From: Catajapyx aquilonaris
Taxonomy: Eukaryota
Length of the DNA: 47,506 nucleotides
Direction of reading: 5' to 3'
Assembly (NCBI GenBank): GCA_000934665.2
Contig: JYFJ02002996.1
Location: 1 to 47,506 of the forward strand
Part shown: positions 1-47,506 of the stretch, piece by piece
How the letters are laid out: each line of letters begins with the position of its first letter
How positions within the stretch are numbered: the first letter of the stretch is position 1
The notes under the pieces: model-generated
What the model was told of the DNA's origin: nothing
Seen by the model: only the letters and a program-made list of their open reading frames with translations
The model's database searches: none
Position numbers and translations under genes: made by a program

Positions 1-14
1 AAAAGAAGCGACGT

Positions 15-86
15 CTTCCTTTCAGGATTCGATCCTTCAACCTTCTGGTTACGAAGAGAGAGTCTTAACCACTAGACCACTGCGCT
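15..86 (-). pseudogene. tRNA-derived SINE head or tRNA pseudogene
   Basis: Minus strand AGCGCAGTGGTCTAGTGGTTAAGACTCTCTCTTCGTAACCAGAAGGTTGAAGGATCGAATCC has A-box and B-box motifs at tRNA spacing, but the stems do not close. Confidence 0.6.
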
Positions 87-736
87 ACTTCGATACTAAC
101 ACTCTCTCCAGCATGTACTTATTGTAAAGAAAGGGCGCCACAAAATTCAACAATCACCATACAATATTTGATTTAGGTTACATTTTTTAGCCTTATTAGT
201 GTGCTAATAAGTAAAAGAATGTGATAATTTGTGTTTCAGTTATATCAAGTAAAAATGCATATTCATTATACAGTACGGTATGTTATCAGAAACCATTATT
301 TTCGCGGCTTTTCCAGTTTTCCCGCCACTTCTTCCACCCTTTTCTCCCAGTCTCCCAGTCTGATATCTTTTCTCCAACTGAACCTGCGTTACTGAGCTAG
401 TCAGGGTGTGACCTGAGGTCATGGGTCACATAATGTATTGTACTGTATAAAGCATATACACGATATACCTACCAGCTGTGTCCTTCTTTCTGAAGATTTG
501 GAAATGGCCACCCTATACCTGCTAGCTGCTACAGAAGGCCTAAAAAAGGACATGTCCACTAAAAGAAAATAATACATTCCCACACATGAAGAGCATCGAC
601 TCTCACACTCGTCAAAAACAAACAAAAAATTATAAGAAACTGCGTATGTTCCCAAATTATTCTGTCTGCAGTACGCCACCCCCATCATCACAGGATGTTA
701 CTCTCGAACTGATATACTTCAAGGGGTACGCTATAC

Positions 737-853
737 GTGTATCCATGGTACACAGCGTTGCAATTTTTTAAAAAAATGCACATTGTGTACTGCATTATGT
801 ACATTAGTTAGTACAATGCAGTACACAATTTGCTGTGTATACCATGCATACAC
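737..853. repeat. Imperfect palindrome, MITE-like
   Basis: Inner arms ATTGTGTACTGCATT / AATGCAGTACACAAT; outer arms GTATCCATGGTACACAGC / GCTGTGTATACCATGCATAC. Confidence 0.6.
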
Positions 854-1933
854 ATTGTTTTTAGAGCGCTTAAAACTTGTCATAGATAAAATCCTGCTCT
901 ATTGAAAAAATACTTGTGGATCGCTGCGAGAGCCAATAATAAATTGATATGAAGAAATTAATATGAAGAAAAGATAACTAACTCTGCTCGAGTTTATGTG
1001 CAGGAAGCGCTCACCTACAATCCTGTAGTGTTGACGAGTACAAAATGAAGGATTAAAAATTGTCAAAAAAATTATCTAAAAATATGAACGTGGATCAGTT
1101 AAAAAACATAATAACTTAAGAATGCCGACTGCTCGAAACATTTATTATGCACATTTAATGGGAGGTTCCTGGTTACAATTAAGCATTGCGAATGGTTCAA
1201 CGAGATTGATAGTACCTGATGCAGTTGTGAACTGGGTTGTCTGAAAATCAGGTATGACGCACATTATCTAGATTCAATTTTTTTGCCATTATTAGCTCCA
1301 TATTAGCCACTAGACCAATGCAACACATGGCAAATATCTACTGCATATGCTGCATATGTAAATAACTAGTACTGTAATACAGGCCAATGTTTAACTCGAA
1401 CGAATACTTGAGTAACGGATTTTAATGTTTAGATGCAATGACATGCTATAAATTTGAAGCCTTTTTGATTCTAAATTTCCTTAATAATATACTGTACTTG
1501 CCTCCCTGAAGACCTGGCACCCGAAGACCTGGCACACCGAAATTACTCGTAATTGACCTGGAATCTCAACGAGGAAGAATTTATTGAGGGATAATTAAGG
1601 TTCTTTATTAGCAAGCTTGTTTTTGTTTTTTCCGATCCACAGATATGGACACAACACGCATTACATGAAAAAAGTTAGTCTGTTTAATCGCACATACGTA
1701 TAGATGTAAATTCTGCTAGGTATGATGGTGATGACGGTGCTTCAATATTCCTTCGAGCGTTCCTCTCTGCATTTCTTGCTCTTCCTCCTCCAGGGGGTTT
1801 ATGTGAACAGGAGCTCTGTCCTGCATCTGAGGAAGAGAACAGATAGTTGTGAGACTATTGGTCATCACTCACTTTATAGAGACAGAGACATTAAATATGA
1901 CGTTTGAAATCGTAGATTCGGTTATGCTGAAGT

Positions 1934-2437
1934 AATAAAAATATATAAAAAACCTTTTTAAGAACACGCTTTATATTTCCAAGTGCACTAAAAAGTAGAA
2001 AATAATTTCTTCCTCAATCTTCAGCTTTCGCTTTTACCTTGAACTGAACAGAAGATTCATGACTTTCTTTCCATGGAATTCAGCTACTGCAGTATTGTCT
2101 TGCTTTACTTATATTCTTATGCGGCCTACATGACGAAAAATAAAGCGTGGGCACTAAATGACACATTATCTACTTCCATGGCATGAAATATAACCATGTA
2201 CAGTATTAAAATTTTAGTGCCCACGCTTTATTTTTCGTCATGTAGGCCGTATAAGAATATAAGTAAAGCAAGACAATACTGCAGTAGCTGAATTCCATGG
2301 AAAGAAAGTCATGAATCTTCTGTTCAGTTCAAGGTAAAAGCGAAAGCTGAAGATTGAGGAAGATATTATTTTCTACTTTTTAGTGCACTTGGAAATATAA
2401 AGCTTGTTCTTAAAAAGGTTTTTTATATATTTTTATT
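1934..2437. repeat. Long near-perfect inverted repeat: 225-bp arms (1934-2158, 2213-2437), 54-bp spacer
   Basis: Direct reverse-complement comparison; I found 3 mismatches across the arms. Confidence 0.95.
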
Positions 2438-2649
2438 TTAACTGGTTTTTAGTGATAAAGTGGAAGGAATGACAGATGTATATAGTACATGGGGAGTTAG
2501 GTGAATGGTGCCAGACTGTGATTTGTAATCTTTTCACTTTGTCACTAAAAAACAGTCTGGAGTATTTACTCCCGCCCTGTAGTTTGGAGGAAGCGAACTG
2601 GTTACTGAGAGCTCCGGTGACTGGCGTGGAGATTGCTAACAGACCGACT

Positions 2650-3325
2650 CACGTGACTACTACCGCTAGTAGGTATAGAAGTTGCAAATTCACCATGTGA
2701 CTACTACCGCCAGATGGTAGGAAGGTAGCGAACACAGCCAATCACGTGACTACTACCGCTAGTAGGTATGGAAGTTGCAAATTCACCCATCATGTGACTA
2801 CTACTGCCAGACGGTAGGGAGGTAGCGAACACAGCCAATCACGTCACTACTACCGCCAGATGGTAGGGAGGTAGCGAACACAGCCAATCACGTGACTACC
2901 TCCCGATGATGTGGAGGAAGTAGCGACGGAGATGTGTAGCGATGTGACAACCTCGCGTGACTACTGCCGCCAACTGGCGTTGATGTGGCATAGTCACCCC
3001 TAATGTGAATACCAACCGTTAGATGGTGTGGGAAGGCGAACCGCCTCCTAAAGATGGGAGGGAAGTAGCGACTACTACCGCCATCTGGCGTTGATGTTGC
3101 GAAAGTCACCCCTAATGTGAATCACAACCGTTAGATGGTGTGGGAAGTTGTCACGTCCTCTTCCATCCTATCTTTAGGGGCGGTTCGCCCCTAAAGATAG
3201 GATGGAAGAGGACGTGACAAGTGACAACTAAAGCGAACGCGCTACAGGTGCAGACAGACACCCATCCGGTCACAGACATCACTCACCAGTCACTCACAGT
3301 GAAGCTAATATAAGCGTGTAAAAAA
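2650..3325. mobile_element. Structured tandem array (GTGACTACTACCGC core, about 45-bp units) with a perfect hairpin and CAGA/CACT-rich end; resembles a non-autonomous Helitron/Helentron-type element
   Basis: The repeat units and the 35-bp stem at 3148-3220 are directly visible. The end reads cagacagaca...cactcac...gaagctaatataagcgtgtaaaaaa. The family assignment is inferred from architecture. Confidence 0.5.
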
Positions 3326-3499
3326 GGCGCATTTATTAGTATAATATAGTGTGTATTGTACACAGCCTATACAGAGCATCTATGCCCTTCTTTTGGAGAT
3401 TTGGACATGGTGTCACCCTACATGAAATTATGTTCAATATTATGTGTTACGAACATGTTCATAGGTCTCCTCGCAATGAAGCAATAACTCCTACGAAGT

Positions 3500-3572
3500 G
3501 GGGGTGTATCTCAGTGGTAGAGCGTTCGCTTTGCATGATTCTGAAAGGTCCTGGGTTCGATCCCCGGGACCA
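3500..3572 (+). pseudogene. tRNA-Ala(TGC)-derived pseudogene or SINE head
   Basis: GGGGGTGTATCTCAGTGGTAGAGCGTTCGCTTTGCATG...AGGTCCTGGGTTCGATCCCCGG with a TGC anticodon loop and T6 immediately after. The anticodon stem is interrupted by ATTCT and the acceptor stem is imperfect. Confidence 0.8.
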
Positions 3573-3724
3573 TTTTTTAGCCCCTTGGGATTGGAAGCAC
3601 GACACGAGAGGGAAAAGCTCCCGAAGTTAGAGGCATATTTGTTCATTGTCTGGGAGCACCAGGGAGTACCAAGGAGTACCACTGCAGGTGTACACCGGAG
3701 TACCGAAGTGAGTACCCCCTTGGC

Positions 3725-4379
3725 AGGACAAACGAATATGCAGGGTGGGGAACAGTGGTCATGTTATTTTTTATCAGGAAGTCCCTGACTATACGCGTGA
3801 GGTTTGTGCAGGCGGCATTGTCATGGTGCAGCAACCAATCTAAAAAAATATATATGTGTTCTTCCACATCTCCGGCCATTTGAGCCTAAATCGTCTCAAA
3901 CCATCCCAGTAGGCCCTAATACTTGCCGTTGACAGTTTTACCAGGAGGGAGAAACTCCATATGCATAATTCCTAAAATGTCAAAGAAAATGATCAGCATT
4001 GAGTTGATTTTGCCGCGAACTTGACGCGCCACCTTCGAAGCTGTTAACCCACTCATATATGTTATTGCTCGTCTTACAACTTGCTTATCAAAAGCCTTGT
4101 TCAGCATTCGGTTGGTTGCATCCGAAGTTTTGTTGAGCTGGAAGCAAAATTTACAAATCTTTTGCTCCCTAACATAAGCGATTTCGAAAAATCGCAGAAT
4201 CACAAGAACACGGTGTCAAGAAAACTGCCGAAACTCGGAAACATGTGCACATATGAAGACGAAATTTTTCAGACTAATAGATGAAAGGTGTACCTAGCGC
4301 CCCCTAACGTCACAAGTCGTACCTCCACTGGATTTCACGGTATATCGACAGTCCGGGAACTTTTTGATCACACCTCGTA
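3725..4379 (-). mobile_element. Decayed, internally deleted mariner (Tc1/mariner) transposon
   Basis: Transposase remnants KICKFCFQLNKT (HTH region), ARQVRGKINSMLIIFFDILGIMHMEFLPPGKTVNGKY and WLLHHDNA...VPHPAYS (mariner HDNA and HPPYSPDL region). One TIR-like end, TACGAGGTGTGATCAAAAAGTTCCCGGAC, at 4379-4351. Confidence 0.9.
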
Positions 4380-4476
4380 CACCTTTAAATTATTTCCGTA
4401 GTTTCCATCGATGTGTGGAAGCCGCAAAGAAAGCATACATTCTCTCAAGGGTTCCAAAAAATTTCACACATCACTT

Positions 4477-4547
4477 GGGTGTCACCCCCTTTGAGGGTGG
4501 CACCCGGTGCGGTCCGCACCCCCCGCACCTGCCTAGCGACGCCACTG
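4477..4547 (-). mobile_element. Terminal fragment of a non-autonomous DNA transposon (CAGTGGCGTCGCTAGG end)
   Basis: GC-rich terminus CAGTGGCGTCGCTAGGCAGGTGCGGGGGGTGCGGACCGCACCGGGTGCCACC with an internal dyad (GGGTGTCACCC...GGGTGGCACCC). The partner end is not seen. Confidence 0.5.
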
Positions 4548-6265
4548 CATAACACCCTCCAACTTTTAATATAGCCTACCCTACGTGTGTTTTATTGACA
4601 CTTGGGGTCAATAGGTATGCATTATTTGCAAAATAATGAAAAATATTATTCATATGACATACAGCAAGGGTTATTGTACAGTACATAAGTACACACCTTA
4701 TTGAATTACTACTCTGGTAGCATGAATCCCATCGTCACGATAGTGGTGTACTGTACAGTTTTATGGAAAATACATGCCTGTATCAAATAATTTATTGCTT
4801 AAAACGACGTATTTTAATTTTCACAATATAAAATGAACAGTATAATATATGCTGTGCATAGTTTACTTTAAAGTACTGAGGAAGAAAGGTATGCCCGTTG
4901 TTGTTAATCATGATTGTCCATCTGTTCCTTAATTATTTTTTTCTGTTACGACACGTGAACTATTGCCCTGTTCTGCATATGATCCCTAACTTTTGTGTGC
5001 AGTGTATTCATAAGTAAAATATTACACGGATTTCATAATTGACATTATGAAGTGTATGAGTATGAACACAGGTAGGCACATACTAAATTAATTTACAATC
5101 AAGAGAATAGTACGAATGTCTCAATGGGAAACGATGGGCTGTCAAGAGTCGAACCTATAACAACAAATAAAATGCCTGCAACATAAGTAGACTCTCTTTC
5201 GAGTAGAGTATAGACTATGCTATGGAAAACTATAGACTCCAACCAGAGGGACTGGCAGAGAGAAATGCCGCAGGCGAGCTGTTCAGTGTGGCCCTACCTC
5301 AGGCGGGGTGACAGCAGTTGTGGGCATATATGTGTGCATAGTATAAACAAACATTTTAATCAATTCAAACAACAATATGAAATAATTATATACTCCGTTG
5401 TTATTACAGGGCTCTGTGTAGAGCACCTTTAACAATGGGCTGCAACAATATTAGGGGCAGTTATTGATGTTGTGCATTGAGCTGCTTACTATACTTATTA
5501 AGTGGTTGCTATTAGTAGCCTACAGAGGTTGTTAAAGAATTATTAGTATGTCACAGATACAGCGCACGCCACGTGACTGCATACCCATTGTGCAGGCATG
5601 ATCTGACTTGATTCCAACTCCTCAGTGGGTACTTACCTTTGTCATCTCGCTTAATTTACGACAAACCCATTCCTGTGACATCTTGGCCTCTTTTCAAATC
5701 TTTCAGGGTGCCCATATGGAAATGAGCGAGGATAGGAGTTGCCAGATGTGCAGTACAGAATATAATAGTATGTAAACCACATACCTGCAATTTAATACAG
5801 TATATATCACTTCACTAAAGGTGCCATCTCTGTCTGAACTACAGGTTCCTGTGGGGGAAACTATATGGATACAATAAGAAAGGTGGTAAATTCCTGGAAC
5901 AACTATAACTGTATTCGCTCCTCCATAATATACACCTGATCACTTTTTGTCCCATCCACACATTCAACAAAAAGAAACAACGACAATGCCACGTCATGAA
6001 AGCGCCCGGCCTTTGATTGTCATCGTCCACTGTGTTACAGTATATTAATCCCTCTCTCTTCAAAAAGGCACATCCCTCTCTCAAATAGTCACGCATCGCA
6101 GTAGTACACCAGTCAAACGATGAAAAACTGATTTAACTGAATGGTTATTATAAAACGACAACTAACACGGCGCAGGTGGTGGCAATAATAAGAGTTCAGC
6201 CAGATAATTAGTCGTAGAAAGGCACGCTCAGTAGACGCCACCAGGATGTCTCCGGTGCTGGACTG

Positions 6266-6605
6266 TCACCAGACAGGGTCGCCTAGGTGGGGTTGACGGA
6301 ATCGGTCCGTCCCAGCAGAGGCCGGAGGGGTCATGATCAGGCGTCCATCCGGGACCGCCTTGAAAGGGGATGACCCCCGCCGGTGGATGTGGTGGTGGGG
6401 GTGTTGCTGGTCCGATTGGGGTCGAGAACAGAACCTCATCCTGCCCCCCACCAGAGCTCTGTCGCACTCGGCCTCGCTCAGCTCTCGGCTGCTGTCCAGA
6501 CCCGAGGTGAAGGCGGTCTCCTCTGTGGTCATCGACAGCCCCGGTCCGAGGCCACCCAGACCGATGAGGTACTTCCTCCGAGACGGTGAGTGGCTCCTGC
6601 TGCTG
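6266..6605 (-). CDS. Dscam2: Dscam probable terminal coding exon (...SRELSEAECDRAL...HLGDPVW*)
   Basis: Phase-2 acceptor CCCCCGTTGCAG|C matches the upstream phase-2 donor. Contains the ELSEAECD motif. TGA at 6268-6266. Confidence 0.78.
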
Positions 6606-9600
6606 CTGCAACGGGGGACAACTTTTGACTCGATCGTAGGCACCAATTGCCCCCAGTTCTATTAGTATATGAACGGCCCTAGTCTGGACAGCGCAGGTAA
6701 CTTACCCCACAAGAGCAAGTTACCTCCGCTGTCCAGACTAGCGGTGGTAACTTGCCCGTGGTAATTAACCCCATGGATAAGTTACCTCCGATTTTTGTCC
6801 AGACTGAGGGCCCTTTTGACCTTCTTGTTGTTTACCTGGCGCGTCCCCTTTGCTGTTGCTGTTGGTTCAGGAACATGCGGCGCTCGCTGATTGGGGACGG
6901 CTCCGTTGATGTGCTCGACTCCAGGAGGCCTAGCAGGCGACCTGGAGGCAAGACCCATGACTTTGTGTGGGCGAGCACCATAGTTTAGGAGAAACATGCA
7001 GATAGGTTCACAATATTGTGGAGTAGTTATTTTGATGCTGCTACTGTTAGTGTCAACCTATAGGGTGACCACCTCAGCTGAAGGAGCGCTACTTCATCTG
7101 ATGCAAAGTTATTTAACAGGAACTGATACTACAAGCAATTGTCATGAAGGCTCAAAACATTCTATAAACCATTCTTTCTCTTACAGTTTGCAGCTGAATC
7201 ATACACATACTGCTACTTTCTATAAGGATTTGCATCTCATTAAGTGTTCCTGAAACTGAAATATCGATTGGAAACAGGTGATGAGCTATTAGTGTAAGGT
7301 AGAGTCTTGGGTAGAGTGGAGTGTACAGTGAAGTATGCAGTACTAATTTACAAAATATGATAGAAAATTGCAGATCCTTTGGATGGTTACAACTCAAAGT
7401 TAGTTTGTAATTAGTTACAGTGCTGGTAACTTAACGTGAGATGTGTGTGTCAAGCAGTCACTGTAAACTAATTGGGATTCTTCAAAATTGCTACGTACAG
7501 TACAGTGCGTCTCACAGCACAACCCTGCATGTAATTGCTCTTGTGCCATAATTGCAAGCTTCGCATAACTGACACTTATGAAAATTATGATCACTTCTTG
7601 TTGCAATGCCGCAGTCTACTACAGTAGTTACAGCTAAAATGATCCTAATTTCGCATTATTGTTGTGTCGAGGAATTCGGGTTGGTGTGAAGTTTCCTGAG
7701 TCTTTTTATTGGTACCGTAAAATTCATTAAGGCATTTCTAAATACCCATTATTAGCTAAATGTTTGAAATGCAGATAACAATATAATATTGCACGGAAAA
7801 AATATAGTAAACTAACCAAGTAATGTGGATTATTGTGACCCGTTATATGTGATGCTGTGATAGCGAGCCTACCAGGCACTGAGGGATAATAAACTGCATA
7901 CTGTATATTGTGTAAACCTATCACATATAACACAATGATATTGTTATTTGTATATTATGAAGCATAAACCTACCACTGCAATTGAAGACCTCGGGGGAAG
8001 AAAGACCAAAGTCCACTTTTTGCCAAAAATGAGTTACATATCTCAGAAGATACTTTCCCTAGAGTAGAATATGATGCTTTGGTCGTGGTTGTGGAGTAAT
8101 GATCATAGGTCACTATGGAAGGCCCTGAAATTGGGAATTACAATGGGCCCTCAAAATTTAAAATTAGATTATCTCAGTTTCACAAGAGGTGGACCTTGAT
8201 CGTTTTTCTCCAGAGGTGTTCAATTATCATAAGCTAAGTTGGAAATGTAAGCAGTTGCAGGAGTATATGCTTATTCTCACAGTTGAAATCAATATTAATA
8301 TCTACCTCAGAGACACACGTGTTCCCAAAGATACTCTACAGGTGGTCACCCTAAAATGTCGACTGATTATTTATTAGTGCAGCTGCCAGAAGATGTGACA
8401 GTGGTATAGTAGTTGTGGCGTGCAGAAGTCGAAGGCGGAGTCAGAAACGGACAGCGGGACTCACACTATTGCATTCACTCGCTCCCAATAAGAAAGAAAG
8501 ATATACATGGCATGCAGGTGGTGAGTGCAACAGTGAAAGTGATGTGTATTCGAGAGGTAAACAAGGCAAAGAGTGATAAGAATTCCGAGGAGCTGTCACC
8601 TACCTGCACACCCGCAAGTCCCGTTTCCCGTTTTTTTCCGTACTTGTCGCAACGTGTCTGGTGTTTAAAGAGTCCGAAACTTTTTTTTGTTCTTTTTTTC
8701 TGATATATATATTTTTTGCTGCATTTTTTTGCTAGCTAGTATTTGGCTACAAACTTACTGTGGTGAATGTTACTCTGAGTGTAGGATTGGGAACTGGAAG
8801 ACTTGTCTCGAGTCCCCCCGCCTCCCCCGCGGAGGTCCTCAAGTTGGTTGGAAGATTCGGTTCGGCTCGAAGTCCCATGTTCTGTGTCTGAGTCGGAGCC
8901 TAGCGAGTCGTACTCTTCGCTTTCCGAGCGAAACGACTTGCGCTTCGGGCTCTTCGTTTTTCTCACATGGCAGTACTCATCTGTGTCTAGCTAGAAGGAA
9001 AGAAGGTGACGCGGTCTCCTTAGTTCCCTCTCCTCTCAAATTCAATATTGATGAACTCTGCTCCAGACCCTCAAATTGATCCAAAAATTTTGCAATATGT
9101 AGGCTAATGAGTTTGGAAGAGAGCTCTACAATGTCTGATTCATAAAACATTCGGCGTACCGTGCGACACGCCATGGTCTCTGGGTCCCGTTTCATGGAGT
9201 CGTGGAACAGGAACGTCTGGAACGCTTTCTGTCGCGAAGGTGTCTCTGGGTTCTTCTGCACTTGGAATGTTGCGTATGGGTAGATGTCATCGCCATATTC
9301 TTGAGGAGAAAAATTTCTATTGTAATTAAAATTTTCCTACCACCCCCAAACGGGTTGTGATCATTATAAACCAATATGGCCACGTACTTTATAATATTAG
9401 TCGTCGTGAGTGCGATTATGCAAATAAGGCGATAACGTTAAAAAAAATCTCGTCTAACCATTAATTCCTGATTAGCAGCATTCTCATAATGGAACCTGGG
9501 GAACTTGCCAAATGATTACTTAAAACAGGGCTCCCTAAAAGCCATCCATTAATGACTCTAGTGCCTGCTTTTGGCACCAACTGCAAAGTTGAAACTTGGT

Positions 9601-12600
9601 GAAAATGCCGTACCCGAATGTAAAGGCAACATCTCTGTCTCTATGTTCAGATCATAATAAAATATTGTCTTGTCACCTCTCGAACACCTAGTTACCTGGG
9701 ATTCTTTCCAGAGTGTCTGATACAACTGGCGGAGGAGGAACGTTCTTGTGCATGGCTGCATAGAACTGCTCACGCTGCTCCATGTTTTGTTTATTCTCAA
9801 GGGTCACGCTGGGTTGAGACTCTTGAGATGTGACGCCATTGCGGGTTGGTTCTGAAAGTTTAAAAAACCTGTTAGTAAAAAAATGCCGGACTTAAAACTG
9901 AGGTTGTCAAATTCAAAACATGTCCTGTCAATATGCATCAATTAAATTTTGGGACAAGTTCCAGAAAGTGACACCTCAGTTCATGTGTGACGTACTCCTC
10001 CTCCAGCAAATAATGACGGTCACAAAGGTCAGCACGACGGCAATGACGGACGCTGCGATGGGCAGGGTGATCCGAAGATCACTGAAGAAGGACTGCTGCT
10101 GAGTTGTTTCAGCAACAATGTCAACTGGAGGCGCACTAGTAGCACCGGCAGTTGACAATGTACGTGCGGAGTAAATGTTCACACTGGACCCGGCCGAGTT
10201 TTCAGCAGACACCCGTACATCATAATTGGTCATTGGTTGCAGGGAAGTGATTGTGAACACCTTTGCTGACTTGCTGCTTCCGACTGTCTTCCAGTCCTCG
10301 TCTGTTCCCAGCCGGTATCCCACTGTGAAGGTCGTGATTGGACACCCGCCGTCTTGCCACCGTTGTAGGTCGATGGCTATTGAGTCCACATTCGGTACCA
10401 GGAATTCAGTCTGGTCCTCCGGTGGCACTGGCTTTGATCCCAGTGTCTTTGCGTTGACTACAGCACTGGCACCGCCCATGCCAATGCGGTTGTACGCGGA
10501 GACATAAAAATAGTAGAGTGCACCGCACACTAAATCTTTAACAACACAGGACGACTCGAGGTGACCCAATCTCACTTCTTCCCATTCACCAAACTCCCGT
10601 TTGTAGTTCAGGCTGTAGCCAGACACAGGAGAACCACCGTCATCTGCCACGTTCCACTCAAGTTGGACTGAATTGGTCTCGATCGTCTTCACAGTGACAA
10701 TCGGCGAAGATGGCGGCACTTGCACCACTATGGTGTGCACTACTTGGTCGCTTCCATGTGCGTTACGCACTACACACGTGTAGTTACCTGCGTCAGATTT
10801 TTGCACCGTTTGTATTCTCAAGGTGCCATTTGACAGCACGCGTGTACGCTCAGAGGTGACCAGTCTCCGGTTGTCATACGTCCAACTGACATCCGGAGTG
10901 GGCGTGCCGACCGAGAGACACGGAAGCGACACTTCCGTCTTCCATGGAAAGGTGTGCTTGCTGTCAAATGACAGTATAGCCGCCGGTACTGTAAGATAAA
11001 TCAAGCATGAATATTTACAGCCCTGAATTCGCAATTAGGCAAGTACTCACCTCTTTGGTTAGGAACCAACGTGGCCACAGGTGTGCTCGGTCCCTCCCCA
11101 ATCTTGGTTGATGCCGTCACCCAAAACTCATATGTATGAAACGGCTCCAGGTTGGTCGCCTCGTACTGGGTATGCACAACAGGTATGCTCTTCCTCAACG
11201 TGTTGGCCTCCTTTCCTTTATGCAACACCCGGCCATAAATATTGAACTTAACCAACTCTCCATTGGGATGTCTTGGTGGTGCCCAGCTCACGATGGCCGA
11301 TCTAGGTGAGCTCAAAACCGCTTTCACATTCGAAGGCGCCTCAGGCACTACACACATAATGGACAGTTCAGTACCCTCGTTTTGATTAAGCAATCTTTTT
11401 TTCCAGAAATAACCTTACCATCCTCTTCCGTGACACACCAAATAGGCTCGCTCTTAATCCCATCTCCAACCTGTGTGAACGACACCACCTGGATGCTGTA
11501 GTTAGCGTGCTTCCTCAATCCATGAAGAATGGTCGTCTTGGCAGAGGTCACCTTAGTCTCGGTATCCACCGTACCTGCCGAGGATGCAAAAAAAACGAGT
11601 ATAAAAAAGTCCTTCCTGCAATTAGATTTTCAAAACGGACTTGCTCTCACCGGAAACTGTTTCCACAGTCTCGTAGAAGACCTTATACCCTTCGATAATT
11701 CCGTTTCGTTCTTCCTCCGGAGGCGGCTCCCACGAGACCTGAACACTTTGAGACGTCAGAGCGATGCATTTGACCTCTTGAGGAGAAGCTGATGGGACTG
11801 GAAGGAGAAAGAAAACGATCGAAACACTTCTCGGGGATATATACTGGAAGACAAGAGTCCGACGGTAAATGATAACCTCTGGCCACACTCTACATGCATA
11901 AATGCAAATTTTACTCCCGATTTTTTTTGTCTCTTTCTCGCTCAGTCTGCCATGATGGATGGCTGGAAACGAGCTGTGGTACTCTTGGGAAAAAGAGCTG
12001 CTCCTCCCGCGTCATAGTTTATCAATCCTTCCAAGGATTACAAATGGAACTGGAGGGGTTGAGCTACAATCCGACTATAAATCCCCGAGTTCGATTTAGC
12101 ATAAAACTGAAAACGGGGAGGGAGGAGTGAGCCGTTTGTTATGACGTCCCACTCTCAAAGCTCTCTAGGAAAAAAAACTAGTGAATGCCTCTGGAGACAT
12201 GCAGTCAATGCTATGGCGCTCTGGTTCCTAAAAGTGGATTCAGCCACTGACTACTGAAACATTTTTTCCTCCTTCTTTTGTAGGAATATACTCACTGCTT
12301 TCAAGAGTCTCGGCCAGCACCTCGTCGCTGATTGGCCCAGCACCTTTCGGGTTGAAGGCCTGCACCACAAAGCCGTACTTTGTGTAGCTCTTCAGGTTCT
12401 GGAAAAGCCATTCTTCCTGCTTTTCCTGAGCTGCAGGCACGGTGGTGAAGTTGTAGGCTCCGGCTTTGTTCTTCCTGAGAGGTCCAGATAAGAAAAAGGG
12501 GTGGAAGGGAAAAGGAATGAGTCGCGACTGCACCACGTTCCCCTACCAAGAGATTTATGAAACCCCGAGGGACACTCTGGAGTGAAAAACAACTCCGGCC

Positions 12601-15600
12601 TCACCAGCATTTCATTCTGTATTTCATCCTCGAATTTGCCTTGCCAATGTAAATGGGGCTTGCCACCGAAATTGCGTCGGGATCGGTTATCTCGCAGCTC
12701 CCCGGGCCAAACAATGCAACAAAAATGGGTTTATAGTCGGAAATTGCATATTGGATCCATCCTATGGATGGAAGAGGAAAAACTGCAGCAGGTGACACCA
12801 CTCATACAATCCAGTTTTTTTTGAGGCACAGCCTAAAAGCCACTCTGGCTTCTCATTAACAATTCAGCGAAACTTACACTCAACACCGGGCCCCCAGCTT
12901 TCCTTAGAGATTCAAGCCCACTTTTCCTCGGACTTTCATCGCCATTTGCCCAACCAATTTCCTGCAGCCTGGGCTCCCACGTCGCAGAAATTTCCCTGCT
13001 GGAAAACGGCTCTCGAGTGATGCATAATACTCAGCAAACATTTACAGAGCGGACTTGGCAACACCCGGTACGTACAGAGCTGGGGGTTCGGACTAGGTCG
13101 TTGTCTTTAAATCGTTGTGGTTGGCCAAATAATTTTCATTGTCAGCTGGAAAAAAATTTATGGAGGCGATAAATGTTTTTCTTCCGAGCCCTTCAAATAC
13201 AACCACAACGACTCAACGACACCCGTGTGAACCACTGCCCCCAACAACCCTGGCAAAACAGCCAAATCTGGCCCTTGCAAAACGACCAGTCCGGACGCAT
13301 AATCCTGGTTTAGAGGACCATTCCTGGCGATGTAGTTGGTAAAGTAGACTTCGGGAAAGCGTAAGTTACTTATGTTATTCTGCAACCGTGGTAGTAGAAA
13401 GGAGTTGGAGCGTTCAAGCGACACTGCCTGGGCTAATCCTTCCCAATCCTACTATAATAGGATTGTGGAGTTAATTTTAAAGCGAGAATCTCATTATCCC
13501 GCCAGTATAGCATGCAACTTGCTCAGACTTTGGTTGCAGCTGGTCCAGTAAATATAAAGAGTAAGTTATTGTTTATTTTTCTGGATTGCTAGAGGCGATT
13601 CGTGTGCCCAAGAGGGATGAATGGCATGGAGAAGGAAGAGTGCTGGATAATTACAGAGCTATTTTCTCCGCTTTGTGGCTTAGCAACGGGCAAGTTTTCG
13701 TCGAGTCGGCACTGCCAGACAGGATTTTAATGAGGTCGTAGGTTTAAAAGGAGAGCGCGGGCGGTTGACAGGAACAGCTGACGTTAATTTCTTTGCAGTT
13801 AAACGAACTGTCAAGAGCCAAACACTCGGGTGCTCACAAATCCGGCAATGGACGCGCCCGGATTTCCATTCCTTGGCTTGACTTTGCCCACCCCTCGACT
13901 CCTTATAACTTCGACAACTGCGGAGCCCCCGGAAATAGATAACACTAGAAGGGTCGGACCTCTCTCTTCCGGTTCATTTGCATGTCAGTAAAATCCAGAA
14001 TTATTGAAATGCAGGCAGCACTTTCTGAGAGGCGCTATTGATTCATAGGCGCTAAAAATATTTTGGAAACATCAAGTCGGGTCGTTATGTTGACAGACCG
14101 TTGACACTGTTTCAACCGGTGGGATTAGTCCAGAGCGTGCCTCTAAAATTATCGAATCCCAATGGAAAAAAGGAGGTCATTCCACTGTATCGAGTATTGA
14201 TATTTTACAGAGTTCATCTCTTGCACTGTAATACATGTCACGACTTGGCATAATATAAGAGATAAAAAGCTGCAACTATGTACAGTACATGAAAAATTAA
14301 GCAATCGACCGGATCCAGGTCCAAATCATTCTCCAACCCAGTCCCAGCTCTTCCACGTCGCCATTCTTTGCAAACAATTTTTCCCCCCAAACTTTTCTCC
14401 CTCTCCGAAAGTATCCACCAGCCATGAAACGAGGGGGCCCTGCAGCATCCCTTCCCTCGGAATTCTCCAGATGCTGTCCATAACTTCAGAAAACGCCACC
14501 GCTTAAAGTGCTTGAGTGCTGCATAAAGCGCTAAATGCTTTAGTGCCCACATTGATAGTTAGCCCGTTCTTTTTTTTCTTCATCCAACCATCTTTCGCTT
14601 GAACGCAGGTGTTGTGGGCTCATTTTAAGGCTGGAAATATACCCCCATTCCCAAAAGACAGCTCATTTACAAAGTTGGTCCGCCATATTTTTTGGGGGGG
14701 GTGTGGTGGCGCTGCGGGGAGGAGGCCTAAAAATGGTCGGCTGGCACTCCATTAAGCACGCTTGTCTGGCCTGATGACAACCTGTCAAGATAGAGGCGGC
14801 GTATCCACACTTTGATTTCCTTTTCACGCCCACCGCCCCTCTATCTGTTGCATTCATAGAGCCGCTGCAGCTTTCATCTCACGTTGCCACCTATTTTGCC
14901 CCCCCCCCCCCTCGCGGCCCCTGGGGCCTACGTGATGGAAGTCTCTCTATATATACACCCTTCACACTAGCTCACCATAGTCTGCGGTTCGATAAAACCT
15001 CGACCTGCTCGATTTCTAAGCCCTTTCTCTCTCTCTCTCTGCCAGAAAGCACACTGTGATCTGCTGCCTTCTCGCAACGGCGGGCTTCAAATAAGCGCAA
15101 TCACACGTTCCAGCGGTTTCATCGCGTGTTTTTCGGCCTCGCCTGACATAACTGGGATGAGACGTAAGCTTTAGTGGCAAAATTTGCGCGTCACTATCTG
15201 GGAAATTCCGTCTACCCTGCTGCCAGTTCCTTCCAAAAACGCTAACCAGATACACAAACTGGTTAACCTGCTCAACCAGTGCTTGGTTGAACAGGTTGTG
15301 TCTGGCTATACATTTTGAAGGAAATTAAGCGCCATTATTTCAAGTACGCAACTATCAGGTTGAGTATCTGCCCCTTTCAGGATGATGAGGATGGCGATGA
15401 CGAACTGAAAGAATTCTTGAGGAGCAGTGACCAAACAGTGGTAGTTGAAGGCGCTGCTCACATCTTGGCAGTGAACGAAGGGGTCGAGGTCCGGGAATTC
15501 AATTTAACTGGTTGGGTGGAAGGGGAGCTGGCATTGGACGTTCTCAGGAAAGTCAAGTACTGCTGGGGGAAGCTCACGTGATTTACTTACACCGTCTTCG

Positions 15601-18600
15601 AGTTCGATGAAACTTCAATCATTCATTCTTTGCAGTGTAATCCGTTCAGGACGGGACGGAGGAACCCTCAACCTGACGGACTGATAGAGCCAAATGGGTT
15701 TCGCTCTTGAGTCGCTTCCATCCAATTGGGACGGAGTGCTGGAAGATTGGGGCCCCGGCTGGATAGAAAACCCACTGGGACCGCCTATCTCTCTCCCATG
15801 CACCTCACTTTCTTTTAGGACCCACCGGGTTTCCTTTGTGATATGGACCGCGACTTTGAATAAGTCCTCTCCACCGCTTGTTATATTGCCCTGGCCTTTG
15901 CTGAATCAGCCCGAATCGACAACAAACCCTGGAGGAAAAAAAGCTACTTAACTTGCTGTTGGATACTCAGAGTTACTCATGCCCATTTTTTTCAGACTTC
16001 TGCTACCAACTGCAGATGGTCATCAAGCTCTTGATCGGTTTGTAAGCGATGCCTCTCCAGCATTGGACTGAACTGAAATCCTCCAATCGGGAGGGAAGAC
16101 CGGCGCCAACACATACAAAATGGAGGATTGGTTGAAATGGCAGCGGAAAGCCTGGAGATTATTCCTGGCAGAAGCGGAGTGACATTTACAAGGAGAGCCG
16201 TGGAATTCTGCGGACACGGTGCCATATAATAAAAAAGCGCTAGCCCAGAGGCCATCCGTTCAGTCGGTTGCGGAACCAGAGGGGATTTGGGGAGGAAAGG
16301 AAATTCCATCATTCTCCAAAAGGGTATAGGCCACTTGGGAGCATCTCCAGACTTGTAATTTACGAGGTACGGCCGCTTCCTCACTCCCAGGGAGGAAGAT
16401 GTGTATTTCTTTTGCCCCCCAGTTGCAGCCATTGCCCTAGATCAGTACCGTGATGGAACTGGACTTCGGCCGGACTTGCTCGGACTTTCACCGGATTTAC
16501 TCGTTGAAATCCTGCCAGTTACAAGCAGCGTACAAGAAACTGTGGACTTGCACGACAATGGGTTAGTCTCATGGAAGATAAGGCACAAAATGAGTGAGCC
16601 GGTGTTAGAAACGGCCTCGGCTGCTAAATCTGCGAGCCGACATTTTCTTGCTGCTTTCCTCTAATCCCCGCAATTAGTGGCTTTTGCAACTGACAACTGG
16701 CGCGGTGACCGAGCGGACAATGCAGTTTGTTCCTCTTGATAACGAAGCGCGCCTGCGAAACATTTCACTTGGTGTCTGCCTCGATGCAGCAGCAGCCTTA
16801 ATATATGCGGAGTCTGTAATAAAATTCGCAGCAGTGCTTCTGCTGCAGTGCAAGACTCTTTTTTAGCGTGCAAAAACCACATGTGACTGTACAAAGAGCG
16901 CGTTTCATTAAGGGAACAATACGTGCTCTTAATTCGCGCCTTTTGTACTGTAGGCAAAACACAAAATCGGGGCCGCAGTGGGCCCGGGCTACAAAGGCAG
17001 GCAAGAATTTGGAATGTGAATATATTACATTTTAGCCAGAGAGTGGCTTGCAAGCAGAAAAGTAAAACTTTACTTTCTGCCAACTTTCTTTGAGGGCGTC
17101 AAACTACTTTCTTCCCAAACTCTCAGTCGCGATTCCCTCACTGCAGCCCCCATAATAAGCTCGCTTTGTCGGCATGTTCATGGCCCCAGACCAAAGAGAA
17201 GTGTTGGGGGGGTCGGAGGGGGGAGATCATTTAATTCATTTCGCTCATTGCCCCGAGGCCAAATGCTCATTTTGCCAGATTTTGATCATACCTTGTGTGC
17301 TCGCGGATTCCAAGGTAGTATCCCAGCACCTTCCCGTTCCTCTGGTCCGGATGTGGGGGCAGCCAGGTGACCCTGACCTCTCCGTCGCTGGCAGCCATGG
17401 CCACTACATCCTGGGGCGTACCGGATGGTACTTCCCCCTCGGTTGTGAAGGTCACAGTGTCACTCGGGTCGCTCTGACCCAGCTGGTTCCTAGCAGCCAA
17501 CCTTGCGTGGTAGGTAATAGCCGGATGCAGTCCACTGATGATGGCCGAATTCTGGGTGCTGGGTACCATCTCCTGCGGGTTCTGCTCGTTCCATGAGTCT
17601 GGAAGGCGGCCAAAGTTGTAAGCCCACCCCTGCTTGCTTTCCCTATGAATTATTGATGGCCCGATGGACCCGGGAGGAGACGACCATGATCGCCGCCACG
17701 TACCAAGTGAAATATGCGGGGGCCTTCATCCCCTCCACCTCTTTTACGGGTTATTAATCCCGCCCAGAGAGAAGCGGACCCATTATACCCACTCCCCAGT
17801 TCAATGATGGATTCGACCCAGGGCTTGTTGCAACGCGGCACCCTCCGGATGGGGAATGGGACCCCACCGAGCTGCGCACTGATAAGCCCGCCTGCCAGCA
17901 ATGCAATTCAGTCCTTCTCTCACCTCTCCTTATTAGGCCCTCCTCCCTTCTCATTACATAGGGGATGCCCATTCCTTTCCCACGACCAACTTCCCCTACG
18001 GTTCGGATTAATCATCGCTCGATTCCAGCCTCCCCACAGATGAAGCTCCGGATATTATTCGGGAGGAGGAAGGTGCTGGAGGACAACGTAAAAGGAGGGT
18101 ATGAAACACCGGACGCCTGATTGAGTTAAGGCTGCTCCAAAAACTCAATTTGGGATAGCTTTTCGTTCGAAACGATTATCAAAAGTGATCTCAGGCTGAA
18201 ATTTGAGAGCAGACCTGGAGCAGCGAAAGGTCAAAAAATTGTGCCCCCCCCCCCTCCGAGCCAAAAAAATATCCAGAGTCCGATTGCTAATCTGATGTAC
18301 AATTTCTATTAAAGTAATCGGGCGTATCATGTTGTGTAATAATGACAACCCAGGTCTGCTTACTTGACCGGAGAAAATGAAACATCCGGGAGAAATGGAA
18401 ACTGCGAAGGAATTTACAGGGTTTCCAATCGGACCGGAGCTTACCCCGCTCGTCATACGTATCCGGAGAAGATTAATAGCGTCTCAGACGAGTAATGAGC
18501 TCTAGACGTACGGATTATTACCTCGCTCTCTAGCCTGTTCCCTTACCGGATTCCTTCCGATATCGGATGACGTATTTGGCGATGGCGCTGTTGCCATCGT

Positions 18601-21600
18601 AAGGCTCCATCCAAGTCAGCTTGACGATGCGGCTGCTCAGGTCCACAACCCGCACATCGTAAGGTGCGCCGGGAACATCTGCAGGGAATGAGAGAAGGAA
18701 AAAAAAAACTTGATTATTCCCAGAGACCAATAGCAAGCGAGCAATCCTTTTTGAGGGGGGCTGTCAAGACGGCTATTATCTATCGGAACGCTTTTTTTCC
18801 CTGAGAGAATGATACCGACTAGGCAATCAGAATGATTGATTCTGCGGAGGAAATATTACGTGCAGAGAGTGCGGAAAAATATGCGAATCTCAGCTCATTC
18901 CAGCACCAAAGCTGGGGTCATATTACTCGGATGAAAAAACGTCACGCCATTTTCTTCAACTTAGATTCTCTGGCGTAAGATATATGTCATATGTATTTGT
19001 TAACTGCTTCACATTTTAAACGTCAAGTGTGGCGTTTTCTTAGGTCAAGTTTTAAATTCATAGTGCACAAATAGTGAAACAAATAAACGCTCAGTGTTTC
19101 GGAATACATTTCGACGTTTTCAACGCCTAGTGGTGGCATAGGTCCCAGGTCGTTATTCCTGCTCGAAGAAAACAGTGTGCACACGACTCTCGAAACTCAA
19201 TTTGACGCGCCAGATTTACCCTGGTCCAGCACTGGCAAGTGCTCCAAAAGGGCCCTAACTTAGTCAAGAGAATATGGCGGCCACCTTTTGTTCTCTATCC
19301 GTCGATGAACATGGTCCTTTCTGTTGTTTTTTTTTGGAGAGGACGGGGGTACCTCCTTCGTTGCAAACTTTGTTACCAATTTATTCAATTCCGTCCTTGC
19401 TATTTTACAGAGGGCCGAGTCCCAACGACGCACGAAAACTGAATAATAATATTCTCGGGGTAGGAAGGCTGCATTATTTTATTTTTCGTTCCTTTGCCTT
19501 ATAGCCTGCTGGCCTCGTTTTAAGCAGAGCTGTCCTTATCCATCATGTGATGCTGGAGAGGAGGTTTGTGCCATTGTGTACAGTATACATCAAGGAGGGC
19601 TTGGCTTTGTTCGCGCTCGGCTGAGCGAACACAGGGTCCCCCCAATTCCCTGCACCATAGGCTCTCTGTGAATAATGGGATTCTCCCTCGGAGCCCTGCC
19701 TATGCCTTTGGACCCCTTCCTCCACTTGCATTCCTCCGCAGCCAAAGGGCTGGAGTCACGCCGAAACACACACACACACAGGCCGGACCACCCAGGGAGA
19801 GCCGGGACTATACGACCAACGATGAGAGTTTCAGACTATGAACGCTCGAGATCAATCACGCCAACCCGAATTGCGATCAAAAAGCAGGTGGACCGCCGAG
19901 GTTGGTTCGTTAATCGCATTACGGAAGGTAGAGATAACCTTCGCCTGTTGGGCATACAGAGCCGGAGACAATGTGGTACATTTACAGGCGGATCAGCTTC
20001 ATTATATTTGTAGTGTTTGACCTACTTTGAACAGTAGACGCTCAAATTGTATATTTACTCTGTAAGCCCACGTGCACTTAGCAAGTGTACTGTGCGCCCG
20101 TGGTAAGAGGATTAGCATTATTAGTTGTATAGTGCATTGTGAGGCAGTTTTGGTACATGCTGTATTTACGTACTATGTGAATTTATAATGACTTACTTTG
20201 ATTACTATAAGTGAAGTCGTTGGATTAAAATTCCGACTGATGTGTATTTATGTTGGCATTCTCTTTCGAAGCTTTTTAACTTAAGTACAGTACAGTATGC
20301 ATGAATGAAGGGTTTCATCATTCGTGTAATCACGAGTATATTATTTTTTCCTGTGAAATTAGGCGCAATAATGAGTCGTCCTTATGATTATGAATAAGCA
20401 CAATTATTTGATGTAAAAAAATAGAAGTTCCGATCTCCCGAAAGTAGACTACTCATGAATCAATACGGGCAACGGCGTTTACATAGTGACTAAACCGACT
20501 AAACTTCTGAACAAAGAATACTCATATTTAAAACGATCAGCGTATTGACTTTAATCCGCATCAAACTTGATTAAATCTTTTGGTTAAAATCTGAAAATCG
20601 AGTTTAGTCCAACCTAGCTTAGATACAACCCACTGCTCCAAGTGTCGTCACTTGGACACAAAGTGACCCATACGTCGATTGAGACATATTTTTTAGCAAG
20701 TCCAAGCCACAAAATTGAGATAACGCTAAATTCGAAGCAATGCGTGAAAATTGAACCTAACCGGGGAGGAAACAACTTGGCCTCCAATGCCACGAGTCCA
20801 CTTTTAGTTTATCCTGACTGTTCGGAGCAACCCCCACGACACATCTGCACAACCGGAAGACTACAATCCAGGATGAAGACATAACCAGGAAATGTCGCTG
20901 TTGCATTATTTCCACGTTCAGGCATTGAAAAATAATATTGTCGTCAAAAACTTGCAATTGTAATCGAGATGACAATGAATAGAGATGCGAAAAACATTTT
21001 TTAAATTAATAATGCACTGTACATATGACAAAGTTGGATGCCTTCCATTAGGCAACTGTTTGTGTATACTCAGTGGCTAAGAAAGCAAAACCCAGTAGCG
21101 GTGTAGATCTGTTACTCTGTTACACAGAGACAAGTTTCTTGGCTACTAAAACAGGTAGTTTAGAACTTGAGCCTGCTGCATTATTAATATCTACAACATT
21201 GGCCTTTCCCGTCATAATAACGGCACGAGACTAGGTCTGCCTCTGAAGCAAATATTTGTATTCAAATCCCACCTCTCAGAGAGAAAGCAATTACAAAAGT
21301 CGTAATGAGCCGAGTTGCGGACATGTACGAACTTGTACATTGAACACTATTAACGGCCTCCAATATTCGCTGTAAGCCCTTCTCCTAAACTGCAAACGAG
21401 CAATTGTCAATTACAAAACTCTCCACCCATGCTTCATGCGGTTCATACAGTGACGGGCAGTACCTGCTAAAATAGTGCTCATTAATAATTTCACTTCTAA
21501 TTTACTAAACCCGAATAGTACAGTACCCGAATGTATCCCCATTTTTAGTTCAACAGACGGGTCAGAGGGCCCCCTCCCAGTTCGAGTCCCGCTGCCACAA

Positions 21601-24600
21601 TAAATTAGCTCCATTTGTTCGCCCGCGTGTCAATTGGAATTAAAACTCCATGGAGTCTCTCGACTCTGGAGGAACCTAATCCAATTGACCAGCAGCGAAG
21701 CACCACCCCCCAATCGAGAGAGAGAAGGTTATACAACCGCCCCAATCTGGACCCTCTGGGAAGGTCGCAGAATAGATGTCAAGCCAGACCTCCTCCAGTT
21801 GGAAAACCTGACGGTCATTCCGCAATCTTGACACTATCAGTTTGCCACTCGGCTGCAGGCCAGAAAAATTGTAGGTGGAAGCTCCAAAAAGGCCTCTCGA
21901 AAAATATCAAAAGGAGTGCTTCTATACTAATGAAGTTCTTTTTGAGGGCAACTTTTTCAATGTGAGGCTTGATTCTATTCATAAATTTGGCCTCTTGAAC
22001 CGGGGCAGTGCACCACCCTGTATATGACTCCGCTTGAGGATTAATGTCTCCAACATCGATCCAGGTTGCGGGGGACTGCACAGCGCACATTTTTAAATGG
22101 TTTCACTTCTGGCCCCCGCGAAATGCACCGCTGCACATCGTACCATATATACGGCGGATGCCCGAAGATGGCCTCATCCCGAGAGACATATCTCGCATAT
22201 CACTGTCATGTATGGAAATTACCGAATTACACAGCCCGGTCGCTCCGGTGTGGCACGGATCCAAGAGATGTACTACGTACACAGTGTTAGTACTGTACCC
22301 GCGAAGCAGCTGCGTATTTTCAGTTGCGGACTCTTACTTCCGATCATTTCATCAACTTTGAGGCTGTATATATAGGACATGACGGGAGCAGCTTGTCCTC
22401 AGGAATCGATAAAATCCGCTTTCTGTAATACAATTCTCGTTCCAGGCTGCTAAAGATGGATGTAATTTTTATCAACTTCCATCCCCGTTCCTTAGCGACG
22501 ACGGATTTCAGAAATGTGACGATGCACAGTTCGACAAGCTTGGCTGCAGGATGTCGGACACTCTTGTGAAATATTTGTCGAATTTATTGGATTCGACTTG
22601 CAAAAAAAAAAAAAATCCACCAGCCGATTTGTACACACCGGAGTATCATATTGCTCCAGTGCTGAAGAATCGATGACGAATTTAGCATTGCCTGCGGACA
22701 ACGGTGCAAAAATTGCAATAGGAAAATTTGCCATCCCGAGCAGTATGTGCAGCCCGGTGTGAAATTCGGTCAGGTCCTCCCGGGTACCTTGCATATCGCG
22801 TCGCAAAATCAAATGTCCAAAATTAATGCGCTTGTTACGTGGCTCCAATAATTGCGTTGGAGGTTTACAGGAATTTATAGCTGATTATAATAGTCTATTA
22901 ATGAGGCGGGCTTGACACTGCAATTGTCCCTATCTTGTGATTTACGATTGCTATATTGAGCGGTGGCGAAAGGTGCGCTAACAGGTTGAATGCATTATAT
23001 AAAAAAGTCGAGGTGCAATCTTGCACAGGCGTAATCATATAGGGGGCAGATGAGGATCAATACTAGCGATGATTACTAATCAAGACGTACTGCTAATTAG
23101 CTGTTTTAAGTAGTGCACTGTACTACGGAAGTATGCTGCTGGTGCTTCAGTAAATAATTTTCATCGGGTCTCTTCTAATTAAAATTATTTTCCATTACTG
23201 ATGTAAAAAGGAGTAGACTTAACAACAAAGCATTTTGAGGTGGTTTTTATATCCTTTTTATGACATGACTTTTTGTGACAGTTTATGGACCGGAATATTC
23301 TAATGAATACTGTATGCTGCACATACAGCGGCTCGTGAGTGACACCAGATGACGGGAGAGGCATTGCCTTTGACCCTTCGATATTAAATTGAACCAAAAC
23401 CAGTTGTGTCACACCACGCACGCCATGTATTCTCCCAGACTTTAGCTCCAATAAACCTCAACGCCTGTTCTTTCACGTGCAAATAAAACGGGGTAGATAA
23501 TCCCATCAAACGTACTGTTGTCGAAATCTATCACGCACATGTAATCAACCAACATTATTACTTCCTATTACCAATTCAGACTGGCTTCCACGGCTGACAA
23601 ATCTAGTTATAGTCAAACAGGCAGAGAACACATCAGGAAGAAGCTGCTCTGGAAATGCAATGGCGGTGAATTTGGAATCAGGAGGAAACGGTTCGGGGCC
23701 TCATCTCCAATCCCTTATTTCGTCGACGGGCGTCAGCTCGAAACAAATAACCTCGGGAGGAAAATAGAATTCCCCAGATTGATTTCCCTGGGAGATTTCC
23801 AATTCACTTTGTCCCTAGCCGTACGAAACGGGGGCACAGCCAGACACCCGATTGAAACCGTGTCTTTTTGCACCCAGGATATTCTCGCTGCGTTTATTTT
23901 TTTTCTTCGGAAAAGACCAAGTGTGCACCGGTGTCCCTCCCTTTGCAAACCCCTTTTTATGTCCACTTACACGAGGGTTCCAGTCTATAAAAGTGTGTAG
24001 TAAATAGCCTGGAGAAAGGCGGCGGCACAGCACTTTGCTTAAGCCAACAGCCTCGTACATTACGATTAGCCTGAGCCCAACCAGGTTGTGAGATAATCGT
24101 GGCCTGTACTACCTTATCCAGAGAGATAACTCCTGTCCTGCTGGCTCGCCAATCTCGCTTCCAGCTTGTTTCGCAATTCCCTGAATATTGCAACCTGCGA
24201 CGTCAATATTGCGTGCCGGGTACAGGATGTCTCGTATGTTTATGGCAAATTATCCGCAACATTACAGCACACCCTGTATATACTGATGCGTTATTTCAGG
24301 CTCCACCTGAAGCCCTACTCTTGTTCCACGACGCAGGCCCTATATTTCTCAATATCGTCGCACATATTGCTGCGACTATAAATCAGGCTCGGAGCCATTA
24401 CCGGTGACAGTGGCACAAGTCTGGGCTTTTTTTTCCGCACCTATTTTTTTTTGTCACGCTCCAAAATCGGCGGAAATATATGGCGATTATTATTCGCCAG
24501 GGCTAACGTCGATCCACTCCGCTGCCGTTTCTCGCCTGCAAAAATTCCGCGAGCACACGCACACACACCTAGTTTTCGCACACAAAAAAAGTCGCGACAG

Positions 24601-27600
24601 TTGTCAGGAGAAATGTCTTGCGAATCTATCTGGTGAGTTCGACCGAGACGGAAATCACGCCACTACAGATTTTTGCACAGAGGGCGCCTCCGAGATATTG
24701 CCCTCTTTGTGTCTCTTCCTTCACACACGGCCGTTGTACTTTTTTTTTACTTGCTGCGGTTGACGGGAAAGAGACAAAATCTTTCGCGGGTGAGCGCACG
24801 TCTCGTCACAACCTAGAAAACTGAGGCCTCAAGATATATCAAATTCCAGTTTTTTTTCTCTCTCGCTTTCCTCCTCAGTCGGGGGGAGGTCTTCACCATT
24901 AGAAATGGCGGTAACCAGGAAGGAAATTACTGTCTAGCAAAATGGCAGGTCTCATCGATTTCAACATTTTTGCTACAGATATACGACAAGCATTGATCCG
25001 ACCCAAAAGTGTAGGCGCACATGTACGAAATGAATTGATCAGGACCAAAGTATAGCCGCCAACATGTGTTTATACGATCGTATTTTAGAATACCTAGTTA
25101 AACGTCCAAAATGATAATAATTCTGATCACCAGAGTTGACAACAATTTCTAGCCAAACCCAAAAATTATTTGTAGAAAGTCGGTAAGTTAATTTAGGTAG
25201 CTTAATACAGTCATTTCCGCTTTATGCTATTATCCGGCTGAGTCAATTAACCGGAGAAGCCCAAACCCTTCTGAAATCCGCCATAATTTCATTCCCTTAC
25301 ATTAACTCTCAGCTATTACTATCCTCCAACAATAAAAAAAAAACAATTCTTGATTACTTTTGGGCCAGCCGGAACCCTCAAAGTGATAAGGATGCCGTTG
25401 GCCTTTGTTGATTCATTATGTTAGGGCTTCTTTACCGTGCAAATTACCCGCGGGCCGACAATTGTGGTACAGTTTCTCCACTAATTAGACACCAGAAGCG
25501 CTTTTGCAACACACTCCGAGGGAATAGTAACAAGGTCGTTACAAGGAGAGCGCCAGGGTTCGATTGGTACGTAAATAACTCTCTACCACCCCCCCCCCCT
25601 CTCCTCTACGTGCCAGGTAATTACCTTGTACTAGTAGGTCCAGCGTTGTCTGGTCTTGTCCGAAGGTGTTGGTGGCCAGGCAAATGTACGTGCCGCTGTC
25701 CTGCCGGCTCACGTTGGGAATTGTCAATTCGGAGAACATGGCAGCCTCCAAGTTGCTCTCCTTTATGCGATACCTGAAACGCATATCGATTTATTAACTA
25801 GGCTGTACCAACTTGTACCTCATTACAAAGATTGTTCGCAGAAGCGGAACAAACCCAGGGAAAAAAATTATCCAATATACGGGTGTAAAAACTTTTTCGA
25901 TGCTTGTTAGCCTAAAAACCTGGCACGACGCATGAATAAATCAGCCCCAATTTTTGTAAGGCTCGGAGCGTCGCTTTAAAAAAAAAATTGAAATTAGCAA
26001 CTTTCACTTATCACCGGTTTTAGACGCGGCTATAATTTAGTCGGGGAAAAATCCTGCCTTATTATAACCGGGTGAGACATTATGGATTTACTTCTAGGCT
26101 CGAGTCGACAGCCCGTATCAGTTTCCAATAAGCCCAAGTTTTCCTCATCTCCCACACGTTGCTTTCAAGCCTTGGTGGAAATATATGGCGGCCACGTAGG
26201 TTAGCAGAGTTATAATGCCGCCGGAGGTCTTTTAAGGGTCGGCTTGAATACTCATCCTGACAATCCGGGCCGAAACGAACCGAGAAACGGGCTCTCTCAA
26301 AAAAAAAAAGTTTGTGAGGAAGGTTTTAACAAAAAAAAAGTCTACATCCCATGGTAATAGGGAATTGCAGCCAGACTCAAGATTGGTTGGGATTTGGAAA
26401 GCAGGAATCCCGGAGGAAATTTATAGCAGACCTTTTCTACTATAGGATGGGATTCCACGTTTATGCTCGTCATTTGAGGGCTAGGCAAAGTGGCCGCTGG
26501 TCTCTACTGATTGAACAAGAGGATTATGTGCAAAGCTCCGATAATTTCCTCTAATTTACTTGGTCTTTGTGTGCAAATCGGACTCGTGACTTGTATTAGG
26601 AAAGAACTGCCGGCCACAAAGTGCATGAACTACAGGTGATGAAAAGGGGTCAAGTTTAGCGTTGGAGAACCCGATTAATTAAGCTTTTTTTTGGAGGGGA
26701 GGGTAGTTTGTCCTTGCAGGAAGCAATTACATGGGAGTGTTCCATCCAAAATTAAGGCCCACATATACCCGAATCAATAGTGCAGTCCAGCGCATGTGTT
26801 CAGTTATTAAAGCTTGCGTATCCTCAAGCCGCAAGATTGCAGCTGTCAAACGCTATGGTGCACACAAAAAAAATTCGCTGCATGTGTTATTGGAAAAACT
26901 ATTCAATTATAGTTCCAGAAGACATTACCGCTTCGATGCAGAAAAAATAACAGGCACTCTATTATAACCCAATTTGAAACAGTTCCCCCGGCTTCTCTAT
27001 AAAATCGGCGAGTGTGGTATTCGCGCTGCCGTTCAATAACAGCTTGGAAACACCAGTGTTTTTACTCGATGGTCGGCGGTCCTGGAACCACACATGTTAA
27101 TTTCCAGATAGGTCCCAGCTGGGACTTATAGTCTGAACAACCCGCGCCTTTATTAAGCCTTCCCCTATTTCCTCTTCAAACCTCCAGCACACGCCATCCT
27201 CTCATTTTTTCCAAGATTCATCGCCTCGCACTTCATTCATAAGATCTGGATGTACTCTCCAGTTCTCTACTGGACCTGGGCTGGAGTGCGGCAGAATCAG
27301 AGAGGAAAAGCTGGAGGAAATTGAGTTCTGGTCTCTCAGGAGCTTTATTATGGGAGCATGGATTTTCGGAGCCAGCCGTTGCAGACGGGTCGAGAAAATA
27401 GTCTACCTTACCCTTTCATCTTCACGTGGCTCCGGGTCTCCTGATAAAGGTGATGCCAAGTCGAAGTGTGTTCTCCCTAATTAATTTTATTCACGACCTC
27501 CTTCACGTATACGGTGCCCAGAAAATGCGATCCGGAATCGAACCCCGGATAATAACTTTTGTGCGAGATCTTGGAAAGGAAATATGGGAACTGGGATTCA

Positions 27601-29211
27601 TCTTTTTCCCCCTGTGAAATATCACTGCCGATTCAAGTCATCGTCAGCTTATTTTTTTTCCAGTTCACAATTTTTTTTCTGGTTCCCCAACTTATGGCGT
27701 TCCGGATGACACACGGCGGAGGACAGATTTCTAAAAAGCCAGTCAAGTGTTCCCTTTTCATGTCAGAAAGTGCAAGCGGAGCAAGATAGAAAAAAATAGT
27801 ACGACTGAACATGAGGCAGAGAATTATCCAAATGCTCTACGATTCTAAGCCTTTCGAGAGGAAGAGTGGGTGGGGAGGGGGTTAGGGGGTGACAAGCCTC
27901 TTGGCCTTTCGCTGTCAGCTTTTACATTTTTAATGTACCGACCCAGCCGTGAAGGCTGTCACTTTTCTTTTCCACCAGACATCACGACACGCTCCGCAGA
28001 GCAAGGCTTTGAAGCCACTGACCAACAATGACGTTTTAGAAAAATTCTCAAAAGAATCGCGGTGTTGCTGAAGTGCTGCGAACTCATTCATATGGACTGG
28101 TATTTGCACTAAACAAAAGTGTCAACTCACCTGTCGTGGTCTCCAAGAGGCAGCACTTCTCCTTCTTTCCTCCACACAATCTGCATAGGAAGGTCACCCT
28201 GTGCCTCGCACAGAAGCACAGCGTTGCTTGCCCTTTTGACGCTCTCTTTCTTCGACTTGACTGCAAATCTCGGCAACGCTGCAACCACAAAAAAAAAATG
28301 TGAAGTGAGAAAAAGAAATAGTGCAAGAAAATTCAATGCACTTCATTGGACTTGGGAGCCCAAAAAAATTGGCGTTCTGTGGATAGAATCGATGCCATAC
28401 GTGCCATTTGAATTCCAGTTGCCCAGTCACGATTGGACATCCCCTACTCCGGAATAAGTGCTTGCACCCACGAGAGAGAGAAAAAAAAACTAGTCCCAAA
28501 CAAGGCTCCCGTCGGGGGAGAATGAGAAATGATCTGCATTTCAAACGGTTATTGAACGCTGCTGGGAATGCAATCAGTTGCAGCCGGTTCCGCCTTCTTC
28601 GTCAACACTTCAGGTTAAGCCTTCATTTTTCATTCGAGGCCCTCTCGATAAATGTGGCTTATTCGCTTGCCAATTATTGTCTGCTGCTTTCCCGGACAAA
28701 ACAACAACAACAAAAAACTAGGACTTGTAATCAATCCGTAGTATACACTATACAAGCGATCATTCAATGTCCTACAGGCCCCCAATCGGGAGCGTATAAT
28801 TTTGGGAGAGGATAATGATATTGGTAGGTCCGTAACAAAGCAAACGGATATCAGTTTACAACCAGCACGAATGAAAATCAAATTTCATCCTTTGTAACGC
28901 GATTGTATAGCTACACACCCCCGTTGTCATATTTTTCCTGCGCCTCACTCTCCACGTCGCGTTAATTAAGCCACGATAATGACAAGCCTCAGGCCTGACC
29001 CAATTTGAAACTGCATTGTTGCTAAGGCTGGCCCAAAATGCAAAGTGCGCAACTGATATGACCTTCCATGTAGAAGTTCGCCTATCTGCGTACCACGGAT
29101 GAGGGTACAGTTCCTTGTGGTGCAGCTGCATCGGTCAGGAGTGCAGTTAGCAAAGGCAGCATTAAAGTTTGCTCTGTTGAGCAACGAACGGAAATCGATC
29201 CCAGGACAGCT

Positions 29212-29268
<57 letters not shown>

Positions 29269-32200
29269 GGGTGCATGCTGGGGGATGGGAAGCGCTCGGG
29301 TTTTGCCTGAGATCGCGCTTGGGCCAGAGCGCACCTGACTTGTCGATAACTCGATAAGGGGATGAAAGCGAAGAGAGATGATCCTATGAAATTAAGTGCG
29401 CGCTGTCTCGCTCTCCCATCCTCATAGACTGGGAGGGAAAATATGAAAAAAAATGGGGACCATGGAGGCAGGGAATCGATTTGGAACAAGAGGATTCAAC
29501 CTTAATTACCAAGAACATGAAGTGCGTGCCCCATGTATTTTCAGCAAAAAGCAACATGCTAAAATTATTATTGGACTTCTGAGAAGTGGGCGACATTTCG
29601 CAAACCTTGCGCTTGCAGCCGGTTCGGTTGACTTATCGCGGGCTATCAAGAATTTGTCAACTTTACTTTCAGGATTACCTATTTCTTACTTGAGCAGGCT
29701 TTCATTCCCTTCTTTATCGTTCCATTACACCCTAAATTACTTGCACTATTTCCTTCGCAAAAGAAGCCTTGAAGGACCAGAGTTCCTCAGAAGAGGGACA
29801 ACTTTCTCATTAAACTCATAGATAACGGTTGGGTACAGTAGAGGAATCTCATAAAGTTTGTTCTAAATTACGCCAAAAATTATGCTCCTTGTGCTCAATA
29901 CCGCCTGTATAGACTGAGGCTAGTAAGAAACTCCCAACCCAACTTTTCATCCTAGATTCCAAAGTTTTAATTGGGATATCATGTTTCTGTATTCAGGCCC
30001 CATCTTTGCTCGCGAAGTTGATTAGTCATTCACTAACTCCAATAAGCTGTCAACAATGCTTCTGGGCCATACCACAAAACCGTTAACCTCATCAACACTA
30101 CATTGTTTTGTCGAGGCCAAGTTGCAACTATTACTAGTGGCTGGATTGGCCCTAAGAAAGTTGCTACCTACTGGTTTCGTGACATTTCTCACATTTTAGA
30201 CTTATATTGGCGGTTTGATGACCTGAACCTTTTTCGCCCTGAGATATGCCAAGACTCGATGCGCCATTAGTATCAAGGCGAGGTGAAGCACGAAACGCTC
30301 TTTGAGAGCATGTCAGGTGTGACATGGTGACAATTTCGTCTGCTGGAGCCGGTTCCGCTCCGTCCTCTGAAAGTGTCTGTAGAGAGAGAGAGACGAGTGG
30401 GAGAGGCAAAAATTATCAAGAAGACGAGGCCTGAAGTGCTGAGTGCCACTTCCCGCCAATGAGCGCAAAAGGAAGTGAATTTCCTGGCTGAGGAGAGGAA
30501 TTAGCGGAATGGGAAAGAGTTGCCTTCTGCTCTCTACTGGAAGAAGTCTCTTCACTCTTTCCAAAAGAAAGACGCACTGATTGACTGCCAAGTTGAGGAT
30601 CAAATTTGCAGGCTGTTCGTGCCGATGGTGCTCAAAAAATGTCCTCTCTCTCTCTCTTTTTAAAATGCATGTGATGACAAATATCGAGCGGCCAGAGTGT
30701 CATTTCACTTTCACGCCGCTCGACATTTATTTTAGGATGTGATATGACGCAGGGTGCACAGTGCTTATCATGAGATGATAGGTGTGGCCCAAATTGATAC
30801 ACAGGTGATTCAACCGCTCTATAAAGTGTGGATGTACTTCGCTGCAACATTTTCATTATTATTTTTTGCACAGAAAATATGAGATTATTTTAACGGCCTG
30901 ACGAATTTGGATGTCAAATATCGATCTGAAAGTGCCATTTTACTTGGTCGCCGTTCATCCGTTTATTTTAGGATGTGCACATATAGGCTCTAATTGTGCG
31001 CCCCACTTATCAGGCGCTGCCACAAGCTGCTACGACAACAACAGCCTCCGAATAGTATTCATGCTCCGGGTAAACAAGCTTATGTTAATTGCATTTACGT
31101 GTATTATAGCTGATCCATCCACCCGCAAAATTCCCCTCCGCAATATGCACACGGGATACAATAATCTTGTAATATTTTGAAGCTTCCTTTTAGCAAAATG
31201 TTAAAAAAATTTCCCGCCCATTTCCTGCTGGAGGGTGCCAGTCCAATAATTACAAATCACGCCAAGCGCGCAAAGGTCCAACTGTGCGTGCTGCTCGCAC
31301 CAACCGGGCCGTAATTAATAACGCTAGTATTTATTACACATCCGAGGGTGCAGCACGATAGTATAAATGGCGGTGGTCAGCAGGTTCTGGTGTCTAGCCC
31401 CCCCCCCCCCACCTTTTTTTTAGCAATGCGATCCTCACCAGCCCGTGCATTCCGCCGAGTGCAGCAATGCTCTCGCGATCATTTGCAATTAGACACAGCG
31501 GGTTACACAGATGCGCAAATTTTTCTGCTCTGCACGACTCGTGGAATGCAGGCATCCGGACACTGCCTCTGGGGACAACCAGGAATTTTTTTCGGAAATT
31601 TTTTTAGTTGCGAAAAAAGGGGGGTAGAGTTGTAATGATTTTCGTATCTAGATCGTAGTGCGGGTAAAAGGCTAATCAAGTGCATGAGTTTGATGCCGTG
31701 GACGGGAACAAAAGTTGAGGATATGCAGGGCCTTTGAAAAGGGGGGATTGTCGCGACCGAAGCTCGGAGTAGAAGGGGCTTGTGTGTGCAGTACAAGCGA
31801 GTGGCATAAAACAAGTTTGCGACAAAGCTAGTGTGCGGGCGTCGAAAGGGAAAGTTTCGGAGGGATAAAGCAATTTTACCTCACTATATGTGCACACTGA
31901 AAAAAAATACCAGGTCGTAAAAAATAATATATCAGTCCATTGCAAATCAAAACTTGTTGCACTTGAGGCAAAGTTAAGAAAATTCTGAGATGAAACTTAT
32001 ATGACGGCAGCATCCTCTCTCAGGAGAGATGCTCGTTTCTAGGCGACCAATTGAGGGCTTTTTGGTCTCTGTGGGCACATACTCCACCGACCTTCCGTCA
32101 AGGTGAGGCCCAGTTAGCCTTATAAAACGGCGGAAACGAGCCAGAACTGTCTAAAAAGCCAGGGTATTCTTGCCATTCAATTCCAGTTCAATAAAGAGCG

Positions 32201-35200
32201 GCCATTTCCTACCCTTCCTCTCTCTCTCTCTCTCTCTTTTATTTCGCCAACTTCTTTTCGTTCTCCGGGCTTCCTTATCTTTTTTCTCGCCCCACCGTAC
32301 TTGGGTGGTCCCCTTTTCAAAAGGTGCAAGCATTGTTGGGGCAGGTCCAATCGACAAAAAAGTGCAGGAGTGGACTGAAATTTTTCGTAGTGCTGGGTTA
32401 CTGAATGCAACAAGTACTAAATTTCTCTACGACACACCTTCTGCAATTTCCACGGAAACTACGAAACTCGAGCACCTAATCTACATTTAGTGCGGACATT
32501 TACGACGCGGGGGTTTAACTTCCTCAGGGACAGAAAAAAATATATCATGGGAATGAATAAAAACGCCACGAATAATATACACTTTCGCAGTAAAACCTTA
32601 ACAACTCGATTCCCTTGGGGGAAACTCCGCTCGAAATCTACAAGGCGAGATAGCCCCGTAATTATCTTCATAAATGTGGACAATGTCCTTCGCATAAAAC
32701 AACAAGCCGCAATCCGGAACATCACAGGGACCGCAGGCCGTTACAAAAAAAAAATATACAGAAATATCAGTGTTTACCAAAATAAAATTAATCACATGGC
32801 GCCGAATAACAAACCCTCAACCTAAAATCGAGGATGAATCGACAATATAACACAGGACAAGCAATTGAAGCCAAATGTTACGCTTTCCCCACCGCACATT
32901 CCATCACTCCAAATCAATAAGCCTTTAGAAAAAAATTCTTCACATTCCAAATCGATTGTATCCATTAAAGGGAAATGCAACTAAATGTTGCTCATTAATA
33001 GTTTTGTATACGCCTTCAAGTTACGTGTAAATTAGGCGAATGGCTCTATATTTGTTTAATTAATATTTCTCTGACCTTGGAGTCATTAGGCGCTCCAACA
33101 TGGCCACTGGTCAAGAGGGACACAAAATAGATCCTTTCTGGAAGCAACTCACCGTTGACTGTAAGAAAGATGACTGCGCTGAGGCCAGCCCCGATGCCAT
33201 TATTTGCCTCGCACAAGTAATGGCCCTCGTCCTCCTCTCTCACGTCGTAGATGAGCAGCGTTCCGTTTTCCAGCTGCTCCATTTGGAAGCGGTTGGGATG
33301 GATGGCGGTGAAGCTGCCCGGTTCTTTGCCTGTGGGAGGATAACCGACAGACCCATCATCAGAAACCACGGTACAAACACAGACGTTCCAGCAGATGAGC
33401 CCAATACCTATATAGAAAACTGGGGTGAAGAAAATCATTAACGCCTTAAGTGGTTGCAGACTTGCAAAATGGAGCGGCTGGTGTGTAAAATGGCCGACAC
33501 CTGCTGCATAAGAACCATAATTTTAGCGCATTTTTTTGGTGTCTCCTCGTCTGCCATTTTGAGCGGCGATTGCGATGCAGACGCCGTTTCCAATTGAGGA
33601 CTTTGGACTGCTTTTCCTTCTGGCAGGCTACGACCTACCTGATGGACTGTTATGGTCCAAGTAGGGGTCAGAAACAGCACGGCAATAAAGGGAAGGCCAG
33701 CGAAATTGGAACTGAAAGTTTTTTTTTGCCCCTAGGGCCAGTGTTTATGTCGCATTATTGCCCCTCCGGACGTTGCACCAACTCCCTTTTTTGTGTGGAC
33801 CACAGCTGCCTTGAACCCTATACGTTATCCATATTTTAACCGTACTTTCAAATCCACCAAAATGTTATTAAAGTAGTAAAAAAAATGTATCTGAGGCCCT
33901 TAAACTTTTCCTACTCTACGAGCAACTTCAAAAGGGATTCAGGTGAATCCGGGTTAACTTTCTTTCCTCAACTTTTTGGGGAAGGACATGCCTAATTAAG
34001 AACTTCCCTTGGTCATATCACAAAAGACATCGATGTGCGCTTCTGATCACAGGAAGCCGGTTCTCCACCTTTGTGAGGCTCCGGATACATCTTAATTGGC
34101 AAGAATTTTAGCCCCAGTTATTCAGCTAAGTGCAGGCTCATATTATAACGGTGGGTTGGAAGGACTCTATGTGACGGTGCAACCATGCATACAAGCTGCT
34201 CTCCCCAGCATATGGTCCGGTGCAGTAAAACACCAGCCAGTGGTACGCCTGAAAGAAGACAGGCCGTGTAGAATTTAGTCCAGCGTACCAAATGCCTCTG
34301 GTCTGGTTCAAAATCCCGTGACCAGTTTAAAGGTCGCGGTGACGAAAAGTTTTAGCGACATATAATTTTCAAGCGGCTGTATCATACCATACGGAAAGTT
34401 TATAATCTTTCAAAAAAAAATTGTCCGGTACTGTGTGGCTCTGGAAGATTTGGCGAAATGGTCCGGCTCGTTTGATTCAATTTCGGTTTGCAAAAAAAAA
34501 ATTAATCAAACCTGGGACTCGGGCACATGGTGTGCTGGGTTTCAGTAAATTTCGCTTGTTAGGAACATTAGCGTGAATGAACTGCTCGCATGAAGAGTTT
34601 GCTATTAAATTTGTTCTGCACACGTATTTTCACGCGAAAGATGCATCCAGCAATGCAAAATTTTCCACCAACTATAACAACACCGGAGCGGCGACAGGAA
34701 ACACTCATTCCGCAACCGGATGTCCTCAAATTTTTTGCATTCACATTTATAAAAACGGTGACCTTAAATGATGGTTTGCTGCTGGGGACATGTTACATCG
34801 GGCGTGAGAAGTGCCAATCACGTCACATGAGGGGACAGGTCGAACCACACGACAGAAATCGCGTTTCACAGGCAAGTTATAACTTGTGTTTACTATCCTG
34901 TGGCGGCCAATCGCGGTGGTGTTTCACTTGGTGAAAATAACCTGGCGGGGGTATATACCCCTCGTGTGTGGGAAATGTGTGCATACAGTATGCGGCAGTG
35001 GAACTAATTTTCGAAACAGCAAACTCGATCTCTGGGATACATGTGTGCACCACTCGACAGGTTTCATTGATTGCTTTCCAATTACTGGATAAGGATCTGA
35101 GGGTCTAGTTTTAAAGCCTTGGAATTATTTACCAACCAGGTTTTTTGGGACGCTCAAAATTCGGCGTCTCTATGGGTATCAAAAGGAAAAACAATTGGTC

Positions 35201-38200
35201 TGATGTGCTCTTTCCGATTCCAAACGACGCTCATCCAAATCCCTTCATCCTTCTTCATCCGACCTCTCTGGAAATGCCTTCCCTTAAACCAAACGTCAGA
35301 GGGCATTCGCAAAGGCATCGATATTCCCCGACGTGGATGATTGAATCTTCGATCTCATGGGGTGAAAAGTAGCGCACTTCAGTTTTTTAAATGAGGAAAA
35401 CTCAATTTCGCAAAAGTGCGGAAACCATTATGGTTGCCAGGGCCACTAACTAAATTTTCGTCCTCCGCACCTATTGATATAGGAGTCCTGGTACAAAGGA
35501 CTGGAAAATTCCTAAACGGAGCAACATTCTTGCTTCTCATACACATTTTTGTGTCATCAACAGCCTGACCTTTTTTTTCTGTGTAAACCACTGTTCAACC
35601 CACCGTTCCTTAAACACTTGCCAGCCGGTACAGTTCCCGGAAGTATACACTCGGCTGTCCCCCCAGCGAGTCATTAAAAGCGTGTCAATTTACCCTCCAT
35701 GTCGAGAGAAGTGGGTGTCATGTGTCATTATATGGCGGAGCTGACACTGAACTGTTCAAAAAGGCAACTACCACGCTACCCAGGACACCCTTTCACGACA
35801 CACTCAATTAGCTTTGTCTTGCAGGTGCCATTGTTAATTTTAATTGGACACCGCCCCATTACACTTCGAGTGGAAATAATGACCTCAACTGCCCATTGGC
35901 TGGACACCTCCGCGCAATGCAATATTAACGCCGAATTTAAGCGCAATCTTGGGACTGTTACAGGTGGATTGTTGCCTTTGACATGATCGCACAAAGCACA
36001 TGCATCCGTCGCCTCGGGGCAATAAGCCTTCACTTTGGAGGCAGTCAGACTATGCCGACGGATATACGAGGTCGTAATCCGCGCCCAAACACAAAGCAGC
36101 GTCTTATCACCCAACCATAGCCAGCTTATCAGGCCACGTTATATTGTTCATCAAGCCTCGGAACTAGCACACACAAAAAATGCATTTTACAACCTATGAA
36201 AATCTTGAGAATCCATTCCTCCAAAAGCCGGAAGGCCTATCGCGACTGCCAGCTTTCGACTTTGAATCCGAGCCCACAAATGAAGAGCCGACAACTATAC
36301 ACAACCAACTGTGCTGGCGCAACCTACACTCTGACATATATAATTAACGCAGTGCTAATTATCTCCAACTTCCAAAACTTCGTCACATGGTGGCGTTATA
36401 CAGTGAAGCTTGTTCGTTCGGACACAAAAAAACGCACAGGACCGGGGTTATTGTTAGAGATTCAAAGGGGCTTGGCGCAGTTTGAATTACGCTGAACTTT
36501 GATTTAAGCAAGTTAACAAAGTTAGGGCGCTAATGAAAACAGCTCAAAGATAATGATTGAATTTTCTCTCGGCTAACTCGCCGAATTAGACTTCTTAAAT
36601 CGGGTTACGCGAAACAATTACTTCCGTCTTTGTCACCTGCGAAACATTCTGAAGGACTGTGCCTCGCAATAATGTTAACATTGATGCAGTTCCCTATTGC
36701 TTGTAATATGGTTGCAGGGGTAAGTCTGAAATATTTCTTCCACAAAACTATATCGTCCTATCTCTTTAATTAAATTAATGTAAAATTAAATTTGATCGTT
36801 CAGTGATTATGGTTGTCTATCAGCTTAAGTTGGGCCGAATATTTATTTATTTATTGCAGTAATGTCGACAGATAGGGCTACACTATACGAGCATAATGGC
36901 CCCAGCTATTCAGCCCTGTACGACGCAACTTTGTCAGCACTGTATGGCACGACTTTCCGGAGCGGATTATCCTAATCCAGTAGCGCTGGTCATTACACGA
37001 CATCACTTTGATTCAATTCAGGCCATTCCCCTCCCCCTCCCACGAGCCAACTTGTCCGAGGCACATTCATGTAGCGCAATCCCACATGTCCGCTGCATTA
37101 CATAAATGATAAACTGCCAGCGCAGAAGAGCACACGCAGAATGTGTATTATAACCGGAGCGTACATTAGGATTTCCATCGCGCAGGGCCCGGATCCTGAT
37201 GCTACCCCAGATTAATATAATCCTTGTTTACACAAGCATCGGAAATTCCACAATCAGTCTGCAACGCTCGCTAGCTAGTTGCTAGGGCACAACTAGTCGC
37301 AGGCAGGCGGAGGCTTCCACTGTTTATCCGCGCCCAACTCCAAAGGGTAAACGGCCAAGTAATTAACTACACGCCTACCCCGAACTAAATCCCTCTTGCC
37401 ATAAACTTGTCCCCGTCAGATTTAAAGTTAATGGTTATTGCTGCTGCACGACTTCCTCACGCATACACCACGAAAAAAATAGAGGGGTCGCAATTTCTTA
37501 TCTAGTGTGACAGACGCTGGCTGCTGGAAAGGTCAACTCGACTAGGGGTTAGCTTGTATTTTAATATTTTAAACATTATATTGCTATTTGGTCAAACTCG
37601 TATGCTAGGTTGCACCATTCAACGTTGAAAAACCAAGAACTAATGAATAAATGGTCTGAAACGGCGTATGAATAACACAGGTGGATCATGTGGCATTAAT
37701 AGATTTTCTTTATAACTACGGACAATGAATTTAGGTGCTGCACGGGGGATTACTTAGACGGCGTAACCCCTTAGTAAAGAGGCCCCCGGCCGGTATCCGC
37801 AATCGTAGCAGTTTCTATTCCGATCACGGAACAGCTACCTATTAAAGCCCTCTACCCCCTGCTCAACCCACTCCCTTTCTGATTATTCATGGAGCGTGCC
37901 ATTTTACTACCTTGGCCGGATGCGTCCCCCAACACTACGGACTATTCTAGATACCAACTAAACGATGGCGATAACGAGACTCTATGCATGCACAATCCGC
38001 AAAACTGGGACACTAAGATGACATCTTGATCCGTCGGGATCAATGACGGATTAGTCACTCCAATCGCGCAATTGGCTGTGAGCATGCGCAACTGGAGTGA
38101 CTAATCCATCGTTCCAGTCGCGCATGCGCATTATGGCGTCCGTTTGCGCGATTGGAGCGACTAATCCATCACGTTTGACTCAACCGCGTGGTTAGAAGTG

Positions 38201-41200
38201 TGTACTGTACAGTCATTCAGTTACAGACAGATGATGACCTTACCTTGTGACCTCCTCCAGGCTATTCTTGGAGGCGGGAATCCGTCAGCTTGGCAATGCA
38301 GTGAGATGGTGGAACCCAAGATGGCACTTCGGTCTCTTGGCTCCAGCATCCATTGGGGCGGCACTGTAAGGCAGGCAAATCGATGGGTGGGGCACTTCCT
38401 TCGTTCCAACCACCCGACGAATATTTTAGAGAACGGTTTAAAGGGATGGGGGAGGATAGCAGGCACTCGTGGTGCTTTGCAGAGTTAATTGAGAAAGAGG
38501 ACAGCTAAAAGGGAGGTGGGATTTGGTGAGGTGGAGGGGGGGGGGGCGACAATTCAATTGCTTTAGGCTCAATTAGAAGGAGCTGTGTCCCTTCTATTAA
38601 CTGGTCTTTAGGGGGTAATGCACGGCTAGATCAGATTTGGTGACTGGCACTGCACAAAAATAAGGGAAATGTCACCTCCTTACTCTTAAAGGGCAGAGGG
38701 AAAAAATGTTATGGCGGACCGTACGACTACTCTCGTTCTGCCTAAGGCACTTAAGATAACACCAAATGCGTCAGATACAGGGAGGGAAAGAATAGGGACA
38801 AAAAAATTAATGTCCTGCCAGACCGGACGTCTTCACTGCACTCTTTTGTGCTTTAACATCACACTTTTTTGTGTGTCCAAAGTGCGGGTGGAAGACATGC
38901 GGCTCTGGCAGTCATAAACCCCACTTTTAAATCTACCCTACTGTATATAATAATAATAAAAAAACTTAAAAATCAAATGGGCATAACGCATGCAATGTTA
39001 GTGACTAGTGGATGCAAGGTATGTACGTATGTTCACTACAATAAATTGTATGGACACGTGTTGGTCTTTTGGAGTGTAAAGGCTTCGTGCACCAAGGGTC
39101 TACTGTGCTTTGTGCAATCCCCCTATCTGGTAAATGTTCTAATAGTAAGCTTTTGTAGAGCATTCTCAGCCCGTAAAGCGCATTCCAGCAATAAGCATAT
39201 ATACTTGCATTTAAAAAAATAAAGCCAGGATATCATTTGCATGCCCGGGTTGGATTGAACACTATCCGTACACCGCCTCTCTTGATTCGTTATCTTCCGG
39301 AACGCGACTAATGGCATTTTTAATAAACAACTCGCGGTACGGCCATATCCTAACACTCGTTCGGTTAAACTGCTGGAAATAATGCGGGCATTGCCCGTTG
39401 ATAGCCGCTGGCAAACGTTACAATTACATTAATTCGGCCATGTAAATTACTATTTCAGCCAGAAAGTTACCATCGCAGTCTATTCCGGGTACTTGCGTTG
39501 AATTAGATCTCGCAGCAGCAAACGACTATTAAACTATAACGACCTTAATTGGACTTGAGTACCCGTACATTAAAACTGTAATTTTCAAGTCCCCCTTTTT
39601 TTGTTTTGTGACCTGTCTCCAAGAAAGGCCCATTCATCTCTTGGCACCTGGTACAACACACAAATAAATAAAAGCCCCACGTCTCTTCTTGCATGGAGGC
39701 TGGGAGTGCCTGCGACACCCTATATAACTATCAGCCAGAAGCCAAAGTGACCTTTCTGGCTCTATTCTGGGGGACCGCAGGAAGCCAATTTCGGCAGGGC
39801 TATGAAAGTCCATTACAGGAGGGCCTGAGTTAGGTTTCGGGGAGGCTTCGTACAACGCCTCGTCTGCCCAGCTCGCTCCAAATATTGGCGATTTCTATTC
39901 ACTGGGGGAAGGCGAGCGAATGGTAAATGAAGCCGTTGCCGACTCCATTGAATCGGCCTCTGCCAACTTTTTTTTTTTTTTGCGTGAAACCATAACGTAT
40001 CCATATATATACAACATGGCCGCATATCTCAGGTATATACCCCTAGGGCTTGGGGAAGCCAGCTTTTCATACCGGGGCATGTAAATACCCAGACAGGAAG
40101 ACAAGATAAGCGGGGGGTGGAGATAGGTTCGCTTTTCATGCAGGAGTTGGAGTAGAGGAAATAAAGCTATGCATGCAGAGTGCATTTGGGGGTGGGATTC
40201 TTTTCATATATATATTTTTTAGAGAGAAAGAGAGAAACGTAACGAGTTACAGAAACTCCCAACCACCCAGTTTCATGTGTGAGCACCGCTTGTTGTGCGT
40301 TGTATTTAGTATATAGGTCGCCCGGTCTTTTTTGTCCGTTTGCATGGTTCCTACAAGTGTGATGTGATCACATGACCTGATTTGATATTTTTTTATTATG
40401 CAATATATTTAATTGGAATCGGGCGTTTGCTTGTTTCTGCGTATTTGGAGTTTGGAGGTAAACTACTGTTTGGGAGGAGTGCGATGGAGTTGGTAGAGGA
40501 AAATGAGGGTATCATGCTGGAAAATGTTGGTGAAGGAATGGGGTGAAACAACACACCAAAAGAAGGACACAAATTCGAACACTGGGAATGGTGTAGGGGG
40601 TTAAAACACACAGGTGCACACACTACTGTGCAATGCGTGACGTTTGAGGCAAAGGTGGGCGTGTATGGAAGTGAGGAGGTCACCTGACGTAAAGGCCGTA
40701 ACAGAAAAATAGAAACCGAGCCGGAAAGAAGGACCAAGAAAGGAATGTTATTTAGGGCTGGCGAAGGGTTAAGAAAATGAACGAAAACAGGAAGACACGA
40801 CGTGACTACAGAGAAAGCGACTCAGAGAGATATTATATACAGTATAAAGAGATAGTTATAGATATAGAGAGATAGATAGATAGAGAGCTACAGTAGTGGA
40901 GTACGTTACCACTGATTTTCAACTGTGCAGTGTAGGCAACCTCCCGTGCTGGATTGCGTGCTACGCAAGTGTAGTTCCCATTGTGAACAGGTGAAACGCT
41001 ATTGATGGTGAAAATGCTAGAGTATGTGTTGAAGTCTGTGATGTGAATGTTGTTGTGCTGCGAAGAGTGAAGGGGTTGCGAGTCTTTCATCCAGGTAATC
41101 GTGAGGGGCAGATCCCCGTGCGGCACAATGCACTGCACTTGCACACGTGCACCCTCGGTTAAGTCTTGGAAAGTGAAAGGTGTTATCTCAGGCGGCACTG

Positions 41201-44200
41201 AAAGGTGTATGTAGAAAAAGAAAAAATGTTGTGAGGCATATAAAAATATAGTGCATGGGACACTGCATGGAGTAACTACAGTCAAGTTTCCGGTGCATCA
41301 AGCTGTATAATATACAGTATAATATATAATAGGGGGCCCAATAAAAAAAGAAATAAAGTGACAAGAAAAAAGTCAGAGCTAAAGGCAAGGGGTGTTGACA
41401 AATAAATAATTGTATGTATATAATTATATATAATATATATACGTAGTAGCAACACGAGGGCATATCACACGTTACCATTCACCGACAGCTGAACAGAGTG
41501 TGAAGCTGTGGCTGCATTGTTACGAGCAGTGCACGTGTATGTGCCACTGTGCACCGTGGTCAGATTTTCGATCATGAGCGTGCTGGAATATTCGCCCAAA
41601 CTTTTCACGACAACATCCGGGACTCCTTCCATCGCCTGCTCATCCTTATACCACTCAATGAAGAGAGGAGGATCGCCCTTGGTGACAATGCATTGCAGGT
41701 AGATCCTCTCTCCGAGGTGCAGGTTGTTTTGAATCGTAAAGGGATAAATGCTGGGCGGCTCTGAAAGTAAGTAAAGAGAAAGGCCCTCGTGCATACACAA
41801 ACACTTGTTACCCCACATTTCATTCAGTCCTCCTTAGAAAGAAACCGAAAAAAAGTCCCCCAAGCCTTTGCTCAGTCGGCACTCACTATACTCCGGCGCA
41901 GCTTGTAGTCTCCTAGCAGTAGATTAGTCGAGTTTGTAAAGAAACTTTTTTTTCTGAGACGGCATGCTGCACGGGCGGAGAAGGTAACTTTCTTTTACAG
42001 CTTCCCACCACTTGGCTAACCAGCAGGGTTAGGCCATGCTATAAACATGTTTGTCTTTTTCTCAGCACAGGAGCGTCTAACGTTTACTTCCAATCGATAG
42101 ACCCCGACCACACAACACTTTGTTTTACCAGGAGCCAATAGCAGTGCTGGTGCAATGACATTGTTTTCCATTATTTTAGCAAATGTGTTCGGGCCACAAA
42201 TGTATCACCCATTCATTATACGTGGGGCTGCGTACATTCCGGTGCAACAAACCGTTTCTGTACAAACTGGACTCAAACAAACTGGAAAATAAACAGGCTA
42301 CATTATGTTTACCTTACTCGTAATGACTCTACATTACACGTCCGCCGTATCTGTCACAAGAGTAAATACATGCCCATAATGTCCACAAGGCTAGTGACAG
42401 AATCGGCGGCAACATTGACATTACATGAACAAGCAGCATCAGAGCGCCAATTATATTATACACATTACGATATTTTACTGCAGTAAATGCGGATCTTGCC
42501 TTGTACACCATAATATTTCCATTGGTGTGATACAAAATTATGCGGTTTGATCCGAAAGTTACCGCAATATCAGGATTGTTTATTCTAGCAATATTCGCTT
42601 GTGGTCGTCACTTCTCTGGAATAAACAATCCGCAAATTTTTCCCTCTCTTGGACTGCGACTTGGGCAGAGCTTTTTCTCCACAGTGAACTCGCTGGAGAC
42701 CTTTCAACACCAACCATCTCCGTCAATTTGACCGTGAAACCCTAGTTAATCAGCCTCAAAACGGCAGACTTTCCCGTCTCCACATAACCGTCAAGCCCAA
42801 AGTCGTCATCACTCTAACAAGAAACCGTGGGTCTTACTTGCTCCTGCTTTCAAATGGCCCGCGTCAGTAGTAGTAATAACACTGGAGAGACTTAGTCCTT
42901 TTAAGTGACGGAGACAAAGTAATGGAGATGATGAGAACCGGAAGCACTCATAGTCGCCCCAATCAAGTGTCCCACACCTGCAAGCACCATCAGTTTGAGC
43001 TATTAAGCGCCACGAACCGCTCGTTAGTTTGGACAAGGCAGAGGCCTCTCCTCGAAGCCACAATTCCCACTCGGAGCGTCGTATGTCATGGCAGACAATG
43101 ACGGAAATTGTCTTATCATCCGGGACGCGACCCCCCCTTTTGGTTAAAGGTTGTGGTCCCGGAAACTTCCAGTTCCATAAAAACCAATACCGGCAACTCT
43201 GCCAATATTGACAGCAAGATGTCTGCCGGAAATGGGCCAGATTGCCAGATAAATTTTGGGGGGGTTGGCACATGTGGCCAAAAACTGGTGGCAAGAAACA
43301 AGCCGCAACGAATCAATAGGTGATGAGTCGTTAACTTCTAATACGACCCTATACCCACACTAATTTAGAGTTTAGATTTGGAAGCGATAATCGGTGTGCG
43401 GTTGCAAACTGTAATGGAAACCATTCCAATTACGTTTCAAAAAAGACGCTTAGTTTCCGAATTTATAGCCAATCCTCACTCACTCTGTAACAGTCGATAA
43501 AAACGTAATGATCAAACCACAATGATAACGATTGGATGCAGACTCTAGGGAGGGAAGCGAGATTATCCATTAGCAATTGTTATTCAAACATTCCCGCAAT
43601 CGTGCCAGGATTTGATATCCAAAAAAAACTAGAGAAGGGCGAGAGAAAGAAGGAAAAAAGGATAAAAGATTCTCAGGGATCTGAACTGCTTCCAGAGGCC
43701 TACCAATTTCGGTTAGGCGAGATTAAATGGCGCCAAGGCTCGTTCAATTCTCTTCTTCTGTCTTTACAGATCTCATTTTGGAGAGAGCAGGGCTCGCTCT
43801 TTTTCCAAGAGACAATTCTTATATGAGATGGGTATCCCTTCTCTCACTTTTTTTCTTTCCTTCTCAAGCAGACGCGATTAATAAAGAAAATCCTAGAAAT
43901 TTGTAAGTTCCCGAAAGATAGGTTACAGCCTCATAAATATACCGGCGGTCATTTTCCGCGACGCAAATTAGACGTCCTTTTGCACAACTGACGTGCAATA
44001 ATTTCTTTTTAGGGACTAGGTATTTTCAAAAAAAAAAGGCTTGCTCGACTCCCACAATCCATCTTCCGTAAGCGTTTACTTTTCTCCTGACGTAAATCCA
44101 ATATCTCCATCTGACTTACGGCTTAATGTTCATGCAAACGGCCTATTGTCATTCTGACACACACACAAAAAAAGAGCGCGGTACGGACCATCTGGGACAT

Positions 44201-47200
44201 CTCTTGAGTCGCTATTCATGCATGCCTTGTACTTGAGAACATTTCGATACAAATAGGGCGAGCTCGAACTAGACGCGACCCGCTGCGACTCGAGACAAAG
44301 ATGAACGACGTTGGATATGAAATTAATCGTTTCTTTTCAGTTTAGGATCAAGGTGACAAATTGCTCCGTCGAGTCGAGTCAAGAAAAGAGGGGGAGCGAA
44401 AAACTCGAAAATTCCTTTTTGAAAAAAAATAATAGTTCCGGACGAAATGCACTTTGATCATTAAAGGCTTAAAAAATTGTGGCGGAAAGTGTTAGTGAAG
44501 ACATCAAGTTGGCTTGTTGAGTAATAGACTCACCCATGATTGCCACATCGACACTACCACGTGCTGCGTGTCCCTGTCGGTTTCGAGCCTCGCATGTGTA
44601 CGTCCCTTTGTCCACCTTTTGCTGGACGTTCTGAATGGCCAGAGTTCCGTTCTTGGACACTCTCTGGCGATGATTGACCGGAAGCTGTCGGGCATCTGGA
44701 AATAAACATGTCAACTACATTTACCAGAACGAAAAAAATGCATAAATGTCACAAAAATATTATTACGGACAAGCATAAAATTCACAAGAGAGGGACAGTG
44801 TGGGTATGATTCACTCATTGTTTTTCATGTGGTTTGACGTCAATGTGACAAGGCTCAGCACTCTCAGTAGTCTGAAAGTGGGTCAGGTAGCCCGGACCTA
44901 TACACATACTTTCCTATTTATACTGTAAGAGATATGATAAAAAAATGTTAAATTTCGAAGCACTTTCACCACAGCTCTGGTTTTTCTGAGACATGCTGTA
45001 CGCGAAGATATTGTCGCCTAGTGTAATGATTGATTGCGGAGAATAATGTGGTTTAGTGATGAGCTCTCGTTTACCCGACGGATTAATCGACTTGAGAGGC
45101 CGAACGTGATAATGGAACCGGCGTTGGTGAGCATCAATTGACGGATTAAACAGCTTGGCAATTTCCTTTACGCGCTTGCAAGCGACGGTTTTTGTAATTG
45201 GGGAATGAAGGGAGGAAGGCCTGCAAGAATGCCTGAACAGTTACTTGGTCAGTTAGTGTAATGAGTGCTCACATGGTCGAAAATCCTCGACAGACTTGAC
45301 GCCTGGCAAATGAGAGCGCAATTTCCTCGCCCAAACACAAGGTCGGTCCCCCGCAAGCGTTGGCTGTTTTCACTGTCCCCCCCTGCTACTACAGTACCCT
45401 CTCTCTGGGTTCCAAACTCGTTTAATTCCCAGCCTAGGATTGAGGCCAGATTGAAGGCGGTCCGAACACTCCTTGCCAACAACGGCTCAATATATGCAGT
45501 CCAGTAATCAGCTGGTGGGGACCTGTTAGTTAGCGCACTACTTCACAATTTCCGCAAAATCTAGTTACCTACATGAAGTTCGCATATTCAGCCCGGACCT
45601 GCAGGACGTGCTGCAGAAGCTAATCTTAAGTTCATAATGGTGTACTGTCCACGAGTAAAAACTTGGTCTGGGATTTGGTCAATTTGTACGCGAATAGCTC
45701 AACCTTGAGCTCAACCATATACCCATCAACAATCCGCGATATAATAAATTACCGCGGATTTAAAAGTCACTCAAATTGGCGGGACGAATTGGGCGTGGCC
45801 TAAAAGGCGCATTCCCACTCATGCCTGACCACAGTGACGTCAGCAGACCAGCTTTACTGGCTCAACATGGTAAACACACAGTTTAAAAACATGCAGTTTT
45901 ATCCCTCAAAAAATGTGGCACGATAAGACGCAGCTATCTTTGGTAGGCGAGGATGGCATCGAGGGGCCCGTTTGTCTGGTTGACATACCGCAGTAGGGGT
46001 CCTGATACTGGAGCCTCGTCACGTGCACCGAGCTCGTTTCCATGGATGAGCTTTGCTCCTGGTTTACACCTAAGGGCAGCATCCAAACGCCGGGAATGGA
46101 CACAGGACTTGCCACTTAGTGATTATGACATGGACATTGCGGGGCCCCACATTTCTCGTTAAAGTGGTCCCGAAAAGTGATAAAATTTGCTGCACACGTG
46201 CTGCTCGTCAATGGACCACCATATACTGGTGGGTGCAGTATTGAAACGACGTGTTTGACGCCCCTCGGTGCCTGCAACTCCCCAGCTACTCATCTCTCTC
46301 GGACCCCCACCAAATAGTGTTGTGCAAACTTGTATAACCAGGCACGAGCCTACCATTGTGGCCGGCTAATTATGCTCAAAGTGCGAACATGCCGCGTACA
46401 GATAACCGGCTAGCAAACTTTCCCTTCGGAAATGGTTAGGCCTTATAAGTAAGAAAGGCGTCCCCTTTAATATGTCCATGATGTCGCGGAAATGCAATCA
46501 TATTTCAGGACCGCTACGGCTCCGGACTTACTTAGCCAGCATTTGCATTCCAATAGGACACAAGGCTCGTAATTGGAGGGGGGGCTGCTGCAATAAGTAG
46601 AGAGTTGGGCATCGTCCATTTAATTCCATTCCGTCCCTAGGGCGCGTCCATGTAAGTGCTATTTGCCTGTAGCAGTAGCTACAGGACAAGGTGCGATTTT
46701 ATAATTTCACTAAAAACAGCGCACTTTATTCAATACGCATAGTGTCCTATAGGTAGGACACTTGTGCAAATGTTACATTTTTGGTTAAATTACTAGTGAA
46801 CCAGGTGACAAATCAGTATGACACTGACAATCAAACAACTTGAATGAGATGGCCTGCCGATTTACCATGTAGTACTATTATTTACTCACATATGGCGCAT
46901 ATTCCCTTTGCACACTCAGGTCGGACAAACATCCGACGGAAAGAACAAGCCGATTAGGATAAATATGTTATTTCTTCATTCGTTAATAAAATTGCTATTT
47001 CTTCATTAGTTAATAAAATTGCTATTTCTTCATTAGTTAATAAAATTGCTATTTCTTCATTCGTTAATAAAATTGCTATTTCTTCATTCGTTAATAAAAT
47101 TGCTATTTCTTCATTCGTTAATAAAATTGTTATTATTTCTTCATTTGTTAATAAAAATTTTAAAAGTTAAAAAGAGTCAGCTGTTGATTGAAGTTTGGTC

Positions 47201-47506
47201 CAAGTGCCCGTCCTGTTTACACCACATACAGGCTCCCATTACACTCTCCTATCGCATTGACAGATCGTCTTCAGACCCAGGCTGAGTCGAATTTACGCGC
47301 CAAGTCATCCCACTCGTAATAGGCTATGTGACCGCGGTGATAAAATTCCCCCATCACTTGATCGCATTCTTTCCTCTCACGTACCCTTTGCCCCCCACCC
47401 ATTTTAATATATCCTATAAAGCAGGGGAATACCCGGCGGCCCTTAATTGATTTCAAGTCAAGAGTCGTTTATTTTTACCTACCTTTTTCCCAGGTGATGG
47501 TGTCGA
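6266..47506 (-). CDS. Dscam2: Dscam (Dscam2-like) Ig/FN3 cell-adhesion receptor, multi-exon, 5'-truncated by the window edge
   Basis: Ordered exons give Ig6-Ig7(x2)-Ig8-Ig9-FN1-FN2-FN3-FN4-Ig10-FN5-FN6-TM-tail, the diagnostic Dscam 9Ig-4FN-Ig-2FN layout. All hand-placed junctions are GT-AG and phase-compatible. The Dscam family call is secure. The Dscam2-like call rests on the duplicated Ig7 and on tail motifs (ENKQNMEQREQFY, LERIPEYGDDIYPYATF, ESSTSTEPSPISERR, ELSEAECD). Confidence 0.93.
6675..6812. mobile_element. MITE in the last Dscam intron
   Basis: Terminal inverted repeats GGCCCTAGTCTGGACA / TGTCCAGACTGAGGGCC, plus an internal inverted copy CTAGTCTGGACAGCGCAGGTAACTT / AAGTTACCTCCGCTGTCCAGACTAG. 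Confidence 0.7.
6836..6941 (-). CDS. Dscam2: Dscam cytoplasmic exon 4 (RLLGLLESSTSTEPSPISERRMFLNQQQQQRGRA)
   Basis: Acceptor TTGCCTCCAG|GT (in-frame alternative CTAG| starting at 6929), donor AG|GTAAAC, 106 bp, phase 1-2. Confidence 0.8.
8604..8657 (-). CDS. Possible 54-bp alternative cytoplasmic cassette exon (NTLRQVRKKTGNGTCGCA)
   Basis: CACCAG|AC...GCAG|GTAGGT. Symmetric phase 1-1, stop-free, and fits between its neighbours. No homology support. Confidence 0.35.
8759..8990 (-). CDS. Dscam2: Dscam cytoplasmic exon 3 (LDTDEYCHVRKTKSPKRKSFRSESEEYDSLGSDSDTEHGTSSRTESSNQLED...NIHH)
   Basis: Acceptor TTCCTTCTAG|CTA, donor A|GTAAGT, 232 bp, phase 0-1. Contains the SESEEYDSLGSDSD-type motif. Confidence 0.85.
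9160..9299 (-). CDS. Dscam2: Dscam cytoplasmic exon 2 (EYGDDIYPYATFQVQKNPETPSRQKAFQTFLFHDSMKRDPETMACRT)
   Basis: Acceptor TTCTCCTCAAG|AA, donor G|GTACGC, 140 bp, phase 1-0. Contains the conserved Dscam PYATF motif. Confidence 0.88.
9696..9851 (-). CDS. Dscam2: Dscam cytoplasmic exon 1 (KPTRNGVTSQESQPSVTLENKQNMEQREQFYAAMHKNVPPPPVVSDTLERIP)
   Basis: Hand-translated; not in the ORF track in this frame. Acceptor ACTTTCAG|AA, donor G|GTAACT, 156 bp, phase 1-1. Carries a Dscam2-like NKQNxxQREQxY motif. Confidence 0.88.
9996..10988 (-). CDS. Dscam2: Dscam exon: Ig10-FN5-FN6-transmembrane (single 993-bp exon)
   Basis: Acceptor TCTTACAG|TA, donor A|GTACGT. Contains DAGNYTC (Ig10), DDGGSPVSGY and WQDGGCPI (FN5/FN6), and the hydrophobic segment ITLPIAASVIAVVLTFVTVIICW followed by RR. 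Confidence 0.95.
11051..11347 (-). CDS. Dscam2: Dscam exon: FN4 (VPEAPSNVKAV...YEFWVTASTKIGEGPST...PNQR)
   Basis: Acceptor GTGTAG|TG, donor G|GTGAGT, 297 bp. Contains the YEFWVTASTxIGEG Dscam FN4 signature. Confidence 0.95.
11419..11574 (-). CDS. Dscam2: Dscam exon: FN3 C-terminal half (GTVDTETKVTSAKTTILHGLRKHANYSIQVVSFTQVGDGIKSEPIWCVTEED)
   Basis: Acceptor CCTCGGCAG|GT, donor G|GTAAGG, 156 bp. Confidence 0.93.
11651..11797 (-). CDS. Dscam2: Dscam exon: FN3 N-terminal half (PSASPQEVKCIALTSQSVQVSWEPPPEEERNGIIEGYKVFY)
   Basis: Acceptor CTCCTTCCAG|TC, donor G|GTGAGA, 147 bp. Confidence 0.95.
12296..12474 (-). CDS. Dscam2: Dscam exon: FN2 C-terminal half (KNKAGAYNFTTV...NLKSYTKYGFVVQAFNPKGAGPISDEVLAETLES)
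   Basis: Acceptor CTCTCAG|G, donor A|GTGAGT, 179 bp, phase 2-1. Confidence 0.93.
17292..17598 (-). CDS. Dscam2: Dscam exon: FN1 C-terminal half plus FN2 N-terminal half
   Basis: Acceptor CCTTCCAG|AC, donor AG|GTATGA, 307 bp, phase 1-2. Contains GLHPAITY...NQLGQSDPS and WLPP...NGKVLGYYLG. Confidence 0.93.
18547..18678 (-). CDS. Dscam2: Dscam exon: FN1 N-terminal half (DVPGAPYDVRVVDLSSRIVKLTWMEPYDGNSAIAKYVIRYRKES)
   Basis: Acceptor TTCCCTGCAG|AT, donor G|GTAAGG, 132 bp. Contains the WxxPYDGNSxI FN3 motif. Confidence 0.95.
25625..25773 (-). CDS. Dscam2: Dscam exon: Ig9 C-terminal half (YRIKESNLEAAMFSELTIPNVSRQDSGTYICLATNTFGQDQTTLDLLVQ)
   Basis: Acceptor GTTTCAG|G, donor G|GTAATT, 149 bp, phase 2-1. 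Contains DSGxYxCxATNxFGxD. Confidence 0.95.
28131..28278 (-). CDS. Dscam2: Dscam exon: Ig9 N-terminal half (ALPRFAVKSKKESVKRASNAVLLCEAQGDLPMQIVWRKEGEVLPLGDHDR)
   Basis: Poly-T tract then TTGCAG|CG, donor AG|GTGAGT, 148 bp, phase 1-2. Confidence 0.93.
29214..29262. repeat. (AG)n microsatellite, about 24 units
   Basis: Directly visible. Confidence 0.97.
33153..33329 (-). CDS. Dscam2: Dscam exon: Ig8 C-terminal half (GKEPGSFTAIHPNRFQMEQLENGTLLIYDVREEDEGHYLCEANNGIGAGLSAVIFLTVN)
   Basis: Acceptor TCCTCCCACAG|GC, donor G|GTGAGT, 177 bp. Contains the YLCEAxNGIGAGLS signature. Confidence 0.95.
38045..38170. mobile_element. Small palindromic MITE-like element
   Basis: 27-bp arms GACGGATTAGTCACTCCAATCGCGCAA / TTGCGCGATTGGAGCGACTAATCCATC (2 mismatches), plus an internal partial copy TGGAGTGACTAATCCATC. 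Confidence 0.7.
38244..38363 (-). CDS. Dscam2: Dscam exon: Ig8 N-terminal half (VPPQWMLEPRDRSAILGSTISLHCQADGFPPPRIAWRRSQ)
   Basis: Acceptor CTTACAG|TG, donor G|GTAAGG, 120 bp. Contains the VPPxWxxEPxD and CxADGFPxP motifs of Dscam Ig8. Confidence 0.95.
40845..40886. repeat. GATA/GAGA-rich simple repeat just downstream of the Ig7 exon B donor
   Basis: gagatagttatagatatagagagatagatagatagagag. Confidence 0.7.
40910..41197 (-). CDS. Dscam2: Dscam Ig7 variable exon B (VPPEITPFTFQDLTEGARVQVQCIVPHGDLP...HNGNYTCVARNPAREVAYTAQLKIS)
   Basis: Acceptor CACCTTTCAG|TG, donor G|GTAACGT, 288 bp, phase 1-1. Encodes a second complete Ig7-type domain. Confidence 0.95.
41476..41760 (-). CDS. Dscam2: Dscam Ig7 variable exon A (EPPSIYPFTIQNNLHLGERIYLQCIVTKGDPP...HSGTYTCTARNNAATASHSVQLSVN)
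   Basis: Acceptor TTACTTTCAG|AG, donor G|GTAACGT, 285 bp, phase 1-1. Encodes a complete Ig7-type domain (PPxIxPF, CxVxxGDxP, W, YSSxL, HxGxYTCxARN). Confidence 0.95.
44534..44695 (-). CDS. Dscam2: Dscam exon: Ig6 C-terminal half (DARQLPVNHRQRVSKNGTLAIQNVQQKVDKGTYTCEARNRQGHAARGSVDVAIM)
   Basis: Acceptor TTTCCAG|AT, donor G|GTGAGT, 162 bp, phase 1-1. Contains the DxGxYxC motif. Confidence 0.95.
46966..47155. repeat. 27-bp minisatellite (TTGCTATTTCTTCATTCGTTAATAAAA), about 7 copies
   Basis: Directly visible; it produces the repetitive LLFLHSLIK ORF. Confidence 0.95.
47483..47506 (-). CDS. Dscam2: Dscam exon (partial): end of Ig6 N-terminal half, (I)DTITWEK
   Basis: Minus strand TC GAC ACC ATC ACC TGG GAA AAA G|GTAGGT. 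Phase 1 joins the next exon to give ITWEKDARQLP, the Ig C-strand Trp motif. Confidence 0.85.

Follow-up and report, generated by a model that had tools for sequence, protein, structure and literature searches.

Organization of the Ig7 region

The window, by which we mean the whole stretch of 47,506 nucleotides of the Catajapyx aquilonaris contig JYFJ02002996.1 analysed here, carries on its minus strand the exons of a Dscam-family gene, ordered from the second half of Ig6 to the C-terminus (about 44696 to 8745) and matching Ischnura Dscam2-like proteins in tblastn searches. For the part inside the window, the Ig and FNIII domains are collinear with the canonical Dscam order; Ig1 to the first half of Ig6 are located beyond it. 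Between Ig6 and Ig8 lie two tandem exons, A and B, each encoding a whole Ig7 domain:

44534..44695, minus strand: constitutive exon for the second half of Ig6, identified by tblastn with Ischnura proteins; ends in phase 1 (last base G) at donor gtgagt, its start (about 44695) inferred from a ccag acceptor
41761..44533, minus strand: Ig6-A intron, 2773 nt, GT..AG
41476..41760, minus strand: exon A, whole Ig7 of A type (the upstream-copy type of Drosophila Dscam2), 285 nt, phase 1-1, donor G|gtaacgt
41198..41475, minus strand: A-B intron, 278 nt, AT-rich (33% GC)
40910..41197, minus strand: exon B, whole Ig7 of B type (the downstream-copy type), 288 nt, phase 1-1, donor G|gtaacgt
38364..40909, minus strand: B-Ig8 intron, 2546 nt, GT..AG
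38244..38363, minus strand: first exon of Ig8, the common acceptor for A or B, 120 nt, phase 1-1, after cttacag

The sequence-only reading of this DNA had described two complete Ig7 exons of 285 and 288 nt, 278 nt apart, both in phase 1-1 and identical at about 39 of 96 residues. Rereading of the minus strand agrees with this layout, and BLASTP aligned the two products with 39 identities over 96 residues (41%, E 7e-25). The pair had also been placed between single Ig6 and Ig8 exons; its position between Ig6 and Ig8 stands, but the word "single" does not, as Ig6 and Ig8 are each encoded by two exons. Relaxed tblastn found no third Ig7-like copy in the window, and Rfam yielded 0 matches at gathering thresholds over its entire length.

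Conservation of both Ig7 exons

Each of the two exons opens with two codon-completing bases and closes with one base, and both translations are open. The GT-AG sites are intact, with long pyrimidine tracts leading to ...ctttcag| acceptors. Both products match Pfam Ig_3 and I-set (E 1e-15 to 4e-17), are confidently predicted to fold as Ig domains (pLDDT 93.4 for A and 89.6 for B) and align over their full length with Ig7 (residues 619-710) of the Dscam1 eight-Ig structure 3dmk, as well as with the isolated Ig7 structures 4wvr and 4x5l. Clear orthologues of both exons are found in mayfly, dragonfly, damselfly, katydid, termite, and cockroach genes (57-75% identity); those of A are 72-74% identical in Ephemera, Ischnura, Hetaerina, and Ladona, and those of B 71-75% identical in other insect orders. 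In the damselfly comparison, the alternative exons are 72-75% identical, versus 47% over 898 constant columns. The A-then-B order is kept in the Ephemera, Ladona, Anabrus, Cryptotermes, and Zootermopsis models, and of the 7 termite-like metagenome loci with enough upstream sequence, 5 have orthologous A and B in this order in their genomic DNA.

The Ig7 structure alignments, the Pfam matches, and this conservation uphold the earlier assignment of A and B to a Dscam-family gene as Ig7 exons, and both are intact. The comparisons show that strong purifying selection acts on each of the two exons and that the A/B duplication is ancient, older than the split from Odonata, mayflies, and Polyneoptera. 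That either exon is a decaying, disused relic is hardly credible, given the open frames and intact GT-AG sites, identities of 71-75% to the orthologues of other orders for A and B, above those of the constant exons, and the confident Ig fold predicted for both.

The common donor G|GTAACGT and acceptor core CTTTCAG had been put forward as a sign of the duplication. The sites are indeed identical, but they cannot be relics of the event, as it took place before the lineages of Odonata, mayflies, and Polyneoptera branched off. With respect to the protein surface, the ABED sheet constitutes the Dscam1 Ig7 dimer face (PMC4928987); the concentration of type-specific residues on the ABED strands (8/18 versus 2/10) is a trend that does not reach significance (p 0.25).

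Phylogeny of the receptor and of its Ig7 exons

In a FastTree phylogeny of the constant region (993 columns after Ig7, 62 rows), the window gene forms a clade (100) with genes of Hetaerina, Ischnura, Anabrus, Periplaneta, Cryptotermes, and Zootermopsis, and a lineage comprising Drosophila setifemur, Tenebrio, Formica, Leptopilina, Rhodnius, and Cloeon constitutes a separate clade (100). The D. setifemur model was taken as Dscam2, inferred from its two Ig7 copies, which in Drosophila only Dscam2 has. The window gene is hence not an orthologue of Drosophila Dscam2 sensu stricto, since its constant part falls in another, well-supported paralogue clade.

Orthology and independent duplication of the Ig7 exons had been posed as alternatives to be separated by a tree, and the Ig7 trees point to orthology, the first D. 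setifemur copy grouping with window A and the second lying toward B. Window A belongs to a clade of 8 orthologues (SH-aLRT 99) and window B to another clade of 8 (SH-aLRT 97). The A-type clade that includes the first D. setifemur copy has SH-aLRT 93-94 in two trees; the second copy joins window B at 80 in one tree and forms its own clade beside the B-type clade (87) in the other. Dscam1 exon-9 rows and myriapod rows remain outside the A-type and B-type clades. The A-type and B-type exons of several paralogues cluster by type, and the pair is therefore probably older than the paralogues. In AU tests, holding the copies together per gene in all six lineages was rejected (delta lnL 70, p-AU 0.007); an origin within the lineage, with lineage 1 alone held as an A+B clade, was not rejected (p 0.111).

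Isoforms and the possible basis of exclusivity

A and B are homologous exons in tandem that agree in phase and are similar in length, and either can be spliced to both flanking exons. The four junction codons are all sense (Ig6-A, GAG, E; Ig6-B, GTG, V; A-B, GTG; Ig6-Ig8, GTG), and all four A/B combinations keep the frame, both lengths being multiples of three. NMD is thus unable to enforce exclusivity, as the sequence-only reading had argued from the same lengths. Steric hindrance was also rejected: the minimum spliceable intron is roughly 50-60 nt, and the A-B intron, with its 278 nt in the window and about 1160 nt in the termite loci, is not too short. The same holds for incompatible U2-type and U12-type sites, judged against the generally known U12 consensus, as A and B have identical GT-AG sites (gtaacg...ctttcag). 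With frame and NMD, a short intron, and incompatible spliceosomes all set aside, exclusivity would have to be imposed by regulation.

Both exons of the window have the donor GTAACG, and those of the termite loci have GTACCG and GTAACT, all without G at +5, a base that is present in 5 of the 8 other donors of the window. Muscleblind-type YGCY motifs are not enriched near A and B (1.0-2.0 per 100 nt versus 1.31 gene-wide). A local hairpin masking the 3' splice site of exon B was tried and rejected, both in the window (z = -0.44) and in termite locus L004 (z = -0.77).

RefSeq isoforms of the orthologous gene in relatives, which are database models only, include 3 with A only (Ischnura X1, Hetaerina X2, Zootermopsis X3), 4 with B only (Ischnura X2, Hetaerina X1, Zootermopsis X4, Periplaneta), 3 with A+B (Zootermopsis X1, Zootermopsis X2, Anabrus), and 1 with neither exon (Hetaerina X3); the non-RefSeq models of Ephemera, Ladona, and Cryptotermes likewise contain A+B. 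In Ischnura, Hetaerina, and Zootermopsis, the alternates occupy the same residues, and the junction residues are E and V as in the window. Products of one Hetaerina gene are called Dscam1-like or Dscam2-like, depending on the isoform.

We count the A+B and neither models of relatives against strict one-exon use. Taken with the conservation of frame in all four combinations, they would fit A and B being optional cassettes spliced nearly independently of each other, with A-only, B-only, A+B (11-Ig), and neither (9-Ig) products in meaningful amounts, and the same mix of models recurs in paralogues (Cloeon, Zootermopsis g2, Tenebrio, Leptopilina). We nevertheless regard such loose coupling as unlikely. 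Automatic models often chain both alternatives without read support, the strong conservation of each type over several insect orders fits two single-Ig7 receptors, and RT-PCR across exons 9-11 of Drosophila Dscam2 gave only a single-exon product, the skipped product being absent (PMC6357765).

The models of several relatives that hold both exons could also be taken to mean that A and B are always included together, yielding a receptor with two consecutive Ig7-like domains, and both exons do preserve the frame, their acceptors being good ones preceded by long pyrimidine tracts. However, the closest RefSeq orthologues, those of Ischnura and Hetaerina, have no A+B model and show A or B at one position, both donors are weakened in a manner typical of regulated exons, and the arrangement is homologous to a pair proven exclusive in Drosophila, so that constitutive double inclusion appears very improbable. 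Use of one or the other exon, annotated in relatives, probably extends to C. aquilonaris.

Candidate competing RNA pairing

The introns flanking exon B contain a set of short repeats laid out as a docking site with selectors, i.e., one selector beside each variant and a single site complementary to both. We list them as leads only:

41306..41319, minus strand: candidate selector after A, TACTGTATATTATA on the transcript, 156 nt beyond the A donor
40831..40844, minus strand: candidate selector after B, TACTGTATATAATA on the transcript, 65 nt beyond the B donor
38939..38952, minus strand: candidate docking site, the sole reverse complement of both selectors in the window

The candidate docking site lies 588 nt from the 3' end of the intron that precedes the Ig8 exon. 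With at most 1 mismatch allowed, the 47.5 kb window contains 3 copies of TACTGTATATWATA, one following A, one following B, and one in inverted orientation, against 0.03 expected; 4 of 1000 shuffled sequences and 4 of 532 mock layouts of real sequence yield a selector-selector-docking triple, frequencies that apply to a motif picked post hoc. The predicted pairing with the docking site is AU-rich; it is weak for the A selector (-13.1 kcal/mol, rank 49 of 897 windows) and reaches -20.0 kcal/mol for the B selector (rank 4 of 897 windows). The 14-nt motif is missing from the termite loci, which contain an analogous triple of unrelated sequence and different geometry (0/200 and 2/200 shuffles). The local hairpin of these termite elements has invariant arms and a variable loop; its covariation, limited to 1 compensatory pair, is not significant, the observed score being reached in 208 of 500 shuffles.

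A transposon was considered as the source of the two inverted 14-nt repeats (at 38939 and 40844) and rejected, no transposase domain being present at E 0.01 or below in the five ORFs of the B-Ig8 intron. The repeat ends at 14 nt and has no flanking TA duplication; a non-autonomous element may still be the source. Among the matches listed in our literature search, the work on competing RNA, docking sites, and selectors does not mention Dscam2, and the search found no docking/selector layout for a Dscam2-type gene.

Discussion

Collectively, the conservation of the two exons, their clustering by type, and the models of relatives make it likely that A and B are ancient, alternatively used whole-Ig7 exons of a Dscam-like adhesion receptor of nerve cells, which belongs to a paralogue lineage apart from Dscam2 and has the same device, with a regulated choice between the two. 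Most mature mRNAs would then run from Ig6 through A or B to Ig8, producing two receptors that differ in Ig7 alone. The likeliest route would be through the weak donors, which lack G at +5 in both exons of two distant taxa, acted upon by cell-type-specific splicing factors, for which Muscleblind on Dscam2 10A/10B in flies is a precedent. Competing RNA pairing may help: the repeats that follow the two exons could pair with their one complementary site in the downstream intron, and exon B would be looped out when the A repeat is the one paired there.

Splice switches of this kind are already familiar from flies and water fleas. Ig7 is a determinant of isoform-specific homophilic binding in Dscam1 and Dscam2, and the two-isoform Ig7 switch makes Dscam2 a textbook example of how neuronal wiring is specified by cell-type-specific splicing. 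The mechanism of this switch on the pre-mRNA is still to be mapped (PMC6357765). While the window finding alone leaves existing knowledge unchanged, it adds a distant, well-conserved example of a two-exon Ig7 in a second paralogue lineage, and the 278-nt A-B intron, the matched weak donors, and the simple candidate RNA pairing make it compact enough to serve well in minigene tests. The age of the two-state code could, in addition, be gauged by comparing paralogues.

A further, joint proposal, that the A/B pair predates the insect Dscam-like family and that the downstream docking site selects the exon in the window lineage, is tentative, and we consider it rather doubtful in this combined form. 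If it were true, the same upstream A-type and downstream B-type exons would have been passed down to no fewer than five or six paralogue lineages, Drosophila Dscam2 and that of the window among them. Recognition through a two-state Ig7 code would then be an ancestral and widespread trait, lost from Drosophila Dscam3 and Dscam4.

The earlier statements that Dscam2 has two Ig7 exons and that Ig7 exons are duplicated in myriapod and chelicerate Dscams agree with the literature, the latter for Strigamia in PMC4244043 and for chelicerates in PMC4835542. Drosophila Dscam2 10A/10B resembles the window in its tandem whole-Ig7 exons and in-frame double skipping; there, Mbl represses 10A and selects 10B (PMC6357765). 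Unlike it, the window gene falls in another paralogue clade on about 1000 residues after Ig7 and shows no enrichment of Mbl motifs. Two alternative Ig7 exons, the same device as in the window, are likewise described for Dscam-L2 of Daphnia pulex and D. melanogaster in the legend to Figure 8 of PMC4244043. Yue et al. found the Ig7 exon, or its orthologues, duplicated in all arthropods that they examined (PMC4835542), and 40 Dscam genes of Strigamia carry 2-5 Ig7 copies (PMC4244043). The Dscam1 (Dscam-hv) exon 9 cluster, Strigamia, and the chelicerates share the duplicated Ig7 exon with the window but have it in larger arrays or 5' cassettes.

A repeat for each alternative exon and one complementary site in a flanking intron is the layout of docking-site/selector systems given in PMC6071210 and PMC7797038. 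Such systems (the Dscam1 clusters, Ate1 7a/7b as a case with two exons, and the duplication model of Ivanov and Pervouchine) are like the window candidate in layout, whereas the candidate helices are short and AU-rich, with a sequence that is not conserved between the two taxa and no significant covariation. The honeybee AbsCAM, a Dscam-like paralogue that Funada et al. are said to have described in 2007 with Ig7A and Ig7B splice variants, likewise has two Ig7 variants but belongs to another lineage, the Hymenoptera group of our trees. The genes of Ischnura elegans, Hetaerina americana, and Zootermopsis nevadensis are direct orthologues of the window gene (clade 100), and each has A-only and B-only models in the databases.

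A tandem Ig7 exon pair in a Dscam-family gene

A damselfly Dscam2-like protein is collinear with the minus strand between 44696 (Ig6) and about 8745 (C-terminus). Within this gene, two tandem copies of the Ig7 exon, here called A and B, lie 278 nt apart.

The exon pair and its neighbours (slash, exon boundary)
Upstream exon, end 44534, minus strand: second half of Ig6, ending in a single base G, then gtgagt
Exon A, 41760-41476, minus strand, 285 nt: acceptor ...ctttcag/, donor G/gtaacgt, phase 1-1, open frame
Exon B, 41197-40910, minus strand, 288 nt: acceptor ...ctttcag/, donor G/gtaacgt, phase 1-1, open frame
Downstream exon, start 38363, minus strand: first part of Ig8, preceded by cttacag

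The sequence-only reading had described two complete phase 1-1 Ig7 exons of 285 and 288 nt, 278 bp apart and sharing about 39 of 96 residues, and our analysis returned the same figures (39/96 aligned residues identical, E 7e-25). It had also placed the pair between single Ig6 and Ig8 exons; the position is right, but Ig6 and Ig8 are each split over exons. Both products match Pfam Ig_3 and I-set and have confidently predicted Ig folds (pLDDT 93.4 for A and 89.6 for B). Over their whole length they align with Ig7 of the eight-Ig Dscam1 structure 3dmk (residues 619-710), as well as with 4wvr and 4x5l, which are structures of Ig7 alone. Relaxed tblastn of the window found no third Ig7 copy. Owing to the Ig6 and Ig8 ends and the phases of A and B, all 4 exon combinations are in frame, with the junction codon GAG for Ig6 to A and GTG for Ig6 to B, A to B, and Ig6 to Ig8.

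A and B match best to one mayfly and one dragonfly model, each carrying an A-like and then a B-like domain, with identities of 74% and 71% and of 73% and 75%. Compared with the damselfly orthologue, A and B are 72-75% identical, versus 47% over 898 columns of the constant part and 47-63% for individual constant exons (44695 down to 8745). By these identities, no other part of the protein is as well conserved as the alternative exons.

Several other features of the contig were recorded. The ectodomain's 3' portion seems to be encoded by a single long exon of about 1.4 kb (9985-11360, minus strand), flanked by very short introns, unlike the widely spaced 5' exons. The Ig8-Ig9 intron contains a perfect (AG)25 microsatellite at 29214-29263, a mariner-type transposase remnant lies downstream of the gene (3916-4215, minus strand; Pfam Transposase_1, E 3.8e-6), and a tandem repeat at 46961-47156 (27-nt unit, 7.1 copies, 94% matches) is open in frame on both strands.

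Age of the pair

In a FastTree phylogeny of the approximately 1000 residues following Ig7 (62 rows, 993 columns), the window gene falls into a clade (support 100) with genes of Hetaerina, Ischnura, Anabrus, Periplaneta, Cryptotermes, and Zootermopsis, as sister to all other members. A clearly separate lineage holds the Drosophila setifemur, Tenebrio, Formica, and Leptopilina genes. We take this second lineage as Dscam2 proper because, within Drosophila, two Ig7 exons are found in Dscam2 only (PMC3364881, PMC5465998).

The Ig7 domains themselves group differently. The window copies A and B each group with their orthologues, in clades of eight (SH-aLRT 99 for A and 97 for B). Deeper in the trees, upstream copies from several paralogue lineages are united in one clade (93-94) and their downstream counterparts in another (80-87). 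Under a mixture model, the two copies of the Drosophila model split, one into each of these clades. When each of the six gene lineages recognised in the constant-region tree was constrained to hold its own copies together, the tree lost 70 log-likelihood units under LG+G4 and the constraint was rejected (p-AU 0.007); for one of these lineages (lineage 1) alone, grouping A with B was not significantly rejected (p 0.111). From the Ig7 trees and the constraint tests it follows that the pair is certainly older than the split of Catajapyx aquilonaris from mayflies, Odonata, and Polyneoptera, and probably older than the paralogues.

Comparison of 8 A and 8 B orthologous sequences revealed 25 columns conserved and identical in both types and 13 conserved within but different between types. 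Ig7 of Dscam1 dimerises via its ABED face (PMC4928987). Type-specific columns make up 8/18 of the classified columns on strands A, B, E, and D versus 2/10 on A', C, C', F, and G, a bias in the expected direction that is not significant (p 0.25).

Annotated use of A and B in relatives

As 90% clusters hide isoforms, cluster members were listed and then typed for Ig7 content. In Ischnura elegans, the A orthologue occupies residues 648-741 of isoform X1 and the B orthologue residues 648-742 of X2, with the same junction residues as in the window, E for A and V for B. Isoforms X2, X1, and X3 of Hetaerina americana contain A, B, and neither, respectively, and those of Zootermopsis nevadensis contain A (X3), B (X4), or both (X1 and X2); B alone is found in the model from Periplaneta, and both exons in that from Anabrus. 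Altogether, the 11 RefSeq models of the orthologous gene comprise 3 A-only, 4 B-only, 3 with both, and 1 with neither, and the same mix recurs in paralogous genes of Cloeon, Zootermopsis, Tenebrio, and Leptopilina.

The A-only and B-only annotated forms support alternative use of the pair in orthologues. The proposal that the gene makes two isoforms is supported in part: the exon pair exists, its origin is old, and orthologues use its members alternatively, but some relatives' models hold both exons or neither. Judging from these annotated double-inclusion and skipped models, exclusivity in C. aquilonaris may be leaky.

RefSeq calls isoform X2 of the single Hetaerina gene Dscam2-like and X1 and X3 Dscam1-like (P0018, P0131, and P0133), the name varying solely with Ig7 exon content. 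Because isoforms of one gene are named differently, automatic Dscam names are no guide to orthology.

Termite-like loci and splice sites

Scanning metagenome contigs with the B-exon alignment yielded 7 loci that are apparently termite host DNA and 82-89% identical to the Zootermopsis orthologue. In them, the Ig6-A-B-Ig8 order is kept as far as the contigs reach; 5 of the 7 contain both A and B, and 2 show the full context. The exons measure 291 and 276 nt, both divisible by three as in the window, and are separated by about 1160 nt; their donors are G/gtaccg (A) and G/gtaact (B), and both acceptors end in cattgcag. The termite A-B intron is nearly invariant over its first 110 nt and its last 170 nt and variable in the middle. 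Just upstream of exon B there are six UGCAC units in the last ~110 nt of the termite intron (L004:5890-6000) and two in the window (41230-41300, minus strand).

Splice-site cores of the pair
41761-41767 and 41198-41204, minus strand, window: matched ctttcag cores
41469-41475 and 40903-40909, minus strand, window: matched gtaacgt cores
Near 4540-4550, 5990-6000, 4839-4846, and 6274-6281, termite-like locus L004: site cores, the donors agreeing at 6/8 positions

The acceptor cores of A and B are identical within each taxon (ctttcag in the window, cattgcag in termites) and different between taxa. The shared donor and acceptor cores had been read as a sign of whole-exon duplication; since the duplication is ancient, they are not its relic, and the likeness within a taxon may instead reflect matched site strength or local conversion. 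Both window donors read GTAACG, and the eight others are GTGAGT, GTAAGG, GTGAGT, GTAATT, GTAAGG, GTATGA, GTAAGG, and GTACGC, with G at +5 in 5 of 8; the termite A and B donors also lack G at +5. Such weak donors fit regulated exons.

About 100 nt past the exon A donor, at 41351-41380 (minus strand), there is a branch-point-like ctgac with a long pyrimidine tract, far upstream of the exon B acceptor.

Candidate mechanisms of exon choice

The view that NMD cannot enforce exclusivity and that an active mechanism is needed stands, as the passive routes all fail: frame and NMD are ruled out by the lengths of 285 and 288 nt, steric hindrance by the A-B intron of 278 nt (~1160 nt in termites), and U2/U12 incompatibility by identical GT-AG sites. 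A hairpin over the B acceptor was rejected by folding (z -0.44 and -0.77).

In Drosophila, Muscleblind represses exon 10A of Dscam2 and selects 10B, its binding sites being unmapped (PMC6357765). Around A and B, YGCY motifs occur at 1.0-2.0 per 100 nt, close to the gene-wide 1.31, which lends this route no support either way.

A second candidate is competing RNA pairing, for which the window contains a candidate layout.

Candidate pairing elements
41306-41319, on the transcript 156 nt past exon A: putative selector repeat, TACTGTATATTATA
40831-40844, on the transcript 65 nt past exon B: putative selector repeat, TACTGTATATAATA
38939-38952, in the pre-Ig8 intron, 588 nt before its 3' end: candidate docking site, the sole reverse complement of the two repeats

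Pairing of the A repeat with the docking site would loop out exon B, and pairing of the B repeat would draw the B donor near Ig8. With at most 1 mismatch, the motif has only 3 matches across both strands of the 47.5-kb window, versus 0.03 expected, and three were reached in 0/100 shuffles; a generic search found such a triple in 4/1000 dinucleotide shuffles and in 4/532 mock layouts cut from real window sequence. The B repeat pairs with the docking site at -20.0 kcal/mol (rank 4 of 897 intron windows) and the A repeat at -13.1 kcal/mol (rank 49 of 897).

The window's selector motif is absent from the termite loci. There, the same search returned AATTTACAAA at two places, 169 nt downstream of A and 371-378 nt downstream of B, and its complement 404-413 nt past B. 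Among shuffles, such a triple occurred in 0/200 and 2/200 as an exact 10-mer and in 11-12/200 at 11 nt with one mismatch; at 12 nt none was found. The termite B repeat and its complement form a local 19-bp AU-rich hairpin ~375-430 nt after exon B (L004:6646-6704), present at the same place in the six other loci (L001-L003 and L005-L007), with invariant arms and a variable loop in five haplotypes; covariation amounted to one compensatory pair, with a score not above shuffles (208/500). Recurrence of the layout with unrelated sequence in two distant taxa is suggestive. The helices of the candidate pairings are AU-rich and the pattern was defined after being seen, and we regard competing pairing as a tentative candidate, rather unlikely to govern the choice between A and B.

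Comparison with known systems

Duplicated Ig7 exons had been cited as known from Drosophila Dscam2, chelicerates, and myriapods, and the literature agrees. Published work describes two alternative Ig7 exons in Drosophila Dscam2 (PMC3364881, PMC5465998) and in Dscam-L2 of Drosophila and Daphnia pulex (PMC4244043), as well as small Ig7 arrays in Strigamia (PMC4244043); chelicerates have Ig7 cassettes (PMC4835542). In the literature searched, which took in few subscription journals, we found neither a pairing model for Dscam2 nor a statement that several paralogues share the A/B pair. The window gene shares with Drosophila Dscam2 the device of two alternative Ig7 exons, yet belongs to a different paralogue lineage, in which RefSeq already annotates this device as isoforms in damselflies and a termite.

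Follow-up and report, generated by a model that had tools for sequence, protein, structure and literature searches.

The window analyzed here, a stretch of DNA 47,506 nucleotides long, carries on its minus strand most of a DSCAM-family gene with two tandem versions, A and B, of the exon that encodes Ig7. The question raised by this locus is how one version is chosen over the other, and in particular whether complementary intron elements that bracket exon A could loop it out of the pre-mRNA and so favor exon B, as a preliminary description of the sequence had suggested. The large 3′ exon of the gene matches Pfam FN3_DSCAM-DSCAML_C (5e-34), and the exons of the window can be aligned one after another with P0005, a full-length protein annotated as “Dscam2 isoform X2.” Given this DSCAM architecture, with Dscam2 proteins as its closest named relatives, the gene is, judged by its sequence, an insect Dscam2 ortholog whose exons A and B are positionally equivalent to exons 10A and 10B of Drosophila Dscam2.

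All features described below lie on the minus strand, and their coordinates are those of the window. The constitutive exon for the second half of Ig6 (44534..44695; 60% identity to residues 593–645 of P0005) ends in phase 1 and has its donor GT at 44533-44532. It is followed by the 285-nt Ig7 exon A (41476..41760; Pfam Ig_3/I-set; acceptor AG at 41762-41761, donor GT at 41475-41474), the 288-nt Ig7 exon B (40910..41197), and the constitutive exon for the first half of Ig8 (38244..38363; acceptor AG at 38365-38364). Because the Ig6 exon ends at 44534 and the Ig8 exon starts at 38363, the introns measure about 2773 nt (Ig6-A), 278 nt (A-B), and 2546 nt (B-Ig8). Exons A and B each encode a whole Ig7, are alike in length, and begin as well as end in phase 1; each has a weak GTAACG donor, as expected for regulated exons. 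Their best protein matches are insect proteins: exon A is 74% and 73% identical to the first Ig7 copy of P0002 and P0003, respectively, and exon B shares 75% identity with P0005, whose only Ig7 is of the B type. P0002, P0003, and P0004 contain both types in tandem, A-like followed by B-like in P0002 and P0003, an arrangement that may reflect gene-model artifacts, and no A-only product was found among the protein matches examined. One RNA sequencing run contains 0.24 of the sampled words.

The two elements that bracket exon A are termed S1 and D1. S1, the upstream arm (41783..41798), has the core CACGAGGGC at 41791-41783, extends to 41798, and lies 23–38 nt before exon A. D1, the downstream arm (41446..41461), has the core GCCCTCGTG at 41461-41453, extends to 41446, and starts 15 nt past the exon A donor. 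On the sense strand the two cores lie at the coordinates originally assigned to them, are exact reverse complements, and each occur as a sole exact copy within the window. Since exon A spans 41760-41476 with the flanking AG and GT dinucleotides given above, the distances first reported (23–31 nt before the exon for CACGAGGGC, 15–23 nt after its donor for GCCCTCGTG) are also correct, and the AT-rich stretch said to adjoin D1 is seen in the sequence. The extended helix had been drawn as about 13 bp with G-U pairs and one bulge, which holds approximately; we find about 15 bp with G-U pairs and two single-base bulges. A 10-bp core that includes G41792-U41452 is followed by the bulged U41793, three pairs (41794-41796 with 41451-41449), the bulged U41448, and two further pairs, the whole helix spanning 41798-41783 and 41461-41446. 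Two YGCY-type motifs, UGCC (41462-41459) and UGCU (41451-41448), are situated on or beside the D1 arm.

One element of the original proposal, masking of the exon A branch region by the stem, drew no support from the sequence. The branch-point consensus is yUnAy, and S1 contains no motif of this type. By eye, the nearest branch candidates for exon A were a UAAC near −48 and UUUAC/CUUAC at −12/−8, which places S1 between the UAAC and the polypyrimidine tract.

We measured the complementarity of the exon A flanks against shuffled controls, as had been proposed. The 40-nt flanks form a duplex of −24.7 kcal/mol, compared to a mean of −11.9 kcal/mol (sd 2.9) for shuffled flanks, and none of 300 shuffles reached this value (z about −4.5; −4.6 and −5.1 in repeats); wider flanks gave z values of −4.0 (60 nt) and −3.2 (100 nt). 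By the 40-nt measure, exon A has the strongest flank duplex of 11 exons tested in the gene, with the 10 other exons ranging from −4.4 to −17.4 kcal/mol and having longest exact matches of 4–6 nt (40-nt flanks, approximate boundaries). Only the 40-nt energy and exact-match measures separate exon A from the other exons; the energy of 80-nt flanks was discarded as a discriminator, with −33.8 kcal/mol for exon A and values down to −35.6 kcal/mol for the others. When the whole 2774-nt upstream intron was compared with the A-B intron over its initial 100 nt, S1-D1 was the strongest contiguous helix, equaled in 3 of 200 shuffles.

The rival reading that survives best is chance: the 9-mer pair, together with the looser outer duplex described below, would be an accident of intron sequence, and Muscleblind-like proteins acting at other sites would decide between the exons. 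We consider this quite plausible, while placing it clearly on the lower side of an even chance. In its favor, exact inverted repeats of 9 nt are common, with 63 such seed pairs in a 7-kb region, and for 7 of 70 shuffled D1 20-mers the 2.8-kb upstream intron contains a partner just as good. Among 2548 random pairs of 40-nt segments taken from this window at the same 285-nt spacing, 49 reach −24.7 kcal/mol and 15 contain an exact complement of at least 9 nt, so that about 0.6–1.9% of random positions equal S1-D1, which was itself picked from a scan of the 47-kb window. Against chance stand the rank of exon A among the 11 exons and the placement of the pair close to the acceptor (within 31 nt) and the donor (within 23 nt) of an exon that is one of only two alternative exons. 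The helix itself is therefore not unusual; what is rare about S1-D1 is its position, directly beside the acceptor and the donor of an alternative exon.

The stem is stable in predicted folds of the pre-mRNA. Its nine core pairs have probabilities of 0.76–1.0 in five contexts of 361–1401 nt and in a 1951-nt fold, and this persistence in every fold context tried also speaks against chance. In the 361-nt segment the 10-bp core is present in both the minimum-free-energy (MFE) and the centroid folds, and the segment as a whole folds with a z of −2.36, 1 of 100 shuffles folding as well. Exon A is thus bracketed by complementary intron elements that are predicted to pair with each other, as in pairing switches of the srp/ATE1 type. 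Against an effect in vivo, older work on exon-looping hairpins indicates that a core of 9–10 bp is short for a loop of 320 nt.

When the upstream and A-B introns were searched for mutual pairing in windows of 40 nt, a second and larger duplex emerged, Stem L, which encloses exon A and is nested around S1-D1. Its upstream arm (42929..42990) lies 1.17–1.23 kb upstream of the exon A acceptor, and its downstream arm (41248..41300) lies in the A-B intron, 50–102 nt before the exon B acceptor, ending 12–16 nt before a candidate exon B branch site identified by eye (CUCAC, A at 41232). The imperfect duplex of about 45 bp has a predicted energy of −53.8 to −55.9 kcal/mol and contains 47 pairs, 41 of them Watson-Crick and 6 G-U. 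The top 40-nt window pair within it scores −41.6 kcal/mol, as against −29.4 kcal/mol for the best pair independent of it. With shuffled A-B introns the minima lay between −24.0 and −30.8 kcal/mol, apart from one at −39.1 kcal/mol, and 0 of 33 reached −41.6 kcal/mol; that a single shuffle comes within 2.5 kcal/mol of Stem L is a point for the chance reading, which is in turn opposed by the finding that exon A is enclosed by another duplex, independent of S1-D1 and equal to it in polarity. In the 1951-nt fold, 37 of 45 checked Stem L pairs are present in the MFE structure, with a median pair probability of 0.92. As a predicted structure, Stem L around exon A is new to this analysis.

Other measures of Stem L are less distinctive. 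Compared as plain DNA, its arms are weakly similar (local alignment score 29 versus 21.4±2.9 for shuffles, maximum 39), and for the G-rich upstream arm an almost equally good partner exists elsewhere (−52.1 kcal/mol). The duplex is predicted at −53.8 kcal/mol for the sense strand and −45.8 kcal/mol for the antisense strand, and the wobble-type differences between the arms (4 of G-U type versus 2 of A-C type) give no clear strand bias. The decayed inverted repeat of a transposon is a possible origin of Stem L that these comparisons neither support nor contradict; its arms have no other copies in the window, and the open reading frames of the introns contain no Pfam transposon domain.

Around exon B, no bracketing stem was found (flank duplex z of −0.9 to −1.5), and the strongest pairing of A-B intron sequence with the intron downstream of B, at −26.2 kcal/mol, lies within the range of shuffle minima (−24.2 to −29.8 kcal/mol). 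The second, competing stem that a pairing switch would place around the other exon was thus absent from these comparisons, and the full two-stem switch of the srp/ATE1 kind is therefore missing. Elements resembling D1 and S1 do occur downstream of exon B. D2, a D1-like element in the intron after exon B (39816..39826; sense AGGCCCUCCUG), is a weak candidate whose pairing with S1 is predicted at −21.5 kcal/mol, a value equaled by 2 of 70 shuffled queries. S2, an S1-like element (38461..38475; GCACCACGAGUGCCU), lies about 100 nt before the acceptor of the Ig8 exon, and its match is uncommon by sequence, the expectation for a 13-mer match of this quality being about 0.8 per window. We rejected S2 as a competitor for pairing with D1, since its pairing energy of −17.6 kcal/mol was equaled by 38 of 70 shuffled queries. 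A comparison with Rfam identified no known RNA family in the window.

These additional copies raise the alternative that S1 and D1 are instances of a short protein-binding motif, acting either on DNA, where orientation would not matter, or on RNA. Four copies of the 11-mer CACGAGGGCCT with at most one mismatch lie within 3.4 kb and in both orientations, all of them at 38461-41791, compared to 0.57 expected, and at least four were found in 1 of 100 shuffles. The four copies have nothing further in common in their flanks, which argues that the element is not a dispersed repeat, and the CACGAG within it would be compatible with N-box/class-C sites, to which Hairy/E(spl) factors bind. However, the stem arms themselves account for two of these matches, and each of the two extra copies has a mismatch. 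As pairing partners the extra copies add little, S1-D2 being weakly supported (2 of 70) and D1-S2 not at all (38 of 70). On balance we regard a shared protein-binding motif as highly improbable. Slightly less probable still is that the flanking complements serve back-splicing, exon A being released as a circular RNA of 285 nt and its linear skipping being a by-product: intronic complements that bracket a single exon at both splice sites, the geometry seen here, favor circularization, but S1 and D1 fall well short of the roughly 30–40 nt that suffice in reporter studies.

The loop-out of exon A was further evaluated by comparison with orthologous loci. A metagenome scan yielded nine loci from three distant lineages (L001–L004, L005–L007, and L008–L009), and scans of genome contigs and viral contigs yielded no orthologous loci. 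All nine share the Ig6-A-B layout with identical exon phases. Their exon A is 49–58% identical to that of the window, so that their introns are unalignable to it and only the architecture can be compared; between L001–L004 and L005–L007 the introns are about 94% identical. In L008 and L009 the A-B intron is only 52 nt long, a length that would by itself hinder the joining of A to B. The 40-nt flanks of exon A showed no significant complementarity in any of the three lineages, with z values of 0.17, 0.02, and −1.0 (157, 147, and 41 of 300 shuffles equal), and 80-nt flanks gave z values of −0.75, 0.0, and −1.3. The best long-range helices in these lineages were likewise within chance, being equaled in 36, 23, and 16 of 200 shuffles. 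S1-D1 thus has no equivalent in the three lineages, which suggests that the stem, if functional, is lineage-specific; the lack of an analog is also in keeping with chance. Clade-specific elements have been described for Dscam1, and for this reason the absence weakens the case for the stem without refuting it.

From the sequences, positions, positional rarity, and predicted stability of S1-D1 and Stem L, we infer that these helices would form in vivo and lower the use of exon A. In our preferred reading, exon A would be subject to structure-mediated loop-out of the srp/ATE1 type by one or both helices, a reading to which we assign a probability not far short of even. Two nested intron-intron helices would enclose exon A in the pre-mRNA. 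The inner helix, S1-D1 (10–15 bp, GC-rich), would close a loop of ∼320 nt at the polypyrimidine tract of exon A, with its downstream arm starting 15 nt past the weak GTAACG donor, and the outer helix, Stem L, would connect intron sequence located 1.2 kb before exon A with the stretch just ahead of the branch/acceptor region of B. With the helices closed, exon A would lie in the loop with its splice sites in or next to a helix, and the B acceptor would be brought nearer to the upstream donor, leading to the use of B; with the helices open, A would become usable, the same logic as in stem I of Drosophila srp.

The claim of the preliminary description that the stem sequesters exon A and favors B stands in part: the stem is real, adjoins both splice sites, and is predicted to fold, and it is without an equivalent in the three distant lineages. 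The loop-out reading further gains from the same polarity of Stem L and from a mutational precedent in srp (PMC4691838, in its accessible part), while its branch-masking component is not supported by the sequence. An extended version, in which Ig7 choice in Dscam2 would be set by an RNA double lock (an inner GC clamp and an outer duplex that presents B), with Muscleblind binding the YGCY motifs of the clamp and stabilizing the closed state, strikes us as very improbable, and any link between Muscleblind and the helices would be conjectural; if true, the double lock would unite protein-based and structure-based accounts of mutually exclusive splicing in the case of Dscam2. The value of the loop-out reading is that of a testable lead, a single-genome prediction from a non-model insect without an equivalent in three distant orthologs, and a structure that loops out exon A would supply a concrete cis-element for Dscam2.

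Several known systems invite comparison. For Dscam1, docking sites and selector sequences were reportedly described by Graveley in 2005 and by Yang and colleagues in 2011 for exon 6 and for the exon 4 and exon 9 clusters. Selectors in Dscam1 are placed just upstream of the branch/acceptor region, and the downstream arm of Stem L is selector-like in that it lies just before the branch/acceptor region of exon B and has its partner in the intron upstream of the cluster. The present case differs in having one selector as opposed to one per exon, in its upstream partner being located 1.5 kb from the upstream donor, and in the gene being Dscam2. Among the papers returned by full-text searches, none linked Dscam2 to docking sites, selectors, or RNA pairing.

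In Drosophila Dscam2, Muscleblind represses exon 10A, and the two Ig7 isoforms are cell-type-specific and used in neuron wiring (Li and Millard 2019, PMC6357765, in the portion of the article available). The same portion names Muscleblind as the only known regulator of Dscam2, describes its target sequences in the pre-mRNA as unmapped, and states that the RNA-level mechanism is unknown (PMC6357765). The likeness is close, as the gene family and the Ig7 exon pair are the same and the upstream exon is the repressed one. The difference is that the regulator there is a protein, with no RNA structure reported in the available text, whereas the evidence here is a predicted structure alone; that the known regulator in Drosophila is a protein also lends weight to the chance reading (PMC6357765).

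In human ATE1, the elements R1 and R4 compete for R3 around exons 7a and 7b, according to the part of the report at hand (PMC7797038). Similarly, the between-exon element D1 could pair upstream with S1 or downstream with S2, which precedes the next constitutive exon. Insofar as the available text allows comparison, the case here differs in that D1-S2 is no better than chance (38/70) and that the pairing is predicted in one genome.

The closest parallel is srp, for which we draw on the accessible text of one paper (Yue et al. 2016, RNA 22:96, PMC4691838). In that gene, pairing joins an element that precedes exon 4.1 to one in the intron separating exons 4.1 and 4.2; disruption of this stem I in Drosophila lowers the use of exon 4.2 and compensatory mutations restore it; and the exon in the loop is suppressed and the other favored, with effects that scale with stem strength (PMC4691838). 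On the basis of that text, srp differs in having a second stem around exon 4.2 that favors 4.1, whereas none is found around exon B, and in the conservation of its four elements across Drosophila species, compared to one genome here; the two nested stems around exon A are in turn a feature of the present locus. What the two genes share, again as far as that text describes srp, is a loop around the first exon formed by an upstream element and an element located between two mutually exclusive exons. If the loop-out of exon A is real, it would extend a mechanism of the srp type to Dscam2.

Both alternative Ig7 exons, A and B, carry non-consensus donors in all four lineages, namely the window and the three lineages represented by distant orthologous metagenome loci. 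In the window, the donors of exons A and B are both GTAACG (41475-41470 and 40909-40904, respectively), and the constitutive exons adjoining the pair have the donors GTGAGT and GTAAGG. The corresponding A and B donors are GTACCG and GTAACT in locus L001 (3290-3295 and 4725-4730), and GTACTT and GTAATG in locus L009 (1502-1507 and 1851-1856). The A-B intron of the lineage represented by L008 and L009 is just 52 nt long (L008 420-471; L009 1502-1553), with candidate branch sites ∼22-26 nt from the donor. Because of this spacing, crowding, and not RNA pairing, may be what prevents the joining of A to B in that lineage.

Potential pairings were identified in the other two metagenome lineages, represented by L001 and L006. 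GCAC/UGCAC repeats crowd the introns adjoining exons A and B, and they are complementary to a GU-rich stretch ∼400-480 nt 5′ of exon A; together these features occupy L001 2515-2620, 3340-3400, and 4340-4448, and the same regions in L006. In addition, exon A is bracketed by one predicted 11-bp helix, GGGUGUGAAGU with ACUUCRCACCC, in which the two lineages differ at one base, G in one and A in the other, a change that converts a G-U pair to A-U. In the shuffle comparison for L001 and L006, the repeat complementarity and the GGGUGUGAAGU helix all fell within the shuffle range. In the window, the top contiguous predicted helix between the introns upstream and downstream of the Ig7 pair joins GGCUUGGGGGA (41866-41856) with UUCCCCAAGCC (40057-40047) over 11 bp (−19.9 kcal/mol); this predicted helix would place both Ig7 exons inside one loop.

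Other repeats occur elsewhere in the window. In the control of 2548 random 40-nt pairs at 285-nt spacing, one inverted repeat was conspicuous: its arms (∼1999-2038 and 2327-2366) are perfectly complementary over 31-34 nt, lie ∼285 nt apart, and may represent the termini of a small mobile element. The ORF listings also revealed two repeats in introns or flanks. One is a tandem repeat near 47.0 kb (46954-47170), in which either strand reads as an 8-residue peptide unit over and over; the other, near 29.2 kb (∼29160-29310), is a microsatellite of the (CT/GA)n type.

An AU-rich 14-mer, TACTGTATATAATA, lies on the sense strand 66-79 nt past the exon B donor (40844-40831), and a copy identical at 13 of 14 positions lies on the same strand within the A-B intron (41319-41306). 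This 14-mer is low-complexity sequence, and an inverted pair of 14 nt was obtained in 4 of 60 Markov simulations. A sense-strand site 575 nt upstream of the constitutive Ig8 exon (38952-38939) is complementary to both copies, perfectly so across 14 nt for the exon B copy. This arrangement resembles a single docking site with a selector after each alternative exon.
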